DNA of 64,000 nucleotides. It comes from Octopus vulgaris (lineage: Eukaryota). Position 1 is the stretch's first letter. Every line of letters begins with the position of its first letter. The stretch spans positions 58,094,001 to 58,158,000 of the forward strand of contig OX597814.1 of NCBI GenBank assembly GCA_951406725.2. The letters run 5' to 3'. Positions 1 to 64,000 of this stretch are shown in pieces. The notes under the pieces are model-generated. The model saw only the letters and a program-made list of their open reading frames with translations, was not told the DNA's origin and searched no databases. Made by a program: the position numbers and the translations under genes.

Positions 1-428
1 TCTTAATGAAAGTGAGATGTGGAAGACACACTTAAAGGACAAAAATGCATTTAGAAAACACCTCGTCAGCTAAATTACTTGGGCTTCGGCGTACGGATAA
101 CAGTGCTATTCAAATGGGGAGTAGCAGTAATTATAATATCAATATCATCCTAAGAAGAAGGGTGTAGAAAATATCTTCCATCATAACACTAACTGATAAA
201 GAGAGAGAATAGAATGTGCTAACGATAAAGTATACAATAGAAGAAAGAATGAAATGAAAACAAAGTGGTATGCAGAGTAAGGGTAGCTCCAGTGTACAAG
301 TATACATATATTTACGATACAAGTTTGCAGTGTTATTTTGTTTTGAATATTAACAGTTCTTCAGAGCAAAATTTCTCAGAGTTTGCTTCAATTTAAGGTC
401 TCTGACAGTTACTCTCACGCGGTTTGTT

Positions 429-761
<333 letters not shown>

Positions 762-1096
762 CAACGTTGTTTCACAACTCAATTTGATGATTTTTATGTG
801 TTCTGTTTCAGCAACAACTTGATGCATTGGTAAACAGTCAGCGGCGTTGGAATACAAAAATATCAACATTGTAGTTGAGGAAAAATTAACTGACACAGAG
901 AACTGGAAGCCATTTGAATATTCCTAAAAAATTATCTGTATCATCATTATTTGCAATGGCTATCAAATTGCCGATATCATGTTTGTTAGTCTATGTTTTG
1001 TGAACACTGTATCAGGTGTAAGACGTCACATGAATGTCTGCAATGCAAATTCAGATTCTGACTGCGTCCGCCTACCAGTGTTTTTTCAGCAACTAA

Positions 1097-1868
<772 letters not shown>

Positions 1869-2806
1869 ATACCTCGTCACCGTTGTGTTTTATTCCCTAA
1901 GCAAGCATATGTTATGGTGATCTTTCAAGGTTATTTGCCAATGAGCGTGTGTGGTGATGACTTAATGCATCCGCATCATACAACAACCAAACTATAAAAC
2001 AGACAACAATTCTGTGATTGAAATGTCATTTGCTTTGACCGTTGCCAGTAATATTATATTTGAAATACTCTGCGTCCTAGCATTGTCATTTAGGCAAAAA
2101 TATACATTCGGTATCACAATCATTACCCGCTTACTCAAGTTATTCAGGTAAGTTATTACTAAAAACAACCTTCTGAATACGAGTATCCAGGGTTTACTTG
2201 TTACCATATTAATCTCGTTCGCTATTCATCGTGCCTGTGAAAACAAGACGCTTTAGTAACTGTGCTTGTTGCCATCGATGTTTGAATGAGCAAGCGCATT
2301 CATTATGGTTCTAAAGTATTTCGTAATTGTAAGAGTTGGGTGAATGACTACATTCTACGAACTGCGGTGAAAATAGATGTCAGCAAAAAGTTAACACCAA
2401 ATAACGAAAATTCTTATCCAGGTTATTGACATCTGAAATTACCTTATTATCTGTATCTCTACATCGTTCTCTTGCATAAACTATTTCCTGGTGGTTCATG
2501 GATAAACTTCAAACAAAAAAGGTTAATAAAATCTTTGATGATATATCAGGCTTTCAGATGCATAAACACAAGAATTGGTTCGCTGAAACCAATTCCAAAA
2601 TATTTATCAGGTTTTTGTGGTTTTGAAATATATGTCTCCTACGCTGTAACATCTTTAGTTTGAATACATAATCTGAAATCAAATCACTTGCCAGAGAATT
2701 ACAATTCGAAAACTCAAAAGTAAATAAATGCCTAGACATCATACATAACTCAGAACTTGTTTAATACCGATTTAGCTGATGCTTCAGTGTTTCTTCTCTT
2801 TGACAG

Positions 2807-2865
2807 AACAGTTGCTGACGCATCAGAAGTTAATGTGGTACAAAGATATGAGTCATCAAGGGCAG
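2807..2865 (+). other. Candidate 59-nt host exon
   Basis: Acceptor tttcttctctttgacag| and donor cag|gtaac; open frame TVADASEVNVVQRYESSRA. Splice signals only, no homology support. Confidence 0.3.
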
Positions 2866-2959
2866 GTAACAAATCGTGTAACTTCAAAGATAATCAATTT
2901 GCTTTTGATAATAAAGATTAAAATAAATTTATGCATAGCTTGTTAAGACATATATAGGC

Positions 2960-3300
2960 TCCTAGTGAATCATATATCGCTACTCTCTGATCTAAGCTAT
3001 TGCTATTCTCCTGATCGAGACATTTTGAAGCAATCTGCAACCAGTTTCGCGGTTGATTTTCGTAGGCCACGCACTATAGATGAATACATTATCTGCAAAC
3101 ATTCTCAGTCATGAATAGTGAGTAAATGTATATCACTCACCCACCAAAAATATATAAAGGCGGCAATCAAAGAGTCAATTTAAAAATGAACCAATGAATT
3201 AATGGTATATCAAATACGACGGTAAAATAACGGTCGTGCTTGTGAACAGCCTTCAGTTTCGATGCGTGGAACGGTTGACTGGTTCTGAAATCAAACATTA
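2960..3300 (-). pseudogene. Ancient LINE (CR1/L2-like) reverse transcriptase fragment
   Basis: Minus strand reads LRMFADNVFIYS near 3073-3108 (FADD-like motif), with a degenerate GxxQ-like segment upstream; heavily decayed. Confidence 0.35.
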
Positions 3301-3519
3301 CTGATATCACTCTGAAAGGTGAAACTGTTCATTTGCTTTCGTGATAGTTGTTTACTTGTAACTATCGATACCGTATTCACTCTAGTTATATTCATCGCAG
3401 TCATACATATGCCCTATAGTTATTTGCAGTGTTTCATTGTGGGTTTAGATCTGATATGATATTTGTGTCTGACATCTGCAGCGAAAATGTATAGAATATC
3501 ATCTTACTCTTATCAGTTT

Positions 3520-3600
3520 TTTTTATGGTCTAACAAAAGCTTTTGATACAGTGAATAGAAATTTACTTTGGAGAATAATGGGAAAGATCGAATCTACTAA
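3520..3600 (+). pseudogene. RTE-like LINE reverse transcriptase fragment
   Basis: Translates FYGLTKAFDTVNRNLLWRIMGKI, matching the RT motif F.DLxKAFDTVNR..LW. Confidence 0.55.
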
Positions 3601-3862
3601 TCGATTAGTTACGACTTTCGTTAAAACTGATCGTCACGATTCAAATAGCCAGCTCTGGTCGCTGGGGGAACGCATAAACACTATTTGATGAATAATGTAA
3701 GCATGATCAGCCAAGGTTTGATCTTATCTACAGCAGTACAAATAAGCTATCCGCATTAATTATTTACTATTTTCACAGAGACGCTACAAATGCATTTATT
3801 AAACGTATAAATTTATAGAAAAATTATATTACACACACACACGCACGCACACACACACACAA

Positions 3863-3894
<32 letters not shown>

Positions 3895-4138
3895 CCACAC
3901 GTATATACAAACGCACACACATGCATACGTGCAGATATATATAGAGAAGGCATAACATACATATTTAGACGCGGTGTGTGCGCGCGCGTGCTTTTGTGAT
4001 GATCACCTACATAACTTTCAGCATAATCGCTATCATTGTAGACATAAGTCAGAGACAATGTTCTCTGCACTCTGAAACTACTAATTATAAATATATTTCA
4101 AATTTTGTTGCAAGTAGAACACAGAATATTCTCATCTT

Positions 4139-4336
4139 CTCTAGGCAAAGGGCCTGAAATTTGTGGAGAGGGAGCCAGCCGATTAGATCAACACCAGTCG
4201 ACAACTGGTACTTAATTTATCGACCCCGAAAGTATGAAAGGTAAAGTCGACCTCGGTGAAATTTGAACTCGGAACGTAAAGACAGACGAAATACCGCTAA
4301 GCATTTCGCCTGGCGTGCTAACGTTTCTGCCAGCCT
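4139..4336 (-). mobile_element. tRNA-derived SINE, family 1 (core ctttgcctttcatcctttcggggtcgataaa, Meta-domain-like)
   Basis: Reverse complement of the copies at 10159 and 47851; A-box-like tggcagaaacg and B-box-like gagttcaaatt. Confidence 0.85.
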
Positions 4337-4689
4337 TATGAACTTTTTATAGTGATATATTGGTATGTGAGTTATTGTGGGTGATACGATTAGGTTTTGA
4401 AAATATAAAACAATTACAGACAGTGCAACTGGGATAACTTTAAGATCCCTAGAACATCAGCAACGTGCACTTTTCTGGCAGTTCAATTCTGTTAAGTACA
4501 AAATGTTCCTAATTAAGAATGCTAATCGTTATAATCTTAAATTGTCTTTCGTGACGAAATCCGAATTTGTTTATATCGGGATATAATGACAATTAATACA
4601 TCATACGTTGATTTGTTTTGAAGTCTGAAATTATCCAAGCCGTCATATTTTTTAAACATCTTTACATCGGAAAATAAATGAACGTCTAT

Positions 4690-4990
4690 AACCCGGTACA
4701 CTGAGTCCGGGAGAGACGGGAGTGAAGGAGATAGGCATCCTCTAGCAGGAAGCCTAAACCGTGTTACAAATACTGGACGGGAAGCTAAGCCAACTGATAT
4801 GAGACTTGGGGTAGACCAAGAGAGTGTTGGTTGGATAATATCCAAATCTCAATCTCTCGGTTGTTTATCCTTGGGGAACCAGCTGGAAATACAGCGGCTT
4901 TTGGTTTTGATACGGTCCTATGGTGGCGGTGCTTCAGGATTCTGCCCCCATGACCATTTGAAAAATAGCGGCCGAGGAAGATGGATGGAT
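4690..4990 (+). mobile_element. RTE-clade LINE 3' end
   Basis: Translates ...TWGRPRECWLDNIQ (RTE C-terminal GRPRxxWxDxI) and ends in a short (GATG)n tail near 4980. Confidence 0.55.
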
Positions 4991-7298
4991 GCACAATCAT
5001 CACATTTTCGTTATGAACCTTACTTACCACAGTGACGTTGATTTATGAAGCTTGAATAATTCTCATATCAAACGATCCATTCGAAATAGATCAGGATTAA
5101 ATAATTTCCGGGGCAATTTGTGCGTAATGTGAAGTAGCTCTGAAATTTCTGTGCTATCACCAAAGCAATATTTGCTTGAGTGGTCTCAAACCTAAAGTAT
5201 TGCTAGCTGTAATATAAGTTTTTCTTTGATATCAGATTATGAAGCATCAGTTGTTGAATAACGTTTATAAAAAAATGCAAGTATTGCAGGGCCTCGGAAT
5301 TAGTCAACTTCTAGCCGTTTCAGAATCTTAGTATTGGGTGACGTAAAGTTTCTCAAAACAACATATTTCGTCTTTCCCTGTACAAGTTAGTAATTCGTCG
5401 AACACTAATCCGGTCACATAACCTTAGCGCGACAGAGGCATGCATACATATAATAAGGGAGAGAATAAAGTGAGGCCAAATTTTCCAGATGAAATATGTA
5501 ACTGAGTTTCAGAACACTGTATTAAATATTGCTAGAGCTGATTTAGAAAAAAGCTATTGTAGGCAAAAATCTTTATTATTTGTTCATTTTACATATGCCA
5601 AGGCATTTGAAATTAGACCACATACTATAATAATCACTACATACCTGACATACATATCCTAATGTAGGGTTTTTATACTAGGGATTTTTAAAAAATCACA
5701 TTCTCAACATCATCGTAAAAACTCAAAAATTCTTTCGATGAGGGAAAAGTCGAAAAGCTATCATTCATGTACTAAACAAATTGTATGTTAGCGTTTTAGT
5801 CCTCTCCGACTGCGCAAAAAGAAATTGTAAAATATATAAATAATTAATATCAATAACCCAGAAAGAAAATGATTAAATTCTTGATATAAAAGGAGTAAGA
5901 AACCGAGAGGTGAAATTATCATTCTCATATAAGATATAATTATGAAGTGAGGCACATATAAAGTGAGGCTTATACAAACGATATAATTATAAAGTGAGGC
6001 TTAGTATATGATTTTTGACATGTGTTGCATGTTCGTGAATACAATGTATAAACATAGTGAATTAACGTCATATGATAATTCGATCAAGACAATAACGTAA
6101 CTGCTAAAATAAAGCCGTCACGTATATTTTGTCTATTGACAATGTTTTCAATTAAACAAAATGAAAATTAATATATTTTAGGTGGAAAATACAAAATGCA
6201 AAATGAATTTATCATCGTATTACAAATGGAAAAAAGAGAAGAAAATAAGACCTAATTTTATATTGAGAAGATGTACAGAATATCAGCTGAATAGAAGTTA
6301 GACAAAGCATTATCTGATGTCTGGGTTTCTTTTTCTCCAAGCACATTTGCAGCAAAAGTTATGTGAAGAAAATTCAAGTGAATAGAGAAGTTATTCCAGA
6401 AAAATTTTATTCGAATCGATGAGACTATGTTTAAAGATGATATAAGATTACTAGCATATACACAAAGATGTATATGGTGGAGAGGATGGATCCTAGTAGA
6501 TAATTTCAGCCCCTGTACTGGATTGATAATTATTTCATGGAACAGGTCTCCATCATGAAAGATATTTGTACTCTATACATAAAAGTGTATACCCATTGAC
6601 GTATACTATGATCTTGAATACAATGCAACATCCGTTTGTAACTAAATCCCAGTAATTTTGTTTATGATCTTACATAACATCACACCTTAATGTGGTAATA
6701 CGGTTGTATCTTTAAGAAGCCCAAATTATATTATTGTATACTTACGATTTTAATTCCAGACTAAAAGCAATACATCGCTTTTGAATATCCTTACTTTTAT
6801 TACAAAGATTTTCATTGGCGATAATACATGAATAAAGCAACTAAAATGCGAGACAACATCCATAATGGAACTAAAATGATTTAAACTATAATCCTTTAAA
6901 TTACAGCATTACCTTTGCATCTCTTGAACAATAGAATGCATAACAACACACTGCCAACTTAATATCATAGTTAGCAATTATTACTCGATTTATTCACTAA
7001 ACATGTGATGTTTCATAGACATGTACAATGTAATGAATATTAGTCGTTTGATGTGTCACTATTATAGTCTTCGGTATTTTCGAGGGTGGTTCTGTCTCTA
7101 AAACTACTTATATACACATTATATATATATATAATTACGTAAGTGTGCGGGGAGAGAGAGAAAGAGGGAGAGAAAGAGAGAGAGGAGAATATTTTATTGC
7201 CCAATATGCGTTTGTAATCAGTTTAATTAGTAAGCATTTATATACACTATTGTCCCAATGTATTTTTAAAATCTATTTACAGAGTTATCGAAAACGAA

Positions 7299-7484
7299 GC
7301 AAGGCCAGAAATTTCGAGGGTGGGTCTAATTTGATTACATCGACCCCTATCTTTCAACTGGTAATTATTTTACCATAAAGAATGAACGGCAAAGTCGACC
7401 CCACTGGTATTTGAACGTAAAGACGGACGAAATGCCACTAGGCATTTTGTCTGTTGTGCTAACGACTCAGCTAGCTCGCTGCCT
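7299..7484 (-). mobile_element. SINE family 1 copy (diverged)
   Basis: ggcaaagtcgac...gaacgtaaagacggacgaaatgcc...gctaacgactcagctagctcgctgcct. Confidence 0.75.
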
Positions 7485-7787
7485 GTAACTTTTCAGTCAC
7501 AATATCTGCCGGCATCTGGTAGTCAGAGACTTTTGCATTCGAGGAGAGTAGATCGTTCATCCAACACCTCATTGTCAACTACCAGCATTGTCACTTAGAC
7601 TATAAACAAAGGAATTGACAACAGCTCTGCAGTAGGGCAGAAAATTATTAAGTATTGATCAGTAATTGACAGAGTAATTTTATCACTATCACCTACCGAT
7701 AGAAGAGTTAACAAAGAAAATAAGTACTGGGTCGATGACTGAAATAAGTAATATATAAAAGGGCATATATATATATATATATACATA

Positions 7788-9438
7788 CAGTTGCGGCCAA
7801 AAATGTTCAGAACGGCATTGTTTTCGTCAGAAAAGTAGGTATAAGTTTTTTTATCAAAGTTGTTTTATATTCTATAATTTTCACAGACAATAAATACAAT
7901 ATTAATTGTTATTGTCCGAGATTTTGGTGTAATTTGAGAGGATAATACAAAAGTTAGTTAGTGATTTACTGCAATTTAGTGATTTAGTGATTTACTGCAA
8001 AACCCATGGCGGCCAAAATGATCAGAACGGTTGAAAAAATGACAAAATAATCAAAAATGACAGAGAGTACTGGAATTATTTAATATTTAGTGTGAATCCC
8101 TTTAGCTTCAATCACACTCTGACATCTTCGACTGCATGAGAAAATTAAATTTTCAATTTCTTGCTGGGTGATCTTATTCCATTCTTCCTGAAGGGCATTC
8201 CATAATTGCTCGGTTGTTATAGTATTTCTGGCTTTCGAACGTTCTCCCAGAATATTCCACACATTTTCAATAGGATTGAGATCTGGGCTTTGAGCTTGCC
8301 AATCCATAACAATAACCTTTTCAGCCTTGAGGAAGTTCATGACCACCTTAGACTTGTGACATGGGGCATTGCCCTGCATGAATATGGGTGGTCGCTTAGT
8401 TGAATTTCTCAGCACAGGCAAGACATGATCTTTTACAAGTTGTTTATAAACTCCTGCATTTAACTTTCCATGTAATCGCACCAAAGGGCCCAGACCATCT
8501 CCAGATATCATTCCCCAAACCATGACACTTCCTCCACCGAATTTAACACTAGTCTTAAGGCATTTAGGCAACAAATTTTCACCTACTTTTCTACGAACGT
8601 ACCTTTTCCCATCTGAGCCAAATAACATAAACTTAGATTCATCACTGAAATGCACCGTTTGCCATTTTTCTTGAGACCACAACACATGTTCGGTTGCAAA
8701 GATAAGACGACACTTTTTATTCTTGGAGCTGATCAGTGGCTTCACTGCGGGTGCTCTTGCTTGTAGGTCATGTTCAACTAAGCGACGAGACACAGTTTTT
8801 CGAGAGAAAGTTTTCTTCAATACCATGCTCATTTTCCGAGAAACAGCAGCAGCAGTTTTAAATCTGTCCTTTTTAACCAACTTTACCAAAGCACGATCTT
8901 CTCTCTTGGTCATTTTTCGTGACCTACCTGTAAACTTTCTTGCTTCACACGAACCACAATCATCGTAGACCTTAAGAATACTGTGTACAACACTTTTTGA
9001 CTTGTTAACAATCTTTGCAATAGATCCAATACTTAAATTATCCTTCCTTCGAAGCTTAATAATCTCCTGACGAATTGGTAACGGAGTAAGTGGCATTATA
9101 TTAACAAAGTACACTGCAAATATTCTTACTAATGTTTAGTAAACGAACCGTCACGTAAACAAATTCGAAACATTAGAGTTCGCCGGTTAAATATACCAAA
9201 ACTCGGAGTAAAAGCAACTGTTCTGATCATTTTGGCCGCCATGGGTTTTGTAGTAAATCACTAAATCATCCATAAATTTTGTATTATCCTCTCAAATTAC
9301 ACCAAAATCTCAGACAATAACAAATAATATTGTAATTATTGTCTGTGAAAATTATAGAATATAAAACAACTTTGATAAAAACTTATACCTACTTTTCTGA
9401 CGAAAACAATGCCGTTCTGAACATTTTGGCCGCAACTG
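7788..9438 (-). mobile_element. Full-length Tc1-family DNA transposon with long IR/DR terminal repeats
   Basis: TA at 7786-7787 and 9439-9440. TIRs 7788-8033 and 9215-9438 begin cagttgcggccaaaa. Each TIR has outer and inner direct repeats gcggccaaaatg(t/a)tcagaac. Confidence 0.97.
8080..9114 (-). CDS. Tc1-like DD34E transposase, open ORF with the second catalytic Asp replaced by Gly
   Basis: 344-aa ORF with paired-like HTH, FSDESKF, VKFGGGSVMVWG, FMQGNAPCH (normally QDNA) and SPDLNPIENVW; 34 residues between that G and the E. The true start may be the second Met (MPLT). Confidence 0.92.
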   Translation of the reverse strand: MYFVNIMPLTPLPIRQEIIKLRRKDNLSIGSIAKIVNKSKSVVHSILKVYDDCGSCEARKFTGRSRKMTKREDRALVKLVKKDRFKTAAAVSRKMSMVLKKTFSRKTVSRRLVEHDLQARAPAVKPLISSKNKKCRLIFATEHVLWSQEKWQTVHFSDESKFMLFGSDGKRYVRRKVGENLLPKCLKTSVKFGGGSVMVWGMISGDGLGPLVRLHGKLNAGVYKQLVKDHVLPVLRNSTKRPPIFMQGNAPCHKSKVVMNFLKAEKVIVMDWQAQSPDLNPIENVWNILGERSKARNTITTEQLWNALQEEWNKITQQEIENLIFSCSRRCQSVIEAKGIHTKY

Positions 9439-9473
<35 letters not shown>

Positions 9474-10158
9474 ATGTGTGTGTGTGTGTGTTTGTGTGTT
9501 TGTGTCTGAATGTATGTGTTTGTGTGTATCTGCCCTCATGCTCAACACTATACATCAGTGATTTTATATGCCTATTCATTTTTTAATGCATGGACAGAAG
9601 AAAGTTACACAATTTGATCATTAGTGAGCGAGAAACACAATCACTCGCTTGCACAATCTAATACACGAGAGGATTCGACACAGTTTCTATCCACCAATTT
9701 TACAAGGAAATCAATGGGTGGTCTGTGTTTATTAGAAACATTCAACCAATATATCACGCGAAAAGAGGGAATCCAAATCCATGTGGTTGCAAAGCATTTA
9801 CACTTGCTTACTCTTGATATAAAAAAGAGGAGAATGAAGTAAGATATAATTTCATCTGACATTTACAATATCAAACTATACTGATTTTTGACATTAAGTG
9901 GGAAAAAGTAGACTGATCTGTTTAGAAACTGATCATATATCCACACGGCAAAAGAAAATTATAGTTTATGTAAAGCTGAACAGTAACTCATATTTAATAC
10001 GTCAACAAATGACGCTGCATTTATCAGTCACAGTGGAAATGATCGAAATGTGCACAAACGTCATATGAATCAGTCACAAATTGAACCCGGACATCTTCTT
10101 ATAAAATTTACTCCAGTACTTGTGATATAATTTTTTCGTGTCATTTTCGTATATTCAA

Positions 10159-10730
10159 GGCGGCGAGCTGCAGAAACGTTAGCACCCCGGGCGAAATGCG
10201 TAGCCGTATTTCGTCTGCTGTTACGCTGTGAGTTCAAATTCCGCCGAGTTCGACTTTGCCTTTCATCCTTTCGGGGTCGATAAATTAAGCACCAGTTACG
10301 CACTGGGGTCGATATAATCGACTTAATTCGTTTATCTGTCCTTGTTTGTCCTCTCTGTGTTTAGCCCCTTCTGGGTAGTAAAGAAATAGGTATTTCGTCT
10401 GCCGTTACGTTGTGAGTTCAAATTCCGCCGAGGTTGACTTTGCCTTTTATCCTCTCGGGGTCGATAAATTAAGTACCAGTTACGCACTGGGGTCGATATA
10501 GTTGACTTAATCCGTTTCTCTGTCCTTGTTTGTCCCCTCTGTGTTTAGCCCCTTGTGGGTAGTAGAGAAATAGGTATTTCGTCAGTCGATACGTTCTGAG
10601 TTCAAATTCCGCCGAGGTCGACCTTGCCTTTCGTCTTTTCGGGGAAGATAAATTCAGTACCAATTAAAACTTGGGGCCGATACAATCGCCCCTCCTGAAA
10701 TTGCTGCCCTTGTGGCAAAATTTGAAACCA
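10159..10730 (+). mobile_element. SINE family 1, head-to-tail trimer (~183-bp period)
   Basis: gtatttcgtc...gagttcaaattccgccgag...ctttgcctt recurs at about 10206, 10390 and 10573. Confidence 0.88.
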
Positions 10731-10885
10731 TTATTTTGCGAAATACTCCGCAGAATACTTTTCTACAATCCACGACTATTATTTTTTCTACAGTTTTCCT
10801 TATCCCTCCTTCATTTCCAATTCTATGTTGGTATTATATTATTCGGTGATGCATTTAGCAAGCAAAAACAATAATATTGGTTTTA

Positions 10886-11025
10886 CCCCAGTGCGCAACT
10901 GTTATTTTATCGATTCCAGAAAGATGAAGGGCAACGCCGACCTCGGCGCAATTTGAACTTAGAGCGTAAAGAAGGACGAAATGTCACTATGAATGTTGCC
11001 CGCTGTGCTAATGGTTCTGTCAGCT
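10886..11025 (-). mobile_element. SINE family 1 copy (diverged)
   Basis: gacctcggcgcaatttgaacttagagcgtaaag...gtgctaatggttctgtcagctc. Confidence 0.7.
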
Positions 11026-11394
11026 CTTGTTTCTACTTTATCTTGAAATTTCATTCTTTAGAATTTATATCTGCGACTTAGTTTTATCCTCTGTGATAGC
11101 TGTCATATGAGGGTGTATCGATATACTGATGTGATTGATGTAGGCTGAAGATGATATTTGGGGATGCTGGGAGTTAATTCTATATTTTTGCCTTCATCTC
11201 TTCTGTATTTTTCCTTGTGAATTTTCAGATTTTTTTGGTATTTTCTTACTGGGACCCTCCGACGAGAATCCCCACTGATGCTCTACCTTCTTGAAAGAGC
11301 AGCAAAATATTCCTCAAATTATATCTAATAAGACCTCCCGTTGCATAAAAAATGGATGGTTACATTAAATCATGTTTAACTACACCTATCGGTT

Positions 11395-11600
11395 TTAATT
11401 TGTGGCAGAAGGCCAGAGATTTTGAGGGAGGAATATGTCGATTATATTGACTCCAGTAATTAAATGGTACACTTTATATCGACTCCCAAAGGATGAGAAA
11501 TAAAGTCTATTTGGGCGGAATTTTAAATTAAAACATTTGACGGACAAAATGCCGGTACGCGTATTGCCCGGCGTACTAACGGCAATGTCAGCTCATCACC
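11395..11600 (-). mobile_element. SINE family 1 copy (old)
   Basis: Diverged match from tail (ggcagaaggccagagatttt) to head (gcccggcgtactaacggcaatgtcagctc). Confidence 0.65.
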
Positions 11601-11860
11601 AAATGTTTAACTAGAAATGTTATTTCTTAAAAAATGCAGAATAATTATTCCTGTAAAACCTTCGGTTAGTGTTCTGTTCGTTGTTCATTCAAAGTTGAAA
11701 ATAGGATACAAAACAGCAGAATATGTAGGGAAAATTACAAACCTAATTAAATAGGTGAATTCACAGCTGAAATATAGTAACAGCCAGCTATATCAACTAT
11801 TTTTATTAGGGATATCTAAATTATTGATTTTTTAAAACCGAATACGCACACATACACACA

Positions 11861-11926
<66 letters not shown>

Positions 11927-12734
11927 CAGGGACTTTTGGTGAATCATTTTGAGATATATAGTTTGAGAATGTAGTTGTGTAAGACCGAAACGATGCGGGA
12001 AGGTACAAAGTAAGCTACCAAAGCAAAAGAAAAGGGAACAATGTTGCAGTTTTACCTTGTATCTCTAAAGTTCGGGATAAAATCCCTTTCTTGATGACAT
12101 TCAGAAAAGCGGTAGTTGGAAAGGAACGCCAGATCACATGATTTAGACCTCCGTAGGATTTGTCAATGATGGCAGTTCGACAGCTAAAGATAGCAGTGGC
12201 TCATCTCCCTACCATCGATATTTAGACTAAACAATGCCAGAACACGCGCTGTTATCGCGATTAGCCGGTTATCTTGTTGAAAAATATTTATCAGCGACAG
12301 TGGCAGTATTCATACGAAGAGGTAATATTTATTCTTACTTAAACGTGGATGTTCTGTTAGAACAAATTTTACTGCGTAGTTACCACAAGAGAAACATTCA
12401 TATTGGCTTTCAGGTGGTAAACGCACTCGTGTTTAAAAAAGAAGCAATCTCTTTAGGTTCATTCCTATCAATCCTAACAGACAAAATTAGAATTATGGAC
12501 AGGAAGTATGACGCCATTTAACGAATTATTAATCATTTCATGTAGATGATAAAACATTGTTTTGATGTAACTGATATCGTTGTGTGACGGCAGCAATTAA
12601 AACAATTATCTCCCCAAAACTACATGTATGTGAGAGTATTTTAGCTAATTCAATAATTTATAATTCGGATTTCAGACAATACTGACTCGATTTCATAATT
12701 ATTTAATTAACATTCTGCGTAATACTAAATTAAA

Positions 12735-12785
<51 letters not shown>

Positions 12786-12801
12786 TACTACTACTATTAT
12801 A

Positions 12802-12837
<36 letters not shown>

Positions 12838-13059
12838 GTTATTATTATTGTTATTATTATTATTATGTGTTTTTATTACAATTATTGTTATAAAACATAT
12901 AACTTCGTCAAATTACATTTTTACCACCAGACGACTAATAAAACATTTTAAATTCACTTTTTATACTAGTAAATCTGAATATCGAATAATGATTCATGGA
13001 CTAAAACGTCACTTCCCCATATTGTTTTATTCTCGAATTCAACGATGCTTTTATTTTAT

Positions 13060-13720
13060 ATATCAGAGAATCAAAGTATGTAACTGGTCTGTAATCTTTA
13101 ACTGGTTTTCGGGATTCGGATCTCCAACTGGAGAGCAACTAGGATGAGCTGATGAACAGCTTAGCGCATCTCATCCAGAAATGGGAAGAGAGAAAGCTGT
13201 CTTTGAATGGTTGAGCAGAGGTGGAAAATGCATACATCACCTCCGTCATATATTACTGCCTGACCGTCGTGCTTTGCTCTAGCATACATCTGACCAAACT
13301 GTAGCGCATACTATTCCCCTTTCTGAGGAGGGAATGCATTCCACTGCTCAGGGGACCCGTTTGTTGTCAACAGCCGCTAAATGGAGGACAGGTCATTCCG
13401 TAAGTTCTGATGTGCAGACAAGCAGTGTGACTACGATATCTACAGCGCTTCCTTGATGTTGAGCATATGTGAACACCGTTTGTCAGACTCACTCTTCCAT
13501 AGCTAATTTTTTTTACTGATCTTCAGCCCTGGATGAAGCGTAGGCCGAGGCTAGCACCTAGGGTGTCATCAGTTGCTCACAGTTCTCTGTCAGTCAGGTA
13601 ATGACGTCGGTAGAAGTTCCACTTTGGCGTTCTATAAAGGGTTAAATGTCAAGCAAGTACGACGAGTTTCTTGGGGAAACTCTGGGCATCGACGAGAATC
13701 AGCTGGCTAATCTGATCTGA
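13060..13720 (+). pseudogene. Decayed fragment of the same Tx1/L1-type LINE family as 16232-18848
   Basis: Colinear with about 17390-18030: gcagaggtggaaaatgcatacatc vs gcggaggtggcgaacgcgtacatc, and tgtcaacagccgctaaatggaggac vs tgtcaacatccgttgaatggaggac. Confidence 0.8.
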
Positions 13721-15274
13721 TTTTCTCTTTTTATTAGATATCCATACTGTTATCATATTCCCATCTATAATATTTCGCTGCTTTTTTGTCCTCTACCATA
13801 TCTGCTCTCCTGGCATTGAATTATGGTTATTCGTTATGGGGAAAGCTCATAAAATTTTCATTCATTATCACGGTCTCTAGCTTTGGTATTTTATGACACT
13901 TTTCTACCGCTTAATGTCCCAGTGCAATCTTTCACCAGCACAATCATTTATGCTCATATACACCTTTTATGCTAGCCTACAGCATCCACTTAAAGAGACA
14001 ACAAATACTTTTATCTTCTTTCAACAGATTGTGTGTTTGCGCGCTCACTAACATAACCTGTGCCACTATTACTGTAGATTCCATTTTCCATTTCATAGAT
14101 TTAACCTATAGATTTTCCTTTTATTAATCCTCTGAAGCAAAACGTGGAGTCTCAGCTATACATTAAAGAATGAATACATTTCATTTTTCTGTGAACAGAA
14201 CTGACACTGTACTAAACTGATTTCATGCATCATAGAAAAACATATATTTAAAAACAAAGTTACAAAAGAGAAAACAGTAGTTTCCTTTCCTTGAAATTTT
14301 GATCAACTGCTGTATAGTAATAAGAAAAATATTATTGTAAAACATTATATATAGAGACGTTTATGCTAAACTCTCCATTCAGTTTGTTTATTCTTATATG
14401 TTAGATGATTTTAAGGTTGTAATAAATATTTTCAAAACTTTTAATGAAATTATAAATTTAATGACATTTACATCTTTTCTGAATATGACTATAGGATCAA
14501 ATGATTCATTTTTTCTCAAACAGATTTAATTTTCACGTCATCTCTGTTTTTTTTTATATGCAAATGTAACGTGTAAAGTAATGTATAATGCTCTTGTTGT
14601 GTTCGGCAACCCGTTGGGATAAACAGCTGTCAATTGTATTTGTCAAAATACAACCTTTTCAAAAGTCAAAACGCAGTGAAAGATGAATTACGTAGGTAGT
14701 GTATTGCAAAAATTTAGAATTTATCAAACGAATTCATTATATGCAGTTCAATTAACATTTCTCATTATATTCTGTAATCAGGATAGTAATTAAGCTGCAA
14801 TAAGGCTTCACAGTACAAATGGAATATTTATAGTCCCCGAAGCATCTAATATGCAATTGGTCTGAATATTTTATTAATATAATTAATTACGTTATGGTTT
14901 TTCCCCGAGAGAAAAGTTGTTTGAAAATATCTAAAGCTGCTTGCAAATTTCAAAGACTTGCCACCAATTCGCTTGAGAATGTCCAAACATTATTCATATT
15001 ATCATTACTATTACTTCTAACTAATCTATTACATAAAACGAGGTCTCAAAATTGGGGGAATGGAACAATCGATTATATCGTTCCCAGAAATGGAATGGTA
15101 ATATATTTTATTTAGCCAAGGATAAAATGCAATGTTGATTTCGGTTGGATTTGAACTGAAAGCCTAGTATGTCCAAAGTATGAAGCGCAAGTATAATTAA
15201 ACACACTAACGATTCTCTAAGCCCCGTTTCTCAACCACCAACAAACAAAATAATACTAATTACTAACAAAAAAT

Positions 15275-15675
15275 TGGTTTCAAATTCTGGCGCAATGTCA
15301 GCAATTTCGTGTGATGATGTATGTTGATTACTCATTTTATCGACATTACAGCTCAGAACGTAAAGACAGACGAAATGCATCTAAGCATTTTGCCTGACAG
15401 GCTAACGCTTCTCTCAGCTAACCACCTTAATTGCCACCCAAATTATGAAGACGATATTTATATCATTGGTCTTCAATGAAGCAGCACGCTTCTGGAATAG
15501 TTAACGCGTTGAACAAAGTACTAAGCAGCGTTTCTGACTTATTACGTTCTGAGTTCAAATTACTTCAAGATGAATTTGCTTTTCATTCTTTCGGGGTCGA
15601 TAAAATAATTACTAGTCATGTACTATGGTCAATGTAATCGACTTGCTTCTCTCCTCACGGTTGCTAGCCTTGTCT
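15275..15675. mobile_element. Two decayed SINE family 1 copies, head-to-head (- then +)
   Basis: ctcagaacgtaaagacagacgaaatg at about 15352 (-) and ttacgttctgagttcaaatt...ttcggggtcgataaa at about 15542 (+). Confidence 0.7.
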
Positions 15676-16198
15676 CCCCACCAAACAATTCTAACGAAAT
15701 TGAAGTTAGATTTACTTAGTCACAAATCCATCAGCGTATTTAACAAGTATGTAAGGTGAATTTATATTTTTACCATCCTCAGAATTTGTCTAGCGTTCCC
15801 CTATTACGATCGCCTAACCATTATTGTAAGACGCAATAACAGTGCTATTATATGGACCTCTCTGCTAGTTCCGTGGTCGTCCTTCAGTTGGACGTTCCGT
15901 TGTGGTGGTAGCACTGGTTATAATTACGTTCCTTTCTTTCCTAGCTAGCCTAAGAGTGTGATCGAGCAGTGTGACCGGTTACACTGAAAAGAATGGGAAC
16001 CGCAACCATGCGTTCACTGTAACAACGATGTGCATTTGTTGTGTTGCTTCTCAGTCACAACGCTATTATATTCCTCTTCTTATACTGTTGTATCACTGTG
16101 CAATCTATTAAATAACAACAGATTTTTCTCCAGCTTTCCCCCATATTTATCTGCCATACTATTACGTAACAACTGATTTCCCTCATGTTCTTCTCACG

Positions 16199-16231
<33 letters not shown>

Positions 16232-18846
16232 GACTGACGTGTTGTCACCTCGGCTCCGAAGGTAATCGTTTATTTTGACTATTTATAGCCCATATTTTGG
16301 GTACATTTTTGTAAATAAGTTGTGTAAGGCACCCAACTTTCGTTTGAGTGATTATGCAAGGGAGGAATTCGCCCCTAGGGGCAGTTTCAACCCTATTTAA
16401 TTTGTGTATTTTTCTTCTCGACATTAAAATATGTCGAGAAATGTTGTTGTAGAACGCTGGTCGCTTTCCTTTATGGACCAGCATTTTCCTAGACTTGAAA
16501 CGCTAGGAGAAAAAAAGAACTTATGCACGCACACACATTCGACAAAGACAAACCTGAGTGACGTGGTAGTGAACGCTACAACCACTTGCGGTAACAGCCC
16601 TGTCAGCACCACCACCACTAACAACAACAACAACGATACTACTACTGCTACCACCACCACCTCCACCACCATTTTATAGATAATTTTAGGCCCATCACTC
16701 TGCTCAACGCAGATTTGAAAATTTTGGCCAAAGTAATAGCCGAGAGGTTGGCGCTTGTCATTGGTAAACTGGTCGACAGGGCGCAAACATGCGCCGTGCC
16801 GAGCAGAGCCATGCAGGACAACCTCCATCTGATGTGCTACATTGTGGACAGGGTAGTTAAGGATCCTGGCATGGGTGGGGCGCTGATCAATTTGGATCAG
16901 TCTAAAGTCTTCGATAGGGTCGAACATCGGTACTTGGCGGCCGTCCTCAGGGCGGCTGGCTTCGGTCCCGTCTTCCGCGGTTGGATCGCTGCCTTGTATA
17001 GCGGCATCCGATCGGTGATTCGGGTGAACGGTCACCTGTCGAAACCGTTTGACATCCCGCGTTCGGTCCGTCAGGGGTGTCCCCTGTCGGCGCTTCTGTA
17101 TGTACTGACTCTCGAGCCGCTACTGCGGAAGCTGGCGACACTGAGGGGCATACCACGGGAACTGGGTTGCGGGACGAGCGTGTCGGCATATGCGGACAAT
17201 GTCACCGTCATGGTGTCGAGCGAAAAACACATCCAGATGCTAGGCGGGATACTAAGAAAAACGAAACGGTGACGGGAGCGAAGATTAACCCGGAAAAGTC
17301 AGTGGGTTTGCTACTCGGCACCTGGAGAAGCAAGCCCGTGCCGTCCGACTGAGGCTCAGTAGTGGGACGCTGGACGGACGGACCGGTTAAATTGCTCGGG
17401 GTCTGGTTCAGTTCGGACCTCCAAATGGATAAGAACTGGGACGAGATCACGAGTAGAGTGGTCGCTCTCAGCCAAACATGAGCCGAGAGAAAGCTGTCTC
17501 TAAAAGGCCGGGCGGAGGTGGCGAACGCGTACATCGCATCCGTCATCGATTACCGCCTGACCGCCGTGCCTTGTCCCGACCCTACCATCACCAAACTGGA
17601 ACGCATACTCTTCCGCTTCCTGTGGAAGGGTGGCGTTCCGATGGTGAGGAAGTCCATTTGCTGTCAACATCCGTTGAATGGAGGACTGGGCATGCCGTGG
17701 TTGATGATGCGCAGGCATACGCTGAGACTGCGACATCTCTGGAACTTCATCGACGACGGTGAACAGGTGTGGGCGCCGTTTGTGAGGCGCCACTTCCCGC
17801 AGCTCGTCTCACTGACCGAACTGCAAACGTGGATCAAGAAGAGACCGAAACTGGGCGATTGGCACCGAGAGTGTCGCCAAGCTCTACAGCAGCTCTGCCG
17901 ACCGGGGTCAAACTTGTGCAACTTACAAACGACTAAAGCGTTCTATAGAGGACTAGTGGAGGGGAGGTCCGACGACACACTCGGGGCAAACCTGGGCGTC
18001 GACGAGAAATTCCTAACCCGCCTTTTCAGGACGACGTTCGGGCCGGGGCCTATGGATAACTCCTAGAAATCCCTGGCTTGGCAGTGCTATCGAGACGCAC
18101 TACCTGTTCGAGAGAAGAGCTGCAGGCACGGTTCGAAAACCATCACCGGACCGACCTGCCCGAGATGCGGTCAGAGTGACGAAACCGTTCTGCATGCACT
18201 CGTGCAGTGTCCAGATATTTCAGAGCTGTGGACCTTCGTCGAACAGCTGTTGTCGCGTGTGGGTCGGGCCCGCCTATCGGCCGAGTCTGTCGTGTATATT
18301 GTTCCACCACCTTCCTTTAAACGGGAAGGGAAAACGGTTTTCGTTACGCTGATGGCTATGGCGAAAGAATGTGTGTGGTGGACGCGTTTGAAAGGACTGC
18401 AAACAAACACCTTCCTCTCTGGTCAGTCTCTCGTCAACTTTTTCAAGTACCACTTGAAAATGAGGATGAGAATAGAGAAGAAGGCTTTGTCGAACGAATG
18501 TTTTAATGAAAAGTGGGTAAAAGTGACAAAAATGGTCAGTATGAAAGACGACACTATTTTAAGCGTAAATCTGTAAGGCGACTTACTCATGTGTTCATTT
18601 TCGAACTGTCTGAGGTGACCTTGGTCTTTTTTGTAGGTATTTCTTTTCAAGGCTACACCTAAACTGTGAACTTTATATATATATATTACTTTTTTATACA
18701 CCATACAACCCACAGATCCCTATTGATCGAACGTTTTTTTTTTTTTTGGTATGTCCCACTCATCCCACCTCGAAAAGAAAAAAACTCTACATTGTATTTC
18801 GTCCATTATTATTCTATGTTTAGCCCTGTGTGGTCACAATAAAAAG

Positions 18847-18848
<2 letters not shown>
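16232..18848 (+). mobile_element. Tx1/L1-group non-LTR retrotransposon, probably internally deleted, between (TATC)n tracts
   Basis: GC-rich RT region plus CCHC knuckle; AATAAA at 18838-18843; (CTAT)n at 16199-16231 and from 18848. Including 16232-16675 as the 5' part is an inference. Confidence 0.8.
16676..18576 (+). pseudogene. Disrupted ORF2 (RT plus C-terminal zinc knuckle) of the Tx1/L1-type LINE
   Basis: IDNFRPITLLNADLKILAK, LDQSKVFDRVEH, SVRQGCPLSALLY, AYADN (ADD to ADN), KINPEKS, LSLKGRAEVAN, GGLGMP and CPRCGQSDETVLHALVQC. Frameshift near 17260 and stops near 17350, 17479 and 18064. Confidence 0.92.
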
Positions 18849-18882
<34 letters not shown>

Positions 18883-18883
18883 A

Positions 18884-18923
<40 letters not shown>

Positions 18924-18927
18924 AATC

Positions 18928-18999
<72 letters not shown>

Positions 19000-19000
19000 G

Positions 19001-19069
<69 letters not shown>

Positions 19070-19092
19070 TTCTCAATCTATCTAGTTATATG

Positions 19093-19138
<46 letters not shown>

Positions 19139-19155
19139 CATCCATCCATCCATCC

Positions 19156-19226
<71 letters not shown>
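18848..19226. repeat. (TATC)n tetranucleotide array, ~380 bp
   Basis: Directly visible. Confidence 0.95.
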
Positions 19227-19227
<1 letters not shown>

Positions 19228-19654
19228 GTGTGTGTGTGTGTCTGCCTGCCTGTGTGCACTTGTGTGTGTCACTATGTGGATGTGTGCATGTATCAGTACG
19301 ACATTAAACTGCATGCAGTAGCTGGGCCCTGCCATTGGGCTCCAGGGTTTTTGAAGAGAATAGAAATACCACTTAAATAATATTGTTCCCAGGTTTAATC
19401 TACTCCGGAGTTGGATCATGTGATAGTGTCCCAGCGACTAGTTAATTGGGAGTGAAGCATCCATAGTTCTCATTAGAACTTCCTTCTCGAAGGCAATCTC
19501 ATTAAAACACCGGAAGTGCAATTGTTTTCTGGTTGTCTCAACCTCTGTTTTGCAACTGATGTTTTGCGCAGACTCACGGACCTACTGACTTTAGGAAGTA
19601 GATTTACTCAGTCACAAGTTAACCTACACCAATGTATGTATGGGAACATATATA

Positions 19655-19762
19655 GGTGTAGGCGTAACTGTGTGGTAAGAAGCTTGCTTCCCATCCACAT
19701 ACTAATATAGCATCGGGCCGAGGATTTGGTTGACGGAAACTGAAAGAAGCTCGTCGCATATG
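19655..19762 (+). mobile_element. tRNA-derived SINE family 2, internally deleted
   Basis: gtgtggtaagaagcttgcttccc...gatttggttgacggaaactgaaagaagctcgtcg; related copy at about 23740-23822. Confidence 0.65.
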
Positions 19763-19971
19763 CACGTGTGTGTGTATATGCGTGCGTGTATTTATGTGTG
19801 TACCTCTGCGTTTTTGGCTTCATCCTACAAGCTCACTGCCTTACCCAACAAAGCATATTTTGTTAAGCTGAAACTGTTCCTAAAGTAAAAATAAAGGGAT
19901 TAGTAAAACTATTTTTAGATTTCCTAAAAAAGCAACATTTTGGACTCATGACACTTTTGCATAATAGCAAC

Positions 19972-20019
<48 letters not shown>

Positions 20020-20069
20020 TGTATGTATGTATGTATGTATATACGTGCGTGAGTCTTCTATGACACCAT

Positions 20070-21305
20070 AAGTCAGGAACAAGGGTATACATCTTGTCGG
20101 GTGTCCGCTTTATAGGGGTGTGCCTCTGTGTACATGGGTGCCTTGCTGTGAGCTTTGCCAGGCCCGTGGGAATTATTGAAAGGTCGAGGCTGGGGTCCTG
20201 TGGTCGCAGGCATGGTAGGCCACACAGGCACTATAGGATGTACTTCCTTTCATGTGGGCACGGATTAAACGCCTCACACCTGCTATTCAGGTAAATATCC
20301 AGGTGTTGGGTACCCTTTAAAATTGCTCTCTTTTCATCAGACACAACGTGCACTTCCTGCCGCTATTGAAGTACGGTTTGCATTTCTCCAGGATCTTCCA
20401 CATTTTACTGTAGTCTTTGGCACTTTCTTTTAAAAACCAAACGTGCTTTGCTAGGTTGCTAAAGCGGATTCTGAAGGGGCCTTCCGTTGCCCCCACATGC
20501 GTCCGCTCGCCCGCTTCCCCATTGGGTCCTCTGGCTTTTATCCCTCCTTCGTATACAACTGTCTCCGTGTTACAGTGTCCGTTCAGCGGATAAGTTGCGT
20601 TACCTCTGCATGAGCAGACCAGAGAGCTGAGTAAACTCATCATCAGAAATGTTAGTAACGGCGTTAGAAATGCCTCTGACCTCGCCCTATGGCGCAACAC
20701 CAACGAGGTCATTACATAGTTCAAGGTAGGGGTAGAGCTAGAATTACCCAGTTTGATATAGTGGATTTCTATCCATCTATATCAATGGAGATCCTGTTAA
20801 AGACACTGGACTTCGCTAGGGCCCACACAGAAGTCAGCGACGAGGATGTTGAAGGAGGACCTGTGGTTGTTAAAGTGGGTTCTGAAAGGCATTCCGTTGC
20901 CCTGAAACACTTCCACAAGCTCGGTAGCGCATGGGGTCCGCTAGCTACTACCTACGCTTCGTATACAACTTTCTCCTTGTTACAGTGGATGTTTAGAAGA
21001 CGACTTGTGTTACCTCTGCATGAGCAGATCGGACAAGTGAGAAAACGGTTCATCAAAAAGATCGGTTATGGTGTTAGACACGCCTCTGATCTCGCCCTAT
21101 GGTACAACACCAACGAGGTCATTACATATTTTAAGGCCAATAACAATAGAGGTAGAGCTAAGTTACCCAATTTAATATAGTAGACTTTTGATATAGTGGA
21201 GCTCCTGTTAAAGGCACGGAACTTCGCTAAGAGCCACACTGAATTCAGAAACGAGGGCATATGCATTATTATGCACGCCAGAATATCTTAAATCTTCAGT
21301 AAGAG
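20070..21305. mobile_element. Rearranged Penelope-like element fragments in alternating orientation
   Basis: Minus strand: CSCRG...PLNGHCNTETVVYEG...HVGATEGPF...LAKHVW...CTLC (GIY-YIG region). Plus strand: LALWRNTNEVI...QFDIVDFYPSIS (PLE RT). The -/+ pair repeats at about 20855-21305. Confidence 0.8.
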
Positions 21306-21344
21306 GTCAGGATGGGACAAACATTCTGATCCAGTGGTTTCCTT

Positions 21345-22173
21345 CGATGGGCAATGGGTTCCGTTCAAGCAATTCGTAACGAATAATCCCTTCCCAGTCC
21401 CACCATACGCACAACATCGTTTTACGCGGATGAAGATCTTGTTTCACGCGCGGTATCGCTTGATTACCGGAGCTAAACCATTCCTTACGCGACTCCATAT
21501 TGATGTACATGCACCATTTTCCATCGCCAGTAATGATTTGGTAAAGAAATCGTTGCTTGTGTCCATGAATTGAGCGGGGACGAGCAAGCAAACCAGCGGA
21601 GATTGTGGCTCGTTGATTTTTGTTGTTACTTAAAGCAGGCGGAAGCTATGTTCCATACTTCTGAAACTTTCCCATCGAGTGAAGATGCGTCTGTATAGCA
21701 GTGTGGGAGCATTCCATATTTTCTGTCAGTTCCCTTGTCGTTTGACGAGAAATTTCGTGCAAAAGTTGGTTTAATCGCTCTTCATCGAACTCAACTGGAC
21801 ATCCAGAACAAGGTGCGACTTTGAGGTCAAAATCTCCATTTTTGAACTTGGTATACCAATCACGAGCGGTTCTTTCAGCTATGGCACCCTCTCCATACAC
21901 AGCACAAATGTCCCGAGCAGCTTTTGCGGCCTTAGAACCTTGATTACAAGCAAAATGAAGGAGGTATCGAAAATTCTGTTTTTTTTTTACTTGACATTTC
22001 ATTTTAATGATCTGAAAATAAACAAAAATTAACTAAAACTGGAAAAAACCCAAAATAGGTTCCAAAAGGATTCAAAAATAGAATTCTCGAAAAGAAAAAT
22101 AGATTACAAAATTTAAAAACGCAGTAAATTCCAAAATTTAAGAAAACCGCGGGAACTTAGTCGCTAATCCAAC
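21345..22173 (-). mobile_element. Mariner (DD34D type) element, 3'-truncated, inserted into the Penelope remnant
   Basis: ORF pieces ...ARDICAVYGEGAIAERTARDWYTKFKNGDFDL... and IITGDGKWCMY...LHPRKTMLCVWWD; TIR-like tgttggattagcgactaagttcccgcggtttt on - at about 22144-22173. Confidence 0.85.
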
Positions 22174-22179
22174 AGATAT

Positions 22180-23220
22180 ACGAAAAACGAAGTTCCCTTC
22201 AACTAGCTTTGGACTCTACGGAGGTGAAGCACTGGCAATATCAAGAAGGACTAATGACCACATGCTAGATAGGGTCAGAAAGCGCTTCACAGGCATCATG
22301 AACTCCCTTGAACTGAAGGTCACAATAGAGACCAACTTGAAAACGGTAGATTTCCTTGACATGACCCTGGATCTAGAATCCGGTGCCTACAGGCCACTTC
22401 GGAAACCAAATGAAAAACTATCATACATTGACATATATACTTCCCATCCAATCACAGTGTTCAGTAACTTGATCAAGGGCGTTAACAGGAAGATATAGAG
22501 CTTATCATGAGGCAGAGAAATCTTTGATGTTGCAGCCCCGTAATACAACAGGGCTCTGATTGCTAGCAGTTTTAATTATATGCCAGACGCTAACCCCCCA
22601 AGAGAAAGCTCCACCAGAAAGTGATGTGGTTCACGTCACCCTTCTCTTTGAATATTAAAACCAGAGTGGGTAATATCTTAGTTTAGTTGATAAACACTTT
22701 CTCCGTAGTAATAGATTCAACAAAATATTTAACAGATATACCCTGAGACTATCCTTTAGCTGTGCACCTAGTGTAAAAAAGATTTTAGTAGGTAGGCCTA
22801 CGCCTGAGGCAGAGGCAGGATACTCATGCAGGGGTAAAACAACTTGTCCACTGAAGAACCACTGTAACACGGAGACAGTTGTATACGTAGCAGGGGTAAC
22901 AGTCATAGAACCTGATGGGTAACCGTGCGTGCAGATGTATGTGGTAGCAACGGAAAGCCCCTTCAGTATCCTCTTTAACAACCACAGGTCCTCCTTCAAT
23001 ATTCCGGAGATAGGTAACGCCACAACATTAGCCAAGCACGTTTGGTCTTTGAAAGAAAGCACCACAGAGTACAGCATAACGTGGAAAATCCCGGAGAAAT
23101 GCAAACCGTACTTCGAGAGCAGCAGGTTGTGCCCGGCTGAGAAGAGAGCAATTTTAAAGGGTAACCAACGTCTGAATATTTGCCTGAATAGCAGGAGTGA
23201 GGTATAATACAATGAAAAGT
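22180..23220 (+). pseudogene. Penelope-like element: RT C-terminus plus GIY-YIG endonuclease, disrupted
   Basis: LELKVTIETNLKTVDFLDMTLDLESGAYRPLRKPNEKLSYI...SHP; SCRGKTTCPLKNHCNTETVVYVA; FNNHRSSFN; TTLAKHVWSLK. Confidence 0.85.
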
Positions 23221-23239
23221 GTTGTAATGAAAGATATGT

Positions 23240-23690
23240 CTGAATATGTGGTCTGGGTGAGATATTCGGAATTTTCTATACGACAATCGTCGTGTGTTTA
23301 TTAACACAAAATGTATACAGTTTGGAATTGGTGTGGCAACAGTACACATAATTATTCTTAGAGACATGAGCATGCGCAAATGTTGTGCAAAATTTGTTCG
23401 AATGCTGTTCAGTAACAAGCGTCCTCTTAACAACTACTCCACTGAGTGGGGATCAATACATGACCCTCACCATCTCTACCGTCCCCACGTGACTACCAGT
23501 GACTTTAATTGTTCCACAAGCTGAATGATATCCTCATGGGGAACTCGTTTTTAATATGAAGAAGGCTGTGACAAGCGTTATGGATACCTTCACTCAGGAA
23601 TGTTTCCTTGTGGCCTTCACGAAGTAGCTAGATTACTACAAACGGCGCATTGAAGTCAGGAAATCGTAGTTTCAAGGTGACTAGAGTTTT
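23240..23690 (+). pseudogene. Decayed mariner transposase fragments
   Basis: GIGVATVHIIILRDMSMRKCCAKFV (HTH linker) and PHHLYRPHVTTSDF (degenerate HPPYSPDLAPSDF). Confidence 0.6.
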
Positions 23691-23821
23691 GTAAATCTTT
23701 GAAAAGGCGTAGCCGTGGTAAACAGGCACAGGCGAAGTTGTGTGGTAAGAGGTTTGCTTCCTGGCCACATGGTTCCTTGTGAGTGGACTCGATAGACAGA
23801 AACCGAAAGAAACCCGTCGTA

Positions 23822-24696
23822 TACGTGGTCTGATCAATAAGTAGCCGGACGTTGCTATAAAGCACGCAGAGTAAAGCTACTTGGAACAAATTGAACTATG
23901 CTGTGCATGTGCACTAAGTTTTAAAGTTCCAGCAAACTTCCGTTGTCCACAACAGTGTTTGGAAGGAATGTGTGTAGCATGTGATCGTTGCATTGATCAT
24001 GACAGACAAAGATGAGCAGAAAATCTGCATCAAATCTTGCCAAAAGCTTGGCGTTACCTGCTCAGAGGCCTACGCAAAGTTTTCAATAAATTTTCATCGT
24101 CCTCGGCACGATCAAGGAGATCTTGTGCAACTGAAATTCGAGTGGCATTTTTGATTAGCTGAAAGCAATTTTTGCACAAACTTGTCAGACACGCGTCTCA
24201 TACACAAATCTTCAGTGATAATGGACTGAACTGAACCGTAACTAATCTGCGTATCTGATAACTGACGGATGGTGATTCGACGATTTCCTCTCACGGCTGC
24301 ATGCACGTCTACGATGTTTTTCTCAGTTGTCATGGTTGCGAGTCTCCCAGACGTTCATCAGTATCAAAATGTTTTAAGCTATCTTGGAAACGTCTGAACC
24401 ACTCGGATACTTGTGTGTAGCTCATACACTTCTCTCTACACAATTTCTGCAACTTTGCTTAGGGCTCTCAGCGGGTGTCGCCATGACAACTTTCTCTGTC
24501 ATGGTCAATGCGACGATCACACGCTACACACCATCCTTTTGAGCACTGCTTTAACTAGCGGAAGTGCGCTAGATCGTTAAATCTAAGAGCACATGCACAG
24601 CAGAGTTCAAGGTCAATCTTTGCGAAGCGGCTTTCTCTGCGTTCTTCAACTTCGTTACTCTGGCAACGGTCCTGATACTTATTGAACAGACCTCGT
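23822..24696. mobile_element. Non-autonomous mariner derivative built from two inverted 5' ends
   Basis: Termini cgtggtctgatcaataagtagccggacgttgc and the reverse complement of gcaacggtcctgatacttattgaacagacctcg. The + arm encodes MTDKDEQKICIKSCQKLG; the - arm encodes MTEKV...NRRITIRQL...ISYGSVQSIITEDLCMRRVS. Confidence 0.8.
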
Positions 24697-24699
24697 GTA

Positions 24700-24774
<75 letters not shown>

Positions 24775-25221
24775 ATCGGTGTTTACGTCCCGAAAACAGT
24801 AACGTGCTTAAAAACATTTCTTAGCGGAATTCATTCGACTGAAAAGTCTTCAACTCGCTATTCCAGCGTGCCGTCAATCTAATGACAGAATCAATTTAAA
24901 GAGAAATATCTTGCATGAAAAAATCCGAAGATTTTTGCTATATACCTTTTATATATTTACTTTTACATTCAATATTCTTCGGGAGTAGATTACTTCATAT
25001 AGTTCTTGGTTCAAACGTTTAGGCGTTATACTGTTATAATAAGAAAGAATAAACTAAATCTTCGATCTTATCTTTGAGTTATTGCGCTCCTCATTTCGTA
25101 ATTAGATATTGTTTATCTGTACCCCTTTTGCAACAACTTGTCATGTGATTTTTCTCACATACGTCTTCTGACCTTTTGTAATCCCATATATAATTCGGGT
25201 TTCTTTTTTTTTATCTTTTAC

Positions 25222-25352
25222 ATTTTACTTGTTTCAGTCATTAAACTGCGGTCATGCCGGGCGACCACTTTGAACTTTAAGTCGAGGGATCGACCCTAGT
25301 ACTTATTTTTTAAATCTGGTACTTATTCTATCGGTCTATTTTGCTGAACCGG
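25222..25352 (-). mobile_element. SINE 3' fragment (relative of family 1)
   Basis: ttttacttgtttcagtcatt...atcgaccctagtact...ctggtacttattctatcggtc. Confidence 0.5.
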
Positions 25353-25369
25353 ACAGCTGTCATGACGCT

Positions 25370-27240
25370 AAGATGAGCATGTCTGTTTTATCATCGTCAA
25401 TTTCCTTTGAAGACATAAAGCATTTATCTTTCCTCCTCTCATGTCCTATAGCCATTTGCGTTAATTTTACTTGTCCAAAAATAAATGCTTCAGAATATTT
25501 TTTCTAGGAGTGGAACATCACTAACTATAATCGTTTTAAACAGAATACTTTTGTCACTCTTGCTTTCGGGTGTTGTTTTCTAAATGCAGCCAATATTATT
25601 CTTGTACTATCTTATTTATTAACTTAGCTTCCTGTTAAGTATATTATAAGTGGAATTGATTACTGAAAAAGATATAGAGTTTGAGACATGTTATGTTATT
25701 TTTGTTCTGTTGACTGTTGTAAATATTTTACTTGTTTAAAGTATCCCTACAGGGCAATTTCAGTCATTAGTGTCTCTTGTCTGCTGTCTACTTTATTATT
25801 TTCTAAACATTTGCCTATGTTTAGAGGAATTTCCATATCTTTCATCTATTATCTAACAGCATATTAGTGATTTTAATTAATATTTAATTTTCTGCTTTTT
25901 AAAGTTGCGTTACTGTATTTTTTAAACTGAATTTTATGTCAGTGTTAATTAAGAATTTTCTTTGTGAATCTGTAAACGTATGTGAGAGTGCTTCACTTGT
26001 TTGCAATGTGCAGTATACAAACTGACTTTATATTCAGAAGATTATGTCTGATTGTACCAGTGGAAGTTGTATATGTTTGCTGTCTGAACGAGTGTATTGG
26101 TTAGGTATGTTTGTTTAAGACATAAAAAGAAGAGGAGATAAATACATGGACGAGGCTATTTTGAGATCTATCCACTGTCTTTCCCGTTGTCCAAGGTCCG
26201 GCTTATCTTGCTGTTAGGAAACTCGTTTTCTTTTGGCCTTGAAATGAATCAATTTCCATCACAAAGACTTATTTTTGTTTTTGCAATTGTTTTGTTTCAG
26301 AGCTTTTCAATGGCATTAACACACTATATTTCTTTGTAGAAATATTGGCAATATTATTTGAATGGGTTTAGCTATTTTGTTTGGGATTTTAATTTGTTTC
26401 ATTACTGCTGTGATTGTTTCGGTGAACACTCTACTTACGTCGACGATATTGATCCCGGTATCTGTTTCCGGGAAATCTACCAAAACAAACTGTTTACATG
26501 TAAAATATTAACTTTACAGGGTATATCATTCGTATCAAAGTGTTTCACAATTTTTATATATATGAAGATTGTCGCCTTGGGTTGTTGTTTTATATAATTC
26601 AAATGTTAGAACATTCTGTAGTGATCATTATCATATTGCGTTCATATTTTCGTTAACGCACTTCCAGTTCCCCTCCCAATTGCTTTATTCAAATACATAT
26701 TCAGTTTCTTTGATACTTTGTTTTCTTTTAATATCTAAATTCACTACATTTTTAGATTTGAGGTTTTGCTTTTCGTATTTGCATTTTTAACATCTTTATT
26801 TATTCTTTCTGTTACTGATTCATTTCAGTTCGTGTTTAAGAATAATATGTATACGTATATATTTTAAATGTCTTACTATTTTCTCCTTCGGGTTTTTCTT
26901 CATTTCTTTTAGGGTTGATGTGGAATTGTGAATATGTTATGAGTCGTATACATCTTACGCGTGAATTCAGAGTTTTCATTACTCGAATGATATGATGGTT
27001 ACTTTATCACAAGTTTTGAAGGGTTGAGCTCTGGTTTCTAAATCATGTTCCTTCAGAAAGAGTACACTAACAGGTAAACACTAGCTTACAAACGTATCTG
27101 CCAATCCGTTATCAAGCTGCTTCTTATTTACTGTGTAACTTTTCATATGTACTTAATATTTTGGGAGCAGTTGAGTATTCATTTTCTTTTATTATATTTG
27201 TAATCATCTTAGTGTTCTTTTTAATTATTTTATGTTCAAT
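25370..27240 (-). pseudogene. Very old non-LTR retrotransposon remnant (R4/Dong-like?)
   Basis: Strand-skewed T-rich tract; minus strand gives PWTTGKTV (compare WLTTGKT.LIPK) near 26165-26190. Boundaries uncertain. Confidence 0.3.
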
Positions 27241-27399
27241 TTTATTAAGCATAATTTAAGAAATATACCAAAACTTTCTCCTTTCTTTCCTCAAAACAAT
27301 TACTTAGATCTTGGAAAATACACATAAAAATTTTCGAAGCAATATCAATAATAATAATAATAACAACAACAACAATAATAATAATAATAATAATACTTA

Positions 27400-27454
<55 letters not shown>

Positions 27455-27880
27455 CGTCGTCGTCGTTGTCGCCGTCGTCGTCATCGTCGTCGTCATTATC
27501 ATCGTCATCATTGAGATCAATACATGTTTTCAGAAATCCTATGTTGTTTGTTTCTTTGAATATTAACAGATAACCAAAGTTATATATTTGTAGTATTTTC
27601 CTAATTTCGATTCTACATAGTGGAATGCAAGCTATACAGTTAAATAAAAAACTTAAATTTCATTTCCAATAATAGTGAATAGATAAACAAACAATGTCAA
27701 AATTCCCTCATTCCTTTCGAATCAACTTGCTATAGTAACACTCTATTAGTTAATTGTTCAATTTTCCAAAAATATTTATATAAAATTCCATAGAGTGTAA
27801 ACATTGAGAATATTTAAATTGTAAATTTTTTCTAATACAGTGATCAAAATGATTAAATACAAAAACTGTTTGATATTTTT

Positions 27881-27932
<52 letters not shown>

Positions 27933-28051
27933 TATGTTGTCGCATATGTAAACATCGAAATATTTGCTCGCCACAAATAATCACAATAAGTGTTTATTCA
28001 CAAATATATAAATATGTTTTTTTTAAATATACATACATACATATATAATTA

Positions 28052-28107
<56 letters not shown>

Positions 28108-28311
28108 CATACGTTGTGTGTATATATTTATACATATAGGCATGTATGTATGTATGCATGCATGTATGTATGTATGTATATATATATATACATATATATA
28201 TATATTTATATATATATATATGTATATTCAAGCATATGTAGACATATTTGAGTATATACGTATATACGTATATACGTATATACGTATATATATATATATA
28301 TATATATATAT

Positions 28312-30263
28312 ACTTTGATACTTTGATAGGTTTCGGCCATTATTGGCCCAGGCCATGTCTAACTTAATAGCACCACCTGGTGAAGTCTTTCAAGTCAGAA
28401 TTTGGGCACTATGGCCCACTCAAGTAGAGAGTTATTGTTTACAGAGACATATCCGGGTGTAGGGGGTTTATCCGGGATTTCTTGAAGGAATCTGTCCAAA
28501 GACTTCTTGAACCCTATAGGGTCAGTTTCTGTTTTAATGTGTTTTGGTGTAATGTTAAAGAGAGCGGGGCCAATTGAGGTGAAATAATTGTGCCGTATTG
28601 TTGTTATGAGATGAGAGTGCGATTTTTGTTTTGGGCGGATGGCACGGGGCCCAAGCCTTGGATGTACCTTAAAGGTGATGCCAACATCATTTGGGCAATG
28701 CTGATGGAATATTTTCCACATCATGCAGATGATGTAGCGCTCACGACGACGTTGGAGAGAATAGAGTTTTAGCTTTTCTAGTCGACCCCAATAGTCGAGG
28801 CCTGTCATGCCATCTATCTTTTTTGTGATTGCCCTTTGAGGTGCTTCAACTTTTATGATACCTTGTATTGTGTGGGGAGACCACAGTGGACAACAGTATT
28901 CAAGGTGGGGTCGGGCAAAAGTGGAGAAGAGAAGGATAATGGTGTGGATATCTCTCGACTGGAAAGTTCTGAGAATCCAGGAACACATTCTGCGGGCCAT
29001 GTCAACTTTGGTGTTTATATGAGTGGCCCAGCTTATGTTGTTGTCCACAATTACTCCCAAGTCTCTGATGTTGTTGGACGCCGCGAGAGTTTCACCTGAA
29101 GGAAGGGAGTATGGGAGTTTCAGGGCATCCTCTTTTCCAAAGTGGATTAGCTCAAATTTATCCTCGTTCAGCAGCATATTGTTTTTTTCTGCCCATTGGA
29201 TAACAGCCAGTAGATCTGACTGAAGGCATGTCCGGTCACTCGCCTCATTTATGACCTTCTGTAGCTTGGAGTCATCTGCAAAAATTTTTATGTTGCTGTG
29301 TTTGATGATGTCATTAATGTCATTAATGTAAATGATGAAAAGAAGTGGGCCCAGCACAGTGCCTTGCGGAACGCCACTACTGACTTTGGCTGGGCTTGAT
29401 TTTACCCCTTCAACTACAACATGTTGAGATCTGTCTGTCAGGAAACACTTGATCCATTTCAGTAACTTTCCAGAGACACCAATGTTGGATAGTTTTTTCA
29501 ATAGGATCTTGTGATCGACCCTGTCGAAGGCCTTACTGAGATCAAGGTAGATGACATCGGTGTTGGAGCCCTCTCCCAAAGCTCTCAAAATGTCCTCAAA
29601 GTGATGCAGGAGCTGCGTTAGGCAGTCCCTTCCATTACGGAACCCATGTTGGTTGGAGATCAGCCGTCTGTTGCTTTCCAGAAATTGGGTTATTCGAGAT
29701 CTCACCACCCTCTCAAATACCTTGATGATATGAGAGGTGAGTGAGATCGGACGGTAATTCACTGCAAGGGACTTGTTTCCTTTTTGAAAACTGGGACAAC
29801 AGACTGGGACAGAAGGTTTTTTGGAATATAGCCAGCATCCAGTGAGTTTCTCCACAGATTAGCAAGGGGAGATGCAAGTTGGTGTCGACACACCTTCAGG
29901 ACACAAGCAGGGAACCTATCGGGGCCTACTGCTGAATTGTGTTTTATTTCGTTTATCGCCGCTAACACATCAGGGGCACTAAACGTTATGTCCGATATAG
30001 TGTGTTGGGGGTTGACATCACTGATACAGCCCAGATCGGCCATATCAGGATTGCTGAAAACAGAGCAGTATTGTTTCTGCAGTATCTCGGCCATGGATTT
30101 GGCATTATCTTGGAGAGTGCCAGTTTCGTCAATTAGAGGGCCTACAGTGGAGACAGTGACCCTGCGTTTCCTCGCAAATGAAAAGAACACTTTGGGGTTG
30201 AGTTTGATTTTTTCAATGGCCCACTTCTCCTCAGCTGATCTTTGGTTATTGATGAGGGTCTTC
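28312..30263 (-). mobile_element. 5'-truncated CR1/L2-group LINE inside (TA)n
   Basis: RT ORF, short 3' UTR with stem-loops, terminal (TATCAAAG)x2 on the - strand, and TA-rich tracts on both sides. Confidence 0.9.
28395..30263 (-). pseudogene. LINE ORF2 reverse transcriptase with a single frameshift near 29783
   Basis: NPKVFFSFAR...SAVGPD...VVPVFKK / GNKSLAVNYRPISLTS...QHGFR...YLDLSKAFDRVDH...SGVPQGTVLGPLLF...IFADDSKL...RDLGV...SLQRRRERY...IPDKP; joins ORFs 29759-30385 and 28395-29855. Confidence 0.93.
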
Positions 30264-30801
30264 ATATATATATATATATAAATATAAATATATATATATT
30301 TATATATACAGAGAGAGAGAGAGAGAACGAGAAGAAATGTAAGGGAAATAATGAGGAATATTTTGTTGGCCATAGGAGCATGCACAGTGGTAGTAGCTTT
30401 TGTGAAAGATACTAAACAAAGTGATGCTTAACATAAACGCGTGTGCGTAAAAAACTGACTGGGAAGCGTATATGATTATCTCATTAAAGATATAGGAAAT
30501 ATATTATACAAATACGATCTGTTTTTTCAGTGCCGAAACTTCGTGTTCTTCATTTGGTGGGGAGAAGGAAACTAGCCAAATTATAAAAGTGCCCCTGATG
30601 TTTAAAATGTTGCCTTTCAGCTATCCTTTCAGGACAAGGATTATGTTAGCAAATAATTCTTTGAAAGCAAGCAAAGTGTATGTATGCATGTATGTATATA
30701 TCTATGTGTGTATATGTATATATATATCTATATCTATATCTATTTATTTATACACTGACACACACATAAATATACATGCATATATATATATATGTATATA
30801 C

Positions 30802-30843
<42 letters not shown>

Positions 30844-31088
30844 GCACACACACACATATGTATATACATACATAGATTCATACCCACATACACACATACA
30901 TGTATATGTATGTATATATATATATACATTTAGTAAACAAAAGGAAGGAGGAGGATTTCGATTATATCCGCGTGGTGAATTGAAATTCAAAGTATATGTA
31001 TATAAAATAAAAGAAGGAAAAGGCACTCAGTTTACATAGTTTTAATACACTTCTAAATATATTTTATAAATGAAAATGTATTGTTTTT

Positions 31089-31119
31089 GTTAACCGGTTT
31101 CGCTTTCGCTAATCATGAC
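31089..31119 (-). ncRNA. Minimal type I hammerhead-like motif, variant core AUGAUUA
   Basis: On -: GTC ATGATTA GC-GAAA-GC GAAA CCGG TT AAC, within the Penelope pLTR. Confidence 0.6.
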
Positions 31120-33112
31120 AGTGAAGTTAGTGTAATTTCGAATTGTTTTAAGATTTTAATCCATGAAGTAAAAACATCTAAGGGAAGGTAGTTGGTGATC
31201 CTTATTATTCGGGACAGGGAAGGTAATTGCTCGTTTTGGGGAAGGGGATGAAGAATATACAAAAACTCAAAAAGCTAAAGTAATAAGTAAAATATGTACA
31301 TGTGATCATAAATTAAAATATATATTGAGATCAAAGTTGGTTATGCGTTTCTATTTAGGCGTGTTCTGTATTTTTCTATAAATATATTTTCTTCATTTAA
31401 ACACTTTGTACAGAAATTGCTCCTTTGCACTGGTAAATGGGGAAAACAGTGAAGTTTGGTTGGATATTACCTGCATATTTCTCTGTATGTTCACTCAAAC
31501 GAATCTTTGTGTTCTGTGGGAAACGGATCTGTTCCTTATGTAGTATGGTTCTCTAAGTGTCATATTTGCATGTCCTATATAGTTATCACCCCAACCTGAA
31601 TTTAGATTCTCGGAAGCACAAGTGAAGTTGATTTTCATTGTGAACCTTTCTCCTTGTTTGAATGGGAAATCCGAGCCTTCCAATAGGTTGGGGTATATTG
31701 CACAGTTTGAACGTCCACAATGTTTAACCATTGATTTCGTAGTTGCTGTGTAAATTTCGCATTTGTCAGAAGTATTTTCAGCGATTTGTGTTGCTTTTTG
31801 CATTTGATCAATTGATGTGTTTTCAGAATGCTGTTCATTTTTGAATCTCCTGTGAGCATAGGTAGATTTTGTACAATAATGTTATATGCCTCGTTGTTTC
31901 TAGGGCTGTGAGTTGATATATATGATAGTGTTTTGAGATGAGGCGTGGTATTACCATTTGTTTCCCTTGGTGTTTTAATGCCTAATTTCTTGGCACGCTT
32001 AATTCCATTGTCTACTGATGAGGATAAGGGTGGATATTGTCTTTCGGTTAGAATTCTGCTGAGACCTTGAAGACAGAGGTTCTGAGTATTTCCATCAGAC
32101 ACTATTGTAAAAATTCGTTTTGCTAAATTAAAGGACATATTTCTTTTGATGTGTTACGGGTGGCATGAGTTAAACAGATGTTGCTTCGAGTCCGTTGGCT
32201 TATGATAAATGTCAGTTTCAATTTGGTTGTTGACTTTTTTTATCATAATATCTAAGAAAGGGAACTACTCTTTGCTATATTCCATTGTAAATTGAATGTT
32301 GGGATTCCTATTATTTAGTATTGATTTAAATTCCAAAAGTTTATCAATGGTCTCCTTCCAAATGATAAAGCAGTCATCCAGATATCTTTTACAGTTCTCT
32401 GTCATATAATGACGAAATGGATGTCCATATTTTTGCAGTGACATTTCACATATGGTGAATTCGAAGTATCCCATTTTAGGTTCGCAAGAACAGGGACTGC
32501 TTTCCTTCCCATTGCTATTCCGCATTTTTGATGATAGCAAATGTCATCAAATAGGGAATAATTGTTCTCAAGTATAAATTTTAGAGTTTCAATAATAAAG
32601 ACTGACCTGGTTTATGCATTCTGGAAGTTCTTCGGGGTACTTTTCCAGCCACAGTGCAGAAGCTACAGATCCGTTTCCCACAGTACACACAAATTCCTTT
32701 GTGTGAACACATAGAGAGATAAGCAGGTAATATCCAACCAAACTTCACAATTTTCCTCATGTACTAGTGCACAAAATAACTTCTGTACATGAACGTTTAC
32801 ATAAGAAATATTTATCGAATAATACAGAACACGCCTAACTATGAACGTATGACCAACTTTGATCTCAGGATATATTCGTATTCATGATTACATACCCATC
32901 ACTGTACATATTTCTTCTCACTACCTTAGCTTTTGTGATTTTGTATATTTATTTATGCCCTCCCCAGAATATTTCCTTATCCCGAATAATGAAGACCACC
33001 AATTACATTCCTTCAGATGTTTCTACTTGTTGATTCATTCACAAACCCACAAACTTCCACACACATGGGCTAACATCTTGCTAAGAAAATACAAAACTAC
33101 AATAACTTCAAT

Positions 33113-33143
33113 GTCATGATTAGCGAAAGCGAAACAGATCGAC
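33113..33143 (+). ncRNA. Minimal type I hammerhead-like motif, variant core AUGAUUA
   Basis: GTC ATGATTA GC-GAAA-GC GAAA CAGA TC GAC; stem I GTC/GAC; in the inverted pLTR copy. Confidence 0.6.
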
Positions 33144-33228
33144 TAAAACTATACTCTTTCACTTATAAGATACATTAAAAAATATATATCAAAACTATAT
33201 AAACTGTGCGCATTTTCCTTCTTTTTTA

Positions 33229-33276
<48 letters not shown>

Positions 33277-33308
33277 TGCATACATAAAGCACACACACAC
33301 ACATATAT

Positions 33309-33347
<39 letters not shown>

Positions 33348-34362
33348 TACATACACACATATGTATATATATATATCATCAGCCATGTGCTCTCCTTGTG
33401 CTCAAGGCATGCGTTATCGAAACTCTCCACTCACCTCTGTATTCTGCTGCATGCATACATTCAGCCATACCTTTTTGGCCGGTCCATTATATAATATCAT
33501 CAGACCAGAAACTTATTTGACTTATTTTGACCTCTTGCTCTCTTCCCTAATGTTGTAATGATCTTGTGTTCGATATTTAATACCATTAATGCATAGCAGA
33601 TAAACATCAACTAAATATAAAACATTTAAATTTGAATCTGTCAAATTATTTGAAACCACATATTATCTTTGCACATATATGAATTTTGTATGAACAATTT
33701 CAGTAACTATAGTTTTACAGTCTCTGCTGTGATCGATATATATGTGAATGTTACTATATTTATGTTTGCGTTAAGGTGTGAGAAAAAAAGGACAGTGAGA
33801 TATTGAGAAGAAGGGAGAGTGCAAGAGAGGTTAAAAGGAGACTCAAATAGAAAGTTACTAGTAACATAAAGGAGCCTCACACTAGCACTTCTATTCTGCT
33901 ACCACTTTCTTATAAATATCAGCCTTTCAGCATTGTTTTTCTTGTGCCGTGTCCATATTACTTCTACGAACTCTTGAACTTGGAAAGTTATTCTTCAGAC
34001 TTACATGCATTATTCAGGCAAGACGTATTTTGTTTCTAACATCTTTGTTTGTAACATCCACGCTAAAAAATATGGGTCAAAAGAGGCACACGCGCGCACA
34101 CACACACACAAGATACCTACTGTGCAAAGTACAGTGATACTCTACAACTTCGGCACACATTTCCACCTCCCACTTGTAGCTTAGAGATACAACCCATCAA
34201 TCAACTTTTATACTCAAACTATTGATTACATTTCCTCGAGTGTATAACCTTTCTATCCTCGGCTTTATTTGATAATCGAAAAAGTTTATGATATATTATT
34301 CGGACATATAAAGATGACAGCATCTCAGTGCTAATCATGTTTCTATGTTATTTCTTTAACAG

Positions 34363-34378
34363 GTGCTTTCTTCACGAG
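34363..34378 (+). other. Candidate 16-nt micro-exon
   Basis: Branch-like gctaat at 34330, acceptor tttctttaacag| and donor gag|gtattt. Confidence 0.25.
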
Positions 34379-35097
34379 GTATTTGTACGCCTATTCGCTC
34401 ACTTACGAGCACAAGGTCAAGGGATATATTATTTTTTTTGTGGAAACATCTGTGTGTGTGTTGGTTGTTGTGATGTTGTGTTACTGTTGTTGAACATATT
34501 ATAGTCCTTATTTTACCCTCATAATTATAGTTATTACTGTTGTTTCTTCTGCTACAAATTGATGTACAAATTTTCTTATCCGCATATCGTTTCACTGACG
34601 TCAATGTAGCAGTGGTAGTAGCTGTTTTGACTGTGACGTCAATAATTTTAGTTGCTATGACGGCAGTGGTGGTTGCTGTTACTTTGATGCTGTTGTTGTC
34701 CTTTTTAAATATTATGGAATCACTACCGCTTTCTCCCTTTGAATTTCATCTTTATTATATCTTACTAAAATCAAATAAAATTAAATGAAACAAAAACAAA
34801 ACAATCATTATGTCATCGTTGAATTCGAGACTTTTATATTTATAATTGAAATTATATATTTGTTAAAAGCGACGACAGTTCAACGACATATCTTGCGGGT
34901 CAATATTTCTACAAGTGTGTCAAAGAAAGAATAAGAATAAATGAAATAAGTAAATAAATAGATAAATGAATCAATCACTTTAAGGTATTTTATTATTGCA
35001 AAAACAACAAATGATTGCTGAAACTTAGGGAGATCCAGCGGTTTGAGTTGATCTGAGGAGACGATGACAATAATAACAACGATCATAATTATAATAC

Positions 35098-35301
35098 TTT
35101 CTAATAGGACACAAGGCCTGAAATTTGGGGGGAGGGGCTAGTCGGTTATATAGACCCCTGCACGCAACTAGTACTTCTTTCATTGTTCCAAATGGATGAA
35201 AGACAAAATCAACCTCGGTGTTATTTGAAATCAGAACGTAAAGAGGGATGGAATGCCGCTAAACATTTTGCCCGGAGTTCTACCGATTTTGCCAGCTCAC
35301 C
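35098..35301 (-). mobile_element. SINE family 1 copy
   Basis: cacaaggcctgaaatttgggggaggggc...tcagaacgtaaag...ttttgccagctcacc. Confidence 0.75.
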
Positions 35302-35312
35302 AAGGAATAATG

Positions 35313-35363
<51 letters not shown>

Positions 35364-35366
<3 letters not shown>

Positions 35367-35780
35367 GCCCTGATGCATTACAAGACAGTGGCTCTCATGG
35401 CTTCTGATCTTAACTGATTGGAAGTGTGATCATGTACATTGTTTTGTCTTGGTATAAAAGATGGGCTACAGCAAATATTATGCTCAATACCACAGTTTTG
35501 CTTGTCAGTTGTTTGACCTTAACCAGTTGAGCATGTCCCTTAGTGGCTGACGATATGTGCATCTTTGACCACAAGCAGAAGGAGTAGGGGCGCATCATAG
35601 CGGTGTGTTGAAAGAATACTTGGAGGTTTGGATAATTCACCTTTGGAAACATGGGTGGTTAAACAATCCTTATTCAGGGACCTTTTGAGCGGGATGGGCT
35701 GGCTACTCGACCAGAAGAAAACTCTAACTGGGCCCCACCTGCAAGATCATGCACTATTTATCTTGATAGGAGATTACCAT
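35364..35780 (+). mobile_element. ~530-bp non-coding element in (AAT)n, copy 1 (3'-truncated)
   Basis: Highly similar to 37191-37698 and to the reverse complement of 61385-61914; (AAT)n on both sides. Confidence 0.85.
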
Positions 35781-35795
35781 AGCAATAATAATAAC

Positions 35796-35855
<60 letters not shown>

Positions 35856-36081
35856 GAATGTAATGGTTTCAAATTTGGCCAAAGGACAGGAACTTACAGA
35901 AAGAGGAAAATCGTTTTTATTCAAACGCGGCACATGAGTGGTCCTTAGATTTCTTGAGAACATAAAGACGGAATGCTTAGTTGATCTCGATAGTATTTGA
36001 ACCCAAACAACCAGAGGAAAAGGCGTTATGCTGTTTCTCCGACAAAATAACGATTCTGATAGCTCAGAACCCTAATACAAA

Positions 36082-37086
<1,005 letters not shown>

Positions 37087-37190
37087 CAATAATAATAATA
37101 ATAATAATGACGATGATGATAATGATAATAATAATGATATTAACAACAACAACAACAACAATAATAATAATAACAACAACAACAATAATA

Positions 37191-37698
37191 AATGCTCTGA
37201 TGCAGTACCAGATAGCGTCTCTAATGGCTTTTTGATCTTAACTGATTAGAAGAGTCATCACGTACATTTTTATGTCTTGTTATAAAAGATGGGGTACAGC
37301 AAATATTCTGCTCACTACTACAGATTTTCTTGTCAGTTGCTTACCCTTAATCAGTTGAGCATGTCACTTAGTGCATGACGATATGTGTATCTCTGATCAT
37401 GCGCAGAAGTAGTGAGGGATCATCATAGCCACATGTTGAGAGGAATTCTTTGAATAATTCACCTCAGGAAATATGGATGTTTGGTCTATCGTATTTAAAC
37501 AAACCATATTTAGAGGCCTTTTCAGCAGGATGGACTATATTTGTCTTCGTATAAGATCACAATGTCACGCCACGCACATATGGTTGTGCTGCATGCGCTT
37601 GGTGTACCTTTATCAGATAGGTAGTCATGATGGGTAAACTGGGCTTCGTATATTTATACTCGAGTGTCACCTTGATGGCTTGTACTACTCTCTCACTC
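37191..37698 (+). mobile_element. ~530-bp non-coding element in (AAT)n, copy 2
   Basis: Same 5' start as copy 1 (aaatgc(c/t)ctgatgca) and same 3' end as copy 3 (ctctctcactcaa then taa repeats). Confidence 0.85.
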
Positions 37699-37754
<56 letters not shown>

Positions 37755-38826
37755 GTTTTCCTTTCTACTTCAGAAGGAAGGAAAACTGATACAAATAGCG
37801 GCAAAACACGAGCAAAACAAAAAGCTGTTCTCAGTATTTAAGGAAGCAGACAAATACAAACAAGAAATCATACCACCTAATAAATATGAACAAGATGAAA
37901 AAACAACAAAAGCTATAAAACAAATGAAATCCAAACTAAAAACAGAACAGCAACGAACCATGATAAAACGATGGCAAGAAAAACCCCTTCATGGTAAATA
38001 ATGGACTAAACTAAATGCAAAAGAAATAGACAAAGAAAAATCCCAGCAATGGTTGAGAAGCTCAGGACTCAAAGCAGAGACAGAGGGATTTTTAATTGCA
38101 GCACAAGACCAAAGCCTTCCCACCAGAAATTACCAAAAACATGTAATGAAAAGAAGTATAACAAGTAACTACAGAATATGTGGAGATGGATAAGAAACAA
38201 TAAATCATATTATCTCTGGCTGTCCAGTCCTGGCTAAGAAGGAATATATTCACAGACAGGACAGAGTTGGGACCTACATACACTGGAAGCTATGCCAACA
38301 TTATGGAATAATAACAACAAAAAGATGGTATAGACACACACCAGAAAAGGTCACAGAAAACGAGAAAGCAACGATACTCTGGGATATGCCGATACACACA
38401 GATAGAGAAATTAAGGCCAACAGGCCAGATATAGTTGTCAGAGATCATGAAGAAAAAAATGCTTTCTAATTGATGTATCAATACCGGCAGATGACAACGT
38501 GTCTCTAAAAGAAATGGAGAAACTTTCAAAATACAAAGACCTGGAAATAGAGGTAACCAGAATGTGGAATCTAAAAGCAGAAACAATGTAGGTGCATTAG
38601 GCATGATAAAAAAATATTCAGACAAATACATAACAAAAACACCAGGACTTACTAACACATATAACATACAGAAAATTGCACTACTAGGCACTGCACACAT
38701 CCTACGCAGAACACTTTCCATACAATAACCATCAGAGCATCACAACAAATCACAGCACATACCTAAGGCACACAGAGCTGCGCTCGGTAGTGAAGTGAAA
38801 GCACGCTATAAAAATAAAACTACTGA
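37755..38826 (+). mobile_element. R4/Dong-clade retrotransposon 3' fragment B (best preserved)
   Basis: WQEKPLHGK, ETEGFLIAAQDQSLPTRNY, RICGDG*ETINHIISGC, ANRPDIVV...LIDVSIP...EKLSKYKDL (RLE PD-(D/E)xK nuclease) and QKIALLGTAHILRRTL*; (AAT)n on both sides. Confidence 0.92.
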
Positions 38827-38829
38827 ATG

Positions 38830-38869
<40 letters not shown>

Positions 38870-38884
38870 GAACAACAACAAAAA

Positions 38885-40050
38885 CAACTAGAATTAACAG
38901 AGCAGCCTGACACAATTGGCCTAAACAATTACCTAAAATCTCTGATGACAGAAACAAAATACATGAAAACAAAAAGCATCATGCTCAGTAACAAAGCAGG
39001 CAAAGAAATATCTAAGTGAATTCCAAATACAACAAATCCTAACATTAGACGTATTAGAAATAAGCACAGAAAAAACTCAGCGTATAAAAACCCTTGCCAA
39101 AACTGCTGCCTTAGATATTCTTACTGATAAAAGGCAAGAAAAACCCCTCAGTAGCAAATACCCAATGAGAGCTAATTATGCTGATGTTGACAAAGACCTT
39201 ACCCATCAATGGATAGTGTCCTGTAGTTTCAACTCAGAGACAGAAGGGTTTATCATAGCAGCTCAATGCCTACCTACAAGAAGTTACCAGACCAACATCT
39301 TAAAGAACGGCAGTAGACCAGCATGTCGTGTATGTAAACAACAAAATGAAACCATTGATCATGTTGTTTCCATGTGCAGTCTTCTTGCGCTTACAGAGTA
39401 TTTCAACAGGCATGATAGAGTAGCACAATATATTCAGTGGGTAATTTGCAAACACTCGGACCTGCTCCATAGCAAAAACTGGTAGGAACATTAGCTACCT
39501 CCAGTGCTTGCGAATGACCACATCTCACTCTTTTGGAACTTCACCATGCAAACTGATAGAATGTTAGATGCTAGTATGCCCGACATTATATTGAAATTAT
39601 TTCAGACAAATATCATACCGACTCATCGATATGACTGTCCCAATATAACGGCGAAAGAATTTGACAAGATCAGTAAATATAAAGACTTGCTAACAGAAAT
39701 TGAGAAAATGTGGCATCTCAAGGCGACTACAGTACCAGTGATTGTAGGATCTCTAGGAATGTTGAAAAAGGTACTGAAACCTATTTGAAAATGATATCAG
39801 GTTTACCATCCCTACAGGAAGGGCAAAAAACCGTGTTAACTGGAACGGCTCATGTACTGAGAAGAGCATTACCGCTGTGAAAGCGACATCCATGCATAAA
39901 TTTATTTATTTATTTATTTTTTTAAATACCTATTTTACCCGTGAATTTGCGTGTGTAATCTGGGAATGCATACAATGAGCTTCACTGCCCTAGGTCTACG
40001 GAAAACACTCGGCCAGAAACGGAAGAAAATTTGAAGAAAGAAGGAAACAA
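38885..40050 (+). mobile_element. R4/Dong-clade 3' fragment(s) C/D
   Basis: ETEGFIIAAQ, CRVCKQQNETIDHVVSMC, RHDRVAQYI, MPDII, KISKYKDLLTEIEKMW, VPVIVGSLG and QKTVLTGTAHVLRRAL*; ends aataataat. May be a chimera of two families joined near 39640. Confidence 0.88.
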
Positions 40051-40219
40051 ATAATAATAATGATAATTGATGATTGTTATGATGATGCACCACATATGCT
40101 TTATGGCTGATGTTGCGTGCCCCTTTGACACCCGAAGAGTCAAGAATAATGGCTAAAAAAAACTATACCGTCCGTTTTCCTGTATATATACAGATATATA
40201 CAGTCCTTTTATGCGAAAC

Positions 40220-40680
40220 AACTCGGCCATGGAAAATGAAGAAATCGAAGATTGTGCCAATAATGTTAGTTCCTTGGGAACATTATCAGAAAGCATCCAC
40301 AGGAATATCGAAGAAATAGAAATAGAGTGCCAATTAGAACTGTCACAAAGGTTTGCCTTCTTGGCACGGCCAGAATAATTAGCAAAGTATTAGATAGTTG
40401 AAAAGTACAGTTAGGAAACCGGATATTGTTGTGGTGAATAAAAAACAAAGAACGCGTATGTTAATCGACATAGCTGGCTCCGGTGACAACAGAAGCTATG
40501 TGGAAGAAGAATGAACTGTGCCGATTTGAAGTGGGAAATACGTAGGTTGAGGTCAATGAACTAAGGATACGTGATACCAATAGTAATTGGGGCACATCGA
40601 AGTATCAGCACTCAACAACCATCATGGCTGAAAATATTTGGTGCAAGCGTGAAGGTTGAACCCCAATAAAAATCAGCATT
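40220..40680 (+). mobile_element. Two further short R4/Dong RLE fragments
   Basis: CLLGTARIISKVLDS*, then RKPDIVVVNKKQRTRMLIDIA...DLKWEIRRL...VIPIVIGA. Confidence 0.75.
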
Positions 40681-43659
40681 ATAAATATACAATATACAAA
40701 TATATCTCTTTCGTGACACGAAAGAGATATATTTGTATATTTCTAATCCAGTCTGTTAAAACAACGCACCAAAGCTGATTGCTTTGAGGATGGCCGTCAA
40801 GTAACGATATTCCGTCAAGTAAAGTTTTCACTCGAATCTGCTTCATCTGGTGTCATCGAAGCCTACTATGACGTTTTAGATGAAGAAATTTTGGATATGT
40901 AGCTCAGTAATTAGGTCTTTTTATTCTTTTGTAACCGGGAAAGACATGATTAGGTTCTGGTAACTGAATCCAAGCCTACATTCCTATTTAACTCAACCGT
41001 TCAAATTACAAATTTACGATGTGTTGTCGACTAGTTTAAATTGTCTGTACTCCACACTACCTGTATCAGCTGGCAATGGAAATTCTAAATACCCATATGG
41101 TAGCTCATGTCTGTTGGTACGTTCAGAATTCCCACCTAAACTGAGCAGATTTGCAAAACATTTTCAACCCTCTCTTTTAAAATGCAAGCCTTACACTAGC
41201 GATGCAGTTGGATAAATTCATTGCTAAGTCTATCTTTCCCAATAAATGTTGGGTCGTCGCCTGTTCGAGACATAAATGGTCACTACTCTGAATGCACGCT
41301 TTACTGAAACTTGCATTTAGTACCATGAAAAAATATATTTGTTTAGAAAAAAATCTCACCGTATCTCGAATTGCAGGTCGTTCCCAAACAATGCTGTGAT
41401 CCTATCAGCCGATTGCGATAGGCTTACAAGTTGAGCGCACCTCGTATTCCGTCGAATGTTGCTTTCAGCTTACGCTTTTGAGAAGTTTCAGTTTTATTGA
41501 TGGATGAAAGGGAAATAATGAAAAGACTCGCTACGTCACTCTTTTTTCTAAAACTATGCCTTATGTAAAAGTTTTAAGCTCCAAAGCGTTGGTATCTGTT
41601 TATATTAATAGCCTGTCTTGAATTGTCTTCACGACATTTACTTCTATATTTGTGAGAATCTCCGTGATTTTGACGACTTTATCAATAAAACCGCTCTTTC
41701 TCTTTTGAACAACAGTGAAGTTTGTGCTAAATAGGGTACGGGTTTCTGTATTTAGTTCTACGTTTAATTGTTTTCTTGTAAGTGGTTTTCTTTTTGTGAC
41801 TATTTTGTAATTATAGCTATGCTCGTATTTCTGTTTGTGCGTATTCTATAAGCAATTTCAGTGATGTTGATGAGTGGGTTATATAGAAATTTCCTACTTC
41901 TTCGTCATGCTTTGTGCTTGACTTTTATATTGGAGAATGCTTTCTGGAATTATTTGTTCTCTTCCTACTTAATGAAGTGTTCCGCTAATGCTTTGTTTTG
42001 TCATCATCTCACAAACGCTATGATATCTGGTTTGGGACGAAGGGGTCGCAAGTACAACAAGTGAGTACCAGTGTGATTTTGTGCAGCATAAATTATGGAT
42101 GATCGACGTAAACCCGCATCTATGATGGTCGTTGAATTGTTGTTTACAAGACTGGGGTCCTGGTCTTTATCACTATTGTTGTTATGTTTGGGAATGATCT
42201 CGAACACTCCTGATAGTGTTGCTGCTGCTGCTATCGTAATAGTTTGTAGCGAAGCTCCTATTTCTGTGGTTGTTACGCTTGTGGTGAGACAGCAATGCAA
42301 ACTTTCATTCTGTTGCTGCTACAACATATCAGGCAGCCAACCCTTTTGCATTCCATCATTATATATCAATTCTAGATTTCTCCCAAAGTTCAAGAATTTT
42401 GTTAATTTTTTTTGGCTTTAACCTTAGATGAAAAATTATTGGCTGCTTTCTCTGCAATGTCTTTGAATATCTAGAAGTGAATCATTTTTTTTTGAACAAC
42501 GCATTCCATCATCGCTGGAGGTCCATTTGTGGTAGAATTTAAGTATAGTAATCAGAATAATAGCCTTATTTATGCATAGGCAATAGACTGCCTCTGTGCA
42601 TGTGCTATTCAGAGGGATTTCCAATATTACCGTTATTCTTTGTGAGTGATTTAGTGATTGGATCTAAAATGACACACCAATATATTGCAGTTCTTTTGTT
42701 CATTTCTCCAAAACAACTGGAAACACAGCCATTACAGATCCGACTAACGCATTCCCCTCGTCTTTCTTGTGCATACTTAATTTTTACTGTGCAGTTCTTA
42801 CAAATAAAGTGGCGTTTGTTGTGGTTTGGCGAAATTTCTGCTGTTGTTAGTGGTGAATCCGACCGCTACAGGCTCTGGTGTTGCTGCTGTGGTGGCGGTG
42901 GTGATGGTGATATAACAGTTGCTGTTCGTGCTATTGCTGTTGTAGTTTGTTTCCCTTGAGGATAAAGAGGTTTGATTAATTGGATTCCAAAGTGTTACCT
43001 CTGTTCTGGTTGTAGCTCATAATGTTGTTATCGTTGATACTTTTATGTTGTAATTATAGCTTGTTTCAAAAGCTTTCACTGTCCCTATTATTGTTTTTGT
43101 TGCGGTTGTTGATGTTGTTGGTCTTATTCATTCTATTGTGATCATTGTTATTCTTGCCGCTCAGGTTTTTTTTTATATTATAGTGGTTATTTCTGCTGTT
43201 TTCTAATACATTTTATGCGTCGATATCATGGCTCTTAATGTGCCGTTATTTGTTGACTTGTCAGTATATTAATTTAGTTCCGATTTCCTCTTTCACATTC
43301 TCAACTTGCTTCTGTTCCCCTCTGTGTTTCTCTTGTTCTTCTGCCATAAATATTACAACACTTTGCTCAGTATTGATGCTTGCCTTTTCAAATACACATC
43401 CTAATTTTGATGTTGCAATGTATTGAAGTATGCAGCAACACAGAAACAGGGCTTAATACAACAGAGAAAAGTGCACAGTAATATGGGTCATGAATCTCTT
43501 TAAAGAAATCTTTCTTTTTTAAAAAAAAGCTTAATCAAAATTCCATTCAAGCAACAAAAAAAACATTATATGAAACAGAGATCAGTGTAGTTTCTAATAT
43601 TTTTTGTAAATAATAGCAATAACAACCACTACAGCAACAACAATAGCAACAATAATAAT

Positions 43660-43845
43660 AAGGAGAGTTTACGAAAAAAAACAAAAGACGAAAACAGGTG
43701 GTGTACAAAAATAAAGATGTATTAGTATAACGCTCAGGAATAGAAAAAGTCGTTTACGTTTCGAGCCTACGCTCTTCTACAGCAAGGGACAGAAGAGAAA
43801 GGAGAGAAAAATGTGTGTAGTCGCTAACGATCTATCATGGCGACT
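43660..43845 (-). mobile_element. Short interspersed repeat with a hammerhead-like motif (Penelope-type pLTR remnant?)
   Basis: On -: CTGTAGA A GAGC-GTAG-GCTC GAAA CG TA at 43751-43786. Confidence 0.45.
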
Positions 43846-45039
43846 AGTATGATAATAATACAGATAATGATAGAGATGATAAGTAATCACAACGGAGAAA
43901 AAAATACGCTTTAAGTTGAATAAGCTAATGGCAGCTTTAAGTAGAATCCTCAGTGTGAAAATGGGATAGCGGATGAAGGGCTTAAGAAAAGACTAGAAAG
44001 AGATTTTACGAAACGGCATTGAGATAGAGCATACCGAGAGGAAACAAAGAAGAGTGACAGTCAATGCAAAATCTAAATAGCACAATACTAGCAATTTACC
44101 CTATAGACTGAGTAGATCGTTCCATTCTAATCAGAGAAAAGTTGTCTGATGAAGTAGAGAGTAAAAGAAATGAGGTAGTTATTCTGGATGTAGAATAAAG
44201 GTAACTTTTGAGAAACTTGCAACTCGAATCTGAACTTAAACGAATAATTCTATATTAGGATTTATTTCTTGAGACTATCTCTGTGTTACTCGAAGAAAAA
44301 TTCTAATTACTGTGCAATTAGATGAAATTTTCTGCACTGCATTATTTGCCATGTCCCTCATAGTGCTGCATAGGATAACGAGATGACTTCCCTTGAAGCG
44401 TTTACTAGTGCTGATAGCCATCGATCTATAAATAATTGACAGAGCACAAAACCAGTATCTTTCCGAATATTCAACTTCTTTATTTGGCCATACTTCATCC
44501 TAATATTTTTCTGTTTGTGTTGATGCAGGAAAGTTTTGATTTCAATACGGCTCTCGGTTATGAAACGTCTCTGTTTTCTCTCCACATAATATATCGACAC
44601 TGCTAGATTATCAGGTGCCAATAACGATAGTAGTAGAATATGTGCTACTAAGGCTTCTGTTACTGATACTGATGTCCGTATTTATTTATACCTCTTCCTA
44701 TGATGCCTCTTCTCCTTCCTGTCTTAGCTTGTAATTGCTGTTTCCGTTATTTTTTCGATTCTAGTCTTGCTATTTCTGCTTCCCGTGTGTTGTTTCTGTA
44801 TCGTGTGCTGCTATTGTTATTTTTGATGTTGCTCATGCACTGGCGCTCCTTTGTGCATGATTCTCGGTCGTTGTTTTCTTTTTAATGATTATTACGGCTT
44901 TTCGGGAATCCTTTTTTGTTTATAAATAAAAATGAAATTTTACAACTGCAGGTATTTTCAAAAGATTTTTCGAAGTGTTTCTTACACGAACAATTGCACC
45001 TCAACTATCTGAATCAGTTCAGTATTAAAATAATAATAA

Positions 45040-45369
<330 letters not shown>

Positions 45370-46329
45370 TAAAAGCGTTAATGATATAGAAAAAGAGCAT
45401 GGACGTGTGATAGCGTGCTGCCGGGAAGGTAGATCAAATCAGAGACTATCACGAAGCAGGAATTAAGAATCCGCAAAAACAATGCAAGAAAACTATGTCG
45501 TAATGCGAGCCATCTCAGGAAACTGAAAAATGTTTGTTATATGGAGTATATATATACAAAACATACTTTCCTCTTAGACAGCAAAATGTGCGTAAAAATG
45601 TAAACGATGCAATATTTCACTACGAAAACTGCAAACCTGTGAGTAAAATTTTAAAAATTTTGAATTTTAAATTTTAGTTACATATACATCCATATTTATA
45701 CAAGACATCTCTATATATGCACATTGCTGTGTCTTCTCGGTCTCTCACTGATAATTCAACAATAATTATAACTACGAAAGAAACATCAACACATGTCCAT
45801 GGGTAGCTTTCAGTTAAAATACTAAACGCTGTAAAAACCAACCCATAACAAAACCAACCAAACGAGAAAGAACGGTGGACAAATAACCATAAATACTATG
45901 AAATAATTGATTTATGATTTACGCACACTACTATGCAACACTCCAAAAATGTAAATACTCAACAAAATGAAGAAAGCCCACCACATGTGCCATAGAAAGT
46001 CGATACTCGACAGAAGAACATAACCTGCGCTGCATAAACAACACACAACACAAAGCAATTAATACAACAGAAGACTTAGGCCATACCTCATAACAAAACA
46101 TACTGACACGATACAATATCGTCTCCTCAAGAAATGCAGCACACATCACCCCACCAGTAAAAGGTACAACATATGATGGAATAGAAAGTTGCTTGGAACT
46201 ATAGATGTGGAAAATAATGGTAGTGATGACGTTGTTGTCGAACGTTACCTTACCGCAGTTTATGAGAGATAGTAGTTTCCGAGGAAACTGGTTGTAACAG
46301 CGGAAAGGAAGCTGGACCTGTAAGAGAAG

Positions 46330-47412
46330 GCATCTTGCTCGGCAGTGTTTAAGTATAGATACAGACTTACCACAGCTGTTATCCTAATATAACATCAGCA
46401 GATAATAGAGTAAGGGGGAGGAAGTGAGCCAGTGGAAAAAACGTGATAGTTATTCAGTGCTACTTAGAAAGTGAACTTAAAAGAATGGGCTATAGAAAAC
46501 GGATGTTAACACTGGGTAGAGGAGAGAATGTTTAAAGTGACTGAGCAGATATTAAAAGAAACATTTTCCAAGGGGACTCGTGATGCCCTTTAATATTTGT
46601 CTTATGTTTGATCCTCCTCAGTTTAGTATTAAGTAAATAAAAGGCAGGATATCAGTTCAGAAATAGCAAGGATGAAAAAAAGATGGAAAAGAGATAGATT
46701 GTTTAACCCAGATTGTAAGTCTCCTATGTAGGTAATAGTGCAGAAATTTTATTAAAAGCTGCTAGAGTCACAGCAAAACATAGGTAAACCCAAAATCCAA
46801 AACGAAGTTAAAAACCAGAAAAGAGAACAGAAATTATCTGACTAGCAGGAGAAGGCGTTGCATGGTAAATGCCCAAAGATAGTTGCAGCCAATAGTAGTA
46901 AGACATGGCTATGGTTATCGAAAGGAATGCTGAAAAGGGATACAGAAAGTTTGTTAGTAGCTGCACAAGATAAAGCATTAAGGACTAATTGGATAAATTC
47001 CAAGACAGAAAAAAAAGTAGATTCCCAATGTAAGTAATGTAAATCAAAAGAGGAAAGCATTACTCATATATTAAATGAATGTAGCATGCTGGTACAGAAA
47101 GAATACAAGAAAAGACAACATAGGGAGAATAGTCCATTGGAATTTATGTAGAAAGCAAAGATTTGAACAAACTAATAAATGGTATGAACATGAACGTAGT
47201 AAATTACTAGAATGTAAGAAATATAAGATGTTGTGGGTCTTTAACATTCAGATTGACAGAGCAATAGAAACTAGAAGGTTTGATTTAATAATAGTTGATA
47301 CAGAGTATAGAAAGTGCCAGATAATTATCTTTACTATCATAAATGATGAAAACTCAATATGAGAGGTATAAAAAATAGCAAAATACCATGAACTAGCCAT
47401 TTAATTAGAGAG
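46330..47412 (+). mobile_element. R4/Dong-clade fragment E (decayed)
   Basis: QEKALHGK, LKRDTESLLVAAQDKALRTN, CK*CKSKEESITHILNEC, IVHWNLC, WYEH and ETRRFDLIIVD; followed by (AAT)n. Confidence 0.82.
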
Positions 47413-47414
47413 AC

Positions 47415-47478
<64 letters not shown>

Positions 47479-47608
47479 GTACTAATAATAATAAATAAAT
47501 AAATAAACAAATAAATAAATAAATAAAACCTCCAATAGAACAGTTTAGCATGCCAAACAAACATAATCATTAATTTTATTACCCTGACATCAGTTTTAAT
47601 GCAATATT

Positions 47609-47820
47609 CTTTTCTACTCTTGGCACAAGGCCCGAAAGTTTTGGGAAGGGGGCCGTCGATTAGATCGAGTCCAGTACGCAACTGCTACTTAATTTATCGA
47701 ACCCGAGGAGATGGAAGCAAAATCGACCTCGACGGAATTTTGACTCAGAACGTAAAAGACAGACGAAATACTGCTAAAAACTTCGCCCGGCGTACTAACG
47801 TTTCTGCCTGCCTGTCACCT
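47609..47820 (-). mobile_element. SINE family 1 copy
   Basis: ggcacaaggcccgaaag...actcagaacgtaaaagacagacgaaatac...cggcgtactaacgtttctgcc. Confidence 0.85.
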
Positions 47821-47850
47821 TAGTTTTAATGCATAATTACAAAGATGAAA

Positions 47851-48058
47851 GGCGGCGAGCTGGCAGAGGCATTAGCATTCCGCGCCAATTGCTTAGCGGC
47901 ATTTTGTCTGTCTTTACGTTCTGAGTTCAACCTCCGCCGAGGTCGACTTTGCCTTTCATCCTTTCGGGGTCGATATATAAGTGTCAGTTGATCCTTGGGT
48001 CAATGCAATCGACTTATCACCTCCTCCGAAATTGCTATCTCTGTGCTCAGATTTGAGG
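47851..48058 (+). mobile_element. SINE family 1 copy
   Basis: ggcggcgagctggcag...gttctgagttcaacctccgccgaggtcgactttgcctttcatcctttcggggtcgata. Confidence 0.88.
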
Positions 48059-49451
48059 TCAATATTAATACAAGTAAAAAGAAGTGTAAGTCAATGTTTT
48101 CTTTTATTTTTTGTGCGTATACTTCAGCGTATACGCGTATGAATATCTGTACATGTGCGTATATATGTGTGTGTGTGTGTCTGGCTACATTACAATGGAA
48201 TAAAGTAAAATAAAAGGTAATAAGTTTCACAGTATACAAAAATGGCTGAAGCGTAATATTTATGTCCTTAGACCTTTCGATCGTGTATACCACACCAGAC
48301 TGAGGAAAATGCCTCTCTTTTGCAAGCAAAGGCAAATGGCAAGCAATCATCAGGATAGTCCCGGTTAATTGTTGTAGTCACTCCTCTAGTGACAGTCACA
48401 CGTCCCGTCAGGAATAGTCAAACTATTAGCATGTGCGTGCAGAATTGTTTTGCTCCCCTTGGAGAGATCCGGCTGACGACATTGTATTTCTTCTTTGTAG
48501 AGTTAGTCTTGAGTTGGCAATGTCCTCTCTGACTCTGTCCGTCTTGGAGATTTCTAGATGCTTCTGAGCCAACTCCGTCCTTAAAAAAAAAGGCTGTTGA
48601 GTCTACTAGCTGCCAATAAGTACTCCGAAAACGCCGATCCTTCTCCCAACTGCTAATTCTCTACGATACAGCAGACTCAAAGCTCCTAGCCTTGGTGTTC
48701 GATCAATTTAGAGCTAACAGAAACGACACTATGGCATATAAATTCAATTTGCATTAAAATTAATACTAACCGAACCAGTAATAAAATGCTGAAGACATAA
48801 TTAGCGTCATATATATAAAGAGTAATATTGTAGTTCATAAGGAAAATATCACCCAAAGATAGAATGGATACGTGTTGTCTCTTAGACGTGTGTAACGCAA
48901 AGTGGTGCCAAGGCACAAGCATGTTCTGTAGAGAGATATAGTTATATACTTGGAGAAACTCGTTTAAAACAGTCATGCGTTTAAAACGTCTTAAGCTACT
49001 AACGAAATGAAACATTATTGGATCCAGATAGATAAACGTACACACATAGGAACACACGTATATACGCGGGAAAATACACGTGCGCGCATACACACATACA
49101 CAAATATATACTTTTGTGTGTATATGTGTGTATGTGTGTGTGTATGTGTGTGTGTATATGTGTATGTGTGTGTATGTGTAAACATGTAAGGTAATGAAGA
49201 TGAAGACCATACATCAGGTTTTAGATCAGAATTGAATACAGGAAAATTTCGTTCAAATCCTAGACATATTGTATACAAGCAATCACCAGTTACCAGTCTT
49301 TACGAATGTTGTTCCTTCTACATTCTTAGGCTATTTTCCTCCTGTTTCATGCATTAGGTAGCTTCTTTTTTAATTGTAAAGAGCAATCCATAAATGTGTA
49401 TACGTTATTGCATTAGTTAGTCGTTTATGAGACAGAATCAATATAACAATG

Positions 49452-49498
<47 letters not shown>

Positions 49499-49615
49499 TA
49501 TACATATATATACATACATATGTACATGTGTGTGTGTTTGTGTGTGTGCGTGTGTGTGTATGAGCATTTATATATGTATGTGTATATATATGTTTGAGTA
49601 TTTATACATGCATGC

Positions 49616-49652
<37 letters not shown>

Positions 49653-49765
49653 AAAAATGGTAAATAATTTTTCAGTGGTTTTTCATATAACCAACAATTA
49701 TTTACCGGTAAATTTCGGTATGTAAATATGACAAATTCATCGTCAGGAACTTCTGGAAAGTTCAG

Positions 49766-49839
49766 TATATAGTGAAAATAATTAAAGGGCGGGCAACGAG
49801 GCAGCCTGTTGCCCGCCCTTTAATTATTTTCACTATATA
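49766..49839. repeat. Perfect 32-bp inverted repeat with a 10-nt spacer
   Basis: tatatagtgaaaataattaaagggcgggcaac - gaggcagcct - gttgcccgccctttaattattttcactatata. Confidence 0.95.
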
Positions 49840-50069
49840 TATATATATAGATAGATATAGATATATATATCTGGCCAGATAACCGAAGAGATGTTGTTGT
49901 GGATTTCCACTTCAGCATCCGAAACTCAGAGATTTATCTATTGAATAATTGTCACATATTAATTTACAGATAAACTTCCTCTATTTACATAATATTGAGG
50001 TCTCTTTCTTTCTTTTGTTATCTTACCGTTTTTACCAATATATATATATATATATTTATACATATATAA

Positions 50070-50471
50070 TGATTTCTTAAGTAACGAGAAGATGGAGGTG
50101 GTATTGATCTATATGTTGTACAACGGTAATTTCGACCCATCCTACTGTTTTCTTAACAATTATCTGTCTATATTTACATATTTACAGGCGTTTGCAACTC
50201 TTATTGAAGGAAGATAATAGTAATTGAAAATTGTAGCGATGATTCATTCCCTAACCCGATGGGCATATAGTAACAGGACAACCAAAACTCAGGATCTTTA
50301 GCGAGACACAACTTTATGTATGGATGTACATGACGAAACCCAAACTTCAAAATTGATGCAATGCATGTTGAACGGAGTCCCACCCATAAGGGGAAGTAGC
50401 AGGATGGGTCGAAACGACCGTTTTACAAAATAGATATTAATATCAAATCCATCCTCTCGTTACTCAAGAAA
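50070..50471. repeat. Diverged ~75-bp inverted repeats around a ~250-bp core
   Basis: atttcttaagtaacgagaagatgga...ttcgacccatccta at 50070-50143 vs aggatgggtcgaa...tccatcctctcgttactcaagaaat at about 50400-50471. Confidence 0.75.
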
Positions 50472-50620
50472 TTGTTATTATCATCTCAAATAATACTGCG
50501 GAGTTCCTGAAGCAGATTCAACGCAAATATATCCCGACTGCAGACGAGAGCAGGTAGCCCAAACTGCGACCGTTCTCTATTCAACACTTAAATACATTAA
50601 TCGACATATACCCAGTAGTT

Positions 50621-50674
<54 letters not shown>

Positions 50675-52551
50675 GTGTGTGTGTGTGTGTGCTTGTGTAT
50701 GTTTGTGTGTGTGTGTGTGTGTGTGTGTGCTCTTGTGTGTGTAAGTTTGTGCATTTTCATGTATTCGATTCTTGAGCCTTTTACTTAGTTTACAGGTGAA
50801 ATAATCTCACATGCAAGGTATCATTTTATTCTTGAATCCTGAACTAAAAACGCACAATCGGCACACTTTGTTTAATTGTTCATCTTTTGTATTGTGCTCG
50901 TATTTGTGGGCATGTATTGTCTACATCGGAGTCTCGTGCAATATAATTAGCCATCATTTTGAAAACACGTTATTACATGTTACATTTGCTGAGATGGCGC
51001 ATTTGTTATTTAGCGAAATGCCACTGTGCTAAAGTACATATTGTTTTTCTTTCTCCCTAGTCGATAAAATGATTATCGATAGTGCATTGAATTCCAGTTT
51101 ATTGAATAAAGGTACAGAGCTCCACTAGACCCCACTTATTATTCATTGGATTATTTGTAGAATCTCCAATAACCGGTTTGCTGTATCAAGCGTATTTCTG
51201 GGTTTACAAGCAAATAATATTGTGAATGTATTCAGCTTAGATTTTCTCGATAGAATTGAAATCTGTTTTCTATTTTTATACACTGGATTATTTTTATTGA
51301 ACCATTAGACAATATCATAATGTTTTAACGCTCGTGTATACATAACGAAATGAAACATTTTTTTTTTACACAAAAATATCATAGTTAATATAAACCTACT
51401 TAACTATACATCTCTCCCCTTAGCAAAGAGTGAATGTGTTTTGTTAAACCACTGTATATACTTAAGTCTCTAGTCGTTAGGTTGTAACAAGAAATACTCT
51501 AGACTTCCGACTTAATTGTATTTTAATGCTGAAATTAAGAAAACTTTGGTATACCGTAATCTTATATATGTTTAGATACAACATATATCGAATGGGGTAT
51601 TGTTTGAAATATAATATAATTTTCAGGAAAATGACAGTTCAAGTAATTGGGTGGCTAAGTAAATGGGTATCGCCTGTTAAGATAACAGATAGCCTTTCTT
51701 ACCCTTAAGCTTTGAATTTTGTTGACATATTCATATAGAAACAAACAATTGTAAGGTTATAAGACGTCGTTCTTTTTTCATTTTACTATGTTGAACTTCG
51801 TACTTTGGGACTGTTAGGATAACAGGGAATGTAACATATAATGTCATATGTAGTGTCTGCAATATGATGGCTGATTACGTTGCAAGACAATACTGCGAAG
51901 GCAATGATGCCCACAAAAAGTAACACACTGCAAAAGACGATCAATTAAGTATAACGAGTGATATATTCGTTTTATATTCCAGAACTGAAGCAAAAACAGG
52001 TGATTTGCATACGAAAGTATTTCAACTGTAAACTAAATAAGAATGAAAATATATAAAATTTCTAAAAAGCATGATGTAAATAACAGCGAGTAAATATTGG
52101 GTTAAAAACGCTTTGGATAGAAAAAGTCGACGTCTGCCCGTGGAATTCAAACCCACATCTGTAAATCTGACACATTTTATAAGTGACCGAATCGAACTAT
52201 GGTTATATTGATATTTACTATTTACCAGAAGGAAATGCTTTCACACAACAAGCTGTACTAAGTTTTCAGTTGGTAAGAAGAATTGGATGCAACATGCATC
52301 GAAAGCTATGGAATGAAATGATCAGAGATACCTACCTTACACAGTGTTTGTTAAATAAATTATTAAGGGGCTCTTATTATGAGAATTAACGGTGAGAATG
52401 TTGACAAATTTTACCAAATTTATCAAATTAAACAGCACTCGTTTACCTCTGTCTATTTCATGGTACAAACAGTATGTTCATCTTTACTTTTACACACACA
52501 AACACAAACATATTCATAAAAGTATGTATATGTGTATGTACTATATGCGTG

Positions 52552-52631
<80 letters not shown>

Positions 52632-52669
52632 AATCAATCTATCTATCTATATATCTATCTATCTATATA

Positions 52670-52700
<31 letters not shown>

Positions 52701-52723
52701 ATCTATCACTCTCTCTCTCTCTT

Positions 52724-52755
<32 letters not shown>

Positions 52756-53896
52756 ATTCGTCTAGTTGGGACTAGTAAATTATGTGACTCTCCCAGGTAA
52801 AATTATATTTGATTGATTTTATTACAAATTTACGCTACTAATTACGAAGTGTAATACAGATTTATATCAAATTATCAAATGGCCAACGACTGTGAATGCC
52901 TTACTGGAACTGTGGCCAGAGATATTATCGAGAGGATTTATCAACTTAAAATAATGATATCTCCATTACATTCTGTATAGGGAGAAAGCAGCATAAGCAC
53001 TGTAATACTGACACATGTTTCGTGTATGTCAAATGATAATTAGTTTAGCTTATTCTGTAGGCTAAGCAACTTAAGTACAACAAGACACGCAAGAAAAGCA
53101 TTGTTTTAGAGTGGATACGTAAATGAGTTAATACAATCATTCCGGAATTATGGTGGAACGGTAATGTATATTTTGGCGTTCTTACTGTAAACTCGAATAA
53201 ACATACTAACAGAAAGGCGAAGGTCATTGCTAGAATACTTTATACATGATTATGATTCTGTTGTAAGATACAATTTTACCTAAATTGAGGAAGAATTTCA
53301 CCGACGGATAAAACTCTGTACAATACACAAATGTATATAAATGTATATATATGTATATATATATATATTTATACACACATATATATATATATGTATATAT
53401 GTATATATATTTATAAACATACATTTTATATATATCTACATATACATATATACACACATACACACGCTAACATACACACACATGTATGTATAACGTTGCT
53501 ATTATGTTAAACTGTCGTAAGTTCAAATTTGGCGAAATGCGTTTTTTTCAGTAACTATTTTTGCTTGCTCTTTTGGTCAAGTTATTGATTCTCCAGCTGC
53601 TATGACATCAAATTATCAAAAATTGTCAAAATGTAATACAAGGGTTTTGCTACGGAATGGTGAAACTATTTTTTTCGTTTTCTGAGAAAGCAACGTTTTG
53701 AACTTACGACATTTTGCATAAAAGCAATGATATATATAAATATATATATATATATATATGGCTTTGCAAAAGCCCTGTTACACTCGGCTCTGGGCCTTTC
53801 AAACATAACTTAAAGTTATGACACACATACTTAAAGTTCTACTTTTCCACCATGTGCCATTAAAACAGCTTTTCCATTATGTGCAGGTGTATCGAA

Positions 53897-54490
53897 TGGA
53901 AGTGAAAGGAAACGAGATCTGTACTCTCTTGTGAGTGGGCCACGACAAGTCCGACATAGCCAAGCTGCTCAAAGTCAGCTGAATGACTGTCCACAGAGTG
54001 GCAGGGAGGCTCAAGGACAGGAAAGACCGCAAACATCGACGTCGATATAATAGACACTCAAGTTGTCAACCATTTGGCTGTGAGAAAGGCATTCAAAAGT
54101 GAGCCGAAGCTCAAAATAACTGCGCTCGCGAAGAACATCAGCATCTCGGTGACCACGGCATTCAAGACCGTCAAGGAGGAGAATGGCAAGAGCTTGAAGT
54201 GCGTGGATAGGCATCTGCTCACCGACCGTAAGCGCGACTAACGTCGGAAGCGCAGTCGTCGCCTTCTCAAAGACTTGAAATGTCATATTAATTGAATTCT
54301 TATTTTTTTTATGAAAATAAACGTTCAGGTTCGTCAACTAGCAAGACGACCGCGTGGTCAGCTTCGGCCATGACTTCTCTGAGTTCTTGTATGTGTGCAT
54401 GATGAAGCACCGGGCCTCCGTAATGAGTCTTGGCGTCGGACCTTCAAACGGCGAGAAAATGCCACTGGTGTGGTTCGCAGCTGCTTAGAG
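53897..54490 (+). pseudogene. Decayed DD37D/maT-type transposase
   Basis: MEVKGNEICTLL*VGHDKSDIAKLLKVS*MTVHRV (HTH) and KHRASVMSLGVGPSNGEKMPLVWF (compare KHPASVM..GVxxSxGxKMPP.WF). Confidence 0.75.
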
Positions 54491-54519
54491 GCTCAGCAAT
54501 GATGATTGATTTAAAAAAA

Positions 54520-55115
54520 AAGGACAAATGCATTGCGTTTGAGATGTATATCGCAAATATTGATTCGTTATTTTTCAATTTATGTGGAACCCTAATATCG
54601 AGCTTCTTAACTAGTCCAAACATGTTAAATGATTTTCACTTGTTGTGTGTGATACATTTAACCTCTCTACAATCTCTTGCTCAGACTCAATTATTGAATT
54701 GATTCGGTCATCATCAATTTCAGTAGTTCGACCAGAACGTTGATCATATTTTAATGAAAAATCTCCTGAACGGAATTTTTAAAAATCATTTCTGACATGT
54801 ACATTCTATTAAGCAATCAACACCATAAATTTCACTTATCTCTTTGTGATCTCAGCAGTATTCACAGCAGTATTCTTGTGTTTACGGAAATAAAAAAGCA
54901 AAATATGACGAAAATGTTCGTTTTTGCACTCCATGTTGAAATTGACACTGAACTAACAGCTGTAAACAAAATTATGCGGAATTTTCTTCTAAAATAATCT
55001 AAAAGTAACGGCTATCGAATGTGAAAACGAAAGAGTCATAACATTCACAAAAGTCATTCAAAAGAATCGTAAGTCTAACTATTTGCGAAAAACAGAATTA
55101 CTTTCTTGCAAACCT
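54520..55115 (-). mobile_element. Decayed mariner 5' half
   Basis: On -: MECKNEHFRHILL...FRSGDFSLKYDQRSGRTTEIDDDRI; TIR-like aggtttgcaagaaagtaattctgtttt at about 55088-55115. Confidence 0.7.
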
Positions 55116-56205
55116 TGATCGAGGATATTTGGTAGATCCTCGATCAAAGCTTAATAAAGTCGGTAAAAATCATGTAAGAATAATCACTCTAGTGACAGGA
55201 TACCTGTGTGCAGCTATTTTTAGTAAATTGATAATATTTAAGTTTTTGAGCGATTGGACGAAAATTTATGCTTTGGTTGGCCTACACTTTGTGTCTTTGC
55301 CTACATAACCTGTGTTTTTAAACGATGAAATGTTGAAATAACATGACAAGCAATCAAGTTAAATTTTAAATTATATTAGCATTAATGGAGTTTACAGGTA
55401 AGGAAATTTCTTCCTTTACTTATGTTAATGAATTGAGTTACAGAAATGAAGAATTTCTGTTGCATTTGGGCTAAAACACTTCAATGTCAAATATGCATTT
55501 TAATGCGTTGCTTGATGTTTAGATGTGTAAATAGAAAACATGTCACCTTGTAGGTGAGTATCGCCAATCCTTAAATAAAAGAATGATCAATAATCCAGAC
55601 AACACTACATGAACAATATCATTTGACATCTTTGTTTTTGATTTATATTACACGAAAACTTATCAAACATAGTTACATGATTGCCACTTGTTTGAAGTAC
55701 GACATAAAAAAGACCATTTCGATCGCCATGATAAATATAAATTTTGCGATGAAATGTATGGTAGCGATCCTCAACCGGAAAAATTGTATGATTGGCTAAC
55801 GTGAAGCGTGAAATATTTTTGTTGTGATTTACATATTATCACTATTATTTTATTATTGATTTGACTAAGATTCGTTCTTATTTCAGGTAGAATTTATGTA
55901 GGTAGCGGGTTACTTTCTGTAACAGTAGATATCAATAATCTTTTAAGTGCTTAAAACTCTCTTGATAATATTGCCTGTCCATAAAAAGCAAACTTTCTCC
56001 TGAAGCTCTTCTTGGCACTCAATTCCAATCTTCGCCAACCATTACTCTACAACTTTACATAAAGTTTCCAATGCACCAATTATTGAGAGACAAATTTTAC
56101 AGCTGTCATACTCCAAATTCTTGCAATTTCAAATTGTAAGGGATTATAATTTTAAAATATTCATTCTCTTCCTTTATATTATCATCATCATCATCATCAT
56201 CATCA

Positions 56206-56273
<68 letters not shown>

Positions 56274-56274
56274 A

Positions 56275-56356
56275 CTAGCAGAGATGCCCGGCGTTGCTCG
56301 GGATTAAAATAATATAGTTTGCATATGCATATACATATAGATATACATACATACAA

Positions 56357-56390
<34 letters not shown>

Positions 56391-56782
56391 CAGTTATGTT
56401 GAAACAGCTGATAAGGAAAAGTGCAGCATTGACGACAAAACATTTTGGGAGTAAATGATGTTCTAATTCGACGTATCATTTTTCCATCGACAGACTGTCG
56501 CTGATCACGAAAATTGGAAGATAGTCTATTTTAAACCCTTGAGCAAGATATAAATAGTAGCAATACGGAATCGTAACATATGATTGCCAACTAAATGTGG
56601 CGTCCTATGAAGAGACAGTGCTACTGATGTTTATAGACCCAGTAAGACATCTCTTTCAACTGGATAACGGCACAAATTCTGTGTCCGATTTGTATTTGCG
56701 AGGAGAGGTTATCGAACTCGGAATCTTGGCGCTAGTAGCTCGCGCTCTTAACCAAGATTCCGATTTTGATTCCAGGCAGTGG

Positions 56783-56866
<84 letters not shown>

Positions 56867-58358
56867 TAATAATAATAATAGCAATAACGTCGAAAAATAC
56901 CTTTGGAATAAGAACTCAGCTTCGAAATTTCCCCAAGACACCTGCTGAAGGCTGGAGAGTACATCAGCCGAAAAGTTGTGTAACAACAAACAAGATGAGG
57001 ACACATAGCTTTACAACATTTGCAATAATTATTAACAAGTAATAGAACAGTAAATGTGTATTTTTATATATACCTTAGACCTTGCCACCTCATTGTTTTT
57101 CTTTCCAAGAGTTAAACATCTAGCACCCACATACATACATTCAGGCATGTCAGCCACATATGTATATGTATGTGTAGATGCGTGTGTGTGTTTAATAACG
57201 TACGTAATGCGGAAACGCAAACACTCTCAGGAACATAAACTCATACACTCACAAACGGATATACATTCATATACAAAGTGTGACGTCGTCGTCGTGGTAT
57301 AAAATGTTTCTGAAATACACACACATACATATAATAACATAGCCACACAGAGGCATACATTCATGCATGTCAGTCGATACATATGTAAATATATATGAAG
57401 ATGTCTGTATAGTTAATAACGTACCTAACGCAGAAAGACACGCACATTATGAGACATATACACACTCATACACTTACACACATACACTCAAACACAGAAA
57501 CTCAGTCATATACAAAATGTGATGCCGTTGCCGTCGTTGAATAAAATGTCCTATTGACAATATAAAGATTTTTCTCTGACATATATTGTTTTAATCGAAA
57601 TGAAAATAAAATTCCGTATTGACACTGGCCAGTCCTCACATACATATAGTAAGATAGACACACACAGACATACATTGATGCATGTCAATCGTCAAGTATG
57701 TATATTTATGTGTAGATGAGATGTGTGTGATTAATAACGTACCGTTACATATGTATATGTATGTGTAGATGTGTGCATGTTTAATAACGTACCTAACACG
57801 GAAACACACAACCTAAGCGGCATATACTCACTCATACACTCACATACATACACTCTCAGACAGATAGACAGTCATATACGAAATGTCATGTCGTTGTCAT
57901 TATGGTATAAAATGACAATTGAAAGATTATCTCTATGAGGTGTTATGTTGTTTTAATCGAAATGAAAATATAATTTCGTATTTACACTGAACAGCCCTCA
58001 CATACATATAGTATGTTTAATTAGACATATACACGTTCATACACCTACACACATACAATCACTGACAGATATACAGTCACATACAAAATGTGACGTCGTC
58101 ATCATCCTCGTGGTTAGAATTAAAATTAAACGTATAAAAGTGAAAATATATATCACATTACAATATAGGTGTTATTCTTTCACTTTTGTCCTTTGACTTT
58201 TGACACGTAATACCGAGCCAGTTCCAGTGTTGCATTATTTTAAACCAAATGACAAAAAAATTACATGTTGACACTCGCAGGATCAGAACGTATTACCATA
58301 CAAAATTTAATTTGATTTGGTTGAGCCGTTTCAGAATGCATTGGGAATACAGACAGAG

Positions 58359-58360
<2 letters not shown>
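56275..58360 (-). mobile_element. Non-autonomous Helitron-like element with an internal tandem array
   Basis: The - strand 3' end has a hairpin (cccgagcaacgccggg, 56287-56302) then CTAG|T (56275-56278). The other end reads ttggttgagccgttt...acagacagaga next to (TA)n. Internal degenerate repeats at 57130-58110. Confidence 0.7.
56938..56981 (+). ncRNA. Degenerate minimal hammerhead motif
   Basis: ACAC CTGCTGA A GGCTG-gagagtacat-CAGCC GAAA AG TT GTGT; stems I and II pair, but the core has A6C. Confidence 0.5.
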
Positions 58361-58397
<37 letters not shown>

Positions 58398-58409
58398 CAT
58401 TATTGTTGC

Positions 58410-58485
<76 letters not shown>

Positions 58486-59250
58486 GTTGTTGTTGTTCTT
58501 GTTCTTGTTGGTAATGCTTTTTCGTAGCATATAGTATTCGAATTGCATTCATAAATACCAATATAATGTGTATCACATGTATGTAGGCATGTACGTATGT
58601 ATTTACGTATGTATGTATATATGTAAGTATTTACTCGAGGTTTCTCTGAGTTCTATCTAAGTTCATCTTAAGACAGTTCAAGCTGAAGAAAGTTGCCGGT
58701 GTTTGTAAATATTACGCCCAGTTGTGTTGGCTGCGCTGTCAAAGTACAACCCCCAAGTGTGTGCGTCTATTCATTTAAACTATCTGAGAGTTGAGAAACT
58801 TTGGGATGTCTTACAAATCTAAAATGTACCGCTAATAGATTTGGTTTGGGTAATCAGCGTCAATTTCTTTTCCTTTTTCGTTGCAAACGTCGTATAACTA
58901 CGTTTTTGTGTAACTTTCTTGGCTGGTACATAGCATAATGCACATATGACCTTGGGTACTAATGAGCATTTTATAGTCAGAGTAAAAAAAACTGTAATTT
59001 GTGCATTAAATCATCATAAATGTATGTATATATGTTTGTATGTATGTATATATGTATGTAAGCATGTATGTATGTATTTACGTATGTTTACAGGCAAGAA
59101 TGCATGCAAACATGCATGCATTTATGCATGTGTGTTATACACATATAGATATACTTATATATATATGCATAAACATATGTGTATATATATATATAAGTAT
59201 ATCTATCTATTGCTCTCTCTCTATATATATACACACACACACACATATAT

Positions 59251-59286
<36 letters not shown>

Positions 59287-59292
59287 GTATAT

Positions 59293-59326
<34 letters not shown>

Positions 59327-59969
59327 GATGTTAGAGAGAAAGGGATAGAGAGAGGAATTGGGGGACAGAGAGAACATACACTAATTAAAATGCCGATGTC
59401 AATATCAATACGGTAGCGTAAAAATGGCGCATTCTCGCTAATGTGTGTGTATATGTTTGTTTGTCTGTGTATGTATGTGTGTGTTTATCAGAAGGCTTAT
59501 TTTAATATGTGTATCCAAGAATGTGTATGTCTGTGCACTTGTGAACGGGTATTTGGTTGAGATCTGTGGGATGTGTGTGTGTGCTTGTTATTGCGTGTTC
59601 TTGTATGTATTTGTTTCGAGGCTGCCTGCGAATATTTGAATTCGTTTCTATGCGTAGGAAGGAAAAGAAATAAAATTACTTGATGCTATCTGTTCAGAGT
59701 GTATCGTTGTTATTTTGTGTACATATTTATCATGTGTTAACTGTGATAACTGCATGAGTAGATCAATGATATCAACTGACATCTATATGCGGGGAAAATA
59801 CTCCAACTTCTCACAAGTATTTGAAATCTGTTCATTGAGAAAGTCGATTGCTGCAACTGATCTTACATTTGTAATGACTTACTGTACGCTATCTCGGTTC
59901 TCTCTAAACTAGAATTTGTATATCTTCTATATCTAATCGTAATTTTTTTTATATTACTTTCTATTACAG

Positions 59970-59994
59970 TGTCGTACAGTATACAGATAAGAAA
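59970..59994 (+). other. Candidate 25-nt micro-exon
   Basis: Branch-like tctaat at about 59932, acceptor ttactttctattacag| and donor aaa|gtaatc; frame VVQYTDKK. Confidence 0.25.
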
Positions 59995-60778
59995 GTAATC
60001 GCGCAGAAATCGATATGCTATACCCCTTTTGGCTTAAGAGAAAACCTAAGATTCAATTGGAATCTATATATTATTGCTACGGAAATCAGCTTCATGTACA
60101 TACAGAAAAAATGCTATTTCCGAATGGTATATAATTATATGCACCCAGTGAATTTGATGTTTACAGTAAAAGACAGAAACTGGCAGATACTAAAAAGAAA
60201 ATAAGAGAAAGAGTGAGTGGGAGAAGGACAGAGGAGAAAGTGTTATTCCCCATCAAAATGCTACTGAATTTCGGAGAGAATTTATTCAAGTTCTAACTGG
60301 TAGAATAGAAAAGAGAAAGAAAAGAAAAAAAAACAAACCCAAATCCCAATCTATATAAGCAAGCGCATCTCATTACCAAACAGATGAAGTTACGAAGTTA
60401 CCATTTAATCAATAACATAGCAGGAGACAGCTTCGGCTAGAGCTCAAGTCTGTTGAACATTGTGAATATTTCAATAAAACTATGTCGTTCGAACAGAAGC
60501 GAAAGCTCTTTTGTTCATTAGATATACATAGATTATTACACCAGTTATTTAATTATCTGCTTCAAATACTATATAGGTGTTAACATTGTGCAAACAACGG
60601 ATGAAGTTCATTATTTTTGATAACAATAATATATATCATGGCAATACTCATATTTATATGTTTGTACATATGGTATGTATGATACACACACGCACACACA
60701 CTGATACAGACATATACATATATATATGACATACATATAACGTTATACATTTATATGATATCTATGTATCTATCTATC

Positions 60779-60824
<46 letters not shown>

Positions 60825-60829
60825 ATATT

Positions 60830-61208
60830 ACTACGGCACTCCGTCGGTTACGACGACGAGGTTTCCTGTTGATCCAATCAACGGAACAGCCAGCTCGTAA
60901 AATTAACGCGCAAGTGGTTAAGCACTCCACAGGCACGTGTATCCTTAACATAGTTCTCGGAGGGATTCAGCATAACACAGAGTGTGCCAAGGCTGGCCCT
61001 TTGAAATACAGGTACGACAGAAACAAGAAAAAAGGGTAAGAGAAAATTGTGGTGAAAGTGTACAAAATGGTTCGCCACCCAACCTGCCGGAGCCTCGTAG
61101 AACTTTATGTGTTTTCGCTCAATAAACACTCACAACGCCGGTCTGAGAATCGAAACCACTATCCTACGACAGCGAGTCGGCTGCCCTAACCACTGGGCGA
61201 TTGCGCCT

Positions 61209-61210
<2 letters not shown>
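60830..61210 (-). mobile_element. tRNA-derived SINE family 3
   Basis: The - strand head ggaggcgcaatcgcccagtggttagggcagccgactcgctgtcgtaggatagtggtttcgattctcagacc has A/B-box-like motifs; tail tcgtcgtaaccgacggagtgcc. Confidence 0.8.
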
Positions 61211-61279
<69 letters not shown>

Positions 61280-61313
61280 TAAATATATATATATATGTAC
61301 AAAAGCACACATA

Positions 61314-61344
<31 letters not shown>

Positions 61345-61384
61345 TATTATTATTATTATTACTATTATTATTATTATTATTATT

Positions 61385-61913
61385 GAGTGAGAGAGCAGTG
61401 CATGCCATCAAAGTGACACTGGGGTAAAATATACGAAGCCCAATATACCCATCATGACTACGATGATAAAGGTACACCAGGCACATGCATCACAACCATA
61501 TGTGCGCGACATGGTGATCTCATATCAAGATAAACAGCACATGACCTTGCAGGTGGGGCCCAGTTAGAATTTTCTTGAGGTTGAGTAGCCCATCCCGCTC
61601 AAAAGGTCCCTGAATAAGGGTTGTTTAAGGATGTTGAAAGAACCACCCATGTTTCCAGAGGTGAATTATTCAAACCCCAAAGAATCCCTCTCAACACATG
61701 GCTATGATGCTCCCCACTACTTCTGCTCGTGATCAGAGATGCACATATCGTCAGCCACTAAGGGACATGCTCAACTGGTTAAGGTCAAACAACTGACAAG
61801 CAAATCTGTAGTATTGAGCAGAATATTTGCTGTAGCCCATCTTTTATACCAAGACAAAACAATGTACATGATAACACTTCCAATCAGTTAAGATCAGAAG
61901 CCATGAGAGCCAC

Positions 61914-61914
<1 letters not shown>
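61385..61914 (-). mobile_element. ~530-bp non-coding element in (AAT)n, copy 3
   Basis: Reverse complement of copies 1 and 2; flanked on both sides by (TTA)n, which is (AAT)n on the element strand; lacks the first ~20 nt. Confidence 0.88.
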
Positions 61915-61991
<77 letters not shown>

Positions 61992-62184
61992 CAAGGGAGC
62001 GAGGTGGCAGAATCGTTAGCACACCGGGCATGATGCTTAGCGGCATTTAGTCAGTATTTACATCTTGGGTTCAGGGGTCGACATTGTCTTTCATGTATGT
62101 AAGTATCTATGCAGTTATGTATGTGTATATATCCTTTCATCATTATTTCGCAGAGAACCTAGAGAAACTTTATATCGAACCGCC

Positions 62185-62231
<47 letters not shown>

Positions 62232-63156
62232 GGAGAGAGAGACAGACAGACAGAAATAGAGAGAGAAAGAGAAAGAAAGAAAGGGATAGTTACATAGAGA
62301 TAGAGAGAGGGATTTTGATTTTGATTTTGATAACAATCGAGAATGAGCAGATATATAATTTTGCTTGCTAATAAGCCCAGGGCAAACATATATACATGCA
62401 TACACACACACACACACACACATTCGCCCACATGCATGTACGTGTCTGCGTATGTTTACGTGCGCGCGAGTGTATAATAAATATCACCTACTAAAATGTA
62501 AATAACACTAAGACATACAAAGCAACATTGTACATGCTAATTTGCAGCTTTAACTTAGGACTCTTTGTTGGATGTCTCTCAGAACTTTTAGTTTAATATG
62601 CAGTTAGCTCTTTTCAAAGATTCCTACATTGGACTGATACTTAATACAGCAATCGCGTGCATGTGTAATGTTGCCAACGTCATAACTTTGATAAATCTAG
62701 TATATATATGAATCGAAGAGCAACATTATTTACCAATGATTCGGAATATCAGAAAGAAGGCAAGCGTGACGACTCAACGCATTAAATTTAAAGAGCTTCT
62801 TCAAATAAAATGAGGGAAAATGTAGTTTGATCTTCTGTATTTGGAGCTATCTGTATTTTGTTCTTCCAGAATTTCATAATATGAAATGAATAAACAATAC
62901 TAAAACCGAAGGAATCAACTTTGGTATATCATCGCATAGGGAATAAACTGCAAGGTAGCTGTTTACATAGTTAATGTAAGTACGGGTAATTTAAATATTA
63001 ATGCTGCGAGCAGGATTTAATTATTCTAGAATAGAACTGTACCAAAGAAAGCTAATGGCTTCCAATCATGATTAACAAAATCTTGAAAAATCTTAACGTA
63101 CCTGATTCATAATAATAATAGGCAGGGGAAGGAGATAAAATACAACTCAATATATC

Positions 63157-63361
63157 GATTTCAAATTTTGGCACAAGGCCAGTAATTCGGAGAAGTAAGT
63201 CGATTACATCGACTCTAGTACTCAACTAGGACTTATTTTATCGAACACGAAAGTATAAAATGCAAAGTCTATCTCGGTGAGATTTGAACTCAGATGGTGA
63301 AGACGGACGAAATATCGCTAAGCATTTTGCCCGGTGTGCTAACGGTTCTGCAAGCTCACCG
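63157..63361 (-). mobile_element. SINE family 1 copy
   Basis: tttcaaattttggcacaaggccag...atttgaactcaga...gctaagcattttgcccggtgtgctaacggttctgcaagctcacc. Confidence 0.78.
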
Positions 63362-63670
63362 TTACACTATATCTTAATATATCAACGCATAAATAATGCA
63401 ATGCAGAATTTCAATAGAATTTGAATTTATAGTGTAAGAAACAAGACATGACTAAAAGTAACACGTTATTTAATTCACTTGTCTAGTGTTGTAGGGTGGA
63501 TTGTCATATACTTTAGTGTGTCGAGTAAAATGCCTTGAGATATTTATTCCAATTTATTCCAGCTCGTTGCATTGTGAAATCAAATACCGTTTTAATCAAT
63601 TTTATCTTTCGCCCTCCAAGACTTGTAAAATATACTGAATACCAAGAACTGTGACTCAGTTAACTGACAT

Positions 63671-63720
<50 letters not shown>

Positions 63721-64000
63721 ACACACGTAAACCAACAGTATCAAAAGTATAACACTAAAATAAAATCTTAATACATTACCTAAACGCTTTACAATCCCAA
63801 AGAACGTTGATGTCTTAAAATGCAAAGCAATTTTGACTACAGTAGGATCTGAAATCAGAATGTACAGAGTCGTCCCTCAATAAAGTACTTCATAAATACA
63901 ATGTTACTTCATAGCTGGCTTTAAAGATTTGAAAATACTGCTATTCAAATATTTGCACTGACACTTACTAAATTTAAAACATTTGAATTTCAATTTTCTG

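What the first reader, a model, noticed from the sequence alone, without database searches (positions are those of the whole stretch)
31089..33143. Penelope hammerhead pair with an apparent compensatory A3-U8 catalytic core
Seen: both inverted pLTR copies, otherwise visibly diverged, keep GTC-ATGATTA-GC(GAAA)GC-GAAA-C. One has a palindromic stem III (CCGG) and the other an intact stem I (GTC/GAC) with a UC site. Established: Penelope-like elements carry minimal type I hammerheads that probably work as dimers through the stem III palindrome, and the core C3-U4-G5-A6-N7-G8-A9 forms a C3-G8 Watson-Crick pair. Inference: AUGAUUA changes positions 3 and 8 together to A-U. That keeps the pair, so it suggests covariation rather than decay, and searches fixed on CUGANGA would miss it.
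Basis: partly seen in the sequence, partly recalled or inferred. Interest (0 to 1): 0.8.

Follow-up and report, generated by a model that had tools for sequence, protein, structure and literature searches.

The report
A3-U8 hammerhead core in Penelope retrotransposons
A jumping-gene family with about a thousand copies in this animal genome carries a hammerhead-shaped RNA whose core C-G pair is replaced by A-U throughout the family, a natural variant I could not find in print; intact family members likely still cut themselves (untested), while the two copies in this window are each broken.

Summary
Observation confirmed. The motif lies in the 3' pseudo-LTRs of a decayed Penelope-like element (RT, CX4CXXC linker, GIY-YIG; inverted 5'-truncated arm; TA-repeat site). 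A3-U8 is the family state, not private: 168 exact copies (control 0); 1,197 looser matches (control 27); 92 of 100 listed A3-U8 with positions 3 and 8 left free. Across subfamilies N7, loop II and flanks change and helix I swaps pairs, while the core stays. Two related families here use U3-A8 (one with identical intact ORFs), two distant relatives C3-G8; G3-C8 is at background. So the 3-8 pair covaries between families, not within this one. Correction: single copies decay neutrally (core 9.0% vs flank 10.4%); the window's arms are both broken and on opposite strands, so they are no working pair. Natural U3-A8 is published; I found no natural A3-U8 in print (three key papers not readable); this scan noted one phage copy before. 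Cleavage untested; a published mutational scan found the A:U swap poorly active in another hammerhead. Verdict: new variant of a known kind.

The parts
30930..32663 (-). Main arm: 5'-truncated, frameshifted Penelope-like element (RT C-terminal part, linker, GIY-YIG, 3' pLTR, tail)
   Evidence: tblastn of P0001 aa 35-479 at 52-68% on L180 (window = L180 + 30649); six-frame read shows YLDD and linker; 3' end aligned to natural copy L244
31344..32663 (-). Broken RT + endonuclease ORF remnant (several stops and frameshifts)
   Evidence: best other genomic copy of the RT part is 86% identical
31089..31119 (-). Hammerhead copy 1: GTC, core A3-U4-G5-A6-U7-U8-A9 (31116-31110), helix II GC-GAAA-GC, GAAA, CCGG palindrome (31097-31094), U16.1-U17; helix I broken (C.A)
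30930..30992 (-). Tail (extension) present only on this arm, approximate ends
   Evidence: aligns with the tail of natural copy L244; absent from the right arm
32648..33240 (+). Inverted, shorter 5'-truncated arm (end of GIY-YIG + 3' pLTR)
33113..33143 (+). Hammerhead copy 2: helix I GTC/GAC, core A3...U8 (33116-33122), helix II, GAAA, helix III broken (CAGA), predicted site after C17 at 33140
30680..30929 (.). TA-rich microsatellite, left flank (approximate)
33225..33375 (.). TA/CA microsatellite, right flank (approximate)

Best explanation
The motif is the minimal type I hammerhead fold at the 3' end of an abundant Penelope-like retrotransposon family in which the core 3-8 pair is A-U in nearly every copy, and intact members likely cleave their own RNA after C17 as dimers, probably slowly or with help from the element's protein. 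Shown: A3-U8 is the family state over at least two families and several subfamilies; N7, loop II and flanks vary while the core stays; helix I swaps pairs; related families carry U3-A8 or C3-G8. Predicted: two copies on one tandem transcript pair through ACCGGU and form two active sites. Inferred from the known mechanism: G12 acts as base and the 2'-OH of U8, held by the A3-U8 pair, takes the place of that of G8. Inferred from the tree, not settled: C3-G8 to U3-A8 to A3-U8. The two copies in the window are dead relics of one inverted insertion.
For: Family state: 168 exact matches, control 0; 752 matches with 3, 7, 8 and loop II free, control 0, and 92 of the 100 listed are A3-U8, 5 differ at 3 only, 3 at 8 only, 0 at both (counted by eye); copies not picked by a core pattern: A3 25 of 27, U8 23 of 26. 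Older family with a different 3' UTR: 11 of 16 readable copies A3-U8. Helix I pair 3 is G-C in 60 and A-U in 51 of 129 distinct copies, 18 other; pair 4 U-A 105, A-U 8. Oldest versus youngest subfamily: 17 of 62 flank columns, 3 of 5 free positions and 0 of 20 constrained positions differ (one-sided p=0.005). U3-A8 pattern 1,817 matches, control 10; sister family 50-56% identical in the endonuclease, same 2-bp helix II and CCGG; a third family with identical 784-aa ORFs has U3-A8 in 29 of 30 loci fetched, no match in 1. Distant relatives L260, L261 have CUGANGA. The hammerhead dimer is the minimum-energy homodimer for natural copy L041 (-15.3 kcal/mol) and lies 1.9 and 2.5 kcal above it for L022 and L108. 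In a PLE hammerhead single 3 or 8 mutants are dead, the swapped pair partly rescues, and cleavage needs the element's protein (PMC11167929, passages).
Against: No cleavage data. In a full double-mutant scan of a type III hammerhead only the G:C swap rescued; all other doubles in this motif, thus A:U too, were low (PMC9901934, passages); that scan also leaves U:A low although natural U3-A8 occurs. Positions 3 and 8 never vary together inside the family, so the pair is inferred from three or four lineage-level events only. Most subfamilies were collected with patterns that fix the core, which inflates the 0 of 20. The 3' side of the pair-3 swap arose by a deletion, and the pair-5 change to G-C passed through an A.C state that itself amplified (A.C 6, G-C 2 distinct contexts). 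Helix II is only 2 bp. For the one oldest-family copy folded (L223, helix II broken) the hammerhead dimer was far from the minimum (-8.9 against -22.0). The tree order is preferred (SH-aLRT 98.6) but a single U3-A8 clade is not rejected (AU p=0.175). No intact ORF of the A3-U8 family was found in the loci fetched. Hammerhead mutants did not reduce insertion in vitro in the anole PLE.
Confidence: 0.65

Rival explanations
1. The fold is kept by selection but no longer cuts at a useful rate: it serves as a dimerisation or protein-binding element of the retrotransposon RNA, and A3-U8 is a weakened or silent core.
For: A:U swap low in a double-mutant scan; PLE hammerheads are slow even as dimers; cleavage not needed for insertion in vitro; A3-U8 full folds in phage contigs are at control level, 4 of 120 against 4 of 120, versus 78 of 129 for C3-G8.
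Against: All catalytic-core letters and the NUH site are kept across families, and each lineage-level change at 3/8 restores a Watson-Crick pair, which is needed for the active conformation.
Confidence: 0.25
2. A3-U8 is a dead core that hitch-hiked: two chance changes in a founder were copied by a family that does not need its ribozyme.
For: Single copies decay neutrally; Naiad PLEs spread without canonical hammerheads; pattern-based sampling favours conserved cores; AT-rich pLTR favours A/T.
Against: Core unchanged across families with unrelated 3' UTRs and across subfamilies that differ at 17 of 62 flank columns; helix I compensations; no subfamily with a mismatched 3-8 state was seen.
Confidence: 0.07
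3. The two arms in this window work together as a ribozyme pair under selection at this locus.
For: Both keep the 20-mer exactly while flanks differ by 9 of 70 and 11 of 73 letters from the subfamily columns.
Against: Opposite strands; one lacks helix I, the other helix III; predicted dimers unstable or without helix I; about 2% chance of two clean 20-mers at 9% decay, after the fact and among about a thousand copies.
Confidence: 0.03

Closest known systems
Minimal type I hammerheads of metazoan Penelope-like elements, including the U3-A8 families of Schistosoma Cercyon (Cervera and De la Pena 2014, PMC4209133)
   Same: Position in the 3' pLTR, short helix I, G10.1-C11.1, GAAA, NUH, palindromic helix III implying dimers, many truncated copies, opposite-strand pairs, a swapped 3-8 pair
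   Different: A3-U8 (purine at 3, pyrimidine at 8) instead of C3-G8 or U3-A8; helix II only 2 bp with no extra base after A9. No AUGANUA row in their figure S3 text.
Natural core variants of Perreault et al. 2011 (PMC3088659)
   Same: Natural covariation of the 3-8 pair; 2-bp helix II occurs; weak helix III with dimers in repeats
   Different: Only U3-A8 named in the passages read; mostly prokaryotic single motifs
EN+ PLEs with CX2-5CXXC linker (Neptune/Nematis; Craig et al. 2021, PMC8557442)
   Same: RT then linker then GIY-YIG, inverted 5'-truncated copy, one-sided tail, TA-repeat sites
   Different: Neptune versus Nematis not resolved (no reference set); core would escape their '^cuganga' search
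Anole Poseidon hammerhead (PMC11167929)
   Same: PLE hammerhead whose 3-8 pair was tested by swap
   Different: Canonical C3-G8; engineered G3-C8, the one swap absent from this genome (13 matches against 20 control)

Membership tests
Minimal type I hammerhead of PLEs | Literal core CUGANGA (C3, G8) | tested here: not met
   A3 and U8 in 92 of 100 listed; 0 C3-G8 among 6 double changes. So not a member of the canonical-core set; filed as a variant.
Minimal type I hammerhead of PLEs | Watson-Crick pair possible between 3 and 8 | tested here: met
   A-U here, U-A in two related families, C-G in two distant relatives
Minimal type I hammerhead of PLEs | U4 G5 A6 A9, G12 A13 A14 A15.1, U16.1, H17, G10.1-C11.1 | tested here: met
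   Commonest letter at each position in 30 unpicked copies
Minimal type I hammerhead of PLEs | Helix I closes the motif | tested here: met
   4-6 bp in intact copies, with pair swaps; broken in the window's left arm
Minimal type I hammerhead of PLEs | Palindromic helix III allowing a dimer | tested here: met
   ACCGGU; dimer at or within 2.5 kcal of the minimum for 3 of 3 intact copies folded; broken in the window's right arm
Minimal type I hammerhead of PLEs | Located in the pLTR of a PLE | tested here: met
   About 230-270 bases behind the ORF end in the window and in many loci
Minimal type I hammerhead of PLEs | Site-specific self-cleavage | not testable with these tools
   No assay
Rfam hammerhead models | Match to a hammerhead covariance model | tested here: not met
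   No hammerhead hit at E up to 10 in window 29000-35000 or in intact copy L108
EN+ Penelope-like element, Neptune/Nematis type | RT followed by C-terminal GIY-YIG in one ORF | tested here: met
   P0001 (PF00078, PF26215) covers the arm; its relatives carry PF01541. Direct Pfam scan of the endonuclease piece was weak: GIY-YIG E=0.037 for L141, none for L116
EN+ Penelope-like element, Neptune/Nematis type | CX2-5CXXC linker and CCHH residues | tested here: met
   CGRPNCGTC and later C, C, H, H in P0001 and L244; read by eye
EN+ Penelope-like element, Neptune/Nematis type | Inverted 5'-truncated copy, one-sided tail, microsatellite site | tested here: met
   features as described in PMC8557442
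EN+ Penelope-like element, Neptune/Nematis type | RT tree placement among named clades | not tested
   No named reference elements in the trees

The most novel reading that the evidence does not exclude
The first natural hammerhead lineage fixed for a purine-3/pyrimidine-8 core: an active A3-U8 ribozyme, reached by two transversions from U3-A8, kept through several waves of retrotransposition and made workable by dimer context or by the element's protein; such cores are invisible to standard searches, so some PLEs called hammerhead-less may carry them.
Probability: 0.45. Interest if true: 0.6.

Novelty: new variant of a known kind. Interest (0 to 1): 0.45.

Why it matters
It widens the natural sequence space of the best-studied ribozyme core with a family-level case, not a single sequence. 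One genome offers a natural series (C3-G8, U3-A8, A3-U8) in related elements, one of them apparently still amplifying, which makes two open questions testable: what lets a hammerhead tolerate a swapped 3-8 pair, and whether PLE hammerheads must cleave at all. It also shows that CUGANGA descriptors undercount ribozymes: in this genome the A3-U8 and U3-A8 patterns gave 1,197 and 1,817 matches, the C3-G8 pattern 569 against 293 control (patterns differ in gap and one letter, so only roughly comparable). The class, location and the 3-8 covariation itself are known, so the advance is modest.

Tried and rejected
Rfam: no hammerhead hit. L132 first looked like a U3-A8 sister family; its relatives are mostly A3-U8, so it is a decayed copy of the older family. 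The four G8 copies fetched are A3-G8 (3) or G3-G8 (1), not C3-G8. G3-C8: 13 matches against 20 control. Metagenome scan: 1 match, inside a bacterial coding region, taken as chance. No PLE ORF found near any of the 30 C3-G8 loci from this genome, so in-genome C3-G8 outgroups are lacking. Viral contigs: no protein relatives; A3-U8 full folds at control level (only helix II starting GC, 120-129 loci of an estimated 440, 1,400 and 3,300). Sequencing runs: no RNA holder listed. Contigs of 4 runs with 4 organism labels cover the motif; no difference at positions 3 or 8 among the 40 rows shown, 66 rows hidden, contigs cannot show RNA ends: not used as evidence. First IQ-TREE run timed out, replaced by FastTree. 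Subfamily labels were too loose and were dropped; pooled counts used. Literature searches for A3-U8, A3U8, AUGANUA, 'positions 3 and 8' with hammerhead gave 0 papers; G8U/C3A and octopus searches gave nothing relevant; two searches returned only known papers. Przybilski and Hammann 2007, Lunse 2017 and Hammann 2012 are not held.

Full report
Observation. The 20-mer stands at 31097-31116 (-) and 33116-33135 (+), against 0.01 expected. The two copies lie in arms of an inverted repeat (72.6% with gaps). The left copy keeps the CCGG palindrome but its helix I starts with C.A; the right copy keeps GTC/GAC and the UC site but reads CAGA in helix III. Rfam has no hammerhead hit here or in an intact copy.

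The element. The minus-strand arm (about 30930-32663) is a 5'-truncated, frameshifted Penelope-like element. A natural 479-aa relative (P0001) with RT motifs, a CX4CXXC linker and a GIY-YIG-like end matches it over residues 35-479 at 52-68%. The plus-strand arm (32648-33240) is a shorter inverted copy; only the left arm has the tail, and TA repeats flank both ends. This is the layout described for linker-bearing EN+ PLEs (PMC8557442, passages). Neptune versus Nematis was not tested. The best other copy of the RT part is 86% identical, so the insertion is old. The host looks like an octopod mollusc (inference from genome size, repeats and named protein neighbours).

A3-U8 is the family state. 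The genome holds 168 exact matches, control 0, and 1,197 matches to the looser A3-U8 pattern, control 27. With positions 3, 7, 8 and loop II free there are 752 matches, control 0; of the 100 listed, 92 are A3-U8, 5 differ at 3 only, 3 at 8 only, none at both (counted by eye). Asking for change at both gave 6 matches genome-wide: 5 U3-A8, 1 U3.C8, no C3-G8. In 30 copies not picked by a core pattern (3-6 without letters at a given column) A3 stood in 25 of 27 and U8 in 23 of 26. An older family with a different 3' UTR has A3-U8 in 11 of 16 readable copies, U3.U8 in 3, A3.C8 in 1, U3-A8 in 1 (3 further rows belonged to other families).

Selection is seen between lineages, not in single copies. 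Unpicked copies differ from their subfamily columns at 44 of 488 constrained sites and 176 of 1697 flank sites (p=0.44): neutral decay. The clean 20-mers in the window are therefore no sign of function at this locus. Between the oldest and youngest of five flank-defined subfamilies, 17 of 62 flank columns, 3 of 5 free positions and 0 of 20 constrained positions differ (p=0.005); this is inflated by core-fixing patterns. Helix I changes in step: over 129 distinct copies pair 3 is G-C in 60 and A-U in 51, pair 4 U-A in 105 and A-U in 8, pair 5 A.A 58, A-U 42, U-A 10, A.C 6, G-C 2. The 3' side of the pair-3 swap came with a deletion, and the G-C at pair 5 passed through an A.C state that amplified. 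41 of the 129 copies are fully intact (mostly pattern-picked).

The 3-8 pair across families. A U3-A8 pattern gives 1,817 matches, control 10. Most listed belong to a young PLE family 50-56% identical in the endonuclease, with the same 2-bp helix II and CCGG (801-aa frame in L259). A third family with identical 784-aa ORFs also has U3-A8, in 29 of 30 loci fetched. Two distant relatives from genome bins (38-42% identity) have CUGANGA. G3-C8 is at background. In the endonuclease tree (72 rows, FastTree) the A3-U8 copies form one clade, support 0.91. In the RT+EN tree (23 rows; hammerhead state unknown for the 7 database proteins and for L181, L187, L213, L221) that clade has SH-aLRT 89 and is sister to the first U3-A8 family, 98.6, with the second outside. 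Parsimony gives C3-G8, then U3-A8, then A3-U8, but one U3-A8 clade is not rejected (AU p=0.175).

Folding. For intact natural copies the two-site hammerhead dimer is the minimum-energy homodimer (L041) or within 1.9-2.5 kcal (L022, L108); the same holds for the U3-A8 copy L139; the damaged oldest-family copy L223 is far off. The window's arms fail: no helix I on the left, +3.0 kcal on the right, and they lie on opposite strands.

Mechanism. From the established mechanism (PMC6155905, passages) G12 is the base and the 2'-OH at position 8 the acid, placed by the 3-8 pair. A3-U8 keeps the pair, so cleavage after C17 in a tandem transcript is the likeliest function (0.65). In the anole PLE single 3 or 8 mutants are dead, the G3-C8 pair partly rescues, cleavage needs the protein, and insertion in vitro does not need cleavage (PMC11167929, passages). 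Against: a full double-mutant scan of a type III hammerhead found rescue only by the G:C swap (PMC9901934, passages; supplements listed, not read). I recall, without having read it here, that Przybilski and Hammann 2007 found all Watson-Crick pairs cleavage-competent depending on context; Perreault 2011 cites it for activity of covarying pairs. A kept but weak or silent fold is the main rival (0.25).

Novelty. Natural U3-A8 is published for prokaryotes (PMC3088659, passages) and for Schistosoma PLEs (PMC4209133, main text parts 1-2 of 4); the text of its figure S3 lists C3-G8, two U3-A8 and one U3.G8 row and no A3-U8 (supplement parts 1-2 of 3). Searches for A3-U8, A3U8, AUGANUA and 'positions 3 and 8' found nothing. 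Lunse 2017, Przybilski 2007 and Hammann 2012 could not be read, and repeat libraries were not available, so prior mention is possible. Also seen: PMC3884650 and PMC6765202 (passages) and a 2026 retrozyme preprint (part 1 of 5). This scan noted one A3-U8 copy in a phage array before (e1-3482507, unchecked); my phage sample shows A3-U8 full folds in 4 of 120 loci, equal to a non-pairing control (4 of 120), against 78 of 129 for C3-G8, so the variant is rare there.

Verdict. A real, family-level core variant of a known ribozyme in a known kind of retrotransposon, with good comparative support and no functional proof; the locus itself is a dead copy. New variant of a known kind, interest 0.45.

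Noticed in passing
G000 C6:52231154-52233388 and L263-L292: Apparently active PLE family: at least 58 of 60 listed matches without stops, many 784-aa ORFs identical, often in tandem; hammerhead with U3-A8, 4-bp helix II and a UA site.
   Followed up: partly
L075-L081, L085, L086, L100, L144, L147, L149, L156: Tandem repeat of about 358 bases (retrozyme-like) whose hammerhead occurs with C3-G8 in some subfamilies and U3-A8 in others: direct 3-8 covariation inside one repeat family.
   Followed up: partly
L138, L141, L145, L160 and others: Young subfamilies of the U3-A8 sister family lack the A after C17, so the first helix I position is U.U or shifted; effect on cleavage unknown.
   Followed up: no
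L210, L218, L227, L238: 4 of 16 copies of the oldest A3-U8 family have U3 (three U3.U8, one U3-A8); may be query bias or a trace of an intermediate state.
   Followed up: partly
window 33113-33120: A3 creates a second palindrome (UCAUGA) across helix I and the core; in the window's subfamily it gives a competing dimer 1.9 kcal more stable than the hammerhead dimer (L022).
   Followed up: partly
L133, L136: Further U3-A8 motif with 2-bp helix II and shared flanks, no PLE ORF seen upstream.
   Followed up: no
L241; L072-L074, L082-L084, L088-L099: Several dispersed C3-G8 hammerhead families, some as inverted pairs, with no match to the PLE protein used.
   Followed up: partly
L260, L261; P0028, P0030: PLE sequences filed in bacterial genome bins, likely host contamination.
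   Followed up: no
window 8080-9135 (-): 351-aa open frame resembling a Tc1/mariner transposase (read by eye).
   Followed up: no
window 28395-30427 (-); 16622-18066 (+): LINE-type reverse transcriptase remnants; the first lies about 500 bases from the PLE.
   Followed up: no
L255: 7.9-kb tandem duplication holding a caspase-like open frame of 293 aa and one A3-U8 copy per unit.
   Followed up: no
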